A stretch of DNA of 64,000 nucleotides from an uncultured virus (IMG/VR IMGVR_UViG_3300001605_000010) (IMGVR_UViG_3300001605_000010:1-64000); one strand, 5' to 3'. Positions 1-64,000 are shown, counted from the first letter of the stretch. Notes: generated by a model from the letters alone, not told the origin. Numbers and translations: made by a program.

Positions 1-109
1 ATGTATTCCATATATGATCCGTCAGTCCGCCTGCTCGTCCTTCATCCTTACAGATTTTGTAGGCAAACTCTGAAGCCTCTCGATAAAGTTCAATCATTCG
101 TTCGTTCAT
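1..109 (-). CDS. Hypothetical phage protein, N-terminal part (runs off window)
   Basis: Reads MNERMIELYREASEFAYKICKDEGRAGG...; ATGA overlap with the upstream small ORF; not in the ORF track. Confidence 0.5.
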   Translation of the reverse strand, partial: MNERMIELYREASEFAYKICKDEGRAGGLTDHIWNT

Positions 110-252
110 GCTATCTCCCAGAATATTCGAGGATTGGATTTTTTACGCTCAGTCCAGTAAGGCACCGCCCAGGCCAAATTGGTCTCTACTACGATGGGAG
201 TCATCTCAAACATAGGGTTGAGCCTGCGGCTCATGTAAACTCGCATCTTCAT
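106..252 (-). CDS. Small hypothetical protein (48 aa)
   Basis: MKMRVYMSRRLNPMFEMTPIVVETNLAWAVPYWTERKKSNPNIREIA*; ATGA overlaps at both ends. Confidence 0.45.
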   Translation of the reverse strand: MKMRVYMSRRLNPMFEMTPIVVETNLAWAVPYWTERKKSNPRIFWEIA

Positions 253-470
253 TCTTCAACTCCGAAATGTTTCAGTATGAGGTTGCTCACAACGATCTCT
301 CCATCAGTTGTGACTTCGCCTGTGGCTTTGAAAATTCAAGCGAGCACACTCACGCACCACAGTCTCGATCAAACTCAACTAGGTGTCGAGGTTTGAAATC
401 GGTAGACAGGATCACCGTCGCTGTCGAGGAAGCCTTGTTTNGTCAGTAATTCAATGATTTTCTCGTTCAT
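249..470 (-). pseudogene. Small hypothetical phage protein with compensating frameshifts (likely read errors)
   Basis: Starts MNEKIIELL, middle LIETVVRECA is in another frame, ends LILKHFGVEE*; N base at 441; N-terminus resembles that of the gene at 1..109. Confidence 0.4.
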
Positions 471-811
471 GCTGTTTTCCTTTCACGCACATCGGTATTC
501 AAGTTGGGCCGCAGTTCACGGATCAAGGCCCTCTCCAGTTGGTGTGCAGCCGACTTACCTCTGACCACTGCCAGGATGGTATAGCAGAAGCTCTCAGGAC
601 CACGACCACGCAAGGCTTCATACAAGGCCCAGGATTTGTCCTCTGAACGGCTACGGTACAGATGCTTGTTCATACGCACCCGAACTGACTTGAGCACCGT
701 GCTTTCGGTCTTGGCAGTGACGCCAACATAAAAGTCAGAACCGCTCATGATCTTGTAGATGATGTGTGTACGATCTGCTCGCTTTTTACGGGGTGCTTTT
801 TTAGTGTCCAT
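467..811 (-). CDS. GIY-YIG family endonuclease
   Basis: IIYKI...FYVGVT (GIY-YIG), R-x-x-x-H, and late E..LIRELRPNLN motifs; start moved to ATG 811, just after the promoter. Confidence 0.8.
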   Translation of the reverse strand: MDTKKAPRKKRADRTHIIYKIMSGSDFYVGVTAKTESTVLKSVRVRMNKHLYRSRSEDKSWALYEALRGRGPESFCYTILAVVRGKSAAHQLERALIRELRPNLNTDVRERKTA

Positions 812-817
812 AAGCAT

Positions 818-847
818 ATTATAGCCGAAATGGCAATTTCTGGTCAA
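818..847 (-). promoter_or_regulatory. Sigma70-type early promoter
   Basis: TTGACC-18 nt-TATAAT; same motif at 1191-1219 and 1408-1436. Confidence 0.8.
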
Positions 848-864
848 CCGTTTATGGCTCCTAA

Positions 865-880
865 GTTAGTGATCACTTAC
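865..880. promoter_or_regulatory. 16-bp near-palindromic operator-like site
   Basis: GTTAGTGATCACTTAC just upstream of the -35 box. Confidence 0.4.
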
Positions 881-885
881 CATAG

Positions 886-912
886 AAAAACCCTGACAAA
901 ATCAGGGTTTTT
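886..912. terminator. Bidirectional rho-independent terminator
   Basis: AAAAA-CCCTGA-caaaa-TCAGGG-TTTTT immediately after the stop of 912..1160. Confidence 0.8.
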
Positions 913-1160
913 CACACCATTTCGATGTTGTTTGTACGCAACACTTCTTTGGCCTGTTGCATCACTCGGTTGACATCATTTTGCAGGGTTTCAAACACGA
1001 AATCACCACTGACAAAGGCACATCTGGGTTGCGGGGGGAATTTTAGTGCACCACGTTCGGTGCGCTCAGTGACGTTGAATGCCACTATGATACGGTACGT
1101 TTCTTTGTTTTTATTGTAAACGAGTTTGGCTTTTGCTGTGCTTGCTGTGAGGATATCCAT
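912..1160 (-). CDS. Hypothetical early protein
   Basis: 82-aa ORF with AGGAG RBS, its own promoter and a terminator. Confidence 0.75.
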   Translation of the reverse strand: MDILTASTAKAKLVYNKNKETYRIIVAFNVTERTERGALKFPPQPRCAFVSGDFVFETLQNDVNRVMQQAKEVLRTNNIEMV

Positions 1161-1190
1161 TTCAGCTCCTTTTTCTTATATTGAACATAC

Positions 1191-1219
1191 ATTATAGCCG
1201 AAAAAGGATTATTGGTCAA
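1191..1219 (-). promoter_or_regulatory. Sigma70-type early promoter
   Basis: TTGACC-17 nt-TATAAT. Confidence 0.85.
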
Positions 1220-1239
1220 TCAAACATTGTAGCATAAAA

Positions 1240-1401
1240 ACAACACAAGGAACGGCTGAGTTTTCAGCGAATTTTGGCTTGCCCCGCTAAGGGCACCCAG
1301 CCGGCCACCACAGTTATATCAGGACCCTACCACGGCAAGGTGAACCCGCATAGTTGATGCGTCCATCAACGCTACCTGTATCAGCCGTTTCTTGTATTGT
1401 T
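1240..1401 (-). ncRNA. Candidate ~160-nt structured non-coding RNA of unknown family
   Basis: 20-nt terminal arms (1381-1400 and 1240-1259) pair; internal hairpins; begins ~7 nt after a consensus -10 box; no credible ORF. Confidence 0.65.
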
Positions 1402-1407
1402 TCAATT

Positions 1408-1436
1408 ATTATAGCAAAATAGGATTTTCTGGTCAA
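1408..1436 (-). promoter_or_regulatory. Sigma70-type early promoter driving the candidate ncRNA
   Basis: TTGACC-17 nt-TATAAT. Confidence 0.85.
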
Positions 1437-1828
1437 CCGATAGAATCCAGCCATTTTTTGAGGTCGCCATACATGGTAGCCATCATGGCTTCTCTGCTGC
1501 CAAAAAAAACGATCCTGCGGGTCTTTTTGCGGGCATTGAAATCCAAGTAGTAAGGCCATTCCAGTTTGCGATCCAGATCCAGGATCATGCGTTTGTCGAT
1601 CCTGGCTCGCCAGGCACCATTGGTTTCCTGTTCTGACAGATCCAGATGCCAAGATTCGATCTTCAATACATCGTGCATGATCTGGTAACCATGATGTGTG
1701 AGTCGCATGCCACCGTCACGGCGTATGTTGGCCCACCAGGTGATCATGGCCTGATCCGGACTTTCTTGATATTGATCGGGGATCGAACCGCGTAGTTGCG
1801 TGACTATGCTAAGTTTTCGATTTGGCAT
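1433..1828 (-). CDS. Hypothetical protein
   Basis: ORF in operon; likely start MPNRKLSIV. Confidence 0.65.
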   Translation of the reverse strand: MPNRKLSIVTQLRGSIPDQYQESPDQAMITWWANIRRDGGMRLTHHGYQIMHDVLKIESWHLDLSEQETNGAWRARIDKRMILDLDRKLEWPYYLDFNARKKTRRIVFFGSREAMMATMYGDLKKWLDSIG

Positions 1829-2114
1829 CGGGAAACACAGTCTCCCCTTGGGTAAGCAACACCACCGAAAACTTGTCAGTTTTGAACTGCTGATTAAGTT
1901 TGCGTGCCAAGTTGATGGCATGCCCGGGATTTGAAAACGAAACTTTTTTGTACTTGGGTCCCGGATACTGTACCAGCATGTTGGCAGTTTTGAGATTGAT
2001 GGGAGCGTTGTTGTAAAACACCGCGTAGATGCCCTCGGCTGCTAATACCTGTTCGGTTTTATAGGTCTGGCGGTCGGTTTGCTCAACTAGTACTTTGGGT
2101 TTGGGTCTCGACAT
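1809..2114 (-). CDS. Hypothetical phage protein
   Basis: MSRPKPKVL...GPKYKKVSFSNPGHA; GAGGA RBS and TAAATA upstream. Confidence 0.75.
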   Translation of the reverse strand: MSRPKPKVLVEQTDRQTYKTEQVLAAEGIYAVFYNNAPINLKTANMLVQYPGPKYKKVSFSNPGHAINLARKLNQQFKTDKFSVVLLTQGETVFPDAKSKT

Positions 2115-2157
2115 TGGTGTGTTTATTCCTCAGAGTATTTATCATAAACACAGCCGT

Positions 2158-2364
2158 TTAAAACGAGCCACCTTGCACTTCCACCTGGATCACTGATTGA
2201 TCCGGTGTTGCTGCGGCTCGCTCCCGCAGATCTTCCAAGGCGATCAAGAGTTTGGTGATATCTGCATGGAGATCCCGTGCTTCTGCTACGGTCATGACGA
2301 TGTCTTTCTGCCTGCGTCCATCAGCTTGTTGCAGCCGATCCACGAAACGATTTATATGCAGCAT
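2158..2364 (-). CDS. Hypothetical protein
   Basis: 68-aa ORF in operon. Confidence 0.65.
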   Translation of the reverse strand: MLHINRFVDRLQQADGRRQKDIVMTVAEARDLHADITKLLIALEDLRERAAATPDQSVIQVEVQGGSF

Positions 2365-2804
2365 GAGTTCTGTGCCTGTTCGGCGGTGTGATAAGGCCCG
2401 CGAAATTCATATCTTTCCAGCATGATTAGCTTGGGGCATTGCTCTACTGCCCAGCGTCGTCCTTGGCGAACAGCATACCAACCTGCGGCATACCAACTCT
2501 TGCTGCGTTCTTCCCGAGTCCACAGTGGAACCTGGTGTTTGACATCGTAGACCCCGTTGTATGGCTGGCTGGTGGTGGCATATCCATATACTTGATTACC
2601 CTCTTGTTTTTGCACAGTCTGTTTCTGGGGTTCAAAGTCAATGCTTTTTTGTTTCTTTATGGTGTGGATGGTTTTGAACTTCTCCACTCGATCGTTAATG
2701 CGCACCCGGAATCCATCAGGTGCTTGTTCGATGTTACCGATCTTGCGATCATCTTCGCGCAAGATCCAGTACTGGTCAGGTATCACTGCTTTGGCTACGA
2801 TCAT
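2352..2804 (-). CDS. Hypothetical protein
   Basis: 150-aa ORF in operon. Confidence 0.7.
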   Translation of the reverse strand: MIVAKAVIPDQYWILREDDRKIGNIEQAPDGFRVRINDRVEKFKTIHTIKKQKSIDFEPQKQTVQKQEGNQVYGYATTSQPYNGVYDVKHQVPLWTREERSKSWYAAGWYAVRQGRRWAVEQCPKLIMLERYEFRGPYHTAEQAQNSCCI

Positions 2805-3798
2805 CTAATACTCCTTGATATGTTTTGTTGAGCCACCGAGCATATTGTTCGGCCTGCTCGCTGATGCGATTTAATTCATATTTTCCACAGAACTTCATGA
2901 AACGTACTCCCACTTGCCCAATATCACGATGCGAGATCTGTGTGCCGATAGCTGTGTCCACTAGATCTTTGATCTCCTGGGGTTGAGCAGTGAGATCGAT
3001 CAATCTACGATTGCGTTCGTAGTCATCCAGCACACGGTGCTCTTCGCCATTGTGATCAGTCCAGCGTTGCAGCATCATGTTGTTCCAGGCATATCCTTGT
3101 TTTTCTCGATCGGCATAGGCTTCTTGTAGACCCACTTTGTTCTTGGTGCCTTTGGTTCTCACGCCCGGGAAAGCTGAAAATACATTGTCAGATGGATCTC
3201 CTCGCATGCACTTTTCAAACAGCAACCATTGGGGATCTGGAACGATTTTGGCAGCCTTGGTCTTTTTGTCAATAACTTCGCGACCTTTGGCATCATACAC
3301 ACCTCGCACAGTGATGAGTTCGTCGGTGATACCGTTGTATTGATCCACGTTGTGGGCCAGGAGTTGTACGAAATCTGTGTCGCTGCTTATAATCGTGTGT
3401 TGATCTTGGGGGTGTAGCGCGATCCAACGAGCTATGATATCATCTGCTTCGGCTCGTTCGTGCCTGATCACTGAACAGTTGGTTTGCTCAGCCAAGTATT
3501 TAGTCAACTCATCCAGGGTTTCCCAGAACAGTTTGTCTTCTTCTTGTTCGCTTTCTGTCTGGGCTGCTCGGGCTTCTGTACGATTCCTTTTGTAAGGAGC
3601 ATAGTGGTCCTTGCGCCATGAGCGCCCTTCCAAGGCAAAAACCACGTGGTCTGCTTGGAATCTCTGCACTACTTTGTTGATGCTGCTCAGCACGATATGT
3701 AGAGCATAGCCTACTTTTTCCCAGGAGTCCGCGGCGCGAAAAGCCGAATGCCTGGCCCGGAAAAAAGTGTTGGCAGTGTCGATCAGTATGTATCTCAT
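2776..3798 (-). CDS. rnh: T4-like RNase H / 5'-3' flap exonuclease
   Basis: ILIDTAN, SWRK..Y..YK.NR, EADDIIA, ISSDTDFVQL, GDPSDNV motifs. Confidence 0.9.
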   Translation of the reverse strand: MRYILIDTANTFFRARHSAFRAADSWEKVGYALHIVLSSINKVVQRFQADHVVFALEGRSWRKDHYAPYKRNRTEARAAQTESEQEEDKLFWETLDELTKYLAEQTNCSVIRHERAEADDIIARWIALHPQDQHTIISSDTDFVQLLAHNVDQYNGITDELITVRGVYDAKGREVIDKKTKAAKIVPDPQWLLFEKCMRGDPSDNVFSAFPGVRTKGTKNKVGLQEAYADREKQGYAWNNMMLQRWTDHNGEEHRVLDDYERNRRLIDLTAQPQEIKDLVDTAIGTQISHRDIGQVGVRFMKFCGKYELNRISEQAEQYARWLNKTYQGVLDDRSQSSDT

Positions 3799-4505
3799 TT
3801 GGGCACCAGTTGATTTTGCACAATGTATTTTAACATGAATCGGGCCCAGGCAGCATGAGCATCCTGTCCAAAATGCCATGATTTGGGAGATACTGTTTCA
3901 AATCCCTGATGTTTTAACCACTCAGAGTAGGTGTGATCCGGGGAGTAAGGATCGATGTATGCTTTGCCCCAGTCACAGCGATCGGTGATTCTGGCAAAAT
4001 GACTGTCCCCGTTGAAAAACACATGCGGGATACCGCGCTCTTGCAACCGTAGATGGAACTGCCAGATCTCGTTGTGCTCCAGTTCGGTACAGGTATTCCA
4101 GTCCACCTCAGCGATGAATTCTCGATACTGGTCCTGATGAGATTCAGGAACTGAATCTGTACCCGAAGCACCGATCTGATACCAGACATCGTCGATCAAC
4201 CATTCTTGTCTTTCCCAGGTGCTCCACTGTATGATCACCAGATATCTTTCTGCAGCGTCAGGAGTCTGATCCAACATCTCTAGAGTGGTACGTCGGATCC
4301 TGGCATTGCTACCTCCGGCCTGTGCGGCACAATGCAGCCCCATTTTCAGGACGTCGGCTAGTTTGCGACCCCAGCTCACTGAGAGATTGTCTGGGTGTGG
4401 TGCTGATCCCATGTAAAAATATCTGGAATCATCAGCGGCCCAGCTGTGATTGTTTACGGCCTCGGCGGCTGCTGCATGGCTGTCACCATTGACATAGAGT
4501 ATCAT
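3795..4505 (-). CDS. SGNH/GDSL hydrolase-like protein
   Basis: YVNGDSH, GGSNARI, C-terminal HFGQDAH. Confidence 0.6.
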   Translation of the reverse strand: MILYVNGDSHAAAAEAVNNHSWAADDSRYFYMGSAPHPDNLSVSWGRKLADVLKMGLHCAAQAGGSNARIRRTTLEMLDQTPDAAERYLVIIQWSTWERQEWLIDDVWYQIGASGTDSVPESHQDQYREFIAEVDWNTCTELEHNEIWQFHLRLQERGIPHVFFNGDSHFARITDRCDWGKAYIDPYSPDHTYSEWLKHQGFETVSPKSWHFGQDAHAAWARFMLKYIVQNQLVPK

Positions 4506-5011
4506 CGTGTTTGGATATGATACAAGTCAGTAGATGCGGATGATTTTAACGCACGCTCGGTTTCAGCATGTGCTACACGCTTGCGGAGACTAGAAGATGA
4601 AAAACTATGGTCTCTGCCATTGAAAACAATTTCAATTTCTCTTTTTTCGCATTCCAGTTTACCACTGAAATGCTGACCTTCATATTCCACTCCCAACACT
4701 CGCACATCCAAGGGAAGGATCAATAACAAATCCACAAGGTCCTGTTCAGTCTGGTATACCACTACTTCGTCCACATACCGACAAGCAGCCAGTTGTATCT
4801 GGCGTTCCACGATGCTTTGCACGGGCTTGTTTTTTGTATCAGATCGATCTATCGTGGGATCTGTCTGCAATCCAGCGATGAGATAATCACAGTGATTCTT
4901 GGCTTCGGCCAGCATGGCGATGTGCCCGGCGTGCATGAGATCAAAAGTACTGAAAGTTATACCGATACGTTTGCCTTCGTCTTTGAGCCTGCGTACATGA
5001 TTAAAAATCAT
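4502..5011 (-). CDS. Cytidylyltransferase (TagD/glycerol-3-phosphate CT-like)
   Basis: TFDLMHAGH (HIGH), ACRYVDEV, SSSSLR. Confidence 0.85.
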   Translation of the reverse strand: MIFNHVRRLKDEGKRIGITFSTFDLMHAGHIAMLAEAKNHCDYLIAGLQTDPTIDRSDTKNKPVQSIVERQIQLAACRYVDEVVVYQTEQDLVDLLLILPLDVRVLGVEYEGQHFSGKLECEKREIEIVFNGRDHSFSSSSLRKRVAHAETERALKSSASTDLYHIQTR

Positions 5012-5397
5012 GACACTTCTCTCCTGCCATCACCGAGATCTCGACTCTGGGTAAATCTAGTAGTCTGGGGATTCATGGCCTGCTCTTGTTCCCAGGTCTC
5101 CATCACCACATGACGGCAAACATTCTGGAACCACCGATCCACGATCACGCTTTCTGGCTCGTTGGGCCGCATCTGATATCCAGCACGTACTAGATTAGCA
5201 ATGAACTTGTCATTCCAATCCAGTTCGAATGCACCTTCGTGTAGGTTCTCGGGACTGATATCCATGCTGACGATGGCCACATAAGGTTCACCTTTTTCTG
5301 TGGCGATATCTCGAGCAGATTTTTTTATCTTTTCTTTTTTTTCTTTAGGTTCTGTGGGTTGCACAGATTTTTTCTTGAATCTATCAAAAAAGCCCAT
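5008..5397 (-). CDS. Hypothetical phage protein
   Basis: 129-aa ORF (GAFELDWNDKFI). Confidence 0.7.
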   Translation of the reverse strand: MGFFDRFKKKSVQPTEPKEKKEKIKKSARDIATEKGEPYVAIVSMDISPENLHEGAFELDWNDKFIANLVRAGYQMRPNEPESVIVDRWFQNVCRHVVMETWEQEQAMNPQTTRFTQSRDLGDGRREVS

Positions 5398-5398
5398 G

Positions 5399-5656
5399 TT
5401 ATTTTCCTTTCAGTATCATGACCAAGGCCTGATCACGATGATACCATCGTTGTTCTACCACCGGATCTCCCGGTCCAGTCCAGGTAGCAAGACCGCGCAC
5501 GGCCCGGGTCAACCACAGAGACTTTTTTGTCACGTAGCACTGCCGGGGGATCATACACCATTTGTATTTGTATACCGCACGATCATAAAACGGATCATAT
5601 ACAATGTCGTCCACCATGGCACCGTGTTGGTATCCATACCCTTGTCCCAACATCAT
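5399..5656 (-). CDS. Hypothetical protein
   Basis: ATGA overlap with the queE stop. Confidence 0.55.
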   Translation of the reverse strand: MMLGQGYGYQHGAMVDDIVYDPFYDRAVYKYKWCMIPRQCYVTKKSLWLTRAVRGLATWTGPGDPVVEQRWYHRDQALVMILKGK

Positions 5657-6549
5657 GTTCCCCAGGCATTGCGCCAGATATCTACTTGTAATCTGGGACT
5701 GTATCGCCATCCACGTTCCATGGCCAGGCGTGCTACTTCCTGTGTGTTGAGATTGTAGACCTGTGGTACGCCACCCGCGGGCATGAGATAGATAGGTCCA
5801 CCGAATCCAGCATCACGGAATTCATCCACAGCACGCTGGGCATCTTCTACATCTTGTCTGGTGGCCACTACGAATTTAACATAAGTGAATCCCACCATCT
5901 CGTACTCTTTGATGATCTTGGGATTGATAGCTCGTTCCCAGGATTCACCTGAACATGGCAGCTTGGGACTCACTGAGAATGTCAGTCGATCATAGTCTCT
6001 ACCATTGCGTGTGAACTCTTCAAAGAGATAATCGCGCACTTCGGGATAGAGATGCTGGCTGCCATTGGTCTCGAATGTGAGATTTTTCAATCCACGATCC
6101 CGGCAAAGCTCGATCATTTCGGGATAGAGTTTCTGATAGGCCAAGAGAGGCTCACCTCCTGTGACAACAAGATGCACGTCATCGTTCCATCCTAGATCCC
6201 ATTTGTTATTGGGTATCAGAGCATGCATCTTGTCCACGATAGTAGCAACATCATCCTGATCATTAAAACGCTTGAATTCAGGATAGATCGATGCGTAGGT
6301 ATCGCAGCCCGTGGTCACCAGCGGAAGATCTTTGAATTCCCGATACCGCTCAGGATCGGCTTCGACCATTCTAAGGATCTCCACTACTTCAGGATTATGC
6401 CCTTCGATGGCCTCGTCGCGTGGACGACCAAACTTTTTACATCTGAAGTTACAACCAAATGTTCGGAAGAATACCGAAGGTACTCCAGCCCACTTGCCTT
6501 CTCCTTGGAGACTGTAAAATATTTCTGTGTATGTGATTTTTTCCATCAA
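5653..6549 (-). CDS. queE: 7-carboxy-7-deazaguanine synthase (radical SAM)
   Basis: EIFYSLQGEG, FFRTFGCNFRC...CDT, TGGEPLL, ETNG, SVSPKL, RYSPRLQ. Confidence 0.9.
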   Translation of the reverse strand: MMEKITYTEIFYSLQGEGKWAGVPSVFFRTFGCNFRCKKFGRPRDEAIEGHNPEVVEILRMVEADPERYREFKDLPLVTTGCDTYASIYPEFKRFNDQDDVATIVDKMHALIPNNKWDLGWNDDVHLVVTGGEPLLAYQKLYPEMIELCRDRGLKNLTFETNGSQHLYPEVRDYLFEEFTRNGRDYDRLTFSVSPKLPCSGESWERAINPKIIKEYEMVGFTYVKFVVATRQDVEDAQRAVDEFRDAGFGGPIYLMPAGGVPQVYNLNTQEVARLAMERGWRYSPRLQVDIWRNAWGT

Positions 6550-6887
6550 TGGTTCCTTTTACCATCAAACACGCAATTAAAAATCAAGTTTGTATCTCCA
6601 TCGTTTATGACTTTATGAAATGCACCATCGGGTATCAACACAACGTCACCGGCCTGTATAGCAAATGGTTTGTCGGTTTCTTCTCCCACAATCATCTTAC
6701 CCGTGCCTGTGACAAAAAAATAAACTTCTTCTTGCCCCGCATGTCTATGTCCTCGTGTCTGCTGATTCCTATACAGTTTGGTAGAACTAACAACGAGAGT
6801 ATTTAGGTCACGATTGTCTTTTAATAGATAAACTTCGTTATCTTTTACTACTTCCCCGCCAATGTCATGAAACGAATATTTCTTCAT
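6546..6887 (-). CDS. Cupin-domain protein
   Basis: GHRHAGQEEVYFF...IPDGAFH. Confidence 0.85.
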   Translation of the reverse strand: MKKYSFHDIGGEVVKDNEVYLLKDNRDLNTLVVSSTKLYRNQQTRGHRHAGQEEVYFFVTGTGKMIVGEETDKPFAIQAGDVVLIPDGAFHKVINDGDTNLIFNCVFDGKRNH

Positions 6888-7290
6888 CTAGATATCTCTT
6901 GAGTTCTTTGTCCGTAGGATTGACCAAATAGTTACGTTTGAAAAAGATCTCATATGAATCAGACCCATATTTGCCAATGCCATACAACATTGTAGCATCA
7001 TCATGATCCCAAGTCAAGAAGTCTTGGGTCATCCGCCGCAATCGGTTGTATCGCACATTGACCATGCCTAGGGGCCAGATCACATCTTTTACTTCTTGTT
7101 CGGCAGCTACAGTAAAAGAAATAGGATCCTGCCAACGATTCAAAAAAACGGGGAGAACTGTTTTGACAGGTTTACGCCCGGTCTGATTCAGCATGATCAC
7201 TGCCACCATGTGCTGCCAGGCTCCAAGGTTATTGAAGCCTGCTGGCAGCTGTTGCTGTACCATCAAATCATCGCGTAGAGGTTGTATCAT
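6865..7290 (-). CDS. HhH-GPD DNA glycosylase, MBD4-like
   Basis: VIMLNQT, LYGIGKYGSDSYEIF, PTDKELKRY. Confidence 0.75.
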   Translation of the reverse strand: MIQPLRDDLMVQQQLPAGFNNLGAWQHMVAVIMLNQTGRKPVKTVLPVFLNRWQDPISFTVAAEQEVKDVIWPLGMVNVRYNRLRRMTQDFLTWDHDDATMLYGIGKYGSDSYEIFFKRNYLVNPTDKELKRYLDEEIFVS

Positions 7291-7392
7291 ATTTTTTGAT
7301 TGGATATTTGCAGAGTTTATGATAACCGGTTTGATAGCATACACAATGCCGGCCCAGGATCCAACGAGCTAGACGAACACGGAGACGTTGTA

Positions 7393-7764
7393 TCATCTCG
7401 CTCTCACAAAAGGTGCCAATCGTGGAGGTTCCCAGTTAGCGGGTTTAAGAACTTTCCCATCTTCCCGTTTGGTTACACGCCCGGTGCGAGGATCTACTTT
7501 GTCAAAGTTTGATCGCATGACTTCTTTCCAAGCACCATCTGCATCTACTCCTAGGCTGTGCAGTGCACCTGCTGTGACCACCATGATGTCTATCAAAGCA
7601 TCCAATTGCTCTACAGAATCGCCATTGGCAACACCTTCGACTAATTCCTGGCATTCTTCTCTGATTAGATCAATATAAAGTTTATATTGGTCAATATTAT
7701 AATGGTCTGTAGTCTGACCACATGCTTGCATAAATTTACGTTGATCGTTGAATACATCACTCAT
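7393..7764 (-). CDS. MazG-like / PRA-PH family NTP pyrophosphohydrolase
   Basis: LIREECQEL, LDALID, EVMRSN, REDGKVLKP. Confidence 0.85.
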   Translation of the reverse strand: MSDVFNDQRKFMQACGQTTDHYNIDQYKLYIDLIREECQELVEGVANGDSVEQLDALIDIMVVTAGALHSLGVDADGAWKEVMRSNFDKVDPRTGRVTKREDGKVLKPANWEPPRLAPFVRAR

Positions 7765-9172
7765 GATTGCTTTCTCTTTTGATATTTAAATAAGGAAAAA
7801 CCTGTTTCCAATCTGATCCTCTGCGCCGATCCAATTCATCCAGATAAACATGTAGTTTTTGTATGTCATCCCAGTTGTGTGATGTAAATGTTTTGAGATA
7901 GGATTGCATTCCTTGCATTCTGGGAATGGCTTCTAGTTGCTCTTGGGTATCGCGCGGCATAGATTTAAAAATCTGATCAAACGTTTCGTCCCAAAAATCA
8001 TAGGCATAAGTTTTCGGGTGTTGCCACATCTGAGTACCTGTGTAAAATTGAAAATAATGTCCTATGTGTCTATTTTTGCTGTATTGACGAATTTTGTCAA
8101 TTAGATCAGGCATGGTCTTCATGGTCAGACAGGTTATGGTTTGGTTACAATTTAATCTCAGCCAAGCAGGATCTTGTTCGGAAGCCCATCTAAGTCTTTC
8201 TTCAAACTTTGTTAGGTCTAATCCATACCGAGCATATTCGGCTTCTTTGCCCCAACAATCGATTGATGCGGTAAGATCAAAAGATTGTATGTGACCTCGT
8301 TTTTGTAGGTCATGTATACGATTTATATATAAATCCCAATATCGATTCGGGACATTAAGATTAGAAAATACACAAAATTGTAGCTCGGGGCTAGGGTATT
8401 TTTCAATTATATCCAGCACCCTCGACATTAACTCGTGTTGTATAAAAGTTTCTCCGCCCAATAGATGCAATCGACGCAGTGCCCCGATATTTTTTTCCAA
8501 CCATGACATGAATTTTTCAAAGTATTCTTTGGTGGTCTCTGGTACGTCGATCACAGGGATCACTACTCCATCACGATTGAACTCTCCAAATTTTCGGTTT
8601 TCTTGTGCGATCTTACTGGAAAGATTTGCATTACAATAGGTACACTGCAGGTTACATGTATTTTGTGCAAATANCTCTAGGATCCTAGGAGTAACCTTGA
8701 CAGCCTTGGGATCAGATTCTAACTCCGGCGGGGTAAGACCTCTTATGTCTAAGTTGTGTTGTCGATCACTCCAACCACCGGATTCCTCGATGGTACGACA
8801 GTATTCGCATCCCCCCGACGGCCATTGACCACTGAGCATGAGCCGTCGATCATCGAGTTTTTTAGGAATATTATGGAAATCATCAAAATTTTCCAAAGAA
8901 AACGGAACAGGATCAACTCTATGACAAGATGCAGTAGCAAGTTGATTGAGATATATAGTACTCCAGGTCCACTTGCTCTGACAGGAAGTTGCTGTTCTGA
9001 TGGGAAATTTAATACCATCTTTCACAAACATTTCTACAAAATTATTGATTTCTTGTTGTATAGCAGGATCGTTGCCGCGATCCCCGGATAAAAAATCTTC
9101 ATACGACGGCCAGTCGATGCCTTTTAACTCTTCATAGTCATTTTTGGGAAAGTAAAGAGAAAGATTTTTCAT
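7757..9172 (-). CDS. Radical SAM protein with N-terminal Cys-rich (SPASM/twitch-like) module
   Basis: CNLQCTYC, LGGETF; SCH and GCEYC upstream. Confidence 0.8.
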   Translation of the reverse strand: MKNLSLYFPKNDYEELKGIDWPSYEDFLSGDRGNDPAIQQEINNFVEMFVKDGIKFPIRTATSCQSKWTWSTIYLNQLATASCHRVDPVPFSLENFDDFHNIPKKLDDRRLMLSGQWPSGGCEYCRTIEESGGWSDRQHNLDIRGLTPPELESDPKAVKVTPRILEXFAQNTCNLQCTYCNANLSSKIAQENRKFGEFNRDGVVIPVIDVPETTKEYFEKFMSWLEKNIGALRRLHLLGGETFIQHELMSRVLDIIEKYPSPELQFCVFSNLNVPNRYWDLYINRIHDLQKRGHIQSFDLTASIDCWGKEAEYARYGLDLTKFEERLRWASEQDPAWLRLNCNQTITCLTMKTMPDLIDKIRQYSKNRHIGHYFQFYTGTQMWQHPKTYAYDFWDETFDQIFKSMPRDTQEQLEAIPRMQGMQSYLKTFTSHNWDDIQKLHVYLDELDRRRGSDWKQVFPYLNIKRESNHE

Positions 9173-9980
9173 GATTCCAAGATTTCCACATATGACGATT
9201 GCCAGAAGTCAGCAGCAGCATCATGTGCTGGTTGTAAGGGATGCAACAAAGGCGTTATCTCAAATCCCTTGTGTTCGGCCCATTCGAGAAAGGTAAGACC
9301 ATCAAAACTTTTTAGTTGAGATCTTGTGAGTGCTCTTAATGACTTAATGTAAGCGGGTTCGATGTTGTCAAACGAGTGATTGACTTCGTTTTGTATTTCG
9401 ACTGGCAAAGTATCGAGATCTTTTTCTCTAGAAATTTCTGGCCACGATGGATCTTTATAGGCATGATAATGTTCTAATTTGGGGTAAGTTAGGATACCAT
9501 AAACTTCTGATCCATGTAGGTCTGTATGTTTTTAATACCCAATGATTCGAGGAATTTCTGCACAGAATATATTGATGATAAACCTACGGAGTTTGTTCCA
9601 GTGGGCAGATGGTTCCATATATTCTTGATAAAAACCTAATTAGTGTTTGGGCTTCAGCATCATTGACTAAACCCTTTAGATTTTAATCAGGCACGCAGGT
9701 AGGACCTAGTCCTATCCATTTGTCGCATTTGTTTAATATAAAAACTCCCAACGCATACTCCAGGTCCAGTTAATGACTACCAGAGTATCATCGTGCTGCT
9801 GTGAAAGATCAAAACTAATCGAATATCTGTTGGGCAATATACTCATTTACCGCATCCGGCCATGGCTCTTATATCAAAATCGCATCCAAGCCTTTGGGCG
9901 AGGATACCTGGCCAGGTCTGGGTGCCATCTTCTTTATCGAGTTCATTGCCCAACATGAAACTGTCACCAAAACTGATTAT
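9169..9980 (-). pseudogene. SGNH-like protein split by several frameshifts (probably sequencing errors)
   Basis: ISFGDSFMLGNEL...TWPG...GCG at the 5' end; LHPLQPAH at the 3' end; resembles 55619..56296. Confidence 0.6.
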
Positions 9981-10528
9981 CTTTGCCACCAGTCCTCCCA
10001 GGGAAAAACGATCCATTGCGGATCTTCTAGTTTGTTCACTTCCTTTGCAGTATACGATACTTCTATCTCGTTGTCACTGCTTTGGTTGTCCACAAGTACC
10101 GCGATCCTGACATTGTTTCCCCAGACATTGGCCCAATTTGTGCTGTCCGGATAACATCCGCTTTGCCAATCTTGTCGTATCCAATTTAGAGTAGCACCCG
10201 AATCGTTGATATCGTCCACGATCAAGATATTCTTCCGGGCCCCAGGGTTGTCTCTTTTCCAGGAATAGTCGTTGTCGGATTCGGAGTCTATGCCAAATGC
10301 ATCTGCTGCCATCCAACAGTTGGTCTCGCATTCTGAATTGTCCCGGAGACTGACTTTGAGAGTGTACATAGGAACATCGAGATACTGGCTGATAAGATTA
10401 GCTGGCGTCAATCCCCCGCGAGTGAGTCCTACTACATAATCCGGGCGCCACTCATCCAGTTGCATTTGTCTCAGGATTTCTTGTGTCATGGTCTGGACTT
10501 GTTGCCAGTTGATATAGGTTTTTTTCAT
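9977..10528 (-). CDS. Purine (xanthine-guanine-like) phosphoribosyltransferase
   Basis: VGLTRGGL, ILIVDDINDSGAT, WIVFPWE. Confidence 0.85.
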   Translation of the reverse strand: MKKTYINWQQVQTMTQEILRQMQLDEWRPDYVVGLTRGGLTPANLISQYLDVPMYTLKVSLRDNSECETNCWMAADAFGIDSESDNDYSWKRDNPGARKNILIVDDINDSGATLNWIRQDWQSGCYPDSTNWANVWGNNVRIAVLVDNQSSDNEIEVSYTAKEVNKLEDPQWIVFPWEDWWQR

Positions 10529-11564
10529 GAGTTACTTTCTAGGAATTCTAGTATCGGTGTGATTATCTGATGATCGTACATGAGCTGCACCACTGATTGA
10601 TCATAAAAATGATGATGATTGTGTGTTGTTTTCTGTATGGTCAGACTGTCGTATCCAGAAAAATCAAACTGACCAGCTATTTCCATCACACGATTCATAC
10701 GGTGCCGCCCATCTTCGATTCGATCATAGCTTTCGTCGAACCAGTTTTCGAACGTTTCAAACCCGTTACGCTGTAAAAAATCCAACGTGCCACGACATCC
10801 AATAACCATAAATGGATGACCAAGCTGTATAGGCTTGTAAGTTTTTTCTGTGACAAAGATCTTTCCCGGTCCTGGATTCACCACAGTTTCTACTGCAACA
10901 CTAAATGCTGTATCGTTGTACCATTCTATATTGTACTGACCGATACCCAACCGATAGGCTAGATTTTGGATGATGTTCAGGCAAGGTAATATCACGATGT
11001 AGATATGTGTAGAGATTTTGTTCCAGCAATGTCTTGAAGTTATCGGCTATATAGTCTCGTTCGGTGCGTTGCATCCTCATTAACAAAAGAAACTTACTTC
11101 CCGGGACAATAGGTACGACGCTGAAACAATGCTTGGTTATCACCGGCTGTGCCGCGAAAAACTCTGCTGTCGTGCATCCAGATAAATGTTGGCGCTTCTG
11201 AAATATTGTAATGACTGTAGTTAGAATCATTATCAGGTTGTTGATTTTCTATGCAAACCATTTGCATGACATTAACACGATCCTTCATGATTTCATTGTG
11301 TTCTGGACCACCTTCGAGCAGATTGTCAAACACGATTTTATAATCGCGATCAATTAATCTGTCAATGGTTTCTTTGTGTATACCATACTGATACTGATTG
11401 CATACAAAAACTGTTGACGAAGCATCATAAGTGATTCTGGAATCATATGATTTTACTTCGAAATGTCGATCAGTGAGCTCGCGCATTTCCGGCAAGGTCA
11501 GATTGTTGACTCCGTGAAAGTCTATCAACAGAGGTTTGATATCGGATCCTTTACCAATCACCAT
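10525..11564 (-). pseudogene. Glycosyltransferase-like protein interrupted by two frameshifts
   Basis: Three overlapping frames; C-terminal VAVET...VTEKTYKPI..GHPF...GFETFENWFDESYD. Confidence 0.55.
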
Positions 11565-12447
11565 TGGTGATGACTTCCTGTATACCATCCTCAAACCGCA
11601 TGGGATCGTAAGAAGGCATGATGGATCTGAGACGAGAGATATCTGGACGTCGATTAGGAGTGCTACCCAGCAATCCAGGCAGTATAGACCAACTAGCATC
11701 TGCTCGGCCCATGGTCGAGGCTATGATTTGTGCGGCTCGATCTATGGTGATCTCTCTGTCGTTACCAATATTGATAACTTCTCGAGACGCATGTTCTGCG
11801 CAGAAAATAGTAGCCCGCACAGCATCTTGTACATGGCAGAAACTGCGGGTTTCTTCTGCTCCCATGATTTCAAATACATTTTTTTTGATCTTTAAGATCT
11901 GATCTGCAACAAAATGCCCGGGTTTGCTCTGACTACCATACACATTAAAATAACGTAAAGTGATCCAGGGCAATGTACTGTTGGCTAAAAAGTTTTCAGA
12001 ACATATCTTGGGCAATCGATAACTCCATCGGGCGTTGTGGATGTCTTGGATAGTGATATCTCGTTTTTCTGTCACAGGTGATTCGGGATCGCCGCTTACA
12101 ATCTCCGAAGTGCTGGCATACACAAACCGTTTTAAATTTCGTTGATACCCGGCGATGCGGAACAAGTTAAAATCTCCCTGCATGTTGTTCCATAACACAT
12201 GATTGGGCCGTTCGTAGAAGTTTTTTGTGCCGTTGATAGCGCTGTAGTGATAGATCATGTCAAAATCATCTGCAAATTCCACCCGGGGGTCAGCAAGATC
12301 AGCCTGGATAAACTCATCACTGGGAGGAGTAAGATGTCCGCGACTGAGATTGTCCACCGCCCATACCTCATGCCCGGCTTGCTTTAGTTGTCGGCAAAGT
12401 TCAAATCCCAGCAGCCCACTGGCTCCGGTTACAAGTGTTTTCATCAA
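11551..12447 (-). CDS. NAD-dependent epimerase/dehydratase
   Basis: VTGASGLLG, YRLPK, RYFNVYG, RSFCHVQD. Confidence 0.9.
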   Translation of the reverse strand: MMKTLVTGASGLLGFELCRQLKQAGHEVWAVDNLSRGHLTPPSDEFIQADLADPRVEFADDFDMIYHYSAINGTKNFYERPNHVLWNNMQGDFNLFRIAGYQRNLKRFVYASTSEIVSGDPESPVTEKRDITIQDIHNARWSYRLPKICSENFLANSTLPWITLRYFNVYGSQSKPGHFVADQILKIKKNVFEIMGAEETRSFCHVQDAVRATIFCAEHASREVINIGNDREITIDRAAQIIASTMGRADASWSILPGLLGSTPNRRPDISRLRSIMPSYDPMRFEDGIQEVITNGDW

Positions 12448-13211
12448 AATTTCTCGTTGTCGTTGATCACAGATTGTATTAGTGTAAAATCCAATTCCAG
12501 ATCTTTTATGAGATTATTCCATGCTGCTGTGTCTTTAGGCAAGCAGTGGCCCCCGTATCCTCGCATGTTTCGGTTTGCCATCAAATAATCTGAATTGATA
12601 CAATCCCTCTTGGTAATAGCATTGTACACGTTCATGTAATTAGCGCCAAGTCTTTCACATACTTCATAGGTGATATTGGCAAAAGTAACTTGCATGGCAT
12701 GATGTACATTGTTGAAATATTTGACCACTTCGGCTTCAGTGGGGGCAACCTGTACTGTGTACTTGGGATAGAACCCATGTGCTCGTTTCACCAGTTCAAA
12801 GTCAGACTCAGATTCGGTGCCTACCACCAAGAGGTCGTGATTATGGATAAAATCTGCCAGGGCTGTTTTGGCTCTGAGGAACTCTGGTACTGCGGCCATG
12901 CGCTGCTGGGGAAAAGATTTTCTCAGGCGTTCTGTGGTACCAGGTATCACAGTGCTCTTGATGCAGATCAGACCCCGATATCCTGCCGAATCGAGCTCGC
13001 GTACGGATGATTCCACAATGGAAGTATCACAATCTCCACCGGGCAGCTGGTTAGTGGGCACACAGATAAAAACCATCTCGGTACTCAGCACATCTTCTAG
13101 TTTTGACTCAGGATATGCTGGGTCATAAAAACTCATGGCATGGCCTAGATATTCCAGTCCTTCGTACACAGCCTTGCCCACGGTGCCGCGACCAATCAAT
13201 CCTATTTTCAT
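12444..13211 (-). CDS. UDP-glucose/GDP-mannose dehydrogenase family (short form)
   Basis: GRGTVG, ICVPT, KSTVIPGT, PEFLR, GYGGHCLPKD. Confidence 0.85.
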   Translation of the reverse strand: MKIGLIGRGTVGKAVYEGLEYLGHAMSFYDPAYPESKLEDVLSTEMVFICVPTNQLPGGDCDTSIVESSVRELDSAGYRGLICIKSTVIPGTTERLRKSFPQQRMAAVPEFLRAKTALADFIHNHDLLVVGTESESDFELVKRAHGFYPKYTVQVAPTEAEVVKYFNNVHHAMQVTFANITYEVCERLGANYMNVYNAITKRDCINSDYLMANRNMRGYGGHCLPKDTAAWNNLIKDLELDFTLIQSVINDNEKF

Positions 13212-13805
13212 TTATTGCTCCTTGTATTTCATTCGTATCATCGACGATTCCCCAACAGCACTGATCCTATCTGCTACTACCTGCGCTACATCCCGAGGAT
13301 CTAGCATGTTTGGTGAAGTATCGTTTTTCATCATCCTGGTTCGTGTTTTCACTGGATGGATGATGTCTATGGTGATATTGGTGTTTTCGAATTTTTCGCT
13401 GGCTCCCTGCCATAGATTGTGTAGGGCCGCTTTGCTGGCAGCATACAGCATGTAGTTGCGTCTCCCGGATTCGTAGGCGCTGGATCCCAGCATGATGATC
13501 TTGATAGGCTTACTGACCTGTTGCATCTGTTCGAGATAGTAGCGTATGATGCTCCAGTTGCTGCCTACATTGACATCAAACATTTCGTGATGTGTGACAT
13601 GATCATCGTTGAATGATCCCGAGCAGTTGACAACAACATCGGGTTCATGAATAGTCAGTAGTCGTCTCACTCGAGAGTCGCTGTCAGAAACAGCAAAATT
13701 GACTTGATTCCGGTCACACTCAATTATCTGGGCACTGTCGCTCAGAGCTGTTACCACTGCTGAACCGATACCACCAGTGGATCCAAATATCATGATCTTT
13801 TTCAT
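13212..13805 (-). CDS. Short-chain dehydrogenase/reductase
   Basis: GSTGGIG, YAASKAA. Confidence 0.85.
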   Translation of the reverse strand: MKKIMIFGSTGGIGSAVVTALSDSAQIIECDRNQVNFAVSDSDSRVRRLLTIHEPDVVVNCSGSFNDDHVTHHEMFDVNVGSNWSIIRYYLEQMQQVSKPIKIIMLGSSAYESGRRNYMLYAASKAALHNLWQGASEKFENTNITIDIIHPVKTRTRMMKNDTSPNMLDPRDVAQVVADRISAVGESSMIRMKYKEQ

Positions 13806-14206
13806 GTGACTATGCTTTCCGTACGATGGGTGTCTTTTTCGTAATCTTCACCACCCCTAGGACCTCCAGCAAACGCGATAAATGTACAACCATCGGTACC
13901 GGCTCGCATGGCATGTATTTCGTTTGGGGGGCTGATCACAAAATCACCAGGTTGACACGCATGCGATTGTACCGGAGACGACTGATCCATGGGCTGACTG
14001 TAATAAGTCATTGACCCAGACAGAACATAAGTGTATTGTGTGGTGTGCTTGTGGTAGTGATTCCCCCGGACAGCACCGGGTTGATTGGTGATGATACAGC
14101 CATGATTGATATCCAATCCGTAAAAGATATCTTTTATCACACCCCGATCATCTTGGAATTCGCCCAGTTTGGGTTCAGCGTTTTGATTGATGTTATAGAC
14201 TTTCAT
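13802..14206 (-). CDS. Cupin, NDP-sugar isomerase/epimerase-like
   Basis: DDRG, RGNHYH, PNEIHAM. Confidence 0.8.
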   Translation of the reverse strand: MKVYNINQNAEPKLGEFQDDRGVIKDIFYGLDINHGCIITNQPGAVRGNHYHKHTTQYTYVLSGSMTYYSQPMDQSSPVQSHACQPGDFVISPPNEIHAMRAGTDGCTFIAFAGGPRGGEDYEKDTHRTESIVT

Positions 14207-15426
14207 TGCGAAATAAACCTTGTGTTGGGATTGATCGCCAGCAGTGCTTGCCGGAGAGATTCTCCTATGTTCCAGCTCAGTATCAGAGCATAGGGACTTG
14301 AATGATTGGCAAATTCATGATCATCCACGATGGGTATGCGAGTGAGCGGAGTGTATTTGCCTTGCTTGTGTGTGCTGGCATCGGTTATAGCTCGTATCAC
14401 TGATCGATCAAGACCATGCCAGGTCAGCCAGGTATTGGCCTTGGCTGCGGCCCCTACTCCAATCACTACAGCATCGGGCTCATTGGAGAGAGTTTGATAA
14501 AAATCTCGTAGCCAGCGTGTTTTTTGTTGTGTGAGTCCGCGCATGACTTGATGATAAAAGTCTCGATCAAACAGTCCAATGTTGCATTCACGATGCATGG
14601 CTTGATTGACTTCAACTGGTATCTCGGATCCACGATCATGCCGTGCAGTGATCCGCAAACTACCGCCATGGTAATCAACTATCTGGAAATCAACGATTTC
14701 TAGACCTGCCTGTTTCATGAGATTCCATGCACTGCGCACAGTGAAATAACTCACATGTTCGTGGTAGATCATGTCCGGGAACCTATCGCACTGCATCATC
14801 TCCAGCCAATATGGTACCTCAAACACAAATACCCCACTCGGAGACAATATCTTTGTTACCGCTCTTACAAAAGCCACAGGGTCATTAGCATGATTCAACA
14901 CATTGTTGGCTATGACAAGATCTGCCGTACCGTGATTGTTGATCACTGCGTCTGCGGTGTGGTCATCAAACACTGCCTGGCGGGTGAGTACACCGTTATG
15001 CTGCGCGATACGACACATTTCTGCAGAGCTGTCTATGCCCAGGATTTTTTTATTATATGTCTGGAACCTGCTCAACAGGTACCCGTCATTGCTACCAATC
15101 TCTACTATCAAGCCCTGAGAACTGTGTTTTAACATAACGTCCTCGGCAAACTGATCCCAGTGCCTTCGACTCACAGCAGAATTGCTGGAAGTGTAACTGT
15201 ACTGATAGAGGTTGTAACGGTCCTCGGCAGTACTGACATAGGCCAATTGCAGATGTCCGCTGTTTCGATCCAATGCCACTTGCAAAGGAAACACCGGCTC
15301 ACTGAGATTCAGTTGGTCTTCACCAATAAAAGTATCAGCGTAGGCATGCTGACCAAGGTCCATGACTATTTCTACATCATGCCCTGATATGAATCCCTGT
15401 GTGATCTTTGTGCTGTGAGTTATCAT
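14203..15426 (-). CDS. NDP-hexose C-methyltransferase
   Basis: EIGSNDGYLL, ANNVLNH, IYHEHVSYF, YHGGSLR, GAAAKANT, LSWN. Confidence 0.85.
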   Translation of the reverse strand: MITHSTKITQGFISGHDVEIVMDLGQHAYADTFIGEDQLNLSEPVFPLQVALDRNSGHLQLAYVSTAEDRYNLYQYSYTSSNSAVSRRHWDQFAEDVMLKHSSQGLIVEIGSNDGYLLSRFQTYNKKILGIDSSAEMCRIAQHNGVLTRQAVFDDHTADAVINNHGTADLVIANNVLNHANDPVAFVRAVTKILSPSGVFVFEVPYWLEMMQCDRFPDMIYHEHVSYFTVRSAWNLMKQAGLEIVDFQIVDYHGGSLRITARHDRGSEIPVEVNQAMHRECNIGLFDRDFYHQVMRGLTQQKTRWLRDFYQTLSNEPDAVVIGVGAAAKANTWLTWHGLDRSVIRAITDASTHKQGKYTPLTRIPIVDDHEFANHSSPYALILSWNIGESLRQALLAINPNTRFISQ

Positions 15427-16250
15427 GTAGATTTTCTTATCGATACAGATTTTACAAAAGTCAGGCCGTTGGGGTCATTGGCTCTGAGTTTCACCCATGG
15501 ATCAATCTTCCCGGCACGCACGTCTTTCCAATAGGACATGTCATGTCCCAGGGATTCGAGATAATCTGCCAATCGCTGACAATCATTGATCCTGGCCAGA
15601 ACCTGATTGGAGTTATGAAAATCTCTGGGATCCGCGGGATTGCCTTCAAATGTTATTTTTTTCTTCTGGGTCGCATCGTGGTTATTGCCAGTGAGATCGA
15701 ATCGATCGTGTGTGACTTCTATGTCAATGTTTTCCAAGATGTCCAGACAGTAGGCATTTTGGCTGAGTTCGGCGTCGATCATCTGATGCCGACTGGCAAA
15801 CCCAAAAACATCGTACCAGGCCCTGGGCCATATGGGAAAGATACTGTAGGGATGCTCTCGATGGGTGCGCACCCTAAACAGTCGGAATCTATCGCTACGT
15901 TCTTTGATGCGCAGATCCCAATACCGAGTTGTCATGATAGCATCATCGTTCCAGGCAAACAACCAAGTGCCGTTGCTGTGCTCTGCTAATTTATTGTAGT
16001 AGATGTTGAGATTTTCATATCCCATTGGGGGGAAAATCAATGCGGTATAATCCACGGACTTTTCTTCCAACCAAGATTGTATGACGTCAGAAAAATAACC
16101 TTGGCCCAGAGTATCATCTTCATCAAATGCCAGCATGATCTCGATGCCAGACACGTCAGAACAATGATCAATCAAGCTCTCGATGCTGGTTTTTAACGCA
16201 TCAGTCCGGCCACGTGTGGGCAACATCACTGATAAAAAATGATCAGACAT
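15423..16250 (-). CDS. Glycosyltransferase family 2-like
   Basis: SVMLPTRGR, WNDD (DxD-like). Confidence 0.7.
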   Translation of the reverse strand: MSDHFLSVMLPTRGRTDALKTSIESLIDHCSDVSGIEIMLAFDEDDTLGQGYFSDVIQSWLEEKSVDYTALIFPPMGYENLNIYYNKLAEHSNGTWLFAWNDDAIMTTRYWDLRIKERSDRFRLFRVRTHREHPYSIFPIWPRAWYDVFGFASRHQMIDAELSQNAYCLDILENIDIEVTHDRFDLTGNNHDATQKKKITFEGNPADPRDFHNSNQVLARINDCQRLADYLESLGHDMSYWKDVRAGKIDPWVKLRANDPNGLTFVKSVSIRKST

Positions 16251-17499
16251 GTGGTTTCCTGGGACGAGAATCACCATAGTGTATCACTGTGATGCCAGGA
16301 ATGTCTGGAGTGCTACGCCAAGGATCCACGATCACTGATCCCAGTGGGATAGGACAGTAGGTACTTTCGTTCAGCTGTTGACCAGTATATCCATAGGTCA
16401 CGTGTCGATTGTGTGCCAGCAGCACCACCGCAGGATCTGTGATCTCTGCTACACAATCTTCTCGATCGTCAGCCCGGGGATCTATGTAGTAGACTCGATG
16501 CCCACGTCGTTTGATATAGTGTGCGATCAAAGTAGAATAGGAACCGATACAGTAAGGCACATCGGGTTTATAGGCTTTGCCATGGATATAAATGGGAACA
16601 TATCCGTTGTTGATTGATTGGCGGATCAAGAAAGTAGCAAGATTTTCAGCCTGACGTTCGCGAGCCAGCATGATGGTATCAAAAAGATCATACCCAATGT
16701 CATACTCTTGAGCCAGCCAACGCAGCGCGATGTTGTCTCGGGGATGGCAAGCACCTGCATCGCCCATGCCAGCAGTCATGTACTTGGGTCCCATGATCCG
16801 CATGGTGCTGCGTGACAGTGCATCTGTTACCACATCTACATTGATATGCCCGATGCGCATGGCAAAGTCCTGTATCATGTTCACCAGCCCAACCTTGGCA
16901 GAGATAAAGGTATTGTAGAAGATCTTGATGGCTTCGCATTCTTCCCAGGTACCGATCTCATAGCGGGGATTGTTTTGCATAATTTCTTGATAGATCTCTA
17001 CCAGCTCATTGGCCAGATCATTGATGTTGCCATCTTCGGTACCGATCATGACCATCTCAGGATTGACCATGTCCCATTTTACTGATCCCATGGCGATGAG
17101 ATAAGGATTATAAAGGAACTGATGTTGGCGGTCCAGGAGATCAAAAAAATGCCGTCGTGTAGTACCAGGCAGCACTGTGGATATCAATACTACTTTTTTA
17201 GGAGAACTGGCGTGCTGGTTGATCAATCCGATCGCATCTTTTACCGCGTCGTGTCCAAAATCTCGGGGCGGCATGTGACTCGAAGGGACCGACCCATCGT
17301 AACCTGATTCATGTGGAGTAGGTACAGCAACAAAGATCCAGTCACTGTGTTCTATCACATCCTGCGCTGAACCAATCATCACCGTGTCGCTGGATCTCGC
17401 CGAGATATCATAGCCACGTACTTCAAACTTTTCTGCAAAAACTTCAGCACAGTCCAAACCCAACTTGCCCAGGCCGATAAAACCAATTCTTTTTTTCAT
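16243..17499 (-). CDS. UDP-glucose 6-dehydrogenase family
   Basis: GLGKLG, AVPTP, ISTVLPGT, YNPY, GACHPRD, GKAYKP. Confidence 0.9.
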   Translation of the reverse strand: MKKRIGFIGLGKLGLDCAEVFAEKFEVRGYDISARSSDTVMIGSAQDVIEHSDWIFVAVPTPHESGYDGSVPSSHMPPRDFGHDAVKDAIGLINQHASSPKKVVLISTVLPGTTRRHFFDLLDRQHQFLYNPYLIAMGSVKWDMVNPEMVMIGTEDGNINDLANELVEIYQEIMQNNPRYEIGTWEECEAIKIFYNTFISAKVGLVNMIQDFAMRIGHINVDVVTDALSRSTMRIMGPKYMTAGMGDAGACHPRDNIALRWLAQEYDIGYDLFDTIMLARERQAENLATFLIRQSINNGYVPIYIHGKAYKPDVPYCIGSYSTLIAHYIKRRGHRVYYIDPRADDREDCVAEITDPAVVLLAHNRHVTYGYTGQQLNESTYCPIPLGSVIVDPWRSTPDIPGITVIHYGDSRPRKPHV

Positions 17500-17509
17500 T
17501 GATGATCTT

Positions 17510-18013
17510 TCAATCAAACAGATTTTCGTTCCACTCTCGGTGACCTTCTCTCCAGGCCATGTTAGATTGCGTTTCTCTGACTTCTACACGGAAACACCAG
17601 AGTCGAGCAGCTTCAGAAGGCCCCCACATATCTGGTATGTATACACCATTCACATACTTATAAAGCATGTCTGACAAGCCCTCACATCCTAGTTTCGGCA
17701 ACACAGTGAGCTTGGCCATGTTTTTAGACTGCAGCAATTTAAAGGTTTCTAGTTCTGGGTCGTCCTCGGCTACCAGCAAAGTGTGATCAAACTGATCTTC
17801 TAGGATTCCTTTGAGTTCTTTGAGGCCGCCATAGTCAGCTGCCCAATTGCGTACATCTAAGTCGTTGGTGCCAAAGAAAAATTTCATCGAGAATGAGTAG
17901 CCGTGGATTAGATTGCAGTGGCTATCCGCACGCCATTGCCGATAAGCACAGGGAAATGCATCGTGATATTCTTTGGTTGAAACGTATTTGTAAGTCACTG
18001 GTTGGAATGCCAT
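17510..18013 (-). CDS. queD: 6-carboxy-5,6,7,8-tetrahydropterin synthase
   Basis: HCNLIHGYS, DYGGLK, QFDHTLL, EVRET; start at ATG 18013 after AGGAG. Confidence 0.85.
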   Translation of the reverse strand: MAFQPVTYKYVSTKEYHDAFPCAYRQWRADSHCNLIHGYSFSMKFFFGTNDLDVRNWAADYGGLKELKGILEDQFDHTLLVAEDDPELETFKLLQSKNMAKLTVLPKLGCEGLSDMLYKYVNGVYIPDMWGPSEAARLWCFRVEVRETQSNMAWREGHREWNENLFD

Positions 18014-18098
18014 ATAGTCTCCTATGTTAGATTTTAGCATAGGCGGCAGAATTTATCAAGCGGGAATGACGCCAAGACCGCTGCAAACAACTACTTAT
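18014..18098 (-). promoter_or_regulatory. Structured 5' leader of queD (late-type promoter, pseudoknot, RBS-sequestering hairpin)
   Basis: ATAAGTA; AGCGG/CCGCT stem whose loop GGCG pairs with downstream CGCC; CCTATG/CATAGG hairpin covers part of AGGAG. Confidence 0.55.
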
Positions 18099-18486
18099 CT
18101 TGTGATGGTACATACCCGGGGTTTTTATAATTCTGCTGAGTTGGGATCACTCCACGCACACCACCGGTGGGATCTGCACAGTCTCCCACTCTCCTGGGTA
18201 TCAAGTGTACATGGGGATACATCACGGTCTGTCCCGCAGATTTGCCACGATTGATACCTACATTGTATCCATCACACTCTCCAGATTCCACCAAGAAATC
18301 TCCTACTTCCAGGGCCGACTCAAAACAGTCCATGATGCAGCGTGAGGTGTTGCGTTTTGGTACAAACAGCAGATGTCCGTAGGTCACTGGATATGCATCT
18401 TTGAAGATCACATAGGAAGACTCTTCCCTCAGGACATCGGTCCAGGGTGCTATTTCTTTTCTTTGTGCTTGTTCTAGATCGGTCAT
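18091..18486 (-). CDS. HIT family hydrolase
   Basis: DAYPVTYGHLL, AGQTVMYPHVHLIPR. Confidence 0.9.
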   Translation of the reverse strand: MTDLEQAQRKEIAPWTDVLREESSYVIFKDAYPVTYGHLLFVPKRNTSRCIMDCFESALEVGDFLVESGECDGYNVGINRGKSAGQTVMYPHVHLIPRRVGDCADPTGGVRGVIPTQQNYKNPGYVPSQDK

Positions 18487-19178
18487 CTTGGAGCAAAATC
18501 CTGCTGGAGTTTGATGTTATCAAAAAACTCTTTTTTAGTTCCAGGATCTGATTTGAATGTTCCTTTCAACACCGTGGTCTGTGTGAGACTAGAGTGTGCC
18601 ATGATACCTCGATTCTCACAGCAACCATGTGTGGCCTGTATGTAAACGCCTACGTCTTGAGCGTCCGTGGCTTTTTGTATTTCGCGAGCGATGTCGTTGG
18701 CCAGTTCTTCTTGTAGCGTTCCTCGACGAGCGCACCATTGAGCGATGCGAGTATACTTTGAAAGACCAATGAGTTTATTGGCAGCGATGATTCCGATATA
18801 AGCCACCCCAGCAACCGGTTGATGATGATGGCTACACATACTGCGCAACTCACTGCGTACCACCAACATGCCTTCGTATCTATCTGCTGAATCATTGGGA
18901 AAGGCAGTGCAATCTGGGGCAGGTTCATAGCGCCCGGCCATGATCTCATTGAAATACATCTTGGCCAAGCGGCGTGCTGTGCCTTGGCTGTTGGGATCTG
19001 TTTCGCGATCGATCAACAGGGTATCTAGTACCTTTTCAAATGCCGCAGTGGCTTCGTCGATGAGAAATTCTCGATCTGACCAATGGATGTATTCTGATAC
19101 ATTATCGCCGGCCCAGAATCTCTTGCCGTCGCGTCGCATGCGTTCTCTTAGTGCTTGTGATAGATTTTTTTCTTGCAT
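18483..19178 (-). CDS. folE: GTP cyclohydrolase I
   Basis: SMCSHH, GLSKYTR, LQE, HGCCENRG. Confidence 0.95.
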   Translation of the reverse strand: MQEKNLSQALRERMRRDGKRFWAGDNVSEYIHWSDREFLIDEATAAFEKVLDTLLIDRETDPNSQGTARRLAKMYFNEIMAGRYEPAPDCTAFPNDSADRYEGMLVVRSELRSMCSHHHQPVAGVAYIGIIAANKLIGLSKYTRIAQWCARRGTLQEELANDIAREIQKATDAQDVGVYIQATHGCCENRGIMAHSSLTQTTVLKGTFKSDPGTKKEFFDNIKLQQDFAPR

Positions 19179-19227
19179 AGTTTCTCCGAGTTATTTGTTG
19201 TGGTCGAGGATGACCAATGTTGTTGCT

Positions 19228-19256
19228 ATTTTAAGATGATATTTAGACAAAGTCAA
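19228..19256 (-). promoter_or_regulatory. Sigma70-type promoter with embedded TAAATA late element for folE
   Basis: TTGACT-17 nt-TAAAAT; CTAAATA lies in the spacer. Confidence 0.65.
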
Positions 19257-19837
19257 TTGATAAATGAAATTTTCCTGCAGTCTGGATAGTTGCCGATCTG
19301 AGATTGCGGTACTATGTTGGGCAATGTACGTATGCCAAGATCACAACTTTCCAGACTGGGACAATAATGATATCCGGGACCAAAATATCCTTGATCGGCC
19401 CAAGGGCTTATTGAGAGATCGCGACCGTCTGATCTCATGCGGCTGAGATCATAATATCCTACTTCGTCGTCTAACAATATTGCTCCGCACTGGCCTCCTA
19501 GATCCATGGGTTTGGTATGTCCAAAACTCAAGACCTGTATCTGGCCAGGCCGGTACATGCCGGGTTCTAATCTGCGTGCAGAATCCCAGATGTTGGTACC
19601 ATGAAACTGATATTCACCTTGCCACCGCTCGTCAGTCAGCTGGAACTTGATCTTGAGATTTTGAATGGTCTGGGGTATCGACAGATAGGTAAAAGCTGTA
19701 AACTCTACCTGTCGTACTCGATAGTAACGCATCACCAGCTCGATACCATGTGTGCAACCATCTGTTACAACCACATACGGAGCGCTGGTATACTGTGCTA
19801 GATCTCGTTCAAACTGGAACAAGGTATCAAATGTCAT
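19253..19837 (-). CDS. DegT/DnrJ-like PLP aminotransferase (short form)
   Basis: FERDLAQY...DGCTHGI, IWDSA, LSFGHTKP. Confidence 0.7.
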   Translation of the reverse strand: MTFDTLFQFERDLAQYTSAPYVVVTDGCTHGIELVMRYYRVRQVEFTAFTYLSIPQTIQNLKIKFQLTDERWQGEYQFHGTNIWDSARRLEPGMYRPGQIQVLSFGHTKPMDLGGQCGAILLDDEVGYYDLSRMRSDGRDLSISPWADQGYFGPGYHYCPSLESCDLGIRTLPNIVPQSQIGNYPDCRKISFIN

Positions 19838-20784
19838 TTCATGTACCAGGTCCAGGCGTGCTGTATCATGTCATCTAACCCAAATCGAGACAGTGCGCCC
19901 CCCACACTCTGCCACTTTTGCGGAGATGCGGTCAGCATAGCCGGATCACCTTCACGTCTGGGACCTGTGACTATGCGAAGTGTTCGGCCGGTGATGCGTT
20001 CAGCAGCAGCAATGATTTCGCGATTGCTGACACCGGTGCTGGTTCCTAGATTGTACACTCCCGAAGGTATGTCTCGGGAGATGGCCTGAATGTGTGCGTC
20101 AGCGATATCCTCTACGTGTACATAATCTCGGATACATGTGCCATCTGGAGTGGCATAATCGTCACCGTTGAGAGTAAATTCCCGGTCATCTCTCAGGCTT
20201 TCTAGAACCCGTGCGATGATGTGCGTGGCTCCACGGCGTTGCCCGTGCCGTGCCTGACTGTCGGCACCACATGCATTAAAATAACGGAACGCAACAAAGT
20301 CTAGGTTATACGCACGCTGATAACTCTGCATCATCCACTCGATCATGCGTTTGCTTTCACCATAGGGAGAGATAGGTTCGCAAGGGTCTACTTCTGAACA
20401 GGGTGTCATCACAGGTTCTCCGTAGCAGGCAGCACTGGATGCGAATATCACACGTGTGTTGATTTTGTGAGAAACAATAGAGTCCAGGAATGTCTTGGTC
20501 TTGACAAAATTGTTGTGGTAATAGTCAGCTGGTCGACCCAGGCTGGGTCCAACAAGACTGGATCCCGCACAATGCACGATGGCCATGGGCGAGTACTCAT
20601 CCAGGAGTTGCAGGCTGTGGCTCTTGGCAAAATCCTCTTGGTAAAATCTATCCGCGCATCTGATGTTCTCAGGCGCAGCCACGGTATCGATCGCCACCAC
20701 AGAGTATCCATGGTCCTTGAGTCTCAACACCGTTTCTCCACCAATGAATCCTGCTGCTCCGGTGACGAAAACATTTTTCTTCAT
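19834..20784 (-). CDS. galE: UDP-glucose 4-epimerase
   Basis: GAAGFIG, YGESK, RYFNACGA, DGTCIRDYVHVED. Confidence 0.9.
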   Translation of the reverse strand: MKKNVFVTGAAGFIGGETVLRLKDHGYSVVAIDTVAAPENIRCADRFYQEDFAKSHSLQLLDEYSPMAIVHCAGSSLVGPSLGRPADYYHNNFVKTKTFLDSIVSHKINTRVIFASSAACYGEPVMTPCSEVDPCEPISPYGESKRMIEWMMQSYQRAYNLDFVAFRYFNACGADSQARHGQRRGATHIIARVLESLRDDREFTLNGDDYATPDGTCIRDYVHVEDIADAHIQAISRDIPSGVYNLGTSTGVSNREIIAAAERITGRTLRIVTGPRREGDPAMLTASPQKWQSVGGALSRFGLDDMIQHAWTWYMK

Positions 20785-20792
20785 TGAGTCTC

Positions 20793-21995
20793 CTAGTATT
20801 TTGAGGGTGCTACATGATCACGATATCGATTGCCCGAACGGTTCCACTGTTCACCTTGGCCGGTGATGATGTCTACTACTCGATCTACAGTACCATCGTT
20901 CCAGTCTGATATTCGGCCTTGATACACACTGGGTCGGGCCAGCAACTGCATGAGTTTGTTGATGGCATCGTCCTGGCTCCAAGGAACATACATGCGAGTA
21001 TGATCATTGGCAAAGGTCTCGGGAAAACTGCGATATGCCGGATACAAGACATTACAGCCAAGGGCATCAGCTTCGCTCACTGTGTTGCTTACCCAATCCT
21101 GCAAGGCACAGTTAAACAACACACGACTATTGTTGACTATTTCGTAATAGTCATTTTTCTTTAGATTTTCATAGATCCGGAGGTAACTCTGTTGCTCCAT
21201 TTCGCGAGCACGTTCGATATATCGGGGGTTGTTGCTGCGCAAAGGGCCACCTGACAGCACAGCAAATTCCACACGTTTATCAGGATCAAGTCCATTGGCA
21301 TCATGCCGGCGATTCCATTCTGCGATCAGATCCATGAAAAAGTCTGGTTGTTTTTCCTGATCAAATCGTGCTGCAAACACCACACGCATTGCACGGTCAT
21401 CGAATGGGCGGATTTTATCTGCACCTCCGATGCGTTCCTGTACTTCGGCTTTGCCAAATGCCAGGCCGGAGATGTTGTAGATAGGAGCACGCCATCCAGC
21501 GATGCGCATATGAGCCACCATCTCTTCATTGGTGGCCAAGACACCAGTCACGAAATGATTGACCATGTGCTCATATGTTGACATCCATCCGGCCATGCCC
21601 CAGACATGCACGAAATCGTCAGGGTCAATGGCCTGTGCCAAGCACCTGACAAATACTTTGGGTCGTTGGTTTTCGGGAATCTGATCCATGATGTAAGGCA
21701 ATGATTCGATTCCGGGTTGGAACATGTCTTCAAAATAGATCACATCCTCCGCAGTCACATCACCGTTACGCATCATCTGCACAAGATTCATCATCTGGCT
21801 CATGGCAAAATAACTTCGACCATGTGCGTCCAGTACCTGTCCCACAGATATAGCCTTGGTGTCGTCGATGGTGGATCCCGGGACATACACAACATCCAGT
21901 CCGCGACGATCAAATACCCTGCGATTCCATTCCGTGAGTTGAAGAGTGTACCTGGCCTCGTATGATTCGAGGCCCATGTAAAAAAGTCGACGCAT
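20793..21995 (-). CDS. GT-B glycosyltransferase
   Basis: AARFDQEKQP; VLFNCALQDWVSNTVSEA...LYPAYRSFPE (GT-B donor-binding motif). Confidence 0.7.
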   Translation of the reverse strand: MRRLFYMGLESYEARYTLQLTEWNRRVFDRRGLDVVYVPGSTIDDTKAISVGQVLDAHGRSYFAMSQMMNLVQMMRNGDVTAEDVIYFEDMFQPGIESLPYIMDQIPENQRPKVFVRCLAQAIDPDDFVHVWGMAGWMSTYEHMVNHFVTGVLATNEEMVAHMRIAGWRAPIYNISGLAFGKAEVQERIGGADKIRPFDDRAMRVVFAARFDQEKQPDFFMDLIAEWNRRHDANGLDPDKRVEFAVLSGGPLRSNNPRYIERAREMEQQSYLRIYENLKKNDYYEIVNNSRVLFNCALQDWVSNTVSEADALGCNVLYPAYRSFPETFANDHTRMYVPWSQDDAINKLMQLLARPSVYQGRISDWNDGTVDRVVDIITGQGEQWNRSGNRYRDHVAPSKY

Positions 21996-22000
21996 GCGGA

Positions 22001-22207
22001 TTACCTCCGACTGTCTTGGGACCACATGTCCTTGGCATGCTTGCCCTGGAGATGCTTATTGAATTGCTGGTAAGCATAGCTCTTCCAGTTGTACAAGTCT
22101 TTCTCATCGTACTTGTAACCAAAATCCTGGCAAAAGCGTAGATACTGATCAAGGTCGTCAAACAAAGCACGGACCTTGGGATTGTGTTTGAACGTGGGTT
22201 TGGCCAT
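22001..22207 (-). CDS. Hypothetical protein
   Basis: 68-aa ORF in operon. Confidence 0.7.
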   Translation of the reverse strand: MAKPTFKHNPKVRALFDDLDQYLRFCQDFGYKYDEKDLYNWKSYAYQQFNKHLQGKHAKDMWSQDSRR

Positions 22208-22219
22208 GTTCTTTCTCTC

Positions 22220-22669
22220 TTAAATGTTGACGGAAAGGTTAGGGCGGTGAGTTTCGTACTTGATCAAGCATCCGTTCTCACCATCTTCGGACACTTCTAT
22301 CCACACAGCTCGACCTGGATAGCGGCCTGCTACTTGTATATATAGGTCATCTGCCATCATCTCGCAACTTTTGTAGTCTAGCGACAAACAACCTTGTGAG
22401 CTATCGTACAACCGTTCAAGCCACCGCTTGAACTGTATGAACTCCACGTCTCGATCATTGTGGAATACGTCGAGCCATACACGAAAATGGAAAATATGGC
22501 GATGGGGATTAGCAAGGAATGAAACATCGTATTCGTCTCCGGTGGCCAGCTGGGGGTCAGTGGCCGCTGCTGGATACTTATGTATGCCTTCGCGACGGAA
22601 GGTCACCCAAATCTTGCGATCTGCAAACCTCATGATTCTTTCGACGGTTTCTCGCTGTTCTTGTGTCAT
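22220..22669 (-). CDS. QueD-like T-fold protein, probable CDG decarboxylase (DpdL-like)
   Basis: EGIH, LANPHRHIFHF, RDVEFI, SCEM, VSEDGENG; adjacent to dpdA. Confidence 0.65.
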   Translation of the reverse strand: MTQEQRETVERIMRFADRKIWVTFRREGIHKYPAAATDPQLATGDEYDVSFLANPHRHIFHFRVWLDVFHNDRDVEFIQFKRWLERLYDSSQGCLSLDYKSCEMMADDLYIQVAGRYPGRAVWIEVSEDGENGCLIKYETHRPNLSVNI

Positions 22670-23175
22670 TTCACTACCTTGTCTTTTGAATATTGTTGCC
22701 AGTCTGTGAAACTTTCACGTGTCATTAAATCGTGCAATTGGTGTACCCATACACCGGGATTGCTGTCTGCGAAATCACGATCGTCGATTTTTACGCAGGT
22801 ATTATAGTTCCAAAGTCGGATATATGGAATAGGTACTTTGATGATGGGAATAAATCGATCACGCTCGCAAAGACCGCCTTCGTGGAATTCTTCCACGTAC
22901 TGGAGAGGAATATCTAGGCTGCACCAGTAACCACGATCCAGGAAAGTCATGATAACATTTTCCCAAGCACGTAACTCATCCACAGATCCGGGATGATAAC
23001 TGTCGTTGGCACCAAAGAAGATGTGGAAGGTGTCAGCCGTGCGGCCCAGGGCTTGTTCGATCTCTTCTACAGTGTGATAACCGACCACAAACAGTGTCCG
23101 CTGGCCCTGGGCCGGTGTGTGTTCTACTTCTTCGCCAAAGAAGAAGTCTGCAGATTCGTGTCCTGCTCTATTCAT
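22666..23175 (-). CDS. Hypothetical protein between dpdA and the dpdL-like gene
   Basis: 169-aa ORF translationally coupled on both sides. Confidence 0.75.
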   Translation of the reverse strand: MNRAGHESADFFFGEEVEHTPAQGQRTLFVVGYHTVEEIEQALGRTADTFHIFFGANDSYHPGSVDELRAWENVIMTFLDRGYWCSLDIPLQYVEEFHEGGLCERDRFIPIIKVPIPYIRLWNYNTCVKIDDRDFADSNPGVWVHQLHDLMTRESFTDWQQYSKDKVVK

Positions 23176-24770
23176 TATACGCTGTCCTCTAATTGATCTA
23201 GTTTGTTTTGATCAAACTCTTCACTTGGTGGTGTTTCCTCTTCTACATCAAATAAAGCGTTGAATTGGCTGTGGGAATTTACCGCACGTTTACCAGTGAA
23301 CCCACGGGTTCCTACAACTCTTTCCCATACTTTAGCATGATCGTCGATGATCTGCAAGCTCTTTTGGCGGTCACGTGCTGCAAATATCCGATTTATGATG
23401 CTGCGTACATTGAGATTTGGATCAAACTCGTTGAGCATCATGTCGGGAGCCTGTCCCTGATCATAGAGTCTATTGGCTCGTTGCACTGACTCGATGTGCA
23501 TCCAGACATTGTGTGCCATGAGCAAGGCATAGGAAAACGAATCCCAGGAAGTGCGTCCAATTTTATCGATCTTGTTGAGATCCGGAATCACATGATAGTG
23601 ATCGGGGTTGGTGAAGTCAAACGGAACGCCAGCCAACTCGGCATCAGTTTTGCGCACTCCGTCTTTGTAGATACAGATGTCTTGTATCTTGAGTCGAGCC
23701 GAAACTGGTGAATCCTCAAAACTTTTGTGGACGCCGTCTTGCATCACTGCATCGCGGAAGGATCTTTGATCAGTGGCATACCTCTTGCTGTCGGCAGTGG
23801 GTTCCATGAGATAGCTCCATTTGCCTAGATTTTCGGTGGCGATGGTATGATAGGCCAAGCCATTGGCTGTGGCCAGGAACGGAGAAGCGCAGTCAAAACT
23901 AATGGTAAAACGGGGATTATGATATTGTCGTACCGCACGCTGGATGTCAGTGAGCAGTAATGCCCATTCTAGTTTTGATGTGCCCAAGAAGTGCATCCAG
24001 TCATGCACACCGGTTTCCAACAAGCCATCATGTATGAGATGTACCAGTCTCTTCAAGATCAAATGTACATCACACATGTTCTGACCGCCCATGCCCCAAC
24101 CATTGAAATGATTTTTGTGCTGGGCAGGATCGCAGTAGCCTTTCATCTCATCGTACCAATGATCAGCTTCGGCATGATTTGATCCTTGCAGAACGTTCAG
24201 GATCTTGGTATCACCATAACGATTGGCCATCCAGAATTCATTGTTGTAGCGTGTAGCATTCACAGCATCATCATAACTGTAGATACCGCACTTGGCAGCG
24301 GCTTCTCGATCGAGATAGGTCCATGTGGGTATGTCCATGGTCATGCCATGAGTGGCAATGCTCATCTGCCATTTCAAAACCGCCTCTCGCTGCCGATGGG
24401 CTTTTTTATCTGAAGGATCGTTCCAACGTCCGGGCCATACGCCTTTGGCGATCTGGAATCCGCCCGAGTCTGCCAACATAATAGTATTGGCATCACGATT
24501 GCGGATCATATCTTCTTTGGGAACATGCTTGTCAACATCAAGATTGGCATGGCCGGCCGAATAAAGGCTCCACTGATATGGAAACAGTGCTTTTTGTGGA
24601 TTCAACCAGTTCAACATCTCCATGTCAGGTATGCCTGCAGGCATCCTAGTACCATCGATATAAGGACCGGCTCGTTGTTTGCCTATGTATGTGGCAAAGA
24701 AACTGGAAATAGCCGGCAAGAAAACAGCGTAATCTTGCTGTTTGCTGGTGAGATCGTCTTGTTCAATCAC
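23175..24770 (-). CDS. dpdA: DNA guanine transglycosylase (TGT/DpdA family)
   Basis: LADSGGFQ, MTMDIP, LNVLQG, GWGMGG, HFLG, SFDCASP; linked to folE/queD/queE. Confidence 0.75.
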   Translation of the reverse strand: MIEQDDLTSKQQDYAVFLPAISSFFATYIGKQRAGPYIDGTRMPAGIPDMEMLNWLNPQKALFPYQWSLYSAGHANLDVDKHVPKEDMIRNRDANTIMLADSGGFQIAKGVWPGRWNDPSDKKAHRQREAVLKWQMSIATHGMTMDIPTWTYLDREAAAKCGIYSYDDAVNATRYNNEFWMANRYGDTKILNVLQGSNHAEADHWYDEMKGYCDPAQHKNHFNGWGMGGQNMCDVHLILKRLVHLIHDGLLETGVHDWMHFLGTSKLEWALLLTDIQRAVRQYHNPRFTISFDCASPFLATANGLAYHTIATENLGKWSYLMEPTADSKRYATDQRSFRDAVMQDGVHKSFEDSPVSARLKIQDICIYKDGVRKTDAELAGVPFDFTNPDHYHVIPDLNKIDKIGRTSWDSFSYALLMAHNVWMHIESVQRANRLYDQGQAPDMMLNEFDPNLNVRSIINRIFAARDRQKSLQIIDDHAKVWERVVGTRGFTGKRAVNSHSQFNALFDVEEETPPSEEFDQNKLDQLEDSV

Positions 24771-25498
24771 TTGCGCTGTGCCGGGAGGATATAGTTGTAT
24801 TCGGCGATGCCCGAGTTTACTGTGATCTGTGCAGCACCATCATCGGAAATACGCATGACTTTGTCGCCGGTGAGATCCAAGATCGAAATCACTTGTCGGA
24901 CTGGATATGCCCAGGCATGCTTCAATGCACCAGTGACTCCGGCATGAAACATGAATTCACCAGCGTGTGTGGAATGATCACCAAAATTGAACTTGAGGCT
25001 ATTGCCGTCCGTTTTGACATGGAACGTGGCTTCTTCGGCGTTGGCCTGTGCCTGCATTTTAAGGCGTTGTATACCCGCCACTGTAGGCTCAAATTCAATG
25101 TTCCAGTTAGCACCACGAAACTTGGCAGTTTTGAGTTTTTCTGTAACGATCTCTGCGGTCATGAAGCGATAGTCATTTTTAAAATCATGTGTGACATTTT
25201 CAAAATGTAGACCCACCGGTGCAGATTCGCCATTACGATCCTGTCGTGACACCGTGATCTCTGCGTTTTCGCGATACTCGCCGAGGTTTAACAGGATCTT
25301 GAGTTTGGCGAGATTGGGCATACCAAACGTGCCAATGAATTCTGGTACAGGTTTAGAAAACTTGGCCTGTACCACTACCGAGCGATCTTCGGCCAAGGCA
25401 TCGATTACCGTGGTTTTATCTGTACCGGTGATCTTTACCAGATCGATACAGCCCAGGTCATAAGTGTGTTCTACTAAGTCTAACAAGTGGTCTTTCAT
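24767..25498 (-). CDS. Sliding clamp (T4 gp45-like)
   Basis: 243 aa, FGMPNL, C-terminal YILPA; near the DNA polymerase. Confidence 0.65.
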   Translation of the reverse strand: MKDHLLDLVEHTYDLGCIDLVKITGTDKTTVIDALAEDRSVVVQAKFSKPVPEFIGTFGMPNLAKLKILLNLGEYRENAEITVSRQDRNGESAPVGLHFENVTHDFKNDYRFMTAEIVTEKLKTAKFRGANWNIEFEPTVAGIQRLKMQAQANAEEATFHVKTDGNSLKFNFGDHSTHAGEFMFHAGVTGALKHAWAYPVRQVISILDLTGDKVMRISDDGAAQITVNSGIAEYNYILPAQRK

Positions 25499-25530
25499 GA
25501 GTTCTCCGTTTTAAATTGTGAATGAATGAT

Positions 25531-26472
25531 TTATTTGCGCACTACCTTGGCCATGGCCTGTCCACCACGGAGAGATACCAAGGTACCAGGTTTCCGTAGT
25601 TCTAACCAAGTGTTGGGTACATGCGTGTCATATCTGAAATGTATGTCGTATCCTATTTTCTTGGCCAGCTGTTCCAACATCTTACCTGGAGTATAGCACA
25701 TATAAAATACTTCTGTCAAGCCTGTGCCTTCGGCGAAATCGCAGTTGTTGTAGGTCAAGGCCAGGGTTCCGCCGGGCTTTAGTTTTACATATATTTCTTT
25801 GAAATACTGTTCGATGATCTCTAGTGGCCGGAAGTTAAAAAAATTGTATGCTAATACAAATCCAAATTGACCATTGGGTATATCGGGAAATATCTCTTCG
25901 GTGGAACTTTCTTTCATGACATAGGTTCTCAGTCTGGATTGATATTTCTCGCCAAATCTCTGTTTGGCTGGTTCTAGTAACCCATGTGATTGATCAACCA
26001 AGTACAAGGGATCGCAGGCAACCAACCGATCAATGAACGATTCGCGACCGGGACGTATGATCATCGCCGGATATTTCCATTCATCGTAGAGTTCGATCCT
26101 GGAAGTGATAAAATCGTAGATATCCTGGGTGATGTCTTTGAGCGGACGGTCCAGTATATAATCCACGGTATCATTTTGTATCATTTCCTCGTAGAGCTGA
26201 TAGCTTCGAACAAAATATGGAGGTTGTAGAGATTCGATCACTGCATCCATGTCATGATTTAATTTTGTAATTGTTTCCTGAAATTTTTGGAAGTCTTGGT
26301 TGATAGCATCAAACTGTTGTTGCAAGGTCTGGGAAAATTCTCCAAATTGCAACTGATTGAGCTCTATGGTGTTGACAATGTCGCCAAGATGATCAAACGC
26401 AAGATCAGCCGCAGGGCGTACTGTGCAGTTTTCGATATATTTTTTGTATTTTAATACGTCGCTGAGTTTCAT
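25531..26472 (-). CDS. Class I SAM-dependent methyltransferase-like protein
   Basis: QFGFVLAYNFFNF...LKPGG in the C-terminal half; coiled N-terminus. Confidence 0.55.
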   Translation of the reverse strand: MKLSDVLKYKKYIENCTVRPAADLAFDHLGDIVNTIELNQLQFGEFSQTLQQQFDAINQDFQKFQETITKLNHDMDAVIESLQPPYFVRSYQLYEEMIQNDTVDYILDRPLKDITQDIYDFITSRIELYDEWKYPAMIIRPGRESFIDRLVACDPLYLVDQSHGLLEPAKQRFGEKYQSRLRTYVMKESSTEEIFPDIPNGQFGFVLAYNFFNFRPLEIIEQYFKEIYVKLKPGGTLALTYNNCDFAEGTGLTEVFYMCYTPGKMLEQLAKKIGYDIHFRYDTHVPNTWLELRKPGTLVSLRGGQAMAKVVRK

Positions 26473-29129
26473 TAGAATTCAAATAGATTCTGAAAAGTGT
26501 TTTCTGTATTTGTGGCCGAGGCTAAATCCCACTCCAACACGCCCAAGAGATTGCTGATCTTCTGATCCACAACTGTGGCTTCCATTTCGCCATCATCAAA
26601 CGGTAAGTCTCGGAACCACTGTGGTAAATGCAATTCATCAGTGGGATAGCCAATAGAAGTCCATCCCAGTGGGTTAGGCTTGAGTTTGCATACGATGGTT
26701 TTCATGCCATCTACTACTTGCATGGAATAATTGTCTGAGTTCATGCGTCGTAATGCGTTCCAATTCATGGCAGCTCGCACATGTCCGGGCATGTTGGCTC
26801 GCCCTTCGCGCTCTTCCTTTTTTGAGTACATGGTGAGATTGTTTACACGTTTGGGTGAACCTTTTTCCCAGCCCGGACGCTCGGAAAATGCGTATTTGAA
26901 ATCCCGGATCTTTTCGATCACAGCATCTCTCTCGATGCCCTGCAACACGTCTTCAAGGATTTCACTGAGGAAGTCTTGGATCACCTTGGGTGTGTCGCTG
27001 CGTTTGAGATCTAAGCCCATGGCCTTGACCTTGCCGGGCTTGCCACCAACATCCAGGCGTCGTCCTTCTTTGTCAATGATCATCACGGCATAGCGTTTTT
27101 TGGTAATAAACAAACCGCGACTGGCAACCAGTTCACGGCCGCCTCGGATCACTAATCCCATTTCTCTGGGGCAGTGGAATGCCTGTTCCATGAATCCCGG
27201 AAAACTCTGATTCACCTGTTCGGCTATAGAATCATACAGTGCGATACAGGTTTCCTTGTTCCATTCCATGCGACCTTGTTCTACTTCTTCACGCACAGCA
27301 GGCCAGGCCGTGAAATAACAACTGTCTGTGTCACCATATATGATGGCATCTCCGGTGTGATCGTATCGGCCAAACACACATTCATTCACGTAAGCATCCA
27401 TGTGACGAGCGATGGCGCGACCTGTGAGTGTTGTGCTCTGACCGATGCGTTTGTCAAAGAACCTGCATCCTGGATTAAGGATAGCACCGTACAGCGAGTT
27501 AAGGTTGATCTTCTTGACCAACTGACGCTTGTCCCAGTATTCTTCTTCTGTTTTGTCTTTGCAATCTTTGAGTCGGGCCTGCATTTCTTTTCGTTCGGCA
27601 TACCAACGTTTCAGCAACCCCGGAATCACTGCTTCTATTTCATAGGTGAATATAGTGCCATTAGCGGAAAGCATCCAAGGTTGATTGGAGTCAAATATCA
27701 TGCGCCAGATTTCTGCAGCCGAATGCACTGACTCAGTGCCATCATGCCAGTCGATGGTGATCTCTGTGCCTCGCTGTTGCTCCATCACCGCGGTATATTC
27801 TAGAGTACCAAACAGGCCCTCCCATGCTGCTGCAAAACTAGCACCTCCGCGTTGTTTGTCGGAGATGTAGTGATCGGTCATGATCGGCCGGAGCTGCCCG
27901 ATGATGGTTTCTGGTCCCATGTTAAGAGCACGGATAGCCGATGGGTACAGTGAGTTGATGTCGATTGATCCGATCCAGTCATGCATGCCTTTTTTGGGAT
28001 AAGCAACATAGGCACCTGCGGCTTGTGTGTCATCATCTGTGAGTCTCTCCTTGCGACAAGGTACTACCATTCCACGTTCGTGGGCTTCGTTGATAATGGC
28101 CTGCTCCGTTACGGCCACAGCGCCCATGGTGGTGGGCAACAGCACTGTGTTTTCGTGTGCCAGAGTATTGGCTAGGTCCAGAAATCTCAGCTTTTTGTCA
28201 ATGGCAGCGAGACCGTTGACGTCCTGGCGGTTGTATTCAATAAACGTGCGCCAATTTTGGTTGTAGAGCTGATCCAGAGTTCCCTCGAATTTGGTTTTTG
28301 ATCCCAGATCCTCATATTCTAGGATAGCGTCTAGGCTATAAGAGTGACGCTCCTCGTAGGTGTATTTCCTATAGAGCTGCATGTAATCCAGGTGTATACG
28401 ACCAACGAGATCAAATGTAAGATTTTCTGCACCAAACCTTTCAAAGGTGCGCTGCTTGGGCAACTGATCCCATAAGCAGAAGCGCCGCGTATCGTCCTTG
28501 CTCATTATACGTGTGGTACGCATGATAGTATACGGAATATCGTAGCCCTCGGAGTTCCACCCGCTGAGCACATCGGCATCTTGTATGAGATTCAAGAATG
28601 TGTCCAAGAGGTCCTTTTCTTCCCAGAACACAAAAGTATTGGAAAACTCAGACGCGATTTCATCCGCAGTCTCTTGGCTCATGTGCCGAGGAGGTCTCAC
28701 TAGAGTAACCATCTGATCTAGCCAAGTCATATACACGGATATAGCAGTGATGGCATTGAACGGATCTTCAGGACGGCTAAATCCCCGCTCAGGATCAAAG
28801 TCTACTTCGATGTCGAAAAATGCTACATTGAGTGTGGGAGCATCAACCCCTTTGTAATTTTCTTCTAAGCATCGAAATATAGGATTGATATCAGCTTCGT
28901 AAAGATTTTTACCTTTGTTTATGGCCAGTTCTTTACGAAATTCTTTGTTGTTCCTGGTACTGAACCGACTCACGGGTGTACCATAGATACTACGGAACTT
29001 GCCTCGTGGGTCATCATAATAGAAAACGTATGATGCTGGATACTCTTCGTAGTAACGTTCATTACCACGACGCCCCATGATATGTATGCGATCATGATCG
29101 CGATCAAATAGAGCATCAATATACGACAC
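26472..29129 (-). CDS. Family B DNA polymerase (T4 gp43-like)
   Basis: FDIEV exonuclease motif, DINSLYPS, KINLNSLYG, YGDTDS, KKRY. Confidence 0.97.
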   Translation of the reverse strand: MSYIDALFDRDHDRIHIMGRRGNERYYEEYPASYVFYYDDPRGKFRSIYGTPVSRFSTRNNKEFRKELAINKGKNLYEADINPIFRCLEENYKGVDAPTLNVAFFDIEVDFDPERGFSRPEDPFNAITAISVYMTWLDQMVTLVRPPRHMSQETADEIASEFSNTFVFWEEKDLLDTFLNLIQDADVLSGWNSEGYDIPYTIMRTTRIMSKDDTRRFCLWDQLPKQRTFERFGAENLTFDLVGRIHLDYMQLYRKYTYEERHSYSLDAILEYEDLGSKTKFEGTLDQLYNQNWRTFIEYNRQDVNGLAAIDKKLRFLDLANTLAHENTVLLPTTMGAVAVTEQAIINEAHERGMVVPCRKERLTDDDTQAAGAYVAYPKKGMHDWIGSIDINSLYPSAIRALNMGPETIIGQLRPIMTDHYISDKQRGGASFAAAWEGLFGTLEYTAVMEQQRGTEITIDWHDGTESVHSAAEIWRMIFDSNQPWMLSANGTIFTYEIEAVIPGLLKRWYAERKEMQARLKDCKDKTEEEYWDKRQLVKKINLNSLYGAILNPGCRFFDKRIGQSTTLTGRAIARHMDAYVNECVFGRYDHTGDAIIYGDTDSCYFTAWPAVREEVEQGRMEWNKETCIALYDSIAEQVNQSFPGFMEQAFHCPREMGLVIRGGRELVASRGLFITKKRYAVMIIDKEGRRLDVGGKPGKVKAMGLDLKRSDTPKVIQDFLSEILEDVLQGIERDAVIEKIRDFKYAFSERPGWEKGSPKRVNNLTMYSKKEEREGRANMPGHVRAAMNWNALRRMNSDNYSMQVVDGMKTIVCKLKPNPLGWTSIGYPTDELHLPQWFRDLPFDDGEMEATVVDQKISNLLGVLEWDLASATNTENTFQNLFEF

Positions 29130-29247
29130 AGAAATATCCTTTTTGGTATTTAGAAAGATTGAAAAATTTTAATTCTGTTAATATCTCTGAGACAGCTCTT
29201 GACTCTTTATCTGTGTTAGTCGGTCCATGTAAATTAAACATCAGATA

Positions 29248-29847
29248 TCAGTACTGCTCATTGTATTTTTTTACAATACTAGCATATAGAATCAAATCTT
29301 GTTCTAAAAAATTCTTGACAATTTGTTGAAAATTTTGATTATATGTTTTTTTGAGATCTTTTATTTTATCTCTAATAAGTTTTTCTTCGGGAACTACCAT
29401 ATTTTTATTGTCTTGTTCGGATACTATTATCCCAAGGTTGTGTTCTCTAAAAAAATCATTGGTAAAATCATTGCCGTTATAGATTTTATTTGTTCTTTCT
29501 ATTTTTAAATCCAACGGAATCCAATGTACAGGTTTTGAGAACAATGGCCCCATCATCATGCTAATACTACAAGTGTGTTCGTCGAATACCCCACTTACTA
29601 AAATTTTCCCCAACTCCGGACGATCAATATTGATACTATTGATACGAATATACATCGCTAGGCCCTTGGTGTGTCTTTCCAGAGGATCAGTTATGTGTCC
29701 AAAGATAGTCATATTATCTAAGTTAAATGTGTTTTCAAAGAGATTATGACGGGTCCATCCGTGCTTATGAAAAAATGCACCAAAAGTATTACTCCCATTC
29801 CTGGGTATGTTCAAGTATAGAAAATTGTCCTTGACATAACAAAACAT
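29248..29847 (-). CDS. Sulfotransferase-fold-like protein
   Basis: YLNIPRNGSN (5'-PSB-like) and ITDPLER (RDP-like); AT-rich. Confidence 0.45.
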   Translation of the reverse strand: MFCYVKDNFLYLNIPRNGSNTFGAFFHKHGWTRHNLFENTFNLDNMTIFGHITDPLERHTKGLAMYIRINSINIDRPELGKILVSGVFDEHTCSISMMMGPLFSKPVHWIPLDLKIERTNKIYNGNDFTNDFFREHNLGIIVSEQDNKNMVVPEEKLIRDKIKDLKKTYNQNFQQIVKNFLEQDLILYASIVKKYNEQY

Positions 29848-30104
29848 TATAAAGTTTTACCAACCGTGGTCAAGATATTTTCCAACAATTCGTGATCTTG
29901 TTGCTCTTTGCCAAATTCAGCCTTGTGCGCCAAGCGGATGGCTTTTTTCAAGATATTGGGTTTGATTTCTAATTCTTCGGCCACGGCCTTGATGGTGTCT
30001 GATAATCCACCATTGAGAGTTTCTACTTCGTGCATGACCTGCATGCCTTCGTTGATGATCTGGGTGAGCTTGAGTTTTTGCTCGGCGCTGAATGTTTTGT
30101 CCAT
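29847..30104 (-). CDS. T4 DsbA-like dsDNA-binding protein
   Basis: 85 aa, helical; DTIKAVAEELEIKPNILKKAIRLAHK. Confidence 0.6.
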   Translation of the reverse strand: MDKTFSAEQKLKLTQIINEGMQVMHEVETLNGGLSDTIKAVAEELEIKPNILKKAIRLAHKAEFGKEQQDHELLENILTTVGKTL

Positions 30105-30149
30105 GTGGATCTCCTTGTTGATTTATTTTATACGAATCGTCTAGAAAAG

Positions 30150-31445
30150 TCAATAGCGATAGCTGTCGGGTTTATACGGTCCGGTAACAGGCACTCCGAT
30201 ATAAGCAGCCTGTTCTGAGCTGAGTTCTGTGAGAACAGCACCAATTTTTTCAAGATGCAGCCTGGCTACTTCCTCATCCAAGTGTTTGGGCAAAAGATAT
30301 ATCTCGCCAGCAGCATACGCAGCATGATTTTGGAAGAGTTCGATCTGCGCCAGGACTTGATTTGTGAAAGAGTTTGACATCACATAACTGGGATGCCCGG
30401 TTGCACAGCCTAGGTTTACCAGACGACCACGAGCCAAGAGTATGATCCTTTTGCCGTTGGGCCAGATCACATGATCTACTTGAGGCTTGATCTCTTCCCA
30501 CTGCAAATCGTCCAGGCTGGCCACGTCAATCTCATTATCAAAGTGGCCGATGTTGCATACGATGGCTTGGTCTCGCATGAGATCCATATGTTCGCGAGTG
30601 ATCACATTGATGTTGCCGGTGGCCGTGACAAAAATATCGGCCTTGTCGGCGGCGTAATCCATGGTGACCACACGGTAGCCTTCCATGGCCGCCTGCAGTG
30701 CGCAGATTGGATCAGCTTCCGTGACCCAGACCTGGGCTGACAGCGCTCGCAATGCTGCTGCTGATCCTTTCCCCACGTCACCAAATCCCGCTACCACTGC
30801 GACCTTGCCGGCGATCATTACATCAGTGGCTCGTTTGATTCCATCCACCAGGCTTTCTCTACATCCGTACAAGTTGTCAAATTTCGACTTTGTGACAGAG
30901 TCGTTGACATTGATGGCTGGGAATGGCAACTGCCCCGCAGCGGCTTTTTCTTTTAGGCGATATATACCCGTGGTGGTCTCTTCTGCAACGCCTAGTATGT
31001 GCGGCACGAGATCGGGATAGCGAGTGATGATACGATCAGTGAGGTCATGTCCATCATCTAAGATCATGTTGGGTTGCCATCCGGTTAGAGTTTGGTCTAT
31101 ACACCACCAGTATTCTTCTTCGGTCTCGCCTTTCCAGGCATAAACTTCTACGCCGAAATCTACCAAGGCAGCCGCGGCATGATCTTGTGTGGAGAAAATA
31201 TTACAGGAGCTCCACTTGACTTGAGCACCCAAGGCGATCAGGGTTTTGACCAGCACAGCGGTTTGTATGGTCATGTGTAGGCTGCCCACGATGCGAGCAC
31301 CCTTCAAGGGCTGTTGATCTTGATAACGTTTTTTGATTTCCATCAAGCCAGGCATTTCACTTTCGGCTATGGCGATCTCCCGATGCCCCCAGCCTGCCAG
31401 TGATAAGTCGGCTACGCGATATTGTGTTTGATTTAGTGTGGTCAT
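30150..31445 (-). CDS. ahcY: S-adenosylhomocysteine hydrolase
   Basis: [48 protein letters not shown]. Confidence 0.97.
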
Positions 31446-31451
31446 AGTAGG

Positions 31452-31480
31452 ATTATATATGGAAAAGCATCAACATGCAA
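31452..31480 (-). promoter_or_regulatory. Sigma70-type promoter giving a leaderless ahcY mRNA
   Basis: TTGCAT-17 nt-TATAAT-6 nt-ATG. Confidence 0.75.
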
Positions 31481-31489
31481 GAGATTTTT

Positions 31490-31566
31490 GCCCCTGTTCA
31501 AGCAAAAAGGTAGCGAGTCTTTTGCTTGGGCCGGGGCCGCCCACTCACCGTAACCTAACGGTCCTA
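31490..31566 (-). ncRNA. Candidate double-pseudoknot structured RNA
   Basis: Three hairpins plus two long-range pairings (GGTGAGT/ACTCGCT; GCCCC/GGGGC). Confidence 0.5.
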
Positions 31567-31809
31567 GGGTGAATTCTTCAATTGATGATATATTACTATA
31601 CGATCCAGCATGTCTTGCAACACCGGATCTGATTTGGCAGCACGATGTATGTCTCCCCAGAGTTTCTGATTCTGGAGTTCTTCTATCAGATCTTTTTTCT
31701 TTGGGCTTGTGCTGTGTAACTCTCGGGAGTCAGAGCCGGTCTTCCGGCGATAGATGGTGTCTCCTCCGTCGGGGGTTTCGTACACATAGATTTCTGTTTG
31801 ATCAGTCAC
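31564..31809 (-). CDS. Hypothetical phage protein
   Basis: YVYETPDGGDTIYRR motif. Confidence 0.7.
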   Translation of the reverse strand: MTDQTEIYVYETPDGGDTIYRRKTGSDSRELHSTSPKKKDLIEELQNQKLWGDIHRAAKSDPVLQDMLDRIVIYHQLKNSP

Positions 31810-31888
31810 AGATGTATTTTAATACACGGTGCGTAGGGATTCCTAGGCAGATCGGTTTGATCGTCTTCGGGCCAGACAGGATAATCGT

Positions 31889-32173
31889 TCATTTTCCTGC
31901 TGCGGCCAGGGCCGCACCTTTGTTGAAACTGGGACTCCATGACATGGGATTTTTTCTCTTGCGGATCCACCACTCATAACCTGCACGATGTCCAGAGCAG
32001 TCTTTGGTACATTCGCTACCTTTGAATGTGAGTTCGTCCAGTTGTTCTTCTTCAGTGGTTTTTTCACGACCTTGACAATGAGCACGCTGGCTGAAACCAC
32101 GAGGACGTTTGCAGTTGATCGAACTCTTGTACTTTTCCGACCATTTTTCTGAAACGAATTCCTGTGCTCTCAT
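31889..32173 (-). CDS. Putative internal head protein with CTS-like tag
   Basis: MRAQEFVSE then KWSEKYKSSINC..GFSQRAHC and CTKDCSGHRAGYEW modules. Confidence 0.7.
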   Translation of the reverse strand: MRAQEFVSEKWSEKYKSSINCKRPRGFSQRAHCQGREKTTEEEQLDELTFKGSECTKDCSGHRAGYEWWIRKRKNPMSWSPSFNKGAALAAAGK

Positions 32174-32856
32174 GCCACGATTTTTTCATCAGCACCTTGA
32201 CGTTGTACCCGAACACCATGTCCTGATTTCCCGGATTCGTTGGTGGCACCTTTTTTGCCAGGCACGCAGTTGGGAACTTCGCGACCATTTTTTTTCTTGG
32301 TTCCCACCATGTGATATCCTTTCCAGCAAGGATCTTCCGAAGCGTCGATTTTTCCCGGAGTCTTATCAGCTTCGGCCAGCTCGCGCTGCTTCTTGAGATT
32401 TGCTAGGATTTTTTCCAAGCGCTCGATGTCGGCTTCTTCTTGATCATTTTCCGTGTCCAGCCTACCGATGTCACGACGGTCCTGTCCTTGCTGGGTACGA
32501 AAGTCCAAGATCAGAGCTTCAAGATCGTTTTCGGCCTGTGGATGTCGAGCTCGCAGCATTTTCAATATACGCTCGATACGGGGGTTGGTACCTTTCTTTT
32601 GATCAGCGGTTTCACGAACAATGGGTTCCACACGTCCTTGCACTGCGCGAGCATGCTCTTCTGCGGAGCGTTGATCCAGGAAGTCCCGTGGACGCTCTCC
32701 CGGAACATTGGGAATCACGCGGAATCTATAGGCACCCTGGGGGCGTTCTTTTTCCACATCCTTCATGGTCAATGCGCGATTGCGCATGGCAGGAGGAAGA
32801 TCGCTGGCTCGTATGTGTGGAGGAATGGATGCTTCAAAAAGGTCATCTAGGATCAT
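32170..32856 (-). CDS. Putative internal head protein
   Basis: MILDDLFE; C-terminal DPCWKGY..VG.KKKNGREVPNCVP module. Confidence 0.7.
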   Translation of the reverse strand: MILDDLFEASIPPHIRASDLPPAMRNRALTMKDVEKERPQGAYRFRVIPNVPGERPRDFLDQRSAEEHARAVQGRVEPIVRETADQKKGTNPRIERILKMLRARHPQAENDLEALILDFRTQQGQDRRDIGRLDTENDQEEADIERLEKILANLKKQRELAEADKTPGKIDASEDPCWKGYHMVGTKKKNGREVPNCVPGKKGATNESGKSGHGVRVQRQGADEKIVA

Positions 32857-32857
32857 G

Positions 32858-34192
32858 TTATTGTTTCTCTTCTATATAGTCAGCTGACTCTGCGGCAGAT
32901 CGACGACGTGCGCAGAACATTTCCACGGCCATCACGGCTTCGTCTAGGTTGGAAAACTTGCTGTTTGATTTGTTGTTCTTGATCGAGATGCGGAAGCCAT
33001 CATCTTCGTTGCCCAGGATCTTGATCTCGTGCCCGTCGTCTGTTTTTATAGTTTTCACTGCACGTATCTGATCCACGCTGTCGGGCAGTTTATCCAACAA
33101 GTCAGGATCTTTCTTGATGGCAGTGGCCACGTCTTGGATGTAATCACCCAGCCGGGCTTTGACTGCGCTGAGTATGTCTTCGGTGGCGGCTTCTTTGCCT
33201 TCCGAGACACCTTGTTCGCTCACCAATCCTCGGTTGATGTCCAGGCTGGTGATCCTTACGGGGATGACCAAGTCTGGGGTCTTGCCACGGGTATACTGGA
33301 AACTCTTCATGGGCTGGTCGAAACTTACCAACCCGAGACCATGTACCTTGGGATTCCAATCTCCGTCTTCGATATCTCGCAGTTGCCCTTCTAGATACTG
33401 GATCTCATCATTCTCCCACTGTCGAGGATCAATGGGAAACACAATATTCACAGTGTATTGTTTGAGTATAGCACGTTGGCTGCGATCATTTTCGATCACT
33501 CTAGGCTCTCCCAAGACCATGCGGCGGAATGGTTGACCGTCGATGGTGATTCGATTCAGTGCAGGCTCTATGTGCTTAGGCCAGAAAGTGTTTTCCCAAG
33601 CCTGTTTGATTTTCCGCTGCAGGCTGTCTCTGGTAAACTCTTTGGCGGCACCCTTTATGGTGTCCATGAAGCCTTCCTCTACATCTTGCTCATCTTCTTC
33701 ATCGCCACCACGACCGTCTCTGCGAGCACGATCAGCCATAGTCATACCATCGTCGTCGATCTCTTCTTCATCGTCATCGCGGCCATCTTGTTCGGCAAAA
33801 GGCCTGCGGCGATCCATCTCTTCTCTGCTGCCTTTGCGGTCACGCAAGATATCTCCAATCATGCGTATCATATCCTGTATCTCTGATGCAAGCACTGGTC
33901 CTTCGTCTACCACGTCTTCGATGGCCTGCATGAGTTCTTCTGTACCATACTTGACGATCCACTCAGGGTGCTGGTTGATAATACTGATGTGTACCGCACG
34001 GGCCATGGGATTTTCGTGATTGTAACGATCTTCACCCACCATGTATCCCCGTGTGGCATTTCGACCAGGATATGGGCCATCTAGTTGTGGTGATGTCTGT
34101 GCGGGTCGAAACAGCGCAGGCAATTGTTTCACCGAACGCTGTGCAGCATCCAGGCTTTCTAGGATCTGATATATGTCGCGATCTGAGCTCAT
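32858..34192 (-). CDS. Acidic multi-module hypothetical protein (putative head-associated)
   Basis: Start MSSDRDIYQILE at an ATGA overlap with dps; acidic linkers. Confidence 0.7.
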   Translation of the reverse strand: MSSDRDIYQILESLDAAQRSVKQLPALFRPAQTSPQLDGPYPGRNATRGYMVGEDRYNHENPMARAVHISIINQHPEWIVKYGTEELMQAIEDVVDEGPVLASEIQDMIRMIGDILRDRKGSREEMDRRRPFAEQDGRDDDEEEIDDDGMTMADRARRDGRGGDEEDEQDVEEGFMDTIKGAAKEFTRDSLQRKIKQAWENTFWPKHIEPALNRITIDGQPFRRMVLGEPRVIENDRSQRAILKQYTVNIVFPIDPRQWENDEIQYLEGQLRDIEDGDWNPKVHGLGLVSFDQPMKSFQYTRGKTPDLVIPVRITSLDINRGLVSEQGVSEGKEAATEDILSAVKARLGDYIQDVATAIKKDPDLLDKLPDSVDQIRAVKTIKTDDGHEIKILGNEDDGFRISIKNNKSNSKFSNLDEAVMAVEMFCARRRSAAESADYIEEKQ

Positions 34193-34629
34193 TCTCTTGC
34201 TTCCTTGAGATAAGATCTCATCTGCCAGGCCCACTTGCCATGTTGCTCTTGGCGTTCGGCAGCAAAGTTAGAGATGTCTTCGCGGCCTTCGACCTGCGCA
34301 GATTGGAACAGGGTCTTTGACAGATCGATCATGGTCTGTGTATCAGCCAAGAGTTCTGTGAGCATGAGCCGGGCACGGGGGATCTTGATCTGTCCGGTGA
34401 TCAGGCTCAGCTCTTGGAAGCGCTCTAAACTGCCGGGAGCATATTCGTCTAAAGTGCGGATGAATTCAGCTGTTTTGTCTATGCTGTCCTGGGTGTCTTC
34501 ATACACCGCAGAAAAGAAATCGTGCAGCTCGCCAAAGTTAGAACCTTCCACGTTCCAGTGGAAGCCCCAGGCCTTGGTAAAGTAAGCATAGCTTGAGCCT
34601 AAAAAAGTTTTCAAATCATCCGCGAGCAT
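34189..34629 (-). CDS. dps: Dps/ferritin-like protein
   Basis: GFHWNVEGSNFGELH, D..AE, HGKWAWQMRS. Confidence 0.9.
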   Translation of the reverse strand: MLADDLKTFLGSSYAYFTKAWGFHWNVEGSNFGELHDFFSAVYEDTQDSIDKTAEFIRTLDEYAPGSLERFQELSLITGQIKIPRARLMLTELLADTQTMIDLSKTLFQSAQVEGREDISNFAAERQEQHGKWAWQMRSYLKEARE

Positions 34630-34783
34630 GTTGTTTCTTTCTTTGATTCAGCGCCGGGGCACCGTTAGAGTATTTAGCAGGTTTTTGAGATACCGTGCGT
34701 GAGATCACTCCGCCTAAAGGTTGACTCACAGTGGCGATGTTGCCCGATACTGTGTTTTCTCTGATAAACTCTTGGGCTCTCAT
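34616..34783 (-). CDS. Small protein with CTS-like tag
   Basis: MRAQEFIRE-NTVSGNIATV. Confidence 0.6.
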   Translation of the reverse strand: MRAQEFIRENTVSGNIATVSQPLGGVISRTVSQKPAKYSNGAPALNQRKKQHARG

Positions 34784-35070
34784 TCTCTGATTTCCAGGGT
34801 GTCGGTCCTGATCCACTGGCCTGGGCCGTATGCTACCCTATGATTGCTGGCGCGGAAATGTGCTAGACTAGGCCCCACGGATTCTACTCTGATATGATAT
34901 TGTCCCGGTGGTGCTNNAATCTGCAACATCTCTTCTAGATAACTGTCGGTCCAGCGCCAGGTGCGTTCAGCGAACAGTTCGTCATTGACATATACGCGAT
35001 ATACCGGGGGGAGACCCTCCCAGTCGCAATCAAGGTTGAACACAGCTTTGACGAACACATTATCGCTCAT
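34780..35070 (-). CDS. Hypothetical protein
   Basis: PVYRVYVNDELFAERTW; TAAATA 4 nt upstream. Confidence 0.7.
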   Translation of the reverse strand: MSDNVFVKAVFNLDCDWEGLPPVYRVYVNDELFAERTWRWTDSYLEEMLQIXAPPGQYHIRVESVGPSLAHFRASNHRVAYGPGQWIRTDTLEIRE

Positions 35071-35088
35071 GCTGTATTTAGTGCGTAG

Positions 35089-35295
35089 TTATTTGGATTT
35101 TTTCCGGCCGCTCTTCATGTTGGCGCACCAATGATACATTTTACCACGTTCACCACTATATTTTTTGGCACGAGCACGCAGATCAGACACCGATCCTTTG
35201 CACGAAGCTCCGCTGCGCTTGACACGGCCTGGGCGGCTCTTGCCTTTGATCTTGCCATCGGCGAAGTTTTCATTGATGAATTCAGCGGCTCTCAC
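35089..35295 (-). CDS. Small basic protein with CTS-like tag
   Basis: MRAAEFINE-NFADGK...WCANMKSG. Confidence 0.7.
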   Translation of the reverse strand: MRAAEFINENFADGKIKGKSRPGRVKRSGASCKGSVSDLRARAKKYSGERGKMYHWCANMKSGRKKSK

Positions 35296-36044
35296 TTTAG
35301 TTCCCGGGGCTGTCCCACGATGACGTTGCGATCACCGTACTGCTGGCGTATCAAACGCCGGGCCATCTCAGGGTTACGTGCCTGTACCGTGGTGTCGATG
35401 ATGTTTTTGTAACCGGGTTGTTTGAGCTGTACTTTGGCAGTGTAGGTGCGCAGTGCTGTGCCTTTGGCTTCGGTCACGGCCGCCGTGGTACCGTAGATTT
35501 TTTCCAGCTGTTCAATGGTAGCATCTACGTTGTTGTCGCGGTGCAGGATACCAATACCACCAGCATCTCGCCAGGCCTGCACGTACTTCTTGAAATCATC
35601 TACCAAGACATTGGGCTGTCCCCCGCGAGTGGCCAAGCGTGCTTTGTCCGAAGTGAATATGGGATCACTAGCACCCTGGGGGTTGTGTGTTTTTAACCAG
35701 ATCCGTTTGCCCGCGATGCTGGCCGCTTCGTTGTTGCGTAAGGGTGCGGAAAGCACAGTGAACGGGATACGATTGCTGACCACCCACTGATACAATTTTG
35801 CCCATGAAGGCAAGGGTTCTAGATTGGCAAAAAACTCCTGGATGAACTCAGGTCCTTCGGTGTTGAGCTCGGTAATGCTTTGTTCGCGTTGCTCTTTCGA
35901 CCCAATATCTTTGTATCTCTGGATACCAGGATCGTTGAATTTTTGACCATGCCACTGTGCCCAGGCTGTAAAAAAGTCAGCTTGTACACCATCTTGATCC
36001 AGATACAAATGAGGTTTTTTATTGGAAAATTCTTCAGCACGCAT
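35292..36044 (-). CDS. HAD-family 5'(3')-nucleotidase-like protein with CTS-like tag
   Basis: MRAEEF; LYLDQDGVQADF, LSAP, GKRIWL, LVDD, GGIGILH. Confidence 0.8.
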   Translation of the reverse strand: MRAEEFSNKKPHLYLDQDGVQADFFTAWAQWHGQKFNDPGIQRYKDIGSKEQREQSITELNTEGPEFIQEFFANLEPLPSWAKLYQWVVSNRIPFTVLSAPLRNNEAASIAGKRIWLKTHNPQGASDPIFTSDKARLATRGGQPNVLVDDFKKYVQAWRDAGGIGILHRDNNVDATIEQLEKIYGTTAAVTEAKGTALRTYTAKVQLKQPGYKNIIDTTVQARNPEMARRLIRQQYGDRNVIVGQPRELK

Positions 36045-36060
36045 GTTAATATTTACCGAT

Positions 36061-36127
36061 TATAAATAAAGGTGCCGGTCGCGATGTTAGAGCATCCACC
36101 AGCTCTATATCTGTAAGGAGATACAGC
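36061..36127 (+). promoter_or_regulatory. T4-type late promoter and hairpin leader of the endonuclease gene
   Basis: TATAAATA; CTGTA-AGGAGA-TACAG hairpin around the RBS. Confidence 0.65.
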
Positions 36128-36808
36128 ATGATTACTTATCTATACATCAAACGCCATAAAATCACTGGCCTAAAATACTTTGGTAAAACTACTAATTCTG
36201 ATCCATACAAGTATACTGGATCTGGACTTTATTGGTCAGCTCATTTAGAAAAACATGGGTATGACATTGAAACTCTGAATGTTTGGGAATTTACTGACAT
36301 CAATGAGTGCGAGAGATTTGCCACGGAGTTTAGTCGTAATCACAGAATAACAGAATCTTCAGACTGGGCGAATCTTAAAGATGAAAACGGTAAAGATGGT
36401 GGATTTTTGGGGTATAGATGGTATAGTAATGGTGCTGAAGATCGTCTTTGTTTAAAATCTCCCGGAAAAGAATGGAAGCCCGGAAGATTGAATCAACTTC
36501 CTATTACCAAAGGTTATCGTTGGTATAACAACGGAAAAATTAATATATCAACTGCTGATAAACCAGACGGGGATGAATGGCAGGAAGGTATGCTACCTAA
36601 AAACATACCCTCATTACAAGATAAAACGCACAATTTTTTTCGTCCAGAACATCGAGAATTATTAAAAGCAAGAACTCGTGAATTATTAGAAAAAGGACAG
36701 CATTCTACTCAACAATGTTGGGTATGTGAAACTTGTGGAAAATTTGGCAAGGGATTATCAAACTATAGTCGCTGGCATGGAAAAAACTGTCGTAAAACGT
36801 ATTATTGA
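36128..36808 (+). CDS. Free-standing GIY-YIG-type homing endonuclease
   Basis: YLYIK.H..TGLKYFGKT, YTGSG, repeated RWY(S/N)NG modules, C-terminal CxxC; AT-rich, opposite strand. Confidence 0.75.
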   Translation: MITYLYIKRHKITGLKYFGKTTNSDPYKYTGSGLYWSAHLEKHGYDIETLNVWEFTDINECERFATEFSRNHRITESSDWANLKDENGKDGGFLGYRWYSNGAEDRLCLKSPGKEWKPGRLNQLPITKGYRWYNNGKINISTADKPDGDEWQEGMLPKNIPSLQDKTHNFFRPEHRELLKARTRELLEKGQHSTQQCWVCETCGKFGKGLSNYSRWHGKNCRKTYY

Positions 36809-37017
36809 TCTTTTCCGTTTCGGCCATATCGCATGTTCAAGAATTTTTTGCCCACTTCTGACCCGCCCACTACAGAAAGATAAACCAGCAGCAATTCCCA
36901 GTTAGTGGCCGAAGCATAGCGTATTATAACATAAGTTGCCACGGCATAGGCCACGTTGGTCCAAAACTTGCTGACCGAAAAGTTACCATTGGGGTCTCTG
37001 CAGAAATTCATTGACAT
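36802..37017 (-). CDS. Small two-TM membrane protein (holin-like)
   Basis: SVSKFWTNVAY..., two hydrophobic segments. Confidence 0.55.
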   Translation of the reverse strand: MSMNFCRDPNGNFSVSKFWTNVAYAVATYVIIRYASATNWELLLVYLSVVGGSEVGKKFLNMRYGRNGKDQ

Positions 37018-37074
37018 AGTGGAGTATTTATGGGCATAGCCCTATAAATATTTCTACAATAACAAGGAGCTAAC

Positions 37075-37380
37075 ATGGGCGAAAATACACAAAAGACCCC
37101 AGAAGATTGGATGAACAAAAAGTGGCGTCCCGCCATGGGTTGGATGTATTTCGTGGTGTGTATCACTGACTTTATCATTTTTCCCGTGTTATGGGCTTCA
37201 TTCTATTCTAACCTAGGCACAAACATACAGCCCTGGGATCCATTGACACTCAAGGGTGGTGGACTTTTCCATGTGGCCATGGGTGCTGTGCTGGGCATCG
37301 CTGCATGGAGTCGTGGTAGAGAAAAAATAGCAGGAGTGGCCGGAGAAAATTCTACTCATACTGACAAACAACAATATTGA
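37075..37380 (+). CDS. Putative holin (3TM/GTA holin-like)
   Basis: KWRPAMGWMY...GAVLGIAAWSRGREK; TATAAATA and AAGGAG upstream. Confidence 0.7.
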   Translation: MGENTQKTPEDWMNKKWRPAMGWMYFVVCITDFIIFPVLWASFYSNLGTNIQPWDPLTLKGGGLFHVAMGAVLGIAAWSRGREKIAGVAGENSTHTDKQQY

Positions 37381-37403
37381 TATATCAGACAGTATGCGGT
37401 ATT

Positions 37404-37583
37404 TTATAAAGTAGCGCTGGTTCGTACGTCCAAGGGGTATTGTTCCCGGCACATAGGGCATGCACATTCCGTGCAATCACAATCGTCAGTCATGCAACTG
37501 TGACCGCAATGCGCATAGCAACCGCAGCGACACCGGCTTTTTAATCTCTGATATGCTTCTGCGTCGTCAATGTAGTTTTCCAT
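37404..37583 (-). CDS. Small Cys-rich metallothionein-like protein
   Basis: CRCGCYAHCGHSCMTDDCDCTECACPMC. Confidence 0.5.
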   Translation of the reverse strand: MENYIDDAEAYQRLKSRCRCGCYAHCGHSCMTDDCDCTECACPMCREQYPLDVRTSATL

Positions 37584-37682
37584 GATCATCCTCTGTATCG
37601 CTGATTATTATATTTGTCCAGCTCCTGGGCGATCGAGTATTTAAGTATCGGGAATGTATGATTAATGCACTGAGTTAATGCA

Positions 37683-37916
37683 TCATGGGATTGGTACCAT
37701 GCTTAGGATTTTAACACATTGGCCTAGAAGGATTTTCTGCTCTTGCTCGTTGGCTTCCTGTGCTATCACTGCTGTTCGCACTAGATCGGCCAAGAGCTGA
37801 TCTCGTTCGTCTTCACTGATCTCGCCGGAATCAAAGTAACTGTTGATCTCAGCGGCTCGACGATTTAAGTTGCTATGGTCTTGGTGGTTGGGTAGTATGG
37901 TGCTGAGTATTGACAC
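37683..37916 (-). CDS. Hypothetical protein
   Basis: GTG start after AAGGAG. Confidence 0.6.
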   Translation of the reverse strand: MSILSTILPNHQDHSNLNRRAAEINSYFDSGEISEDERDQLLADLVRTAVIAQEANEQEQKILLGQCVKILSMVPIP

Positions 37917-37926
37917 AATAATCTCC

Positions 37927-38298
37927 TTATCGGGGTCTACGGGCCGTGGTGGCCAGCATGATGTCAAGTTGATCGTGCAGGTTACGCACTTTGATCCTGC
38001 AGAATATCAAGGAAGGATCGGCACGATCATAAGCATCACTGAATTCTTTTATTCCGGCCTGATACACTGATAACATTTTAACAGTGTTTGAATTGTTGGG
38101 CAAGTGCTGACTGTAGATTTTCAACCATTGGGTGTGACTCTCTACTGACTTCACCATCTGTCTGGCATCACTCTCGTCCCGGCAACGATCTTCTCTCAAC
38201 TCATGTCGCATGTCTACCAGTCGGGCATATTCATTGTTGTCAAAGGTAGCGCAGGCTGTTAGTAAAAAAGGCAATACCAGTATCGCCAAGCGGTTCAC
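37927..38298 (-). CDS. Putative lipoprotein
   Basis: Signal peptide with lipobox LTAC. Confidence 0.65.
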   Translation of the reverse strand: MNRLAILVLPFLLTACATFDNNEYARLVDMRHELREDRCRDESDARQMVKSVESHTQWLKIYSQHLPNNSNTVKMLSVYQAGIKEFSDAYDRADPSLIFCRIKVRNLHDQLDIMLATTARRPR

Positions 38299-38299
38299 G

Positions 38300-38944
38300 T
38301 CAGACCACCCAAGGATCCGAGATCACTGGAGTACCGTCTGCTCTCTGCATGATATTGTCACTGTGTAGATCCCAGGAATATCCCCTTTGCCTACCGATCC
38401 TGGCCAATTCGGCCATGGTCTGATATAGTTTTTTTATGCGCTGCATGCTTGCAGGATCAGCAGTCAGTTTTTTCCACGATTTGAGGCTGATGGGGCCGTA
38501 GGGATCATCCGATATGTCATCCGCGAATTTTTCCCAGGGAACCTGTGCTGCATAATCTGCCATCTCCTCGAAGAAATATTCAAATTTTCCACGGATAGGA
38601 GATAGTTTTTCGGTTTTTATTTGTAGATAAAGACATTCATCATCGTACGTGTTAAACACAAAAGTCTCCCAGCCATAGATCCTGGGGAGATAGGGATTGT
38701 CCTGATTTTTAGCACAGTAATTGGCCCAAAATCTAAACATCTTCTGATCTTCACTGAGAGCGGGTGTGCCACCGTTGTCATCGCATTGTGTGCCAAAGAT
38801 CTTGAGCACATGGCCGGTACCGGGTTCTAGAAAAGCCATCTGATCCACTCCCTGGCCCAGTAAACGATAACCACGTTTTTTGAGATATTTCTCGATGCCT
38901 GGAGAAATGTCGCTGTATTCTGTGACGAAGTCTTTGGCTCTCAT
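38300..38944 (-). CDS. Protein-kinase-like fold enzyme with CTS-like tag
   Basis: MRAKDFVTE; LGQGVDQ, VLKI, DLHSDNIM, ISDP. Confidence 0.75.
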   Translation of the reverse strand: MRAKDFVTEYSDISPGIEKYLKKRGYRLLGQGVDQMAFLEPGTGHVLKIFGTQCDDNGGTPALSEDQKMFRFWANYCAKNQDNPYLPRIYGWETFVFNTYDDECLYLQIKTEKLSPIRGKFEYFFEEMADYAAQVPWEKFADDISDDPYGPISLKSWKKLTADPASMQRIKKLYQTMAELARIGRQRGYSWDLHSDNIMQRADGTPVISDPWVV

Positions 38945-40401
38945 TTTTTAGTGGCTACCAATCTTATGTTTCGAGCGATGTCTTTCATCTCACGTCCTTG
39001 CATGGCTCGAGATCCCACGGCATACATCTCAGAATCTCCAGCACCGATATTTAGCACTTCTCCGGTCTGGGTGTTGTAGCCATACACTTCGATGTCGGGA
39101 GATCGTTCCAGTTGCTGCCACACTCGATTGCCCCCGGGACTTTGCTTGCGATCTGATATCAGTGTGAGTCCCAGATCCTGGACCAGGGCCCGATAGAACT
39201 CATGCGCTCGCACAGGATTGCCGGGCGCGGCATAGAGTCCGTGTATGATATAACTAGAGGGATTGCCTTTGTACTGGCTGCCAAAGGTAGTGACGATCAC
39301 TCGGCGTTGATCGGGATCAAACAAGTGATAACTCAGTTGTCCGCCCAGCCAGTCCTGCCAGATGCTGTATTTTTTATATTGGGCCACTTCACTGCCCAGA
39401 TGGTATTCTTCCCGTCCAGGCCGGATGGGTCTGCCAAAGTTGGGTAACTGTCCCGGCTCTGATCCTTTGCCTTTGACCTTGGAGAGTATCTGCACTTCGT
39501 TGAGCTCATCATCAAAACTACTGAAAGGATCCACTATCACCAACTGGCCACTGGCTCGCTGCATGATGTTGGCCACGTTGCCTAGATCGTAGCCTGTGGT
39601 AGCAAAACCTGCGCGGAACATACGGTCCATGGCTTGTGCCAGGCCGTCCACTTGTTCATAAGTTAACCCATCAGGTATGTCACGCTCGTCTATGGCCGGA
39701 TCACGATCATAATTACCCATGAACTGTTCTAGATAATCCATCACACGCTCATCGCCAGGCAATGGTTCGAGACGTTCCTGGCTATAGGCATAATACTTTT
39801 TGCCATTCCACGTCAGTTCGCGATCTGGGCCCACCCGGGGGAAATGTGGATCGCGTTGATTGGCACGGAAGAATTCCACATATCGCCGGATGGTGTCTTG
39901 CCTGGGCAGGCTGCCAGATCCTACAATCTTCAGTACCGAATCACTGCTGGGCTTTGACAGCACCAGTTGATCTTGGCCTTCTCCGTTGATCTGCCAACCG
40001 GCGTTGGTGAATCGATCGATCAACCCAGGATCGACCTGCAGTTCACCCGGGGAGTTGACTTCTTGTACTTTTTCTTCCCATACTTCCTGGCTACCGCGGT
40101 GCTTGTCCCAAAAGCCTGCACCGGCATCAGTCTGTTCACTGCTGCGTAGGACTTTGTATCCCAGTTCTTTGGCATAGTCGTACATGATACGGGCTATGCC
40201 TTGACCTTGATATTGGGGTTTCACGGCGAGGTCAAGAGCCACTGCACGATCGCCTTTTCGCATGAACTTCACACGTCCCAGTTCTCGACCATGCGTGGTG
40301 GCAGTGATCCATACAATGTTGGGCTGTTCGGCATCCTCGTGATGCTCCACATCTATGCCTTCGCGATTTTCTCTTTCCAGCACGAACTCTTGGAATCTCA
40401 T
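38941..40401 (-). CDS. Multidomain protein: GNAT acetyltransferase + kinase-like + second GNAT-like domain, CTS-like tag
   Basis: MRFQEFVLE; VKPQYQGQGIA..MY; GEGQD/VLKI/DLGNVANIM/IVDP; SDRKQSPGG..VW. Confidence 0.75.
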   Translation of the reverse strand: MRFQEFVLERENREGIDVEHHEDAEQPNIVWITATTHGRELGRVKFMRKGDRAVALDLAVKPQYQGQGIARIMYDYAKELGYKVLRSSEQTDAGAGFWDKHRGSQEVWEEKVQEVNSPGELQVDPGLIDRFTNAGWQINGEGQDQLVLSKPSSDSVLKIVGSGSLPRQDTIRRYVEFFRANQRDPHFPRVGPDRELTWNGKKYYAYSQERLEPLPGDERVMDYLEQFMGNYDRDPAIDERDIPDGLTYEQVDGLAQAMDRMFRAGFATTGYDLGNVANIMQRASGQLVIVDPFSSFDDELNEVQILSKVKGKGSEPGQLPNFGRPIRPGREEYHLGSEVAQYKKYSIWQDWLGGQLSYHLFDPDQRRVIVTTFGSQYKGNPSSYIIHGLYAAPGNPVRAHEFYRALVQDLGLTLISDRKQSPGGNRVWQQLERSPDIEVYGYNTQTGEVLNIGAGDSEMYAVGSRAMQGREMKDIARNIRLVATKK

Positions 40402-41084
40402 AAGTCGATCCTCTCGATGATCTGCAGTTGGCTGGGATTCAAGAACATGGCCTGCGTGGGTTCTCCACCGTGTATGATACCATGGCCAGGATCAACGAAA
40501 GCATCATGCCCTGTAGCTTTTTTCAGCAGTTGGTTCCAGGTAAACACATATGACCTAGGCGATTTCCGGGCCGGTTGTCCATGACTACCGCCCACTAGAT
40601 CAAGATCCGTGACGTCTTGTTGCTTCAGGGCCATCTTGCGGGTGTAGTCCAGTAACATAGCGAAACTACTCAGGTAGCCGGGCTCACCAGGTTCGTCCCA
40701 ACTGTTGGGTGTGGGTTTCAACCATCTAGCGACGCCATGCAATCGGCGCATGGCCGCACGCAGATCTGAGCGACCAAACTCTCTAACATCCATCACCGGA
40801 GTCGGGGATCGGAACACATACATGTATCGTGGGTTGGCCGGAAACGGTACATTGGTGAGATCAGTCTGTATGTCTGGCCATATCAAATACAAAGGATAAG
40901 CATACACCCCGGCCGGGGTGTTGATGCTGCGTGGATCGGGATTGATGCCCAGTTTGGGTATCTTGGTGTAACTCACGAATACTGAATGATCCTGGGCCAA
41001 GGGTTTCAGCACATCTTGGCCGCTCACACGAGGATTCTGCTGTGGATTCCTGCGCAGTTCTAGGACAAATTCTTGAGCACGCAT
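40398..41084 (-). CDS. Hypothetical protein with CTS-like tag
   Basis: MRAQEFVLE-LRRNP; KLGINP, TPAGVYAYP, DPGHGIIH..EPTQ. Confidence 0.7.
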   Translation of the reverse strand: MRAQEFVLELRRNPQQNPRVSGQDVLKPLAQDHSVFVSYTKIPKLGINPDPRSINTPAGVYAYPLYLIWPDIQTDLTNVPFPANPRYMYVFRSPTPVMDVREFGRSDLRAAMRRLHGVARWLKPTPNSWDEPGEPGYLSSFAMLLDYTRKMALKQQDVTDLDLVGGSHGQPARKSPRSYVFTWNQLLKKATGHDAFVDPGHGIIHGGEPTQAMFLNPSQLQIIERIDL

Positions 41085-41566
41085 TATGCGTATCCTATCC
41101 ATACCCGGCCGCGATAGCCATTGGGAAATGCCCGTATGTTCTGTATGGTGCGATGCCAACCTTCCACCAACTCCAGACCGTCTACACCCTCTCTCTGTAT
41201 CGCGATGACGGGTTCCTGGCTGGGTGCGCCGGTCTGTTGTATCTTCTGTGCCTGTGTGGCATGGCGTTCAGCATCGCGTGGTACCTTCATGGGATTGATC
41301 AGTCCACCTTCTCTGGCCAGGATCTTGCGCTGCGTGGTGCTGTCAAAGGCATGCATGCCTAGGTCCAGAGTTTTCAATTCCCAGCGATACACCGGATAGT
41401 TTTCAGCCACATCATCAAAGTAGGCTTCCATCTCGCTCTGGCTCAGGCCTTTGCTTGCTGGATATATCCAATCACGTAGCACATAGTCCGGCCAATCCGG
41501 AAACCAGCTCTGTACGTATTGCAAGAGACCTTGGCGGTATTCTAAGATGATTTCTTGGGCTCTCAT
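41084..41566 (-). CDS. ParB/Srx-like domain protein with CTS-like tag
   Basis: MRAQEIILE; EPVI...LVEGWHR. Confidence 0.65.
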   Translation of the reverse strand: MRAQEIILEYRQGLLQYVQSWFPDWPDYVLRDWIYPASKGLSQSEMEAYFDDVAENYPVYRWELKTLDLGMHAFDSTTQRKILAREGGLINPMKVPRDAERHATQAQKIQQTGAPSQEPVIAIQREGVDGLELVEGWHRTIQNIRAFPNGYRGRVWIGYA

Positions 41567-44500
41567 TATCTCATTTCCGGCACAACTTCTACTTCTGTGC
41601 CTGATCCATAGCCATTGCGTGTGAGCCATTGGATGGCGTGGCGGTTGGCATCCTGTTGATTGTTGCCGATGCCATGGAATCTAGTTAGTTCGCGACCTTC
41701 AGCATCTCGCACGATCCAGTGACCAGTCCACTCGCTCTGGGGCGTTGTCTGTGTTCGCATGGATTCGCCACCAGTGCGCACGCCTACTTCAAATCCGGGA
41801 TGTTCCAGTCGGTATCTTTCCAGGCGTTGCATGGCTTCTTCGTCCGAGTCGGCCATGAATCCAATCACGGGATTGTTGGTGGATCTGCTGTAGATCTGAT
41901 ATTCTCTGCGAGATCCTGTGGAGGCTTGAACCGGTCGCAGTCCTGCTGTGCCATCGTCTCTGCGATAGGTCTCATATTCTCTATTCTGATCTGCAGGCAT
42001 CGCACTGAAGTCCGTGGCCCTGCGACCTTGCACTTCCAGGGCCTGTTGTACTGACCTCATGGCCGCCTCTTCAGATGAGGCCTGGGTGCGCAGGCTGTCG
42101 CGTAGGTTGGCATTACCGCGTTGTTCGGTCCAGAATACCTTGAACCATTGTTGTCCTGTCACACGCTGCTGGATCTGTTCGATGTCTTGGGCATTGTCCG
42201 TGGACTGCTCGCGATGTTGTTTGATCTCTTCCGGGGTAGCTGGTCTTGCTTCCACGTAACTGCGACTGCGTGAAAGCTGATCATCCTGTTCGATGGCCTG
42301 GGCCTTGGCCTGTTCGGCCGTGGCGGCCATCACGAACACTCGACGATCAAACGCCGACACACGCCACAGCGTGGGACGCTCAGCGATCTTCTTGGCCACT
42401 TGGGCACGACGGCTGATCTTCTTCTCGGGCTCATCACTTTGCTTGCGGATATCGTAGTTGATGCCTTGTGCTGAGTATTTTCCCACGGCATCTCCGATAG
42501 CCAAGCTCAGATCCGCTTCGTTCTCGCCACTGACCACATCCAATACCTCACCTGTGTCCTTGTTGTAGATCTCGTATTTCTGTCCCGGGACCTGTTTGGG
42601 TTGTTCTTTGGCCAGGACTTCACGTGCCCACTGTTTCTTGAGTTCTTCGGGTGTGATCTGTCCGGTGCTGTACTTCGCGAACAGTTCTAGGGCGTCCTGT
42701 GAATCTTCGGTCTCAACATTGGTACGATACCTTGTGTCTTTTTCAGATTTCTTGGTTTCAGCAGCACGATATCCGGTCAAGAGCTTGTAGAGTTTCTTTG
42801 AATATTCCTGGCGTTCTAGATCAGGCCTGCCGGCGATCTGCATGGCCCGTGCGAATCTCAGCATGGTGTTGGTGAGTGCGTTTTCATCACGGCTGTCCAT
42901 GGAAAGATAGTCACCTCCGGGTGATCGGAACTCGATATAGCCATCCTTGATGTGTGCCGATGTGTACTTGCTCTTCCCCACGCCGTCCTGCACATAGCGT
43001 GCGGCCAGTTCGATGAGATTCTTTTTCATGAGATCCATGGCTGCCGCGGTTTTATCAGCACCACGCATCGAGTCCATGCTTTGACCTTCTTGTTCTTTCA
43101 CCCAGGGACGCCGACTGCGTTGTACATCTCGTAATTTTTCCAGGGCCGAGCGGGTGTATGAATTGGCTGCACGACCAAACTCATCCAGCACATACTGGTC
43201 ACCCAGGAACAGCACCAGTTTCACATAGTCCACGTCGCCGCCCTTGAAAGGCAGGCTCACGCCCATGTGGAGTCCTGTGGAGTCGTTGGTATAAGCATCG
43301 CCCGAACCGTTGGCCCAGTCTAGGACTTTTTTCAAGGCTGCCATGGCATCAGGCAAAGGCATAGGCGGTGATACCACTTCCAGGCCAGCATCTTCGTAAT
43401 CGTCAGGATCCAGTGATCCATCGGGTTCAACGATCCAGAGATCAGGCCTGCGTGTCACACTGTGATAACCTGTGCTGCCACGTACTTTGGCGCCACCTAG
43501 GGCACGACTCAAGCTGTCGGCGATCTCATCCACATCACGACCTTCGCTGTACCCGCCTTCGGTCCAGTAGGGCCAGTCCACTTCAAACGAATTAGCGATA
43601 TCGCTCATGTAACGATATTGATCTCTCAGCCATTCATCCTGTCCTAGATCATTGCTGTCGCGCATCATGTCCGAGAAGTAGTCATAGGCCTCCTGCCATT
43701 CTTCGTCGCGGCTGGCGATGGAGGATTGTACATCTTCTTCGAACATTTCTCGAGCACGTTTTTCTATAGCTTCGCTTTGATCGGCCGACTCTTCTGAAGT
43801 TTCTATTTCCAGTTCTTCCGCGGCGCGGGTGCGATATTCGTCTTGATCTTCTTCCCAGACGTTGTTCTCCATCCAGTCACGTACCTGATCTTCTTCATCA
43901 TTGTCCCAGGCCTTGTCGACTTGTTCTGTTTGCCACTGATAAAATTCTTCGTATAAACTATCACGCAAGCGGTTAGCAGCGTTGCGTCCTATACCTTCTC
44001 CGCCTTGGAAGAAGTCAATCACTGATTCGATGTCGGTAGCACGTTCGTCTTGGTCGTAGTCAGGTTCTGACTCTCCTTGCTCGTCACGGGCGGTATTGCG
44101 GAATATCAGTTCAGCTTCGAAGCCAGCACGTATGCCCTGGGCTTCTTCGCTCTGTGCCCACTTTTGCAGCTCGCCGGGACTCATCTTCACTTCAAAGAGA
44201 TCTTGATCTTCAGTCAAGGTGTCTTTACCGGCCTTGACCGATTCCAGCAGATTGTTTAACTTCTTCATCAACAGCGCAGGACGACCCTGTGCATCAGTGT
44301 CAAGAGCCAGTTTGTTGGCCTGCCTACCGGTTTCACCTGGCCGGATATCCTGGGTCAAGGCCATGCTGTATCTGGGATCGTTCTTTTGTTTTTCTGTGGG
44401 GATATATCCTGATGCTTCTGCTACTCGGCTTTCACGTGTGCCTGTGCCTTTTCTCAAGGCATCTTTGGCAGCAGTGGTGAGTTCTTCTCGAGCATCACTG

Positions 44501-46071
44501 CCTTTCATGCCTTTGAGTGTTTGTGCTGTGCGACCAATGGTCTGTACTGTTTTGAGTGCGTCAGTGGTAGCACAGCCAGGTGCACCAGCGATGCAAGCAG
44601 CCGCGGCCACGGCACCAATTTTTTCTCGCATGCCTTCACCCATGGGCCTCTCTACAGCGGCCAGCATGTCATAGTAGTCAGGCCGCTCATTGAGATGATC
44701 CAGAGCGATCTCCAAGGCTGTTCTGGCATCGCGAGTATGTTCCATCTCTACAGCGATGCCTTTTTTCAACTGGTCGATCAAGGTCTTTTCATCCACACCG
44801 TGTTTGCTCATGATCTCTTGTGCTGTGGGTGTGGGTTGATCCAGTTGTTCCTGGAGATCCGTACCGGCAAACATTCCAGGTTCTTGTTGGGCCCAATGAC
44901 GCATGATCTGACCTGCTAGAGCATTGGCCTGATCTTCGTAAGTGCTGCCAGTCTCGCCGGCATCGTCAGGCAAGCCCACGACTTCATCCTGACGTGCATG
45001 AGTCATCTCATGTGCCAGGGTGCGCAATATATCCACGACGTGGCGACCAGATGTCGCAAGTTCTATCCTGTGCTGATCGGGATCGTATCTACCAAACGTG
45101 GCGTTCACACGGCTCCACTGGGGATCTCGGCGCAACTTGATCACAGGAGTTTTTTCCATGCCCAGGAAGTCACAACAACTCCGGGCAAATCTCTCCAGGA
45201 TGTCCTGCTGGCTTTCTGTGCTTTCTCGCACTGACTCGCCGCCGCCTCCATCACCGCCACCATCTGTGGCAGCCGCGGTATCTCCGTAGTAGTGATAACC
45301 AGGATACCAATAGCCACCATAAGCATATCTTGTGCGCTTTTTGGACGTTTTCTTTTTGCGTTCCTCCAGGCTCATGGCCTGATCACGTGCTGTTTTGCGT
45401 GCCTGGCTCAGCTGTTCCAGAGTACCGTTGTTGCGCAGGATCTTGAATGCGAGATTCTCTGGACCAAACTCACCGGTCTGGTCCAGGCCAGCCTGGCGCA
45501 GCTCTCGTATCTTGGTGGCCATGCGATCCATCTCGGCCAGGTCTCCGGAACGGATGGCATTTTCTATGCGAGCACCGAGATCTTCGTACTTGCTTTTTAC
45601 AGATATGTCATCTACCGTGGGCTTGCGCCGCACAGGAACACGCACCCATTTGTTGTTGAGCACACTGTAGATACCTTGGCTGTGATGGGGTTTGCTGGGA
45701 TCTTGCACATAAAGTTCAACATCAGCACCACCAATTTTAAAATCGTTGCGATCGTTGTACTGATATTTTTTAGCATCAAACAGCTCGCGATAAACTTCGT
45801 CTGAGTCTGCTCTGGGCAGATCCACTACCAGGTGCAGATCTATGTCTGAATGAGGAGTATAAGTGTAAGCAGCGTTTGATCCCGAGATCGTGATGTCTGA
45901 GATGTCAACATCAATGCCCAGGAATTCCCGGAAGTCTTCTGCGATCTCCAAGAGTTTGTCCCGGACTTCGGGAAGTAGATGTTCATCTGAACCCCAGAGT
46001 CGGGGGTTCAGATTGGGGTGGAATTTAACAGCGTCTGACAGACGGTAAGATTCTAGTTCATTGATATCCAT
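41566..46071 (-). CDS. Polyvalent protein: nucleotidyltransferase + HExxH metallopeptidase + small helical module + amidoligase
   Basis: GSNA..SDIDLH..VELY; TLAHEMTH; GIAVEMEH..ALDHL.ERPDYY; GFEAE, PDGSL, LEVVSPP, STGLH, IEFRSPG. Confidence 0.8.
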   Translation of the reverse strand: MDINELESYRLSDAVKFHPNLNPRLWGSDEHLLPEVRDKLLEIAEDFREFLGIDVDISDITISGSNAAYTYTPHSDIDLHLVVDLPRADSDEVYRELFDAKKYQYNDRNDFKIGGADVELYVQDPSKPHHSQGIYSVLNNKWVRVPVRRKPTVDDISVKSKYEDLGARIENAIRSGDLAEMDRMATKIRELRQAGLDQTGEFGPENLAFKILRNNGTLEQLSQARKTARDQAMSLEERKKKTSKKRTRYAYGGYWYPGYHYYGDTAAATDGGGDGGGGESVRESTESQQDILERFARSCCDFLGMEKTPVIKLRRDPQWSRVNATFGRYDPDQHRIELATSGRHVVDILRTLAHEMTHARQDEVVGLPDDAGETGSTYEDQANALAGQIMRHWAQQEPGMFAGTDLQEQLDQPTPTAQEIMSKHGVDEKTLIDQLKKGIAVEMEHTRDARTALEIALDHLNERPDYYDMLAAVERPMGEGMREKIGAVAAAACIAGAPGCATTDALKTVQTIGRTAQTLKGMKGSDAREELTTAAKDALRKGTGTRESRVAEASGYIPTEKQKNDPRYSMALTQDIRPGETGRQANKLALDTDAQGRPALLMKKLNNLLESVKAGKDTLTEDQDLFEVKMSPGELQKWAQSEEAQGIRAGFEAELIFRNTARDEQGESEPDYDQDERATDIESVIDFFQGGEGIGRNAANRLRDSLYEEFYQWQTEQVDKAWDNDEEDQVRDWMENNVWEEDQDEYRTRAAEELEIETSEESADQSEAIEKRAREMFEEDVQSSIASRDEEWQEAYDYFSDMMRDSNDLGQDEWLRDQYRYMSDIANSFEVDWPYWTEGGYSEGRDVDEIADSLSRALGGAKVRGSTGYHSVTRRPDLWIVEPDGSLDPDDYEDAGLEVVSPPMPLPDAMAALKKVLDWANGSGDAYTNDSTGLHMGVSLPFKGGDVDYVKLVLFLGDQYVLDEFGRAANSYTRSALEKLRDVQRSRRPWVKEQEGQSMDSMRGADKTAAAMDLMKKNLIELAARYVQDGVGKSKYTSAHIKDGYIEFRSPGGDYLSMDSRDENALTNTMLRFARAMQIAGRPDLERQEYSKKLYKLLTGYRAAETKKSEKDTRYRTNVETEDSQDALELFAKYSTGQITPEELKKQWAREVLAKEQPKQVPGQKYEIYNKDTGEVLDVVSGENEADLSLAIGDAVGKYSAQGINYDIRKQSDEPEKKISRRAQVAKKIAERPTLWRVSAFDRRVFVMAATAEQAKAQAIEQDDQLSRSRSYVEARPATPEEIKQHREQSTDNAQDIEQIQQRVTGQQWFKVFWTEQRGNANLRDSLRTQASSEEAAMRSVQQALEVQGRRATDFSAMPADQNREYETYRRDDGTAGLRPVQASTGSRREYQIYSRSTNNPVIGFMADSDEEAMQRLERYRLEHPGFEVGVRTGGESMRTQTTPQSEWTGHWIVRDAEGRELTRFHGIGNNQQDANRHAIQWLTRNGYGSGTEVEVVPEMR

Positions 46072-46095
46072 ATGAACTATTTACCGGGAATCAGG

Positions 46096-46977
46096 TTATG
46101 CTGTTTTTGTCTTGGCCGCGGGTTTTTTGTTGCTTTTGGCCTTGACTGCGGGCTTTTTGGCCTGATTAGTGGCCAGGACCTTGGGCTCCACAGACTCCGG
46201 CACCGGAGCAGCTTGTGGTGCAGTTTGCTGTGGTTGCACCACGACATTTTTATATTGTTCATGGAGAGCACGATAAAGCGGCTCTTGTGTGGCATAGTCA
46301 AACACATAAGTTCCAGTGTGTTTCAGCAACACACGCTTGTCTACCCAGATCTTGCCACCGAGATCCCGCCAGTTTTCACAGAATGTCCAGTCTTCTGAAT
46401 AGTATCGATTCTCACGCACAGCAGTATCGTAGTAAGTGCGCAGGTGTTGATCCAGTTCCTTGGGCAGGCCGATGTCATTGTTGAAAGGACGCACCGCAGG
46501 ATGCTGATTGAGCTTTTCAAACACATGGCGTTTCACCAACATGAATCCTGTGCCGGTCTTGGAAACTTCCTGTAGGCCATCAGGACCTTCTTCAGCACCG
46601 TCAAATCCGTTCACCACCCACTTCACCGGCATGGTTTTCATGGGATAAAGGCCACCAATAACGTCTACATCGCGATTCAGCATCACCAGGAGATGCCAGG
46701 GTTCCCAACCGATATCAGCGTCAACAAACATCAGGTGAGTGGAGTCGGGATTGGACAAGAACTTTGCTACTAGAGTGTTGCGTGCCCGGGAGATAAGACT
46801 TTCATTGGTCATGGTCTCCAAGGTCCAGTCAATGTTGAGCTGACGGCATGTATTGGCCCATTTGATATAACTCATGAATGTTGATTCTGTAAGCATACCT
46901 CCGTAACAGGGCATGCACAAATGAACCCGGGTGGTGCGGAGATAATCTACGTTGACTGTGACTTGTTGTTCTGCCAT
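46096..46977 (-). CDS. GT-A glycosyltransferase-like protein
   Basis: PCYGG, ESLISRARN, LMFVDADI, GTGFMLV, SEDWTFC. Confidence 0.7.
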   Translation of the reverse strand: MAEQQVTVNVDYLRTTRVHLCMPCYGGMLTESTFMSYIKWANTCRQLNIDWTLETMTNESLISRARNTLVAKFLSNPDSTHLMFVDADIGWEPWHLLVMLNRDVDVIGGLYPMKTMPVKWVVNGFDGAEEGPDGLQEVSKTGTGFMLVKRHVFEKLNQHPAVRPFNNDIGLPKELDQHLRTYYDTAVRENRYYSEDWTFCENWRDLGGKIWVDKRVLLKHTGTYVFDYATQEPLYRALHEQYKNVVVQPQQTAPQAAPVPESVEPKVLATNQAKKPAVKAKSNKKPAAKTKTA

Positions 46978-47031
46978 GGTATCCTCTTGGTTAAAATATA
47001 CTGGGATATTTAACAGTAGAGATAACGATGG

Positions 47032-48039
47032 TTATTTTTTCTTGGTTTCTTCGATGTAGTCTTCGGCTACACCGGATTGGGCGAGATCAATCTCACGTCC
47101 ACGTGCTATGGGTCTGCGACCTTGTTTGGCCATGAATCTCTGATATTCAGCCAAGGCAGACAGCATGGCATCAACCACTTGTCCTTTTTGCAGCACGGAA
47201 TGTAGCCTATTGTAATCACCAGATTTAAGCATATCCAGCATAGAAGCAAACTTGCGAGCGAGATTTGATACCAGGGTCTTTTCGTCCCAGGTGCCCATGC
47301 CGCCGTCGGGAATGATCAAGTGACCAGCATCAGGATCGTTTACTAGAGTGGCTTCTTCTACCTCAGAATCTGGGCCATTGGGCATGGCGATTCCAGTGGG
47401 ATTTAACATGGTCGCACCGCCACCCACGGGCGCCCCTTGCAGTGCTTCGTCTACAGCACCGCCTATGACTTCATCAAACATCTTTACTATCACCCCAGCC
47501 AAGGGTTCCTTGGACTGTGTATCGGGATACAGTTGATTTACCAGGGATATTTTTTGTTCAGGAGTCATGCCCGGCCATTTGGCCCGGATCTCAGTGGCTG
47601 ATGTCATGCCCGGCCCAAACTGCACCGTGGGCAGGTATGCCATGTAACCGTGCTGGCTCATGGGCGCTAGACCTGTGCGTTTGTAAGGTTGGAGATAAGA
47701 AGCTGTGCCGTCTTTTTTTACCCCACCAGGCTGGGGTTGTTGGTCGCGATCCTTTTCACTGCGCACGAATATCAGCTGTGTTTCGTTGGGATCATACATC
47801 TGCGTGATCTCTTGGGCACGGAATGGTGATTTTACCTGTATGAATCTGTGCGCAGCTATGCCAGCGATCCTGGCTAGTTTCTTTTTGACTTCGAACGGAA
47901 AAGGTCTTGTGCTGGTGTCAGCCGTGGCGGCCATGTAGATGTCTGCTGAAGGAAATGCTTCACGGGCAGCATCATAAAGTGCTTTGTGTCCTGCATGTAG
48001 AGGATGGAATCCTCCGGGAATGATAACGAGTTTTTTCAT
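47032..48039 (-). CDS. HIGH-family nucleotidyl/cytidylyltransferase-like protein
   Basis: PGGFHPLHAGH, SEKD, SATEIR. Confidence 0.7.
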   Translation of the reverse strand: MKKLVIIPGGFHPLHAGHKALYDAAREAFPSADIYMAATADTSTRPFPFEVKKKLARIAGIAAHRFIQVKSPFRAQEITQMYDPNETQLIFVRSEKDRDQQPQPGGVKKDGTASYLQPYKRTGLAPMSQHGYMAYLPTVQFGPGMTSATEIRAKWPGMTPEQKISLVNQLYPDTQSKEPLAGVIVKMFDEVIGGAVDEALQGAPVGGGATMLNPTGIAMPNGPDSEVEEATLVNDPDAGHLIIPDGGMGTWDEKTLVSNLARKFASMLDMLKSGDYNRLHSVLQKGQVVDAMLSALAEYQRFMAKQGRRPIARGREIDLAQSGVAEDYIEETKKK

Positions 48040-48055
48040 ACCCGTTATTTATGCA

Positions 48056-48487
48056 TCACATGTTTTCCAGGAGCCACAAGTATACTGGGCTAGAGAAACG
48101 AAATTCTACAGTACCGTTGCAGCCCATGACCCCATAGAATTTCTCAATCACGGGATCACTGGTGCCATTGAGATCATGATGATACTGGGAGATATGATTA
48201 AAAAGGTATCCCAAGTCAATACCATCTATCTTAACATCACAGATTGAGACTGTGCGGTCTTCCAAAATTTCACCAGATTCTGCAATCTGAGTGTGATCTG
48301 GGATTTTACCAGACAATACGAATTCCACACAGTGTTCTTGCTCAATGTCATCATCAAACTCGTGTGTGATTGTGCGTGCGATATCACCAGGTGATTCATG
48401 ATAGATTATTTTACCGTTAAATTTCACACACAGAAAAAGATCCGGTCCTGTGGCTGCTACGTTGAATGATATCTGGCTTGGTTGCAT
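48056..48487 (-). CDS. Hypothetical protein
   Basis: 143 aa; C-terminal FSSPVYLWLLENM. Confidence 0.7.
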   Translation of the reverse strand: MQPSQISFNVAATGPDLFLCVKFNGKIIYHESPGDIARTITHEFDDDIEQEHCVEFVLSGKIPDHTQIAESGEILEDRTVSICDVKIDGIDLGYLFNHISQYHHDLNGTSDPVIEKFYGVMGCNGTVEFRFSSPVYLWLLENM

Positions 48488-48494
48488 CCGCGAA

Positions 48495-48866
48495 TCAGTA
48501 ACTCATCATTACCTTGGTTATGGTACCAGCAGCAAAGTCCTGCACTCTAGCACGGATCCAGGTGAAATTTCCGGTGATATTGGTGGAAAAATTAATATCG
48601 CCTAGACTGGAATCAGTGTAATCCACGTCGTAAACCTGGAACCAGTCGCTGTTTTGTGTGGGTTGGGATTCCAGCGTAGCTTCGATGCGTATGCGTCCCT
48701 GGAACTGTGAAAGATAAAATGCAATGGTCTGAAGTCCACCAAATCCACCATAGTAGTTGGCAGCTTGCTGCTGAGTACCACTGAAGTCCTGGCTGGAACC
48801 ATCATAGTTACCAGAAGGTGTACCGTGCGTGGTAGTGGGCAGCAGTTGCAAGGTAGTGGTTTTCAT
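48495..48866 (-). CDS. Hypothetical (possibly virion) protein
   Basis: Beta-rich; GNFTWIRA. Confidence 0.7.
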   Translation of the reverse strand: MKTTTLQLLPTTTHGTPSGNYDGSSQDFSGTQQQAANYYGGFGGLQTIAFYLSQFQGRIRIEATLESQPTQNSDWFQVYDVDYTDSSLGDINFSTNITGNFTWIRARVQDFAAGTITKVMMSY

Positions 48867-48872
48867 TATTCT

Positions 48873-49035
48873 TTAGTGATTCTCTACCAGGACGTTTTCT
48901 CCCGATAATTCTTGTATCACTGCTTCCAGGCTGTCCACGGACTGCAGAACTCAGGATTTTCGGACAGTCAGCCTCACTGTCTCTTACGAGTTTTGAAACT
49001 TTGATGATGATGATTTCTTCTTGTATCTTAGCCAT
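48873..49035 (-). CDS. Small hypothetical protein with apparent frameshift error
   Basis: MAKIQEEIIIIKVSKLV... continues in another frame as VDSLEAVIQELSGENVLVENH*. Confidence 0.5.
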
Positions 49036-49045
49036 AGTGAGTTAT

Positions 49046-49750
49046 TTATCTGCGACGATAGGTTGTGTTTTCCTTATGTATGTTCGGGACTATCAACGCC
49101 AACATGTTGATCACGCCGTGATCGTTGTGATCAAAAAACAAATGATCTTGTATGCTGTCCCAGCTGGATCGATCTACCCAATCCCTCAGGCTGGGACTCA
49201 TACGTATGGATTCCTGATTGCCAAGATAACTGCGCAGGCTCTGGGCGATGGAAGGAGTCAGCTTTCGATATCGGAAATAGCTGCGGTACTGATTTTGTGG
49301 ATTTTTTAAACAAACAGTTCCGGGTTCTCCTTGCAGTGCGCACTCGGTGATTTTCACGGGTCGAGGTGAAATACCCAGATCGCACACTGCATCAATCAAA
49401 CTCTGATCATTGGTGTAGATATATAACCAATCTCCCGAAGTCATGAATTTGTTGTGATCGCGATAGGGTGCTAGAAAATCATACACAGTGTGTAGATTAG
49501 CGAGATCCTGATCCGTGATTTCAGAAGCGTGCCAGCTCACGTTCCATGATCCGGGATTGCGGGTAAATTTTCTGCCCCAATCACGCCGTACGGAAATCCT
49601 ACGATCGATACCTGAATGATCAGAACTTTTCAATGCTGTGGCCTCCATCAGATACATCCGTATGCAGTGATGGTATTTTCCGTGCCAGGGATCAGTGCGA
49701 CATTCCCTGGCACGGATGATTTTGTTGTTAGCCGACTCTGATGATGCCAT
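49046..49750 (-). CDS. Hypothetical protein
   Basis: 234-aa ORF. Confidence 0.6.
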   Translation of the reverse strand: MASSESANNKIIRARECRTDPWHGKYHHCIRMYLMEATALKSSDHSGIDRRISVRRDWGRKFTRNPGSWNVSWHASEITDQDLANLHTVYDFLAPYRDHNKFMTSGDWLYIYTNDQSLIDAVCDLGISPRPVKITECALQGEPGTVCLKNPQNQYRSYFRYRKLTPSIAQSLRSYLGNQESIRMSPSLRDWVDRSSWDSIQDHLFFDHNDHGVINMLALIVPNIHKENTTYRRR

Positions 49751-52004
49751 CTTCGTCTACCATGGGTGCATCAATCACTGTGCTGTGATCGCAATCGTGT
49801 GACAGTTTTATCTCATCACCTTCCGCAGAAACAGTCACCACACAGTCATGCAGTCGATCAAACAGGATCATGCGGCTCAAAGGCACACGCACTAGCTCGT
49901 CGATCTTGCGACTCAGAGGTCTTGCGCCCATCTTTGAGTCGTATCCTAGACGTGCTAGAAGATCCACTGCTGCCTCGGTGAGATGCAACCGGATGTTCTT
50001 GTCCCCAAGACTGACCCGAAGTTCATCTGTGAATTTCACGACAATCTTCTTGATGGCCAAGTCGTCTAGTTTGTGGAACTTACAGATCACATCAATGCGA
50101 TTGCGCAGCTCTGGTTTGAAGAAATCTTTCAGTGCGCGATCTTCGCTGCCGGTGCGTTCCAGATCTACACCAAATCCAATATTGTTGTTTTCGTTGTCAC
50201 GAGCACCGAGATTTGATGTCATGATGATCACGGTGTTTTTGCAGTCCACCATCTTGCCATTGGAACCGGTGATATGACCTTCGTCCAGCATCTGCAGCAG
50301 GATGTTTGATACATCGGGGTGCGCTTTTTCAATCTCGTCAAACAACACTATGGCAAAAGGATGTTTGCTGAGATCTGAGATCAGTTTGCCGCCACCAAGA
50401 TTACCATCTTCAAAGCCCACATATCCCGGGGGAGCACCTATGAGACTTGATACAGTGTGCCGTTCCTGATATTCACTCATGTCGTATCTCAGGAGCTTCA
50501 TGTCGAGATTTTCTGCCAGCAAGCGTGCCAGCTCAGTCTTGCCTGTACCGGTGGGCCCCAGGAACAGGAACGACGCCATGGGTCGCCGCGTGTTACCGAT
50601 GCCGGCAAAGTTTACATATATGCGTTCTACCACAGTAGACACTGCTGCATCTTGTCCATGTAGTTTTTGCTTGATGTTGCTTTCTAGATCCAAGATACGT
50701 TCGCTCTGCTCATTTTTTAATCGATCCATGGGCACACCCGACACACGACTGACCTGGGCCAAGATCATGTCCCGGGTGATCGTGACTGTACCAGCGTCTT
50801 TGACACGCTCTCGAGCACAGGCACCGTCCAGGAGATCGATGCTTTTGTCGGGATTCTTTTTGTCATGGATATATCTGGCTGACAGTTCCACTGCAGCCGA
50901 CATGGCCTCGGTGTCAATCATCACATCATGAAATTTTTCCAAGCGCGGACTCAGACCGATCAGGATTTTTTCCGTGATCTCAGCCGAAGGCTCATCTATA
51001 CCCAGCCTATGGAAGCGTCGCATCAAAGCACGATCTTTTTCAAACGATTCGTAATATTCTTCCCAAGTGGTGCTGGCCACCACTTTCAGCACACCTTTGG
51101 TGATGGCTGGTTTGATCATGTTGGCAAAGTCCAAGGTGCTGTTGCCAGATGTTCCGGCACCACGCATGGTGTGCGCTTCATCAATGAACAGCACACATTT
51201 CTTTTTGGCCTCCAGGGCTTGTATCACTTGCTTGAGTTTTTCTTCAAACTCACCACGATACTTGGATCCTGCCAAGAGATTTCCGATCTCCAGGCTCCAG
51301 ACTTCGTGATCTCTAAGAAATTCTGGTACTGTGCCTTGTGCTATGCGCTGGCTCAGGCCTTCGATGATGGCAGTTTTGCCCACGCCAGGATCACCTACCA
51401 TGAGAACGTTGGCTTTGAAACGGCGTGCCAACACAGTGATCATCTCATCGAGATCCAGTTCGCGGCCGATCACCGGCTCTAGGCAATCTTTTCTTGCTAG
51501 TTCAGTGAGATTCACACAGTGCTCTTCCAGGATCTCTGTGGCCTGCTGATCGGTGATCTTGACATCGTTGTGATTGTAATGCTGTTCCCAGAACTTGACG
51601 AACTCTTGCTTGGTCACTCCGTACTTGAGCAAGAAATAATGCGCATGGCTGTTGGTTTCTGACATCATGGCCAGATACAGATCCGCGGTATTCATGGTAC
51701 GGCGTCCGGTGAACAACACCTGCGTGAGCGCACGATTGAATGTGCGCTCCAAGGCATTGGTCTTGCGAGGTTGTAGATCCACAGAGTTGCTGGTTAGATT
51801 GGCAATGCTGTTGATGTACTGTTCGACATCTTGTTCCAGGGCCACAACATCTGTGCCAAATTTAATCTAATAAATTACGGAATGGTAAATGCCGCAGCAG
51901 TGGCGATCAACAAGTGCGTCGGTCAGCACATAGGCATGCTGTTTTTCACGTGCTATACGCACTGCGTTTTCGATGATCTGTTCAATTTCAGGATTGTTCT
52001 GCAT
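49728..52004 (-). CDS. clpA: ClpA-like AAA+ chaperone (N-terminus frameshifted)
   Basis: GDPGVGKT, LFIDEAH, GPTGTGKT, DMSEY, GAPPGYVG, GARPL; Clp-N start MQNNPEIE at 52004 is in another frame. Confidence 0.9.
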
Positions 52005-52434
52005 GTTGCTCCTTGTGTCTATCCCACATAGTTACGCCATCTAAATGATCCAGCTCGTGCTGGAAACATCTGGCTTCAAGTCCGTAAAGCACATCATTGA
52101 TCTCTGTTCCTGCATGGTCTTGATATCTGACCTCTATCCAGTCTGGACGTTTTATTATACACTGGTCTCCGGGAAAACTCAAGCACCCTTCATCAAAATC
52201 CACCAGCACAGTGCTCTTTTCTGTGACTTCTGGATTAAAGCATGATCGATATCTACCCGCCACTGCCATCACAAACAATCTCCGACTGATGCCCACTTGT
52301 GGTGCTGCTAGTCCTATGCCGTTTTCCCGGATCATCAATGCAGTCATCTCTTCGACCAGCAGTTGATTTTTCACAGGATACTTGAAATCTATTTCTCGGG
52401 CACGATTATAAAGCACACGACGGGTGAGTTTCAT
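51988..52434 (-). CDS. def: Peptide deformylase
   Basis: GIGLAAPQVG, EGCLS, QHELDHLDG. Confidence 0.95.
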   Translation of the reverse strand: MKLTRRVLYNRAREIDFKYPVKNQLLVEEMTALMIRENGIGLAAPQVGISRRLFVMAVAGRYRSCFNPEVTEKSTVLVDFDEGCLSFPGDQCIIKRPDWIEVRYQDHAGTEINDVLYGLEARCFQHELDHLDGVTMWDRHKEQHAEQS

Positions 52435-52442
52435 AATGATAT

Positions 52443-53234
52443 TTATTGGTCGCGCTCTTTGTTGATCGCAGACAATAACTCCGGGCTGATAGAATCCGGG
52501 AACCTGGCTTGTACACGTATCAAGAGATCACCGGGTGGTCGACCTTGATACCCTGGCAGACTCTTGCCCGGAATGCCCTTGCCCCGGAGTCGCAACAGCG
52601 AACCCGGTTGTGTGCGCGGCGGCACGGTCAATATCACTGTTTGTCCCGCGAGATCCTGTATCTGTATGTCTGCACCCAATAACATGTCCCAGGCGGACAC
52701 TGTGTGATTCACCGTGACGTTTTGTCCTTGCCTTTCAATCTTAGGGTCAGGTTTTATGCGATACGTGATCACGAGATCCTGGCCGTTGGGGGCCAGCCCG
52801 GGATATCGTATAGTGTCTCCGTCATCGATGCCCGGTGGAACATCAATTTCAACATTGGTCACGATGTTGTTGAGTTGCAAAGACACTGCTCTGGGTCCTC
52901 CCCGTACTACATCAGAGAGTTCGATCCATAATGTCAGGCGTGCGGCATTGGTGCGAGTTTGCCGGAAGTTGGCACCAAACATCTGGAACAAAGAATCTAA
53001 ATCAAAATCTCCTGGGCCTGCCATGTTCACATGCACACGCTGGCGTGGATTGTCATGCTCTGATCTTTTTTGCACATCTCCCAGAACTGAATATGCTTCT
53101 TGTATCTCTTGGAACTTGGCAGTGTCGCCACCACGATCTGGATGATGCTGCGATGCCAGACGCCGGTAAGCACGCTTGATGTCATCAGCAGTGGCAGTGC
53201 GTTCAACTCCTAGGATGCGATAATAATCTTTCAC
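52443..53234 (-). CDS. dnaJ: DnaJ/CbpA-like co-chaperone
   Basis: DYYRILG, HPD; C-terminal LRLRGKG...GDL; no Zn finger. Confidence 0.9.
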
Positions 53235-53268
53235 GCTGTATTATAGCATGGATAGCAAGTGGCTGTGA

Positions 53269-53649
53269 TTATTTTGGATCTTTTTTGGGCTCATAATATT
53301 CCTGATACCTGATAATGATCTGTCTTTGTGTGGCAATGAAATTGCGGATCTCTGCTTGAGTCATGGCCAGTTCTTCATAGCCATCATCAGTGATGGCGAA
53401 CAACACCAGGTCGATATTTCTACTTTTCAAGTCGGCCCAGATCTGGTCAGCATTTTCCGGAGTGATCACTATCCACCGCATGGAACGCGGGGCCAAGGGC
53501 GCGGGCAACGATAGCGCCAACGGAGTGCGCTCCACTGCCCGGGTCTGTATCTCTACCGGCTTGACTCTCTCGCCAAACCATGAAAAACCAGCGCAGCCGC
53601 TAAGGAGCAACGGGGCGATAAAGAGGATTGGCCAGTGTCGGACATTCAC
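53269..53649 (-). CDS. Putative outer-membrane spanin (lipoprotein)
   Basis: Lipobox LSGC, Pro-rich; overlaps the i-spanin end. Confidence 0.7.
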   Translation of the reverse strand: MNVRHWPILFIAPLLLSGCAGFSWFGERVKPVEIQTRAVERTPLALSLPAPLAPRSMRWIVITPENADQIWADLKSRNIDLVLFAITDDGYEELAMTQAEIRNFIATQRQIIIRYQEYYEPKKDPK

Positions 53650-54097
53650 GATTGATCTCACTTGAAGTTTTTGCATTCTTTTCTTGTTCAGTCAGCGGCG
53701 AGCCACTGGCTATTTCCAAACAACGCCGGGCATTGTCGGATCCACGATTGACCAAGCGTTCCACTGATCCGGGACGTGCTGCTGCGATAGCACCGAAATC
53801 TCGAGCTTCGCCACGGGCGTTGACATTAAAACGATCAGTCAATGCCCGGACTTCGGCCTGTTGACGTTGGTTTTCTTGCTGAAGCTCAGAGTTGATGGTT
53901 TGTATCTGGGCAATATCACGCCGCATGGCCTCCATGAGACTTTTTTGCGTTTCGATACCTTCCCGGAGTCGGTCGGCATTGATCTTGGCCACAGCCAAGT
54001 CAGCACGCAGTCCTGTAGCATACCAGGCACCACCAGCTATGACAACGACTATGATCAGTGCCGCAACGGCCTTGATTGTGGTACCGATTCCCAACAT
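53600..54097 (-). CDS. Putative inner-membrane spanin
   Basis: N-terminal TM then coiled coil; follows the endolysin. Confidence 0.7.
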   Translation of the reverse strand: MLGIGTTIKAVAALIIVVVIAGGAWYATGLRADLAVAKINADRLREGIETQKSLMEAMRRDIAQIQTINSELQQENQRQQAEVRALTDRFNVNARGEARDFGAIAAARPGSVERLVNRGSDNARRCLEIASGSPLTEQEKNAKTSSEINRECPTLANPLYRPVAP

Positions 54098-54561
54098 CAG
54101 GCTATCAATCCAGGCTTGTAAACAACCTTGCCATTTTCTCTCATGGCGGTGAGAGATTGACATTTGAGATTGGTAGGATCATAGCTCACATGAACCCAGC
54201 CCGAATCGGGAATTCCCGGAGTATAAAACTCCAGGATCAACTGGGTGAATTTGTAATTGTCTTGGATGTGCTTGGCCAATTCATAATTGGGCACACCGGG
54301 TATTTCAATGTCAGCAGCCTGGCCCCGTGTATGATCCGAAGTACGGCTGCCGCCCACAGCAGCATTGACATCGGGACTGCGGTACCCCGAGTTGACCTTG
54401 ACACCTTTTTTGTAGTGATTTCTAATGGGTTGCAGTACCTTTTCCGCCAGAACTTTAAGGTTAGCAATCACAGCATCCGTGGGGGTGTTGTCTATTCCCT
54501 TGCGCACAGCAGTTTCGCTTTTGATCATTTCGTGCAGACTAAAGTTTTCTGTAAGTTTCAT
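54097..54561 (-). CDS. Endolysin, peptidase M15A family
   Basis: SGYRS...SDHTRGQAAD, WVHVS. Confidence 0.85.
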   Translation of the reverse strand: MKLTENFSLHEMIKSETAVRKGIDNTPTDAVIANLKVLAEKVLQPIRNHYKKGVKVNSGYRSPDVNAAVGGSRTSDHTRGQAADIEIPGVPNYELAKHIQDNYKFTQLILEFYTPGIPDSGWVHVSYDPTNLKCQSLTAMRENGKVVYKPGLIA

Positions 54562-54584
54562 AATATACTCCTATTATCTCTCCG

Positions 54585-54788
54585 TTATTTAGTTCCCCAG
54601 CGGATCCTGCTCCATACTCGTTCATGCATCCAATAAAGCAGTGTGTTTACTATTAAATGCACAAAACCAATAGTGCCACTGACAACCACAGATCCCGTAA
54701 CCAAATATGCTATGATCATGGCCGATGTAGATCCGATTATGCGCCAGGTCATGGTTTTGGCCAAACTGCGACTTTGAGTCTCAACCAA
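54585..54788 (-). CDS. Small membrane protein (DUF2061-like)
   Basis: RSLAKTMTWR...YWMHERVW..I.WG. Confidence 0.75.
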   Translation of the reverse strand: MVETQSRSLAKTMTWRIIGSTSAMIIAYLVTGSVVVSGTIGFVHLIVNTLLYWMHERVWSRIRWGTK

Positions 54789-55617
54789 GTCCCATTTCCT
54801 TGCGAATCTTGGTAGCTGATATAGCGTGAATAGCTTCGTCGAAAGTTTCTTGCTCTATTTTATAGCCAACATCCCGCCCATAGGTTATGTTTACAATGTT
54901 AGGAACCACCTGGATCTCATATTGGCCTTGATAAAGAGGATCAAGATCATGACGTATACGATCTTTGACTTCTTCCAAGGCAAAAGGATTGGATCCGTTC
55001 CAGCCCTGGCAGTCACGGATCATGATGCACACCTGACCGGTCTTGGCCATGGCTCGTTCAAACAAAGCACGATGCCCCGGATGCCATGGCTGCCATCGCC
55101 CCAACATCTGCACTGTTTCTCGTTTCCAATCAAACATCGGACGGCGCCGGTTTTCTAATATGTGTTCACCGATAAATTCTGCCCATTTTTCGGCGTTCTG
55201 TTCGTTGATCCGAAAATCATAAACAGTGGGTGGAACAAACGCTCGATTGGTGTCTTCATAACGACCTTGTTCAATAGTGTCCATCCATATAACCCAATCG
55301 GCTTTGAAATTATTACGCATTTCGGCCAGTGGAGCTACAAAATCACATATCACAAAGTCTCCACGGCATTCTAAGGCAAAATCCAACATTCGTAAACTCT
55401 GTCGGATACGTCCTTCCCGGCTGAAATCCCAGTCATTGAATTTTTTTCTTACCTCATCGGCATTAAACCAATCCACTCGAGCATGGCTTTGCGATTCTGT
55501 TTCTGCATCCGATCGGAAAAACAAGCTATGATCTTCTAGATACTGTTTTAGGGCCTGGGCCATGAAAGTTTTTCCAGAGCCGGGCAGTCCCATGATGAGT
55601 ATACGTTTTGCTGCCAT
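54781..55617 (-). CDS. Adenylylsulfate-kinase-like P-loop domain fused to cytidylyltransferase domain
   Basis: GLPGSGKT, ADEVR, DFSREGR; MLGRWQPWHPGH, ISATKIR. Confidence 0.8.
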   Translation of the reverse strand: MAAKRILIMGLPGSGKTFMAQALKQYLEDHSLFFRSDAETESQSHARVDWFNADEVRKKFNDWDFSREGRIRQSLRMLDFALECRGDFVICDFVAPLAEMRNNFKADWVIWMDTIEQGRYEDTNRAFVPPTVYDFRINEQNAEKWAEFIGEHILENRRRPMFDWKRETVQMLGRWQPWHPGHRALFERAMAKTGQVCIMIRDCQGWNGSNPFALEEVKDRIRHDLDPLYQGQYEIQVVPNIVNITYGRDVGYKIEQETFDEAIHAISATKIRKEMGLG

Positions 55618-55618
55618 G

Positions 55619-56296
55619 TTATTTTTCCTTTCGATAATTGGTTAAAATTAATTCAACTTCGGGCGTCATATATTCCGCAGCATCCCGATGTGCTTGTTCC
55701 AATGGATGCCAATTATCACTGATTTTAAATCCTCGATCTCGACTCCAGTCTAGGAAATTTTTTCCGTGAAACGCTGTCAGGTAATCTGATATTTTTTTTT
55801 GCATAATTTCTATAGATCCTGGATGATGCCAATTGGGATCGATCGGTGTTAACAAATTATAGTCCATGTATGTCATGATAAATGGGTATTTTCGTTCTTT
55901 TAAAAATTCTATAGCAGTATTGATATGATATGCCGATTCGATCATGTCTCGGAATTGACTGTGTAGATTCCGGTAGTAAAACTTTTCGATCTCTGTATCT
56001 TCTGCGGGGCGTAATGTTTGCCAGGATTCCTGACCGTCAATGTAATCAAATCTGTCGATCCAGGTCCAATTTACAATTATCAATGCTGGATCATCCAATG
56101 ATGCTTGTGCAATTAAATCAGTTAGTATCTTGAAATTTCCTTGTCCCGGTAGAGCGTAGCATTTGTATCCTACTCCAAATTTTTTAGCCAGTAATGCAGG
56201 CCAGGTACTCATTGAGGGAATGAGCGCTGTATAGTCTGGACAATCTTGTAGATCAGTCCCGTAGGTGAAGCTACACCCAAAACTTTTGATTTTCAT
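55619..56296 (-). CDS. SGNH-like hypothetical protein
   Basis: FGCSFTYG, GQGN, NWTWIDR, HPLEQAH. Confidence 0.65.
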   Translation of the reverse strand: MKIKSFGCSFTYGTDLQDCPDYTALIPSMSTWPALLAKKFGVGYKCYALPGQGNFKILTDLIAQASLDDPALIIVNWTWIDRFDYIDGQESWQTLRPAEDTEIEKFYYRNLHSQFRDMIESAYHINTAIEFLKERKYPFIMTYMDYNLLTPIDPNWHHPGSIEIMQKKISDYLTAFHGKNFLDWSRDRGFKISDNWHPLEQAHRDAAEYMTPEVELILTNYRKEK

Positions 56297-56321
56297 TGAG
56301 GCGAATTGTACTGTTGATTAA

Positions 56322-56867
56322 TTATATACCGGCGGCTGACTGGATGGTGCGTATTTCTGCGTCGCGTTCGAAAATCTGCACAGGATCTATACCAGCAGCG
56401 GCTCGCATCTCGTTGAGATCGGATTCTTTTTTCTTGCGATATTCTTTGGGACTCAAGGGAACCAAGCGGTTAAATATCTCACGATCAAACGGAGATTCGC
56501 GACCATCATAGTGCATGGTCCAGTCTTCTGGGCCAAACTCTGTGAGCGTGGAGAGATCGTCTATAGCCCCGGCTATCTTTTCGCCTGCGGTGCTGCGACG
56601 GCGAATTTCTATGTAAACCAAATATCTTCCTGGGCGTATTTCTCCGGGACTGACATCGGCATCCAGCACCCAGTCATAGCCCTTCTCAAACCAGTTCATG
56701 AGATCTCGAGCAGCTTGTTTGGCTCGGACAAAAAAACTTATCACGATGATGTCATCATCATCACCCATCTTGGAAGCGAACTCATCCACATGGATGGTAG
56801 GCTTCATCATGCCCACCATGTCTTTGTATTCAAGACCCTCAGAAAGCTGGCGGCATTGGTTGTGCAT
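56322..56867 (-). CDS. Hypothetical jumbo-phage protein
   Basis: IHVDEFASKMG..., LDADVSPGE. Confidence 0.7.
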   Translation of the reverse strand: MHNQCRQLSEGLEYKDMVGMMKPTIHVDEFASKMGDDDDIIVISFFVRAKQAARDLMNWFEKGYDWVLDADVSPGEIRPGRYLVYIEIRRRSTAGEKIAGAIDDLSTLTEFGPEDWTMHYDGRESPFDREIFNRLVPLSPKEYRKKKESDLNEMRAAAGIDPVQIFERDAEIRTIQSAAGI

Positions 56868-57414
56868 TGGGATCCATTTCTTCAGTACGTGTTTCTTGTT
56901 GATCGAGATCTTCTTCATAGGCTGAGTCAAGATCTTCGAGATCTATGGTTTGATCTTCTAGCTCGATTGAGCCGGTGCGGATATCGCTCATTAAACTCTT
57001 GGGCATCACGATCTCCACTAGCCAGACTTTTTTCTCGATCAGGCGTGCTTTATGTGTGCCCGGAATATAGTCATCGGGATTTTCTATCTTGACAGGTATC
57101 TTGATAGTGGTTTTTTTATAACGTATTTCACAGTCAAAGGGCAGCAATCTGCGGGCACCACGTGGATCGGGCATGAGACGTTCTGGCCACATAAAAATGC
57201 ATCCTACCCGGTATCTACCGATGTCGGGACCTTGTACTAGCTCCCCCAGTTGCCAGTTTTTAAAAGCATAAAGATCTAGTTCGTCCAACACACGCTCAAA
57301 ATCCAGCAGGGTCAGCAAGCTGCCTTCGCTGAGGTAGAGATCGCGGATGTTTTCGGCTACCAACCAGTAGTCGCTGTGATCTTTGAAAATTTCAGAATCA
57401 AGACTTGAGTTCAT
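56839..57414 (-). CDS. Hypothetical jumbo-phage protein
   Basis: LLDFERVLDELDLYAFKNW, MPDPRGA; TAAATA upstream. Confidence 0.75.
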   Translation of the reverse strand: MNSSLDSEIFKDHSDYWLVAENIRDLYLSEGSLLTLLDFERVLDELDLYAFKNWQLGELVQGPDIGRYRVGCIFMWPERLMPDPRGARRLLPFDCEIRYKKTTIKIPVKIENPDDYIPGTHKARLIEKKVWLVEIVMPKSLMSDIRTGSIELEDQTIDLEDLDSAYEEDLDQQETRTEEMDPNAQPMPPAF

Positions 57415-57586
57415 CGTTGAGTATTTATGGTGAGTGCAAGTATATCCAAAGATTGCAGATCTCAAGCACAGTCTAATACTTATACCCAGATATCTGAGAT
57501 ATACACCCACATAAAACTCACAGACCCTGGATCCTAAATACTCAGTGCAGATCAATAGTATCGCACATCACACAGGAGAATATAAC

Positions 57587-58348
57587 TTGAGTAGAGCACG
57601 AGGAGCCAAGGCGCAACGCCGACAGCAGCAACAGTTTTACCCGCATCTCCAGCAACAGCCCCAAGAAAATACCATAGAATTTAACCGGCATCGGAAATCA
57701 CAGGCCCGTGTTATAGACTTGGTACCAAAAAGCCTGGGACAAGAAAAATTAGTCCTAGCCCTGACAGATCCCAACACTACTATCACTGTAGCAGTGGGGC
57801 CCGCAGGCACGGGCAAGACTTACATGGCCATGCTGGCTGCAATACGGGCACTGAGAGCCGGAGAATGTGAACGCATAGTGCTGACACGGCCCGCGGTGGG
57901 AGTAGATGATGAGCAGCATGGATTCCTGCCCGGGGATCTGATATCGAAAATGGAACCCTGGACTAGACCTTTGCTAGATGTTCTAAAAGAGTTTTACCAT
58001 CCTCGTGAGGTCGCTCAGATGATTGAAGATCAGGTCATAGAAATCTCTCCTTTGGCATATATGCGGGGGCGTACCTTCAAGCGAGCCTGGATCGTGGCAG
58101 ATGAGATGCAAAATGCCACACCTGGCCAGATGAAAATGCTGCTCACACGCATAGGAGAAGATTCTCGCATAGTGGTCACTGGTGACGTTGAACAAACTGA
58201 TCGCCAGAAAGTCAATAACGGCTTGCTAGATCTCAGCGACCGCTTGATCCAATCCTCTGTGCCAGGTATACGAGCTGTGACCCTGCACAATCGAGATGTG
58301 CAGCGTCATCCTATCATTGGACGGATACTGGATCTTTATCAGGAGTAG
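57587..58348 (+). CDS. phoH: PhoH-like ATPase
   Basis: GPAGTGKT, LTRPAV, GFLPG, YMRGRT, DEMQN, GDVEQ; TTG start after AGGAG. Confidence 0.95.
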   Translation: MSRARGAKAQRRQQQQFYPHLQQQPQENTIEFNRHRKSQARVIDLVPKSLGQEKLVLALTDPNTTITVAVGPAGTGKTYMAMLAAIRALRAGECERIVLTRPAVGVDDEQHGFLPGDLISKMEPWTRPLLDVLKEFYHPREVAQMIEDQVIEISPLAYMRGRTFKRAWIVADEMQNATPGQMKMLLTRIGEDSRIVVTGDVEQTDRQKVNNGLLDLSDRLIQSSVPGIRAVTLHNRDVQRHPIIGRILDLYQE

Positions 58349-58640
58349 ACGTAGTTGACTCGACGATCTTGAGGCCATTGGCGGCTTCGAGATCTTCGAT
58401 GATCTTGGGATAATGCTGGTGATAGAAATCCCGGATGCGCCACCAGTCACGTGGTACTGCGACTCCATCCATGCTGGCCTGTACTACCTGTTGTTTCTGA
58501 AAGTCCAAGATCACAGCAGCAGATTGATTGTCTTTTCGACGCAGGTTACGTCGGACACTGATGATCTCATCCATTTGTTCTTGCATTTTTTGCCCACGCC
58601 GCACCATCACACGCATGTAGTTGACGATGAAATATCTCAT
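58314..58640 (-). CDS. Hypothetical protein
   Basis: MRYFIVNY... ATGA overlap with the clamp loader gene. Confidence 0.65.
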   Translation of the reverse strand: MRYFIVNYMRVMVRRGQKMQEQMDEIISVRRNLRRKDNQSAAVILDFQKQQVVQASMDGVAVPRDWWRIRDFYHQHYPKIIEDLEAANGLKIVESTTSTPDKDPVSVQ

Positions 58641-59554
58641 AAATTTGCCAGTTCGATAATAGTTGCTGAAAGATTGATCTCTTGATCTGCTACCAAGGGA
58701 ACATTGGCCAAGCCATTGCGTATGATCACGATGGCCTGATCTTGTTTTTCTTGATCCGCACTCCATAAGCCTAGATTGTCGTACATCCAACGGAACACTT
58801 CCTCCATCTCTTCGGGTCTCACCGAAGCACACATCAGTTTGCGAGCTTCCAGGATTTTTCCTTGTTTGAAGAGATTTACCACATCCAGTTTCCACTCCCG
58901 CAGCCCGCCTTCGTCACCGTGTGGTGCTGTGAGCCGACCTTGGGTGCTGTTCATCTGACAGATGTTGAGACATTTACGTAGATCCGGATAAGTGGCCTTG
59001 ACATAGGTATCTAGCGTATCTAGGTCAAATTCCACATTTTCGGTAACAAGAACCGTGGCAACCCGAGCCGTGAACTCAGTGACATCCACTCGATCGATGT
59101 GGAATCCCTGACACCGTGAATGCAGTGCGGGTATAACACGATTGGGATAGTTACAGGTAAGTATGAATCTAGCACTGGCATGATATGTCTCCATGACACC
59201 GCGCAGCGCGGCCTGCCCATTGGGTGATATGTAATCTGCTTCGTCCAACAGCACAATCTTGAATTCACCAAATGGCATGGTCTGTACAAAGCCTGTGATC
59301 TTGTCTCGTATAATGTCCACAGAGTTTTCCCGACTGGCATTGATCTCCAGCACATCATAGTCATCAATTTCTAGTTCGTTGATGAGTATTTTTGCCAGAG
59401 TGGTTTTACCCACTCCCGGTGCTCCAGAAAACAACAAATGTGGAATGGATTTTGATTTGATCCACTCCGAGACTTGTTCTCTCTGTGCTGCATCACGGAA
59501 CACATAATCTGCTGTGGTCCTGGGACGATATGACTCCGTCCATAATTTCTTCAT
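58637..59554 (-). CDS. Clamp loader AAA+ subunit (RFC/gp44-like)
   Basis: LWTESYRP, GAPGVGKT, EINAS, LDEAD, SRC, PDLRK. Confidence 0.9.
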   Translation of the reverse strand: MKKLWTESYRPRTTADYVFRDAAQREQVSEWIKSKSIPHLLFSGAPGVGKTTLAKILINELEIDDYDVLEINASRENSVDIIRDKITGFVQTMPFGEFKIVLLDEADYISPNGQAALRGVMETYHASARFILTCNYPNRVIPALHSRCQGFHIDRVDVTEFTARVATVLVTENVEFDLDTLDTYVKATYPDLRKCLNICQMNSTQGRLTAPHGDEGGLREWKLDVVNLFKQGKILEARKLMCASVRPEEMEEVFRWMYDNLGLWSADQEKQDQAIVIIRNGLANVPLVADQEINLSATIIELANL

Positions 59555-59850
59555 ACCATCTCCTCGGCCACACCAATAATCTCGGCTAGGATCAAGAATG
59601 CACCAGCTAGGATCAAGTTCTGAGGCCATACCAGGGCGATACCGGCAGCGATGCGCACAGCGCTTTTGATCATGCTGAGTTGGAAATGTCGTCGAGCGTC
59701 GGGTTGTTTCATAAATTTCTCCAGGTCAATTAAAGGTGGATGATGTGGACAGCGACCTTGGCGATAATCGCAGTTCGGGCTGTATGGTTTACCGCAGGTT
59801 TGGCAATCTACGGTTGTTTTAGTTTTTGTATCAGGCGTTCTTGTTCCCAT
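59551..59850 (-). CDS. Small membrane protein with N-terminal Cys cluster
   Basis: CQTC..C..CPHH then hydrophobic segments; start uncertain. Confidence 0.5.
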   Translation of the reverse strand: MGTRTPDTKTKTTVDCQTCGKPYSPNCDYRQGRCPHHPPLIDLEKFMKQPDARRHFQLSMIKSAVRIAAGIALVWPQNLILAGAFLILAEIIGVAEEMV

Positions 59851-60032
59851 TGCTTTTCTTCGAAAAAGGTTGGTAGTTTTTTATATTCGTCTTCTAACCA
59901 CGATTTTAACATGTAGAGTTCGTGTTTGCAAGCCGCGCTTGTCCATCCGTCATTGTATGGACTGGCTATCTCGCGGAGGCTGGCTGAGATGGCTCGAGAA
60001 GCCTCCGCAAGATCAGGTTTTTGGAATCCCAT
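59808..60032 (-). CDS. Hypothetical protein
   Basis: SPYNDGW...CKHELY. Confidence 0.65.
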   Translation of the reverse strand: MGFQKPDLAEASRAISASLREIASPYNDGWTSAACKHELYMLKSWLEDEYKKLPTFFEEKQWEQERLIQKLKQP

Positions 60033-61723
60033 TATGTGTTTTTTTCTAGTATCGATAATTCAGGAAATACATCCAACAAATGAGTACCATGATATCGATC
60101 TAGACGATCAGCATGATGCCAGAACTGTTTTTTATCAAAAACTCCATCTATTTCGATATATTTTACTATTGATTCAAAAGATGATGCACTACGGCCGGAA
60201 TCTCCCTGATCATTGATCCACTTCAAATGCTTAAGGTATTTGGATTTAATTTCTTGTTTAAGATTGTCAGGCGCATTTTTCAAACAAAGGTATGACGGTT
60301 CGGATAAGATGTTGATATCAAAATCTTGTATTCCAATCAACCCTTGTTCGACCCAAGATCTATGAAAGTCTGGAAGATGTAATGCATTGATAATATTGAT
60401 AGTTGGGGTAATAAAAAAATAAACATCGGGACACTGTTCTTTAATTGCCAATCTGTTTTCTAAAATAGTCGACCATTTACTCAGCGATCTAATGTATTCG
60501 CCCCTGTCACCTTCGGCATCAAGACTGGCACCAATGACTACATTAGAAAACTGTTTCCAATAATCTAATATATTACGTTTTTTATATTTTAATTGCATGA
60601 GATTGGTGTTGTAAAATAGTTCCAATTCTGTACGATTTTTATCCACCAACAGATCAAGTATATCATAACATTCTTGCATCATCAGTGGCTCACCACCGGT
60701 GAATTTAATAAGATCCATATGATCAATGTGTTTTTTAAATTCCTCAAATAACTTTCCATCATAGTTGGCATCTAATAGAGCTGGAGTGTCTTTTGTGATA
60801 TCGCCGAGCGCAATAGCTATCTGATGCCATGATGAACTATGCTTGACCGAACACGTACGACAAGCCAAATTACAGAGATTGCTAAACTTAAAATGAAGAT
60901 AGTTGATTTCAAATAAATCATGAGTTCCATCAGGAGCAGTCATATCTACTTTTTTAACCCGAGACATCAACATCTGATTGATATAATTTCTATAACTTTT
61001 TTTTCCCAGAGATTCTCCAACATAACATTGTGTACAAGCTTCGTGTTGGCGATTCGCCAACATGTCTTGCCTGATGCGACGCAGGGGCAAATCATTCCAA
61101 ATTTGTTTCAGAGAACTAGATTTTGTGTTTCCCAACACATATCTGCTCTGACAACACGGAAGTACATTGCTGTCAGTATCTACAAACAAATGTCCCCATG
61201 GGGCCAAACAGAAGGTATCACTATTAAACAAAAGATCATAATGTTTGGGACTGATCTGATCAACAGAGAAGTTATCTATTGTATCCACTCTTGTAAAATT
61301 ATATCGGAGCTGGGAAGTACGTGGAATCGATTCCCACGTGCCTTGACATATCGTAGCATCAATGGCCACGCTATCTGAACTGATTTTATCATGAAGCCGT
61401 TGTAGTTCAACAGAAATATTTTTGTTGGTTGTGATTAACCTAATAAAAAAATTAGATATATCTATTTCGTTTAACATAATTTGTATAGCTTCCAACATCA
61501 TACCACAAACAGTATTGTCGTCGTACCAATCATGATTCAATACTATCAGAATGCGTTCGTTGTTATCATAGGAATCTTTCCTGATTTTTTTAAGAGAGTT
61601 ATAAATTTGTATCCAGTCCGGATCAAACATATCAACCAGATCCAAAATATGCACAATAGAAAATGTTTGAGATAGATCTTCAATTGTTGACTTGATGTCT
61701 TTTTCACTGAATGATATTGTCAT
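60032..61723 (-). CDS. Radical SAM protein with upstream SPASM/twitch-like module
   Basis: CLAPW, PCC, CTQC, CNLACRTC, TGGEP. Confidence 0.85.
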   Translation of the reverse strand: MTISFSEKDIKSTIEDLSQTFSIVHILDLVDMFDPDWIQIYNSLKKIRKDSYDNNERILIVLNHDWYDDNTVCGMMLEAIQIMLNEIDISNFFIRLITTNKNISVELQRLHDKISSDSVAIDATICQGTWESIPRTSQLRYNFTRVDTIDNFSVDQISPKHYDLLFNSDTFCLAPWGHLFVDTDSNVLPCCQSRYVLGNTKSSSLKQIWNDLPLRRIRQDMLANRQHEACTQCYVGESLGKKSYRNYINQMLMSRVKKVDMTAPDGTHDLFEINYLHFKFSNLCNLACRTCSVKHSSSWHQIAIALGDITKDTPALLDANYDGKLFEEFKKHIDHMDLIKFTGGEPLMMQECYDILDLLVDKNRTELELFYNTNLMQLKYKKRNILDYWKQFSNVVIGASLDAEGDRGEYIRSLSKWSTILENRLAIKEQCPDVYFFITPTINIINALHLPDFHRSWVEQGLIGIQDFDINILSEPSYLCLKNAPDNLKQEIKSKYLKHLKWINDQGDSGRSASSFESIVKYIEIDGVFDKKQFWHHADRLDRYHGTHLLDVFPELSILEKNT

Positions 61724-61817
61724 ATTTGTTCCCGATCTGTGCGATAAATTTTTCTAACTATTGGTTTTATTTCAGCAGGCACACATTATAAGTTGAATTT
61801 GAAATGGGCAAAGCACA

Positions 61818-63473
61818 TTATATTTTTGGTAAAAATTCTAATTCCGGAAAAGTAGTCAACAACTCGGTATGATGATATCGATCCAAGGCATCGACGTTGA
61901 TCCAGAAATCATTTGCATCAAACTCAGCATTGTTTTCAATATAAGACAAAATACTACGGAATCCGTATACTGCCCTTCCTAGTTTATCTCTAGGAATCAA
62001 CCACTCAAGATGCTTTTCGTAAACTTGTTTGATTCTTTTTTTCATTTCTGGCGGACTTTTATCGACTCTCAAATAACAAGGATCAAACAAAATCTGTAAG
62101 TTAAAGTCTTCTGGTTTTATGAGATCTTGCTCTACCCAAGATCTATGGAAATCTGGAAGGTGTAAAACATTTAAAATACTGGTAGTGGCAGAAACATAAA
62201 AATCAATATGTGGGCATTGGTTGATCATTGCTCGACGATTTTCCAGAACATCTTGCCAATCTAGCCCTTGTCTTAGATATTCTCCGCGTTGATTTTCTCC
62301 ATCTAGGCTAGCACCAATAGATACTCTCGGAAATCTCTTCCACAGATCAAGCAATGATTTATTTTTTAATACTAGCCTAGACATGTTGATGTTGTAGCAG
62401 AGATGCACATCGTTTTGTCCACGAGAATCCAGTATTTCCAGGATCTCGTAAAATTTTTCAATCATCGAAGGCTCGCCACCGGCAAAATATATTTTTTTGA
62501 CATGATCTACGTGCTGTATGATCTGATCAAACAGATCGTTGTCATCACGTCCGGCAATCAAAATGGGAGATCGCTTTTGTTTAATGAGTCCAAGATTTTC
62601 TGCTGGTTGATACCACGAGGATGATGAGCCTGGCCCGCAACTCCTGCAGGTTAGATTGCAGAGATTATTATATCTTATGTCCCAGTAACCTAGCTCAAAT
62701 TGAGCTAAGTTTCCACTAACTTCGGTTAAATCCACTAGATTTATTTTGTCTAATAGAGTTCGATTGCTAGATTTCCGTAAAGTATCCCGACCCATTGCTT
62801 CTTTTTCATAACATCGAATACATTCTTTGACTGGGATTCCGGATAACATATCTTGTCTGACTTTTTTCCAGGCACTTGAATTGAATATTTCAGACAGAGA
62901 TTGTTTCGAGGTGTTGCCCAAGGAGCCTTGGAATTCACAACAAGGTCTTGTACGATTATTGGGTTCGATGTTGATCCCTGTCCAAGCCAACATGCAAAAA
63001 TATTTATTTTCAAATAATAACTTACGCTGATCGTCACGTAGTTTGGAGATTTTCTCTGCATCGTTTTTGATACTAGCGTACTTAGAAAAAATCTCCGGTT
63101 CGTCACTGTTTTGTATTGTGTATTCGCCACGGCATTGATAAAGATGAAAAGGTATCTTATCAAAACTTATGTTGTCCAGCACATGTCTATAATCGTTCTC
63201 GATGTTGGGGTTGGTGGTGACTAGACAAACAAAAAAATTGGATATATCAACGTCGTTGATGATTGATTGTAGATTTTGTAGAGTCTGCCCTGGGTAACTG
63301 GTATCTTTGGTTATTACAAATACTATTCGTTGATGGTTTTTAAACGAATCTCGATGTAAACTTTTAATTTTTATATAAAGATTGACAATCGACTGATTGT
63401 CACAATTAATCACTTCTAACACATCAAAATCATTGGATAATTTTGATGTGCATTCTTCTACAGTAGGTTTCAT
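61818..63473 (-). CDS. Radical SAM protein, tandem paralog of 60032..61723
   Basis: CMLAW, PCC, CIRC, CNLTCRSC, AGGEP. Confidence 0.85.
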   Translation of the reverse strand: MKPTVEECTSKLSNDFDVLEVINCDNQSIVNLYIKIKSLHRDSFKNHQRIVFVITKDTSYPGQTLQNLQSIINDVDISNFFVCLVTTNPNIENDYRHVLDNISFDKIPFHLYQCRGEYTIQNSDEPEIFSKYASIKNDAEKISKLRDDQRKLLFENKYFCMLAWTGINIEPNNRTRPCCEFQGSLGNTSKQSLSEIFNSSAWKKVRQDMLSGIPVKECIRCYEKEAMGRDTLRKSSNRTLLDKINLVDLTEVSGNLAQFELGYWDIRYNNLCNLTCRSCGPGSSSSWYQPAENLGLIKQKRSPILIAGRDDNDLFDQIIQHVDHVKKIYFAGGEPSMIEKFYEILEILDSRGQNDVHLCYNINMSRLVLKNKSLLDLWKRFPRVSIGASLDGENQRGEYLRQGLDWQDVLENRRAMINQCPHIDFYVSATTSILNVLHLPDFHRSWVEQDLIKPEDFNLQILFDPCYLRVDKSPPEMKKRIKQVYEKHLEWLIPRDKLGRAVYGFRSILSYIENNAEFDANDFWINVDALDRYHHTELLTTFPELEFLPKI

Positions 63474-63838
63474 CAGCCCGAGACTGCATCAGAAATAGTG
63501 TCGTCTGATCCCGGATAGTCGTTTGATACCAATAAGATATCTCGTGGATCGATCCTGCGTATAGTGCGAATACCCGAATCGTCCTCGATGTCTAGACCGC
63601 GAGTCCAGCGGCCGTGCGATACACAGATCCATTGTCCTGGTTGGACGTCTTTCTGTTCTGGGCCCACTGCATAGATCCGACCCCATCGTGGTCGGATTCC
63701 TGTCGATTTGCCATTGTCACTGGCGAGTATGATTCCTGAGCTGAGTTGACGGCCTTTGAATTCCATGTCTTCTACTATGACATTGTCGTTGAGTGCTCGG
63801 AGTGAGTTTATTCGAGTAGGGGCAAATGCTGGTTTCAT
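63473..63838 (-). CDS. groES: Co-chaperonin GroES-like
   Basis: SSGIIL, RWGRIYAVGP, HGRWTRG; GAGGA RBS. Confidence 0.8.
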   Translation of the reverse strand: MKPAFAPTRINSLRALNDNVIVEDMEFKGRQLSSGIILASDNGKSTGIRPRWGRIYAVGPEQKDVQPGQWICVSHGRWTRGLDIEDDSGIRTIRRIDPRDILLVSNDYPGSDDTISDAVSG

Positions 63839-63848
63839 TGATTCCTCT

Positions 63849-64000
63849 TTAGATTTTACTGACGCCTTCGGCGTTTTGAGCGATTTCTTGTGCTGTACGG
63901 ATGGGTTCTTGCTTGATCTGTCGTGCTCGAGCAATGGCCGCTGCCAGCCCCGATGTTTCGGGCTCAATCGAGGATTTTTCAGGAACAACAACAGATGTTG
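63849..64000 (-). CDS. 3' end of hypothetical protein (partial)
   Basis: ...GLAAAIARARQIKQEPIRTAQEIAQNAEGVSKI*. Confidence 0.5.
   Translation of the reverse strand, partial: TSVVVPEKSSIEPETSGLAAAIARARQIKQEPIRTAQEIAQNAEGVSKI

What the first reader, a model, noticed from the sequence alone, without database searches (positions are those of the whole stretch)
1240..1436. Unannotated ~160-nt structured RNA with a dedicated consensus early promoter
Seen: TTGACC-17-TATAAT (1436-1408) places +1 at about 1401, exactly where a 20-nt arm (ACAATACAAGAAACGGCTGA) begins. It pairs with TCAGCCGTTCCTTGTGTTGT (1259-1240) with one G-U and one mismatch. Inside, CAGG/CCTG encloses the hairpins GTTGATG-gacg-CATCAAC and ACCTTGCC/GGTAGGGT. 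There is also a GGCT..GCCC/GGGG..AGCC hairpin and a possible pseudoknot GCGGGTT/AATTCGC. No ORF fits, and the next gene has its own promoter. Inference: a stand-alone early phage ncRNA (ribozyme, protein sponge, anti-defence decoy, or retron-like RNA with a1/a2 arms). It matches no family I recognise.
Basis: partly seen in the sequence, partly recalled or inferred. Interest (0 to 1): 0.75.

Follow-up and report, generated by a model that had tools for sequence, protein, structure and literature searches.

The report
Stand-alone phage tRNA-island RNA gene
A giant lake phage carries, as a small separate gene with its own start and stop signals, a tightly folded RNA that related phages keep among their transfer-RNA genes; the RNA family is widespread, is in no catalogue searched, and its job is unknown.

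Summary
On the minus strand, a near-consensus promoter (1436-1408) is followed by a ~168-nt RNA (1403-1236). Its ends form a 22-bp stem (P1), and the last strand runs into UUUUU. It folds far better than shuffles (z -5.2) and matches nothing in Rfam 15.

It is not an orphan. A homolog in a metagenome contig (L052) and a third found by covariance model led to a motif scan of IMG/VR. That scan returned 70 loci, of which 69 match the model. On 48 distinct sequences, 98.3% of cells in 43 pairs are paired (34-41% when slid), and 31 pairs show compensatory changes.

The family is a four-helix RNA with a possible loop pseudoknot. It normally sits inside tRNA islands of giant phages: 64 of 69 loci have tRNAs within 1.5 kb, and in 48 a tRNA starts at its 3' end. 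The window copy is an atypical, diverged "solo" version. No tRNA lies in the 119-kb record, it has its own promoter, and P1 is remodelled to end in a U-tract.

Relatives carry tRNA-Glu plus tRNA-Cys, an empty P1 hairpin, or remnants in the same slot.

Function is unknown. I favour a trans-acting stable RNA. Earlier notes of this scan appear to have met this family, or a very close one, on other DNA.

The parts
1408..1436 (-). Sigma-70-type early promoter: -35 TTGACC (1436-1431), 17-nt spacer with TG at 1416-1415, -10 TATAAT (1413-1408). The stop codon of the upstream gene overlaps the -35.
   Evidence: The homologous promoter drives tRNA-Glu plus tRNA-Cys in L056, L057 and L082.
1236..1403 (-). 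The RNA gene, about 168 nt, from the predicted +1 (G1403 to A1400) to the end of the U-run.
   Evidence: Model R2 scores it 109.9 bits, E 6e-27, but the window is one of the 48 training rows.
1381..1403 (-). P1, 5' strand (GAAACAAUACAAGAAACGGCUGA).
   Evidence: 100% identical in L052, and 22 of 22 pairs are kept. P1 covaries across the family, with 18 of 20 pairs showing double changes.
1371..1380 (-). J1/2 junction UACAGGUAGC (family consensus A(A/C)AGGUAUC).
1353..1370 (-). P2 hairpin: 7 bp plus GACG loop. GGACGC is conserved.
   Evidence: 5 of 7 pairs are changed on both sides against L052. In the family, 5 of 7 pairs are compensatory.
1320..1348 (-). P3 hairpin (CGGG...CCUG). The apical GCCG (1336-1333) is the candidate 5' strand of a pseudoknot. 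The window copy departs from the family's apical X-C-GGCCG-G-X'.
   Evidence: The natural variant at 1341, 1343 and 1344 is.
1311..1319 (-). Junction AUAUAACUG (UAACUG kept in every member).
   Evidence: UAACUG was part of the search pattern, so its constancy among the 70 IMG/VR loci is by construction.
1299..1304 (-). CCGGCU. The CGGC (1303-1300) is the candidate 3' strand of the pseudoknot with the P3 loop.
   Evidence: Both strands are constant, so there is no covariation for or against.
1276..1298 (-). P4 hairpin: outer GGU/GCC, inner GCCC/GGGC, loop UUAGCG, 3' bulge AA.
   Evidence: All 3 outer pairs are compensatory in the family. The window row is shifted by one column in A5.
1260..1275 (-). 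J4/1 junction AAAAUUCGCUGAAAAC (family CUAAAUU...).
1236..1259 (-). P1, 3' strand, ending in UUUUU (1240-1236). With P1 it has the form of an intrinsic terminator.
   Evidence: The same arm plus U-run closes a plain 17-bp hairpin in L012, L013 and L053-55.

Best explanation
Shown:
- Window 1403-1236 (minus strand) encodes a structured RNA. It is a diverged member of an uncatalogued family of roughly 145-170-nt RNAs.
- The family has a closing stem P1 of about 18-23 bp and three hairpins, P2, P3 and P4, around a junction of conserved single strands.
- In giant freshwater phages this RNA normally lies inside the tRNA gene island. Its 3' end usually touches the next tRNA, most often tRNA-Asp.
- In the window's lineage the island has shrunk. 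Relatives have tRNA-Glu plus tRNA-Cys, only the empty P1 hairpin, or mere remnants behind the same promoter. The window and L052 keep the RNA alone.

Inferred:
- The RNA is now a self-contained gene. The early promoter starts transcription at the first base of P1. P1's 3' strand has been remodelled to end in U5, so P1 plus the U-run stops transcription and seals both RNA ends in a duplex, making a stable RNA.
- P1 is the generic ~20-bp clamp or processing stalk of these islands. It is a likely RNase III-type cutting site and a point of recombination. The 120-nt core is the working part.
- The core is kept, with compensatory changes, where no tRNA is left to process. I therefore take it to act in trans as a stable RNA that binds a protein, phage or host, through its constant loops and junction. 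Those are the GACG loop, the NNAGCN loop and the GAC bulge. I place it most likely in the tRNA-centred conflict between phage and host.
- The partner is unknown.
For: Promoter, fold and lack of ORF.

Homologs:
- L052 has identical arms, and P2 is rebuilt by 5 double changes.
- G004 was found by model R1 at 68 bits, in 2 of 21 records searched, one being the window's own.
- The motif scan gave 70 IMG/VR loci, and 69 matched R1 at E<=0.01: 67 full-length and 2 cut by a contig end.
- One more member lies in a bacterial MAG contig, between tRNA-Glu and tRNA-Asp.

Structure:
- 43 pairs; 98.3% of 2032 cells are paired, against 34-41% when slid.
- 31 pairs carry compensatory changes.
- The covariation score is 0.634, against at most 0.108 when slid. 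0 of 500 shuffles reach it.

Context:
- 64 of 69 loci have tRNAs within 1.5 kb, all on the same strand.
- In 48 of 69 a tRNA starts at the RNA's 3' end (33 of these are tRNA-Asp).
- In 13 of 69 a tRNA ends less than 60 nt upstream.

Slot series.

Solo status: no tRNA in the own record.

Clamp behaviour:
- Arms are 100% identical between the window and L052, while the cores are 48% identical. Each core is closer to other members.
- The empty clamp in L012 is shown.
- A second clamp with a 48-nt top lies in front of tRNA-Cys in L093.

Natural variation: in runs X7 and X16, two U-G pairs of P3 become C-G.

Other contexts: near-identical copies occur in another sequence context in X5.
Against: - No experiment shows a transcript. 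The one RNA-library run (X16) is represented only by contigs, which also run 21 nt past the U-tract, and DNA may be present in that library.
- The two solo copies score much lower on the family model: 110 and 89 bits against about 180. They also depart at near-constant positions (GCCGU for GCCGG; CCGGCU or GCGGCU for UCGGCU). They could therefore be decaying relics.
- A 22-bp stem closing 125 nt is an unusual terminator and was not called by the simple scan.
- Nothing identifies a partner. Trans action rests on one argument, retention without tRNAs.
- The motifs GGACGC, CUAU, UAACUG and CGGCU are constant among the 70 loci by construction of the search pattern.
- The record is only 35% complete, so tRNAs may lie elsewhere in the genome.
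Confidence: 0.55

Rival explanations
1. Cis-acting spacer. The whole element is a processing and insulating module of multi-tRNA transcripts: a clamp cut by RNase III, plus a structured spacer that keeps neighbouring tRNAs folding apart. In the window it would be a leftover whose only present use is as the terminator of the upstream operon.
For: The usual position is exactly between tRNAs, with 0-7 nt spacers. Clamps with other tops occur in the same islands. The empty clamp in L012 sits in the same slot. Solo copies score lower on the family model.
Against: A spacer needs no 120-nt core with a fixed 35-nt P3 segment and constant loops. The window and L052 keep P2 and P4 through compensatory changes with no tRNA beside them. 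P1 was re-tailored to start at +1 and to end in a U-run. L133, L134 and L121 also lack tRNAs within 1.5 kb.
Confidence: 0.22
2. Self-cleaving ribozyme that helps mature the flanking tRNAs, like theta (HDV-like) ribozymes but of a new class, cutting at or near its own boundary.
For: The pseudoknot-capable compact fold has many constant unpaired bases. Its boundary coincides with the tRNA 5' end in 48 of 69 loci. There is precedent for ribozymes beside phage tRNAs (PMC10879173, abstract and section 7 read).
Against: No Rfam ribozyme family matches, even at E<=10 locally. The HDV-like strand order does not fit (my inspection). RNase P already explains a cut at the tRNA 5' end. Solo copies have nothing to release.
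Confidence: 0.07
3. DNA-level element. The 23-bp inverted repeats would be the ends of a small mobile insertion, or a protein-binding palindrome split by an insertion, and the RNA fold would be incidental.
For: There is a clean indel. L012 joins the two arms exactly where the window has the 129-nt core. Arms are 100% conserved while cores differ. A GIY-YIG-like gene lies next door, as segB does in T4's tRNA region (PMC2330249, abstract seen in listing; PMC13096335, abstract and section 10 read).
Against: Across the family, P1 changes sequence but keeps pairing: 18 of 20 pairs carry double changes, including G-U pairs, which only make sense in RNA. The core's hairpins covary too. No second copy is in the 119-kb record.
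Confidence: 0.06
4. Retron-like msr/msd RNA with a1/a2 arms, or a Y-RNA-like partner of a Ro protein.
For: There is a long terminal stem formed by the 5' and 3' ends. A constant AGC lies in the P4 loop.
Against: No reverse transcriptase (PF00078) is in the own record. No TROVE/Ro domain is in 0 of 5 family-bearing records, 4 of them at least 95% complete. No Rfam match. The constant AGC sits in a hairpin loop, not next to the terminal stem.
Confidence: 0.02

Closest known systems
Phage T4 stable RNAs rnaC and rnaD (species 1 and 2), annotated in AF158101 at 70908-71171
   Same: They are non-tRNA stable RNAs of unknown function, encoded in a phage tRNA cluster beside a GIY-YIG endonuclease gene (segB). 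The window has a GIY-YIG-like gene 390 nt downstream of its RNA.
   Different: Neither family model matches the T4 tRNA region: R1 with filters off, and R2 at E<=1. Sizes and folds differ. The window copy has its own promoter and terminator.
ROOL and GOLLD RNAs
   Same: They are orphan structured RNAs of phages and prophages, 'often near tRNA islands', of unknown function (PMC12286853, passages read).
   Different: They are roughly 580 to over 800 nt, with unrelated folds. Neither Rfam model matches here. Whether this RNA forms multimers is untested.
Theta (minimal HDV-like) ribozymes beside phage tRNAs (PMC10879173)
   Same: They are small structured RNAs that abut phage tRNA genes.
   Different: Theta ribozymes lie 3' of the tRNA, with the cleavage site at its 3' end, and occur mostly in gut phages (section 7). 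This family usually lies 5' of a tRNA, is two to three times larger, and shows no HDV-like strand order or Rfam match.
RNase III processing stalks of rRNA operons and phage early transcripts
   Same: P1 is a ~20-bp duplex made from sequences flanking a stable RNA, and it covaries. This works-like comparison rests on established knowledge and on earlier scan notes e1-5338259 and e1-6210778.
   Different: No cleavage was tested. In the window, P1 also carries the U-tract of a terminator and starts at +1.
PeSL cassettes of T4-type phages (PMC2839356, PMC4122927)
   Same: Repeated strong sigma-70-like early promoters are paired with stem-loops, flanking exchangeable small cargo in plastic genome regions. 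Here there are 12 family promoters and a slot whose cargo differs between relatives.
   Different: The cargo here is an RNA gene, and the stem encloses the cargo rather than preceding the promoter. The phages are only distantly T4-like.

Membership tests
Uncatalogued tRNA-island RNA family defined here (models R1, R2) | Closing stem P1 of about 18-23 bp made by the 5' and 3' ends | tested here: met
   22 pairs, 1403-1381 with 1259-1237. The family P1 covaries.
Uncatalogued tRNA-island RNA family defined here (models R1, R2) | P2 of 7 bp with a GACG loop, and junction motifs CUAU, UAACUG, CGGCU and AAAU in order, with a 35-nt interval between CUAU and UAACUG | tested here: met
   R2 scores 109.9 bits, E 6e-27. 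The window was one of R2's 48 training rows.
Uncatalogued tRNA-island RNA family defined here (models R1, R2) | P3 apical loop GGCCG closed by C-G and a covarying pair | tested here: not met
   The window has UUGCCGUGG. Pair 70/76 is U-U and G76 is U. GCCG itself is kept.
Uncatalogued tRNA-island RNA family defined here (models R1, R2) | Location inside a tRNA island, with the 3' end touching a tRNA | tested here: not met
   No tRNA is in the window or the 119-kb record. This is a typical context of the family, not a structural requirement. L052, L133, L134 and L121 also lack it.
Retron ncRNA (msr-msd) | Adjacent reverse transcriptase gene | tested here: not met
   PF00078 gives 0 matches in the own record, which is 35% complete. 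The neighbours are a 131-aa and an 82-aa protein without Pfam or PHROG families.
Retron ncRNA (msr-msd) | Branching G directly beside the a2 arm, and a long msd hairpin | tested here: inconclusive
   No constant G lies next to P1. The constant AGC is in the P4 loop. Branching itself cannot be tested with these tools.
Any Rfam 15 family (including HDV-like, hammerhead, twister, pistol, hatchet, tRNA, tmRNA, Y RNA/YrlA, phage pRNA, ROOL, GOLLD) | Match to the family covariance model | tested here: not met
   0 matches at gathering score in the window. Nothing falls on the RNA at E<=10 in 1100-1550. Nothing falls on a typical member at E<=1 or on L052.
Y RNA / YrlA | Co-occurring Ro (TROVE) protein gene | tested here: not met
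   PF05731 is found in 0 of 5 family-bearing phage records. A host-encoded Ro cannot be excluded.
T4 rnaC / rnaD | Detectable likeness of sequence and structure | tested here: not met
   No hit on L164 2909-3172 with R1 (filters off) or R2.
Intrinsic terminator | Stable stem directly followed by a U-run | tested here: met
   P1 ends at 1237 and UUUUU lies at 1240-1236. L052 has U7. Termination itself is not testable with these tools.

The most novel reading that the evidence does not exclude
The ~120-nt core would be a compact functional RNA machine of giant phages, of one of two kinds. It could be a decoy that traps a host tRNA-cutting defence enzyme or a tRNA-handling factor. Or it could be a new ribozyme class that cuts at its own 3' boundary to free tRNA 5' ends without RNase P. 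The window's lineage would show it working as an independent, promoter-driven gene after all tRNAs were lost.
Probability: 0.12. Interest if true: 0.85.

Novelty: new variant of a known kind. Interest (0 to 1): 0.62.

Why it matters
Phage tRNA islands are turning out to hold many folded RNAs of unknown job, such as T4 rnaC/rnaD, ROOL and GOLLD.

This finding adds a small, strongly covarying family with at least 70 loci in IMG/VR. It is absent from Rfam 15 and from 50,697 GenBank phage records by blastn.

It also supplies a natural experiment. In one lineage the RNA survives as a free-standing gene after the tRNAs are gone. That argues the RNA has a job of its own and is not only a spacer.

At about 150 nt it is small enough for in-vitro probing, cleavage tests and pull-downs. 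The clamp-and-cargo behaviour (identical arms, unrelated or missing cores) shows how such RNAs are shuffled between phages.

Tried and rejected
- Rfam at gathering score and at permissive E-values: nothing.
- ARAGORN on the window: no tRNA or tmRNA.
- blastn against GenBank phages with the window RNA and with a typical member: no match.
- IMG/VR exact-word scans:
  - a 28-mer of P3: 0 hits;
  - the P2 18-mer: 3 chance hits in coding DNA;
  - a 19-mer of the 5' arm: 2 chance hits inside an RT-like gene;
  - arms with a free gap: 7 chance hits.
- blastn of five large related records: nothing. The covariance model later found one of these, G004.
- Small peptide reading: the frame is not conserved in L052.
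- tRNA mimicry: a 9-nt likeness between P2 and the D-arm of the neighbouring tRNA-Asp in L093 was noticed. No tRNA model matches, so I treat it as chance.
- HDV-like fold, hammerhead core motifs, SRP-like and RNase-P-like likenesses were considered by eye from recalled consensus features. I dropped them for lack of any model match.
- P3-loop palindrome as a self-kissing site: the palindrome is not kept in members with CAGCCGG, CUGCCGG or CCGCCGG, whereas GCCGG is.
- Runs: X6 covers only part of the RNA. No habitat claim is made.
- L145 (pattern hit without model match) and L166 (Acidobacteriota contig, no model match) are taken as chance matches.
- Searches of our earlier findings by place and by the window's own sequence gave nothing.

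Full report
**1. The observation**

The window's genes run on the minus strand.

- At 1436-1408 lies TTGACC-17-TATAAT, 11 of 12 to consensus, with TG before the -10.
- The exact form TTGACC-N16-18-TATAAT occurs 4 times in 64 kb, against 0.03 expected.
- A slightly looser form occurs 12 times in the 119-kb record, always on the minus strand. The other family promoters that I inspected, at 847 and 1219, drive ORFs. I did not check the rest.
- From about 1403, the RNA strand pairs its first 23 bases with 1259-1237: 22 pairs and one A-C mismatch. It ends in UUUUU at 1240-1236.
- The 176-nt stretch folds at -72.1 kcal/mol, against -52.2 +/- 3.8 for shuffles, z -5.2.
- No tRNA or tmRNA was found. 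No Rfam family matches at gathering score or at E<=10 locally.
- The record is an IMG/VR virus contig, 35% complete by CheckV, which suggests a genome of roughly 340 kb. It has a T4-type DNA polymerase and an FtsH-like protease.

**2. The slot in relatives**

I used the upstream gene as a handle. It was listed as 162 aa, but its true start is probably the later MPNRKL, because the first ~30 codons carry stops in relatives. This fetched 34 IMG/VR loci and 32 metagenome loci.

Behind the same promoter, relatives carry different cargo:

| Loci | Cargo behind the promoter |
|---|---|
| L056, L057, L082 | tRNA-Glu(ttc) plus tRNA-Cys(gca) |
| L061 | an unrelated ~190-nt non-coding insert |
| L012, L013, L053-55 | the two arms of P1 joined directly, a 17-bp hairpin with U-run |
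| L005, L006, L051, L007, L009, L010, L014, L015 | only remnants of the 3' arm |
| L016 type | a small unrelated hairpin |

Other points:
- The slot is followed in most relatives by a small GIY-YIG-like gene, window 467-808. Its matches are PHROG homing endonucleases at E 6e-6, and Pfam GIY-YIG at 19.9 bits, below the cut-off.
- The window has a further insertion: promoter 1219-1191, an 82-aa ORF, and a terminator.
- On a tree of the upstream protein, the window, L052 and L012 fall in three different groups. That tree has 32 distinct rows, and its N-terminal columns are partly out of frame. The distribution is therefore patchy.

**3. Homologs**

- L052:921-1092 is a true homolog. Its arms, the next 6 bases and the last 25 bases are identical to the window's, while the interior is 48% identical. 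P2 is rebuilt from GUUGAUG/CAUCAAC to GCCUUGG/CCAAGGC with the GACG loop kept: 5 of 7 pairs are changed on both sides. L052 also folds well, z -5.1.
- A model from these two (R1) was run over 21 related virus records. It found one more copy in a 343-kb, 99%-complete record: G004:99702-99856, 68 bits. There P1 has a different sequence but still pairs, and the RNA sits in a tRNA cluster with its 3' end on tRNA-Asp.
- From the three sequences I wrote the pattern GGACGC-N5-CTAT-N30-40-TAACTG-N2-10-CGGCT. It found 70 IMG/VR loci. 69 match R1 at E<=0.01; 67 cover the whole model and 2 are cut by a contig end. Many loci lie on contigs of 200-364 kb.
- The same pattern found 2 loci in 185,579 species-representative genomes. 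One is a true member (R2 178.6 bits), lying between tRNA-Glu and tRNA-Asp on a 23-kb contig of a MAG. The other is chance.
- GenBank phages hold nothing similar by blastn.

**4. Structure**

- The 71 hits gave 53 distinct sequences. I aligned 48 of them (A5).
- I left out 5 rows. L127, L144, L113 and L107 differ, by eye, from an included row only or mainly in the flanks. L104 is truncated.
- RNAalifold gave 40 pairs, 30 of them with compensatory changes.
- I curated a structure of 43 pairs: P1 20, P2 7, P3 8, P4 4, pseudoknot 4. On it:
  - 98.3% of 2032 cells are paired, against 34-41% when the partner is slid by 1-3 columns.
  - 31 pairs have double changes, against 11-20 when slid.
  - The covariation score is 0.634, against at most 0.108 when slid, and 0 of 500 shuffles reach it.
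- P1, P2, the middle and apical helices of P3, and P4 are each supported.
- The candidate pseudoknot, P3-loop GCCG with CGGC downstream, never varies, so it is neither supported nor refuted. Its 3' strand was in the search pattern. Its 5' strand was not, and that strand is kept in 46-47 of 48 rows.

Caveat: GGACGC, CUAU, UAACUG and CGGCU are constant in these loci by construction of the pattern. The real family is probably wider.

**5. Context**

Of 69 loci (not all independent, since several contigs share identical sequence):
- 64 have at least one tRNA within the 1.5 kb held on each side, always on the RNA's strand.
- In 48, a tRNA starts within a few bases of the model's 3' end: Asp 33, Lys 6, Glu 2, Cys 2, Leu 2, Tyr 1, His 1, Met 1.
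- In 13, a tRNA ends less than 60 nt upstream: Glu 9, Tyr 4.

Exceptions are the window, L052, and L133, L134 and L121. In those last three, a promoter lies ~100 nt upstream and an ORF follows. One contig holds two different members 1.5 kb apart (L150 and L157).

**6. What is special about the window copy**

- It has no tRNA neighbour, and the 119-kb record has none.
- It has a dedicated promoter whose +1 coincides with P1's first base.
- P1's polarity is reversed compared with array copies. Arrays begin UUUUU... and end ...AAAAA. The solo copies begin GAAAC and end in a U-run.
- It is diverged: R2 gives 110 bits, against about 180 for array copies.
- Natural variants exist:
  - Run X5 holds the RNA with 1 difference, in another downstream context without the 82-aa ORF.
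- Runs X7 and X16 show + strand 1341 T>G, 1343 A>G and 1344 A>G. In the RNA, UUCA becomes CCCC.
  - X7 also holds a contig with 28 differences across 1263-1454, whose letters I could not see.
- X16 is an RNA library, but only contigs were laid, and they run 21 nt beyond the U-tract. This is not proof of a transcript.

**7. The clamp**

- The arms are identical in the window and L052, although their cores are each closer to other family members (62-64% and 52-58%) than to one another (48%).
- L012 has the arms with no core.
- In L093, a second ~18-bp stem with a 48-nt top lies directly before tRNA-Cys.
- This fits two earlier, unchecked notes of this scan (e1-5338259, e1-6210778). They describe ~20-bp clamps with exchangeable tops in freshwater-phage tRNA islands and liken them to RNase III stalks.
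- I tested only the pairing, the exchange of tops and the empty form, not cleavage.
- The neighbouring GIY-YIG-like gene recalls T4 segB in the T4 tRNA region. SegB drives preferential inheritance of that region (PMC2330249, abstract in the listing), and segB homologs co-localise with tRNAs (PMC13096335, abstract and section 10). Endonuclease-triggered gene conversion could therefore explain homogenised arms and a variable slot. This is inference.
- The repeated promoter-plus-stem-loop layout resembles PeSL cassettes (PMC2839356, passages; PMC4122927, abstract).

**8. Function**

Nothing identifies it directly.

- Retron: no reverse transcriptase.
- Y RNA: no Ro gene in 0 of 5 records.
- T4 rnaC/rnaD: no model match.
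- Known ribozymes: no Rfam match.
- Retention as a free-standing gene, with compensatory evolution, after loss of the tRNAs argues for a job of its own. This is why I rank a trans-acting stable RNA above a mere processing spacer, with modest confidence.

**9. Novelty**

- My literature searches found T4 rnaC/D, ROOL and GOLLD, theta ribozymes and PeSLs, but no description of this family.
- These searches cover open-access text only and prove no absence.
- Earlier notes of this scan (e1-5784061, e1-5833470) share 16 and 13 of 43 short words with a typical member. They describe a 'knotted orphan RNA' beside tRNA-Asp in more than a hundred lake phages.
- Those notes do not appear when the neighbouring downstream region is used as the query. 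They therefore probably concern this family or a very close one. I could not see their sequences.

Noticed in passing
window 912-1219 (minus strand): A promoter (1219-1191), an 82-aa ORF without any Pfam or PHROG family, and a hairpin with T-run (~905-880) form an extra cassette. It is absent from L052 and from the X5 variant. Homologs of the ORF lie elsewhere in related records (L039-L046).
   Followed up: partly
window 467-808 (minus strand): A small GIY-YIG-like protein (PHROG homing endonuclease E 6e-6; Pfam 19.9 bits, below the cut-off) is conserved next to the variable slot in most relatives. This recalls segB in T4's tRNA region.
   Followed up: partly
L061:1475-1660: A different ~190-nt non-coding insert with a long-range stem (GCGCACCGG/CCGGUGUGC) sits behind the same promoter. 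Fold z is -3.4, and there is no Rfam match.
   Followed up: partly
L093:1656-1861 (minus); also upstream of the RNA in L150, L151 and L120: A conserved non-tRNA stretch (…GGGAAGCGGGUGGAAGG…) lies directly upstream of the RNA in several islands. It is probably another uncatalogued RNA. Only weak Rfam noise falls on it (tmRNA_permuted, 17.9 bits, E 0.84).
   Followed up: no
L093:1103-1194 (minus): An ~18-bp clamp stem with a 48-nt top lies directly in front of tRNA-Cys. It was picked up by the P1 part of model R2.
   Followed up: no
L150 and L157 (one IMG/VR contig, about 1.5 kb apart): Two different members of the family, with different P1 types, lie in one tRNA island.
   Followed up: no
L083, L084 (1501-1519): The 19-mer of the window's 5' arm and junction recurs by chance inside a reverse-transcriptase-like coding sequence of unrelated viral contigs.
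   Followed up: partly
L165 (contig of a MAG labelled Haliscomenobacter): A typical family member between tRNA-Glu and tRNA-Asp lies on a 23-kb contig binned with a bacterial genome. It is either a mis-binned phage contig or a host hint.
   Followed up: no
window 1433-1921 (minus strand): The upstream ORF listed as 162 aa probably starts later, at MPNRKL (about 131 aa). The first ~30 codons carry stop codons in most relatives and overlap the preceding gene.
   Followed up: partly
L110 and L113 (both ends of one 364-kb contig with terminal repeats): The RNA lies at the very ends of a contig classed as having direct terminal repeats, so it is in or next to the repeat.
   Followed up: no
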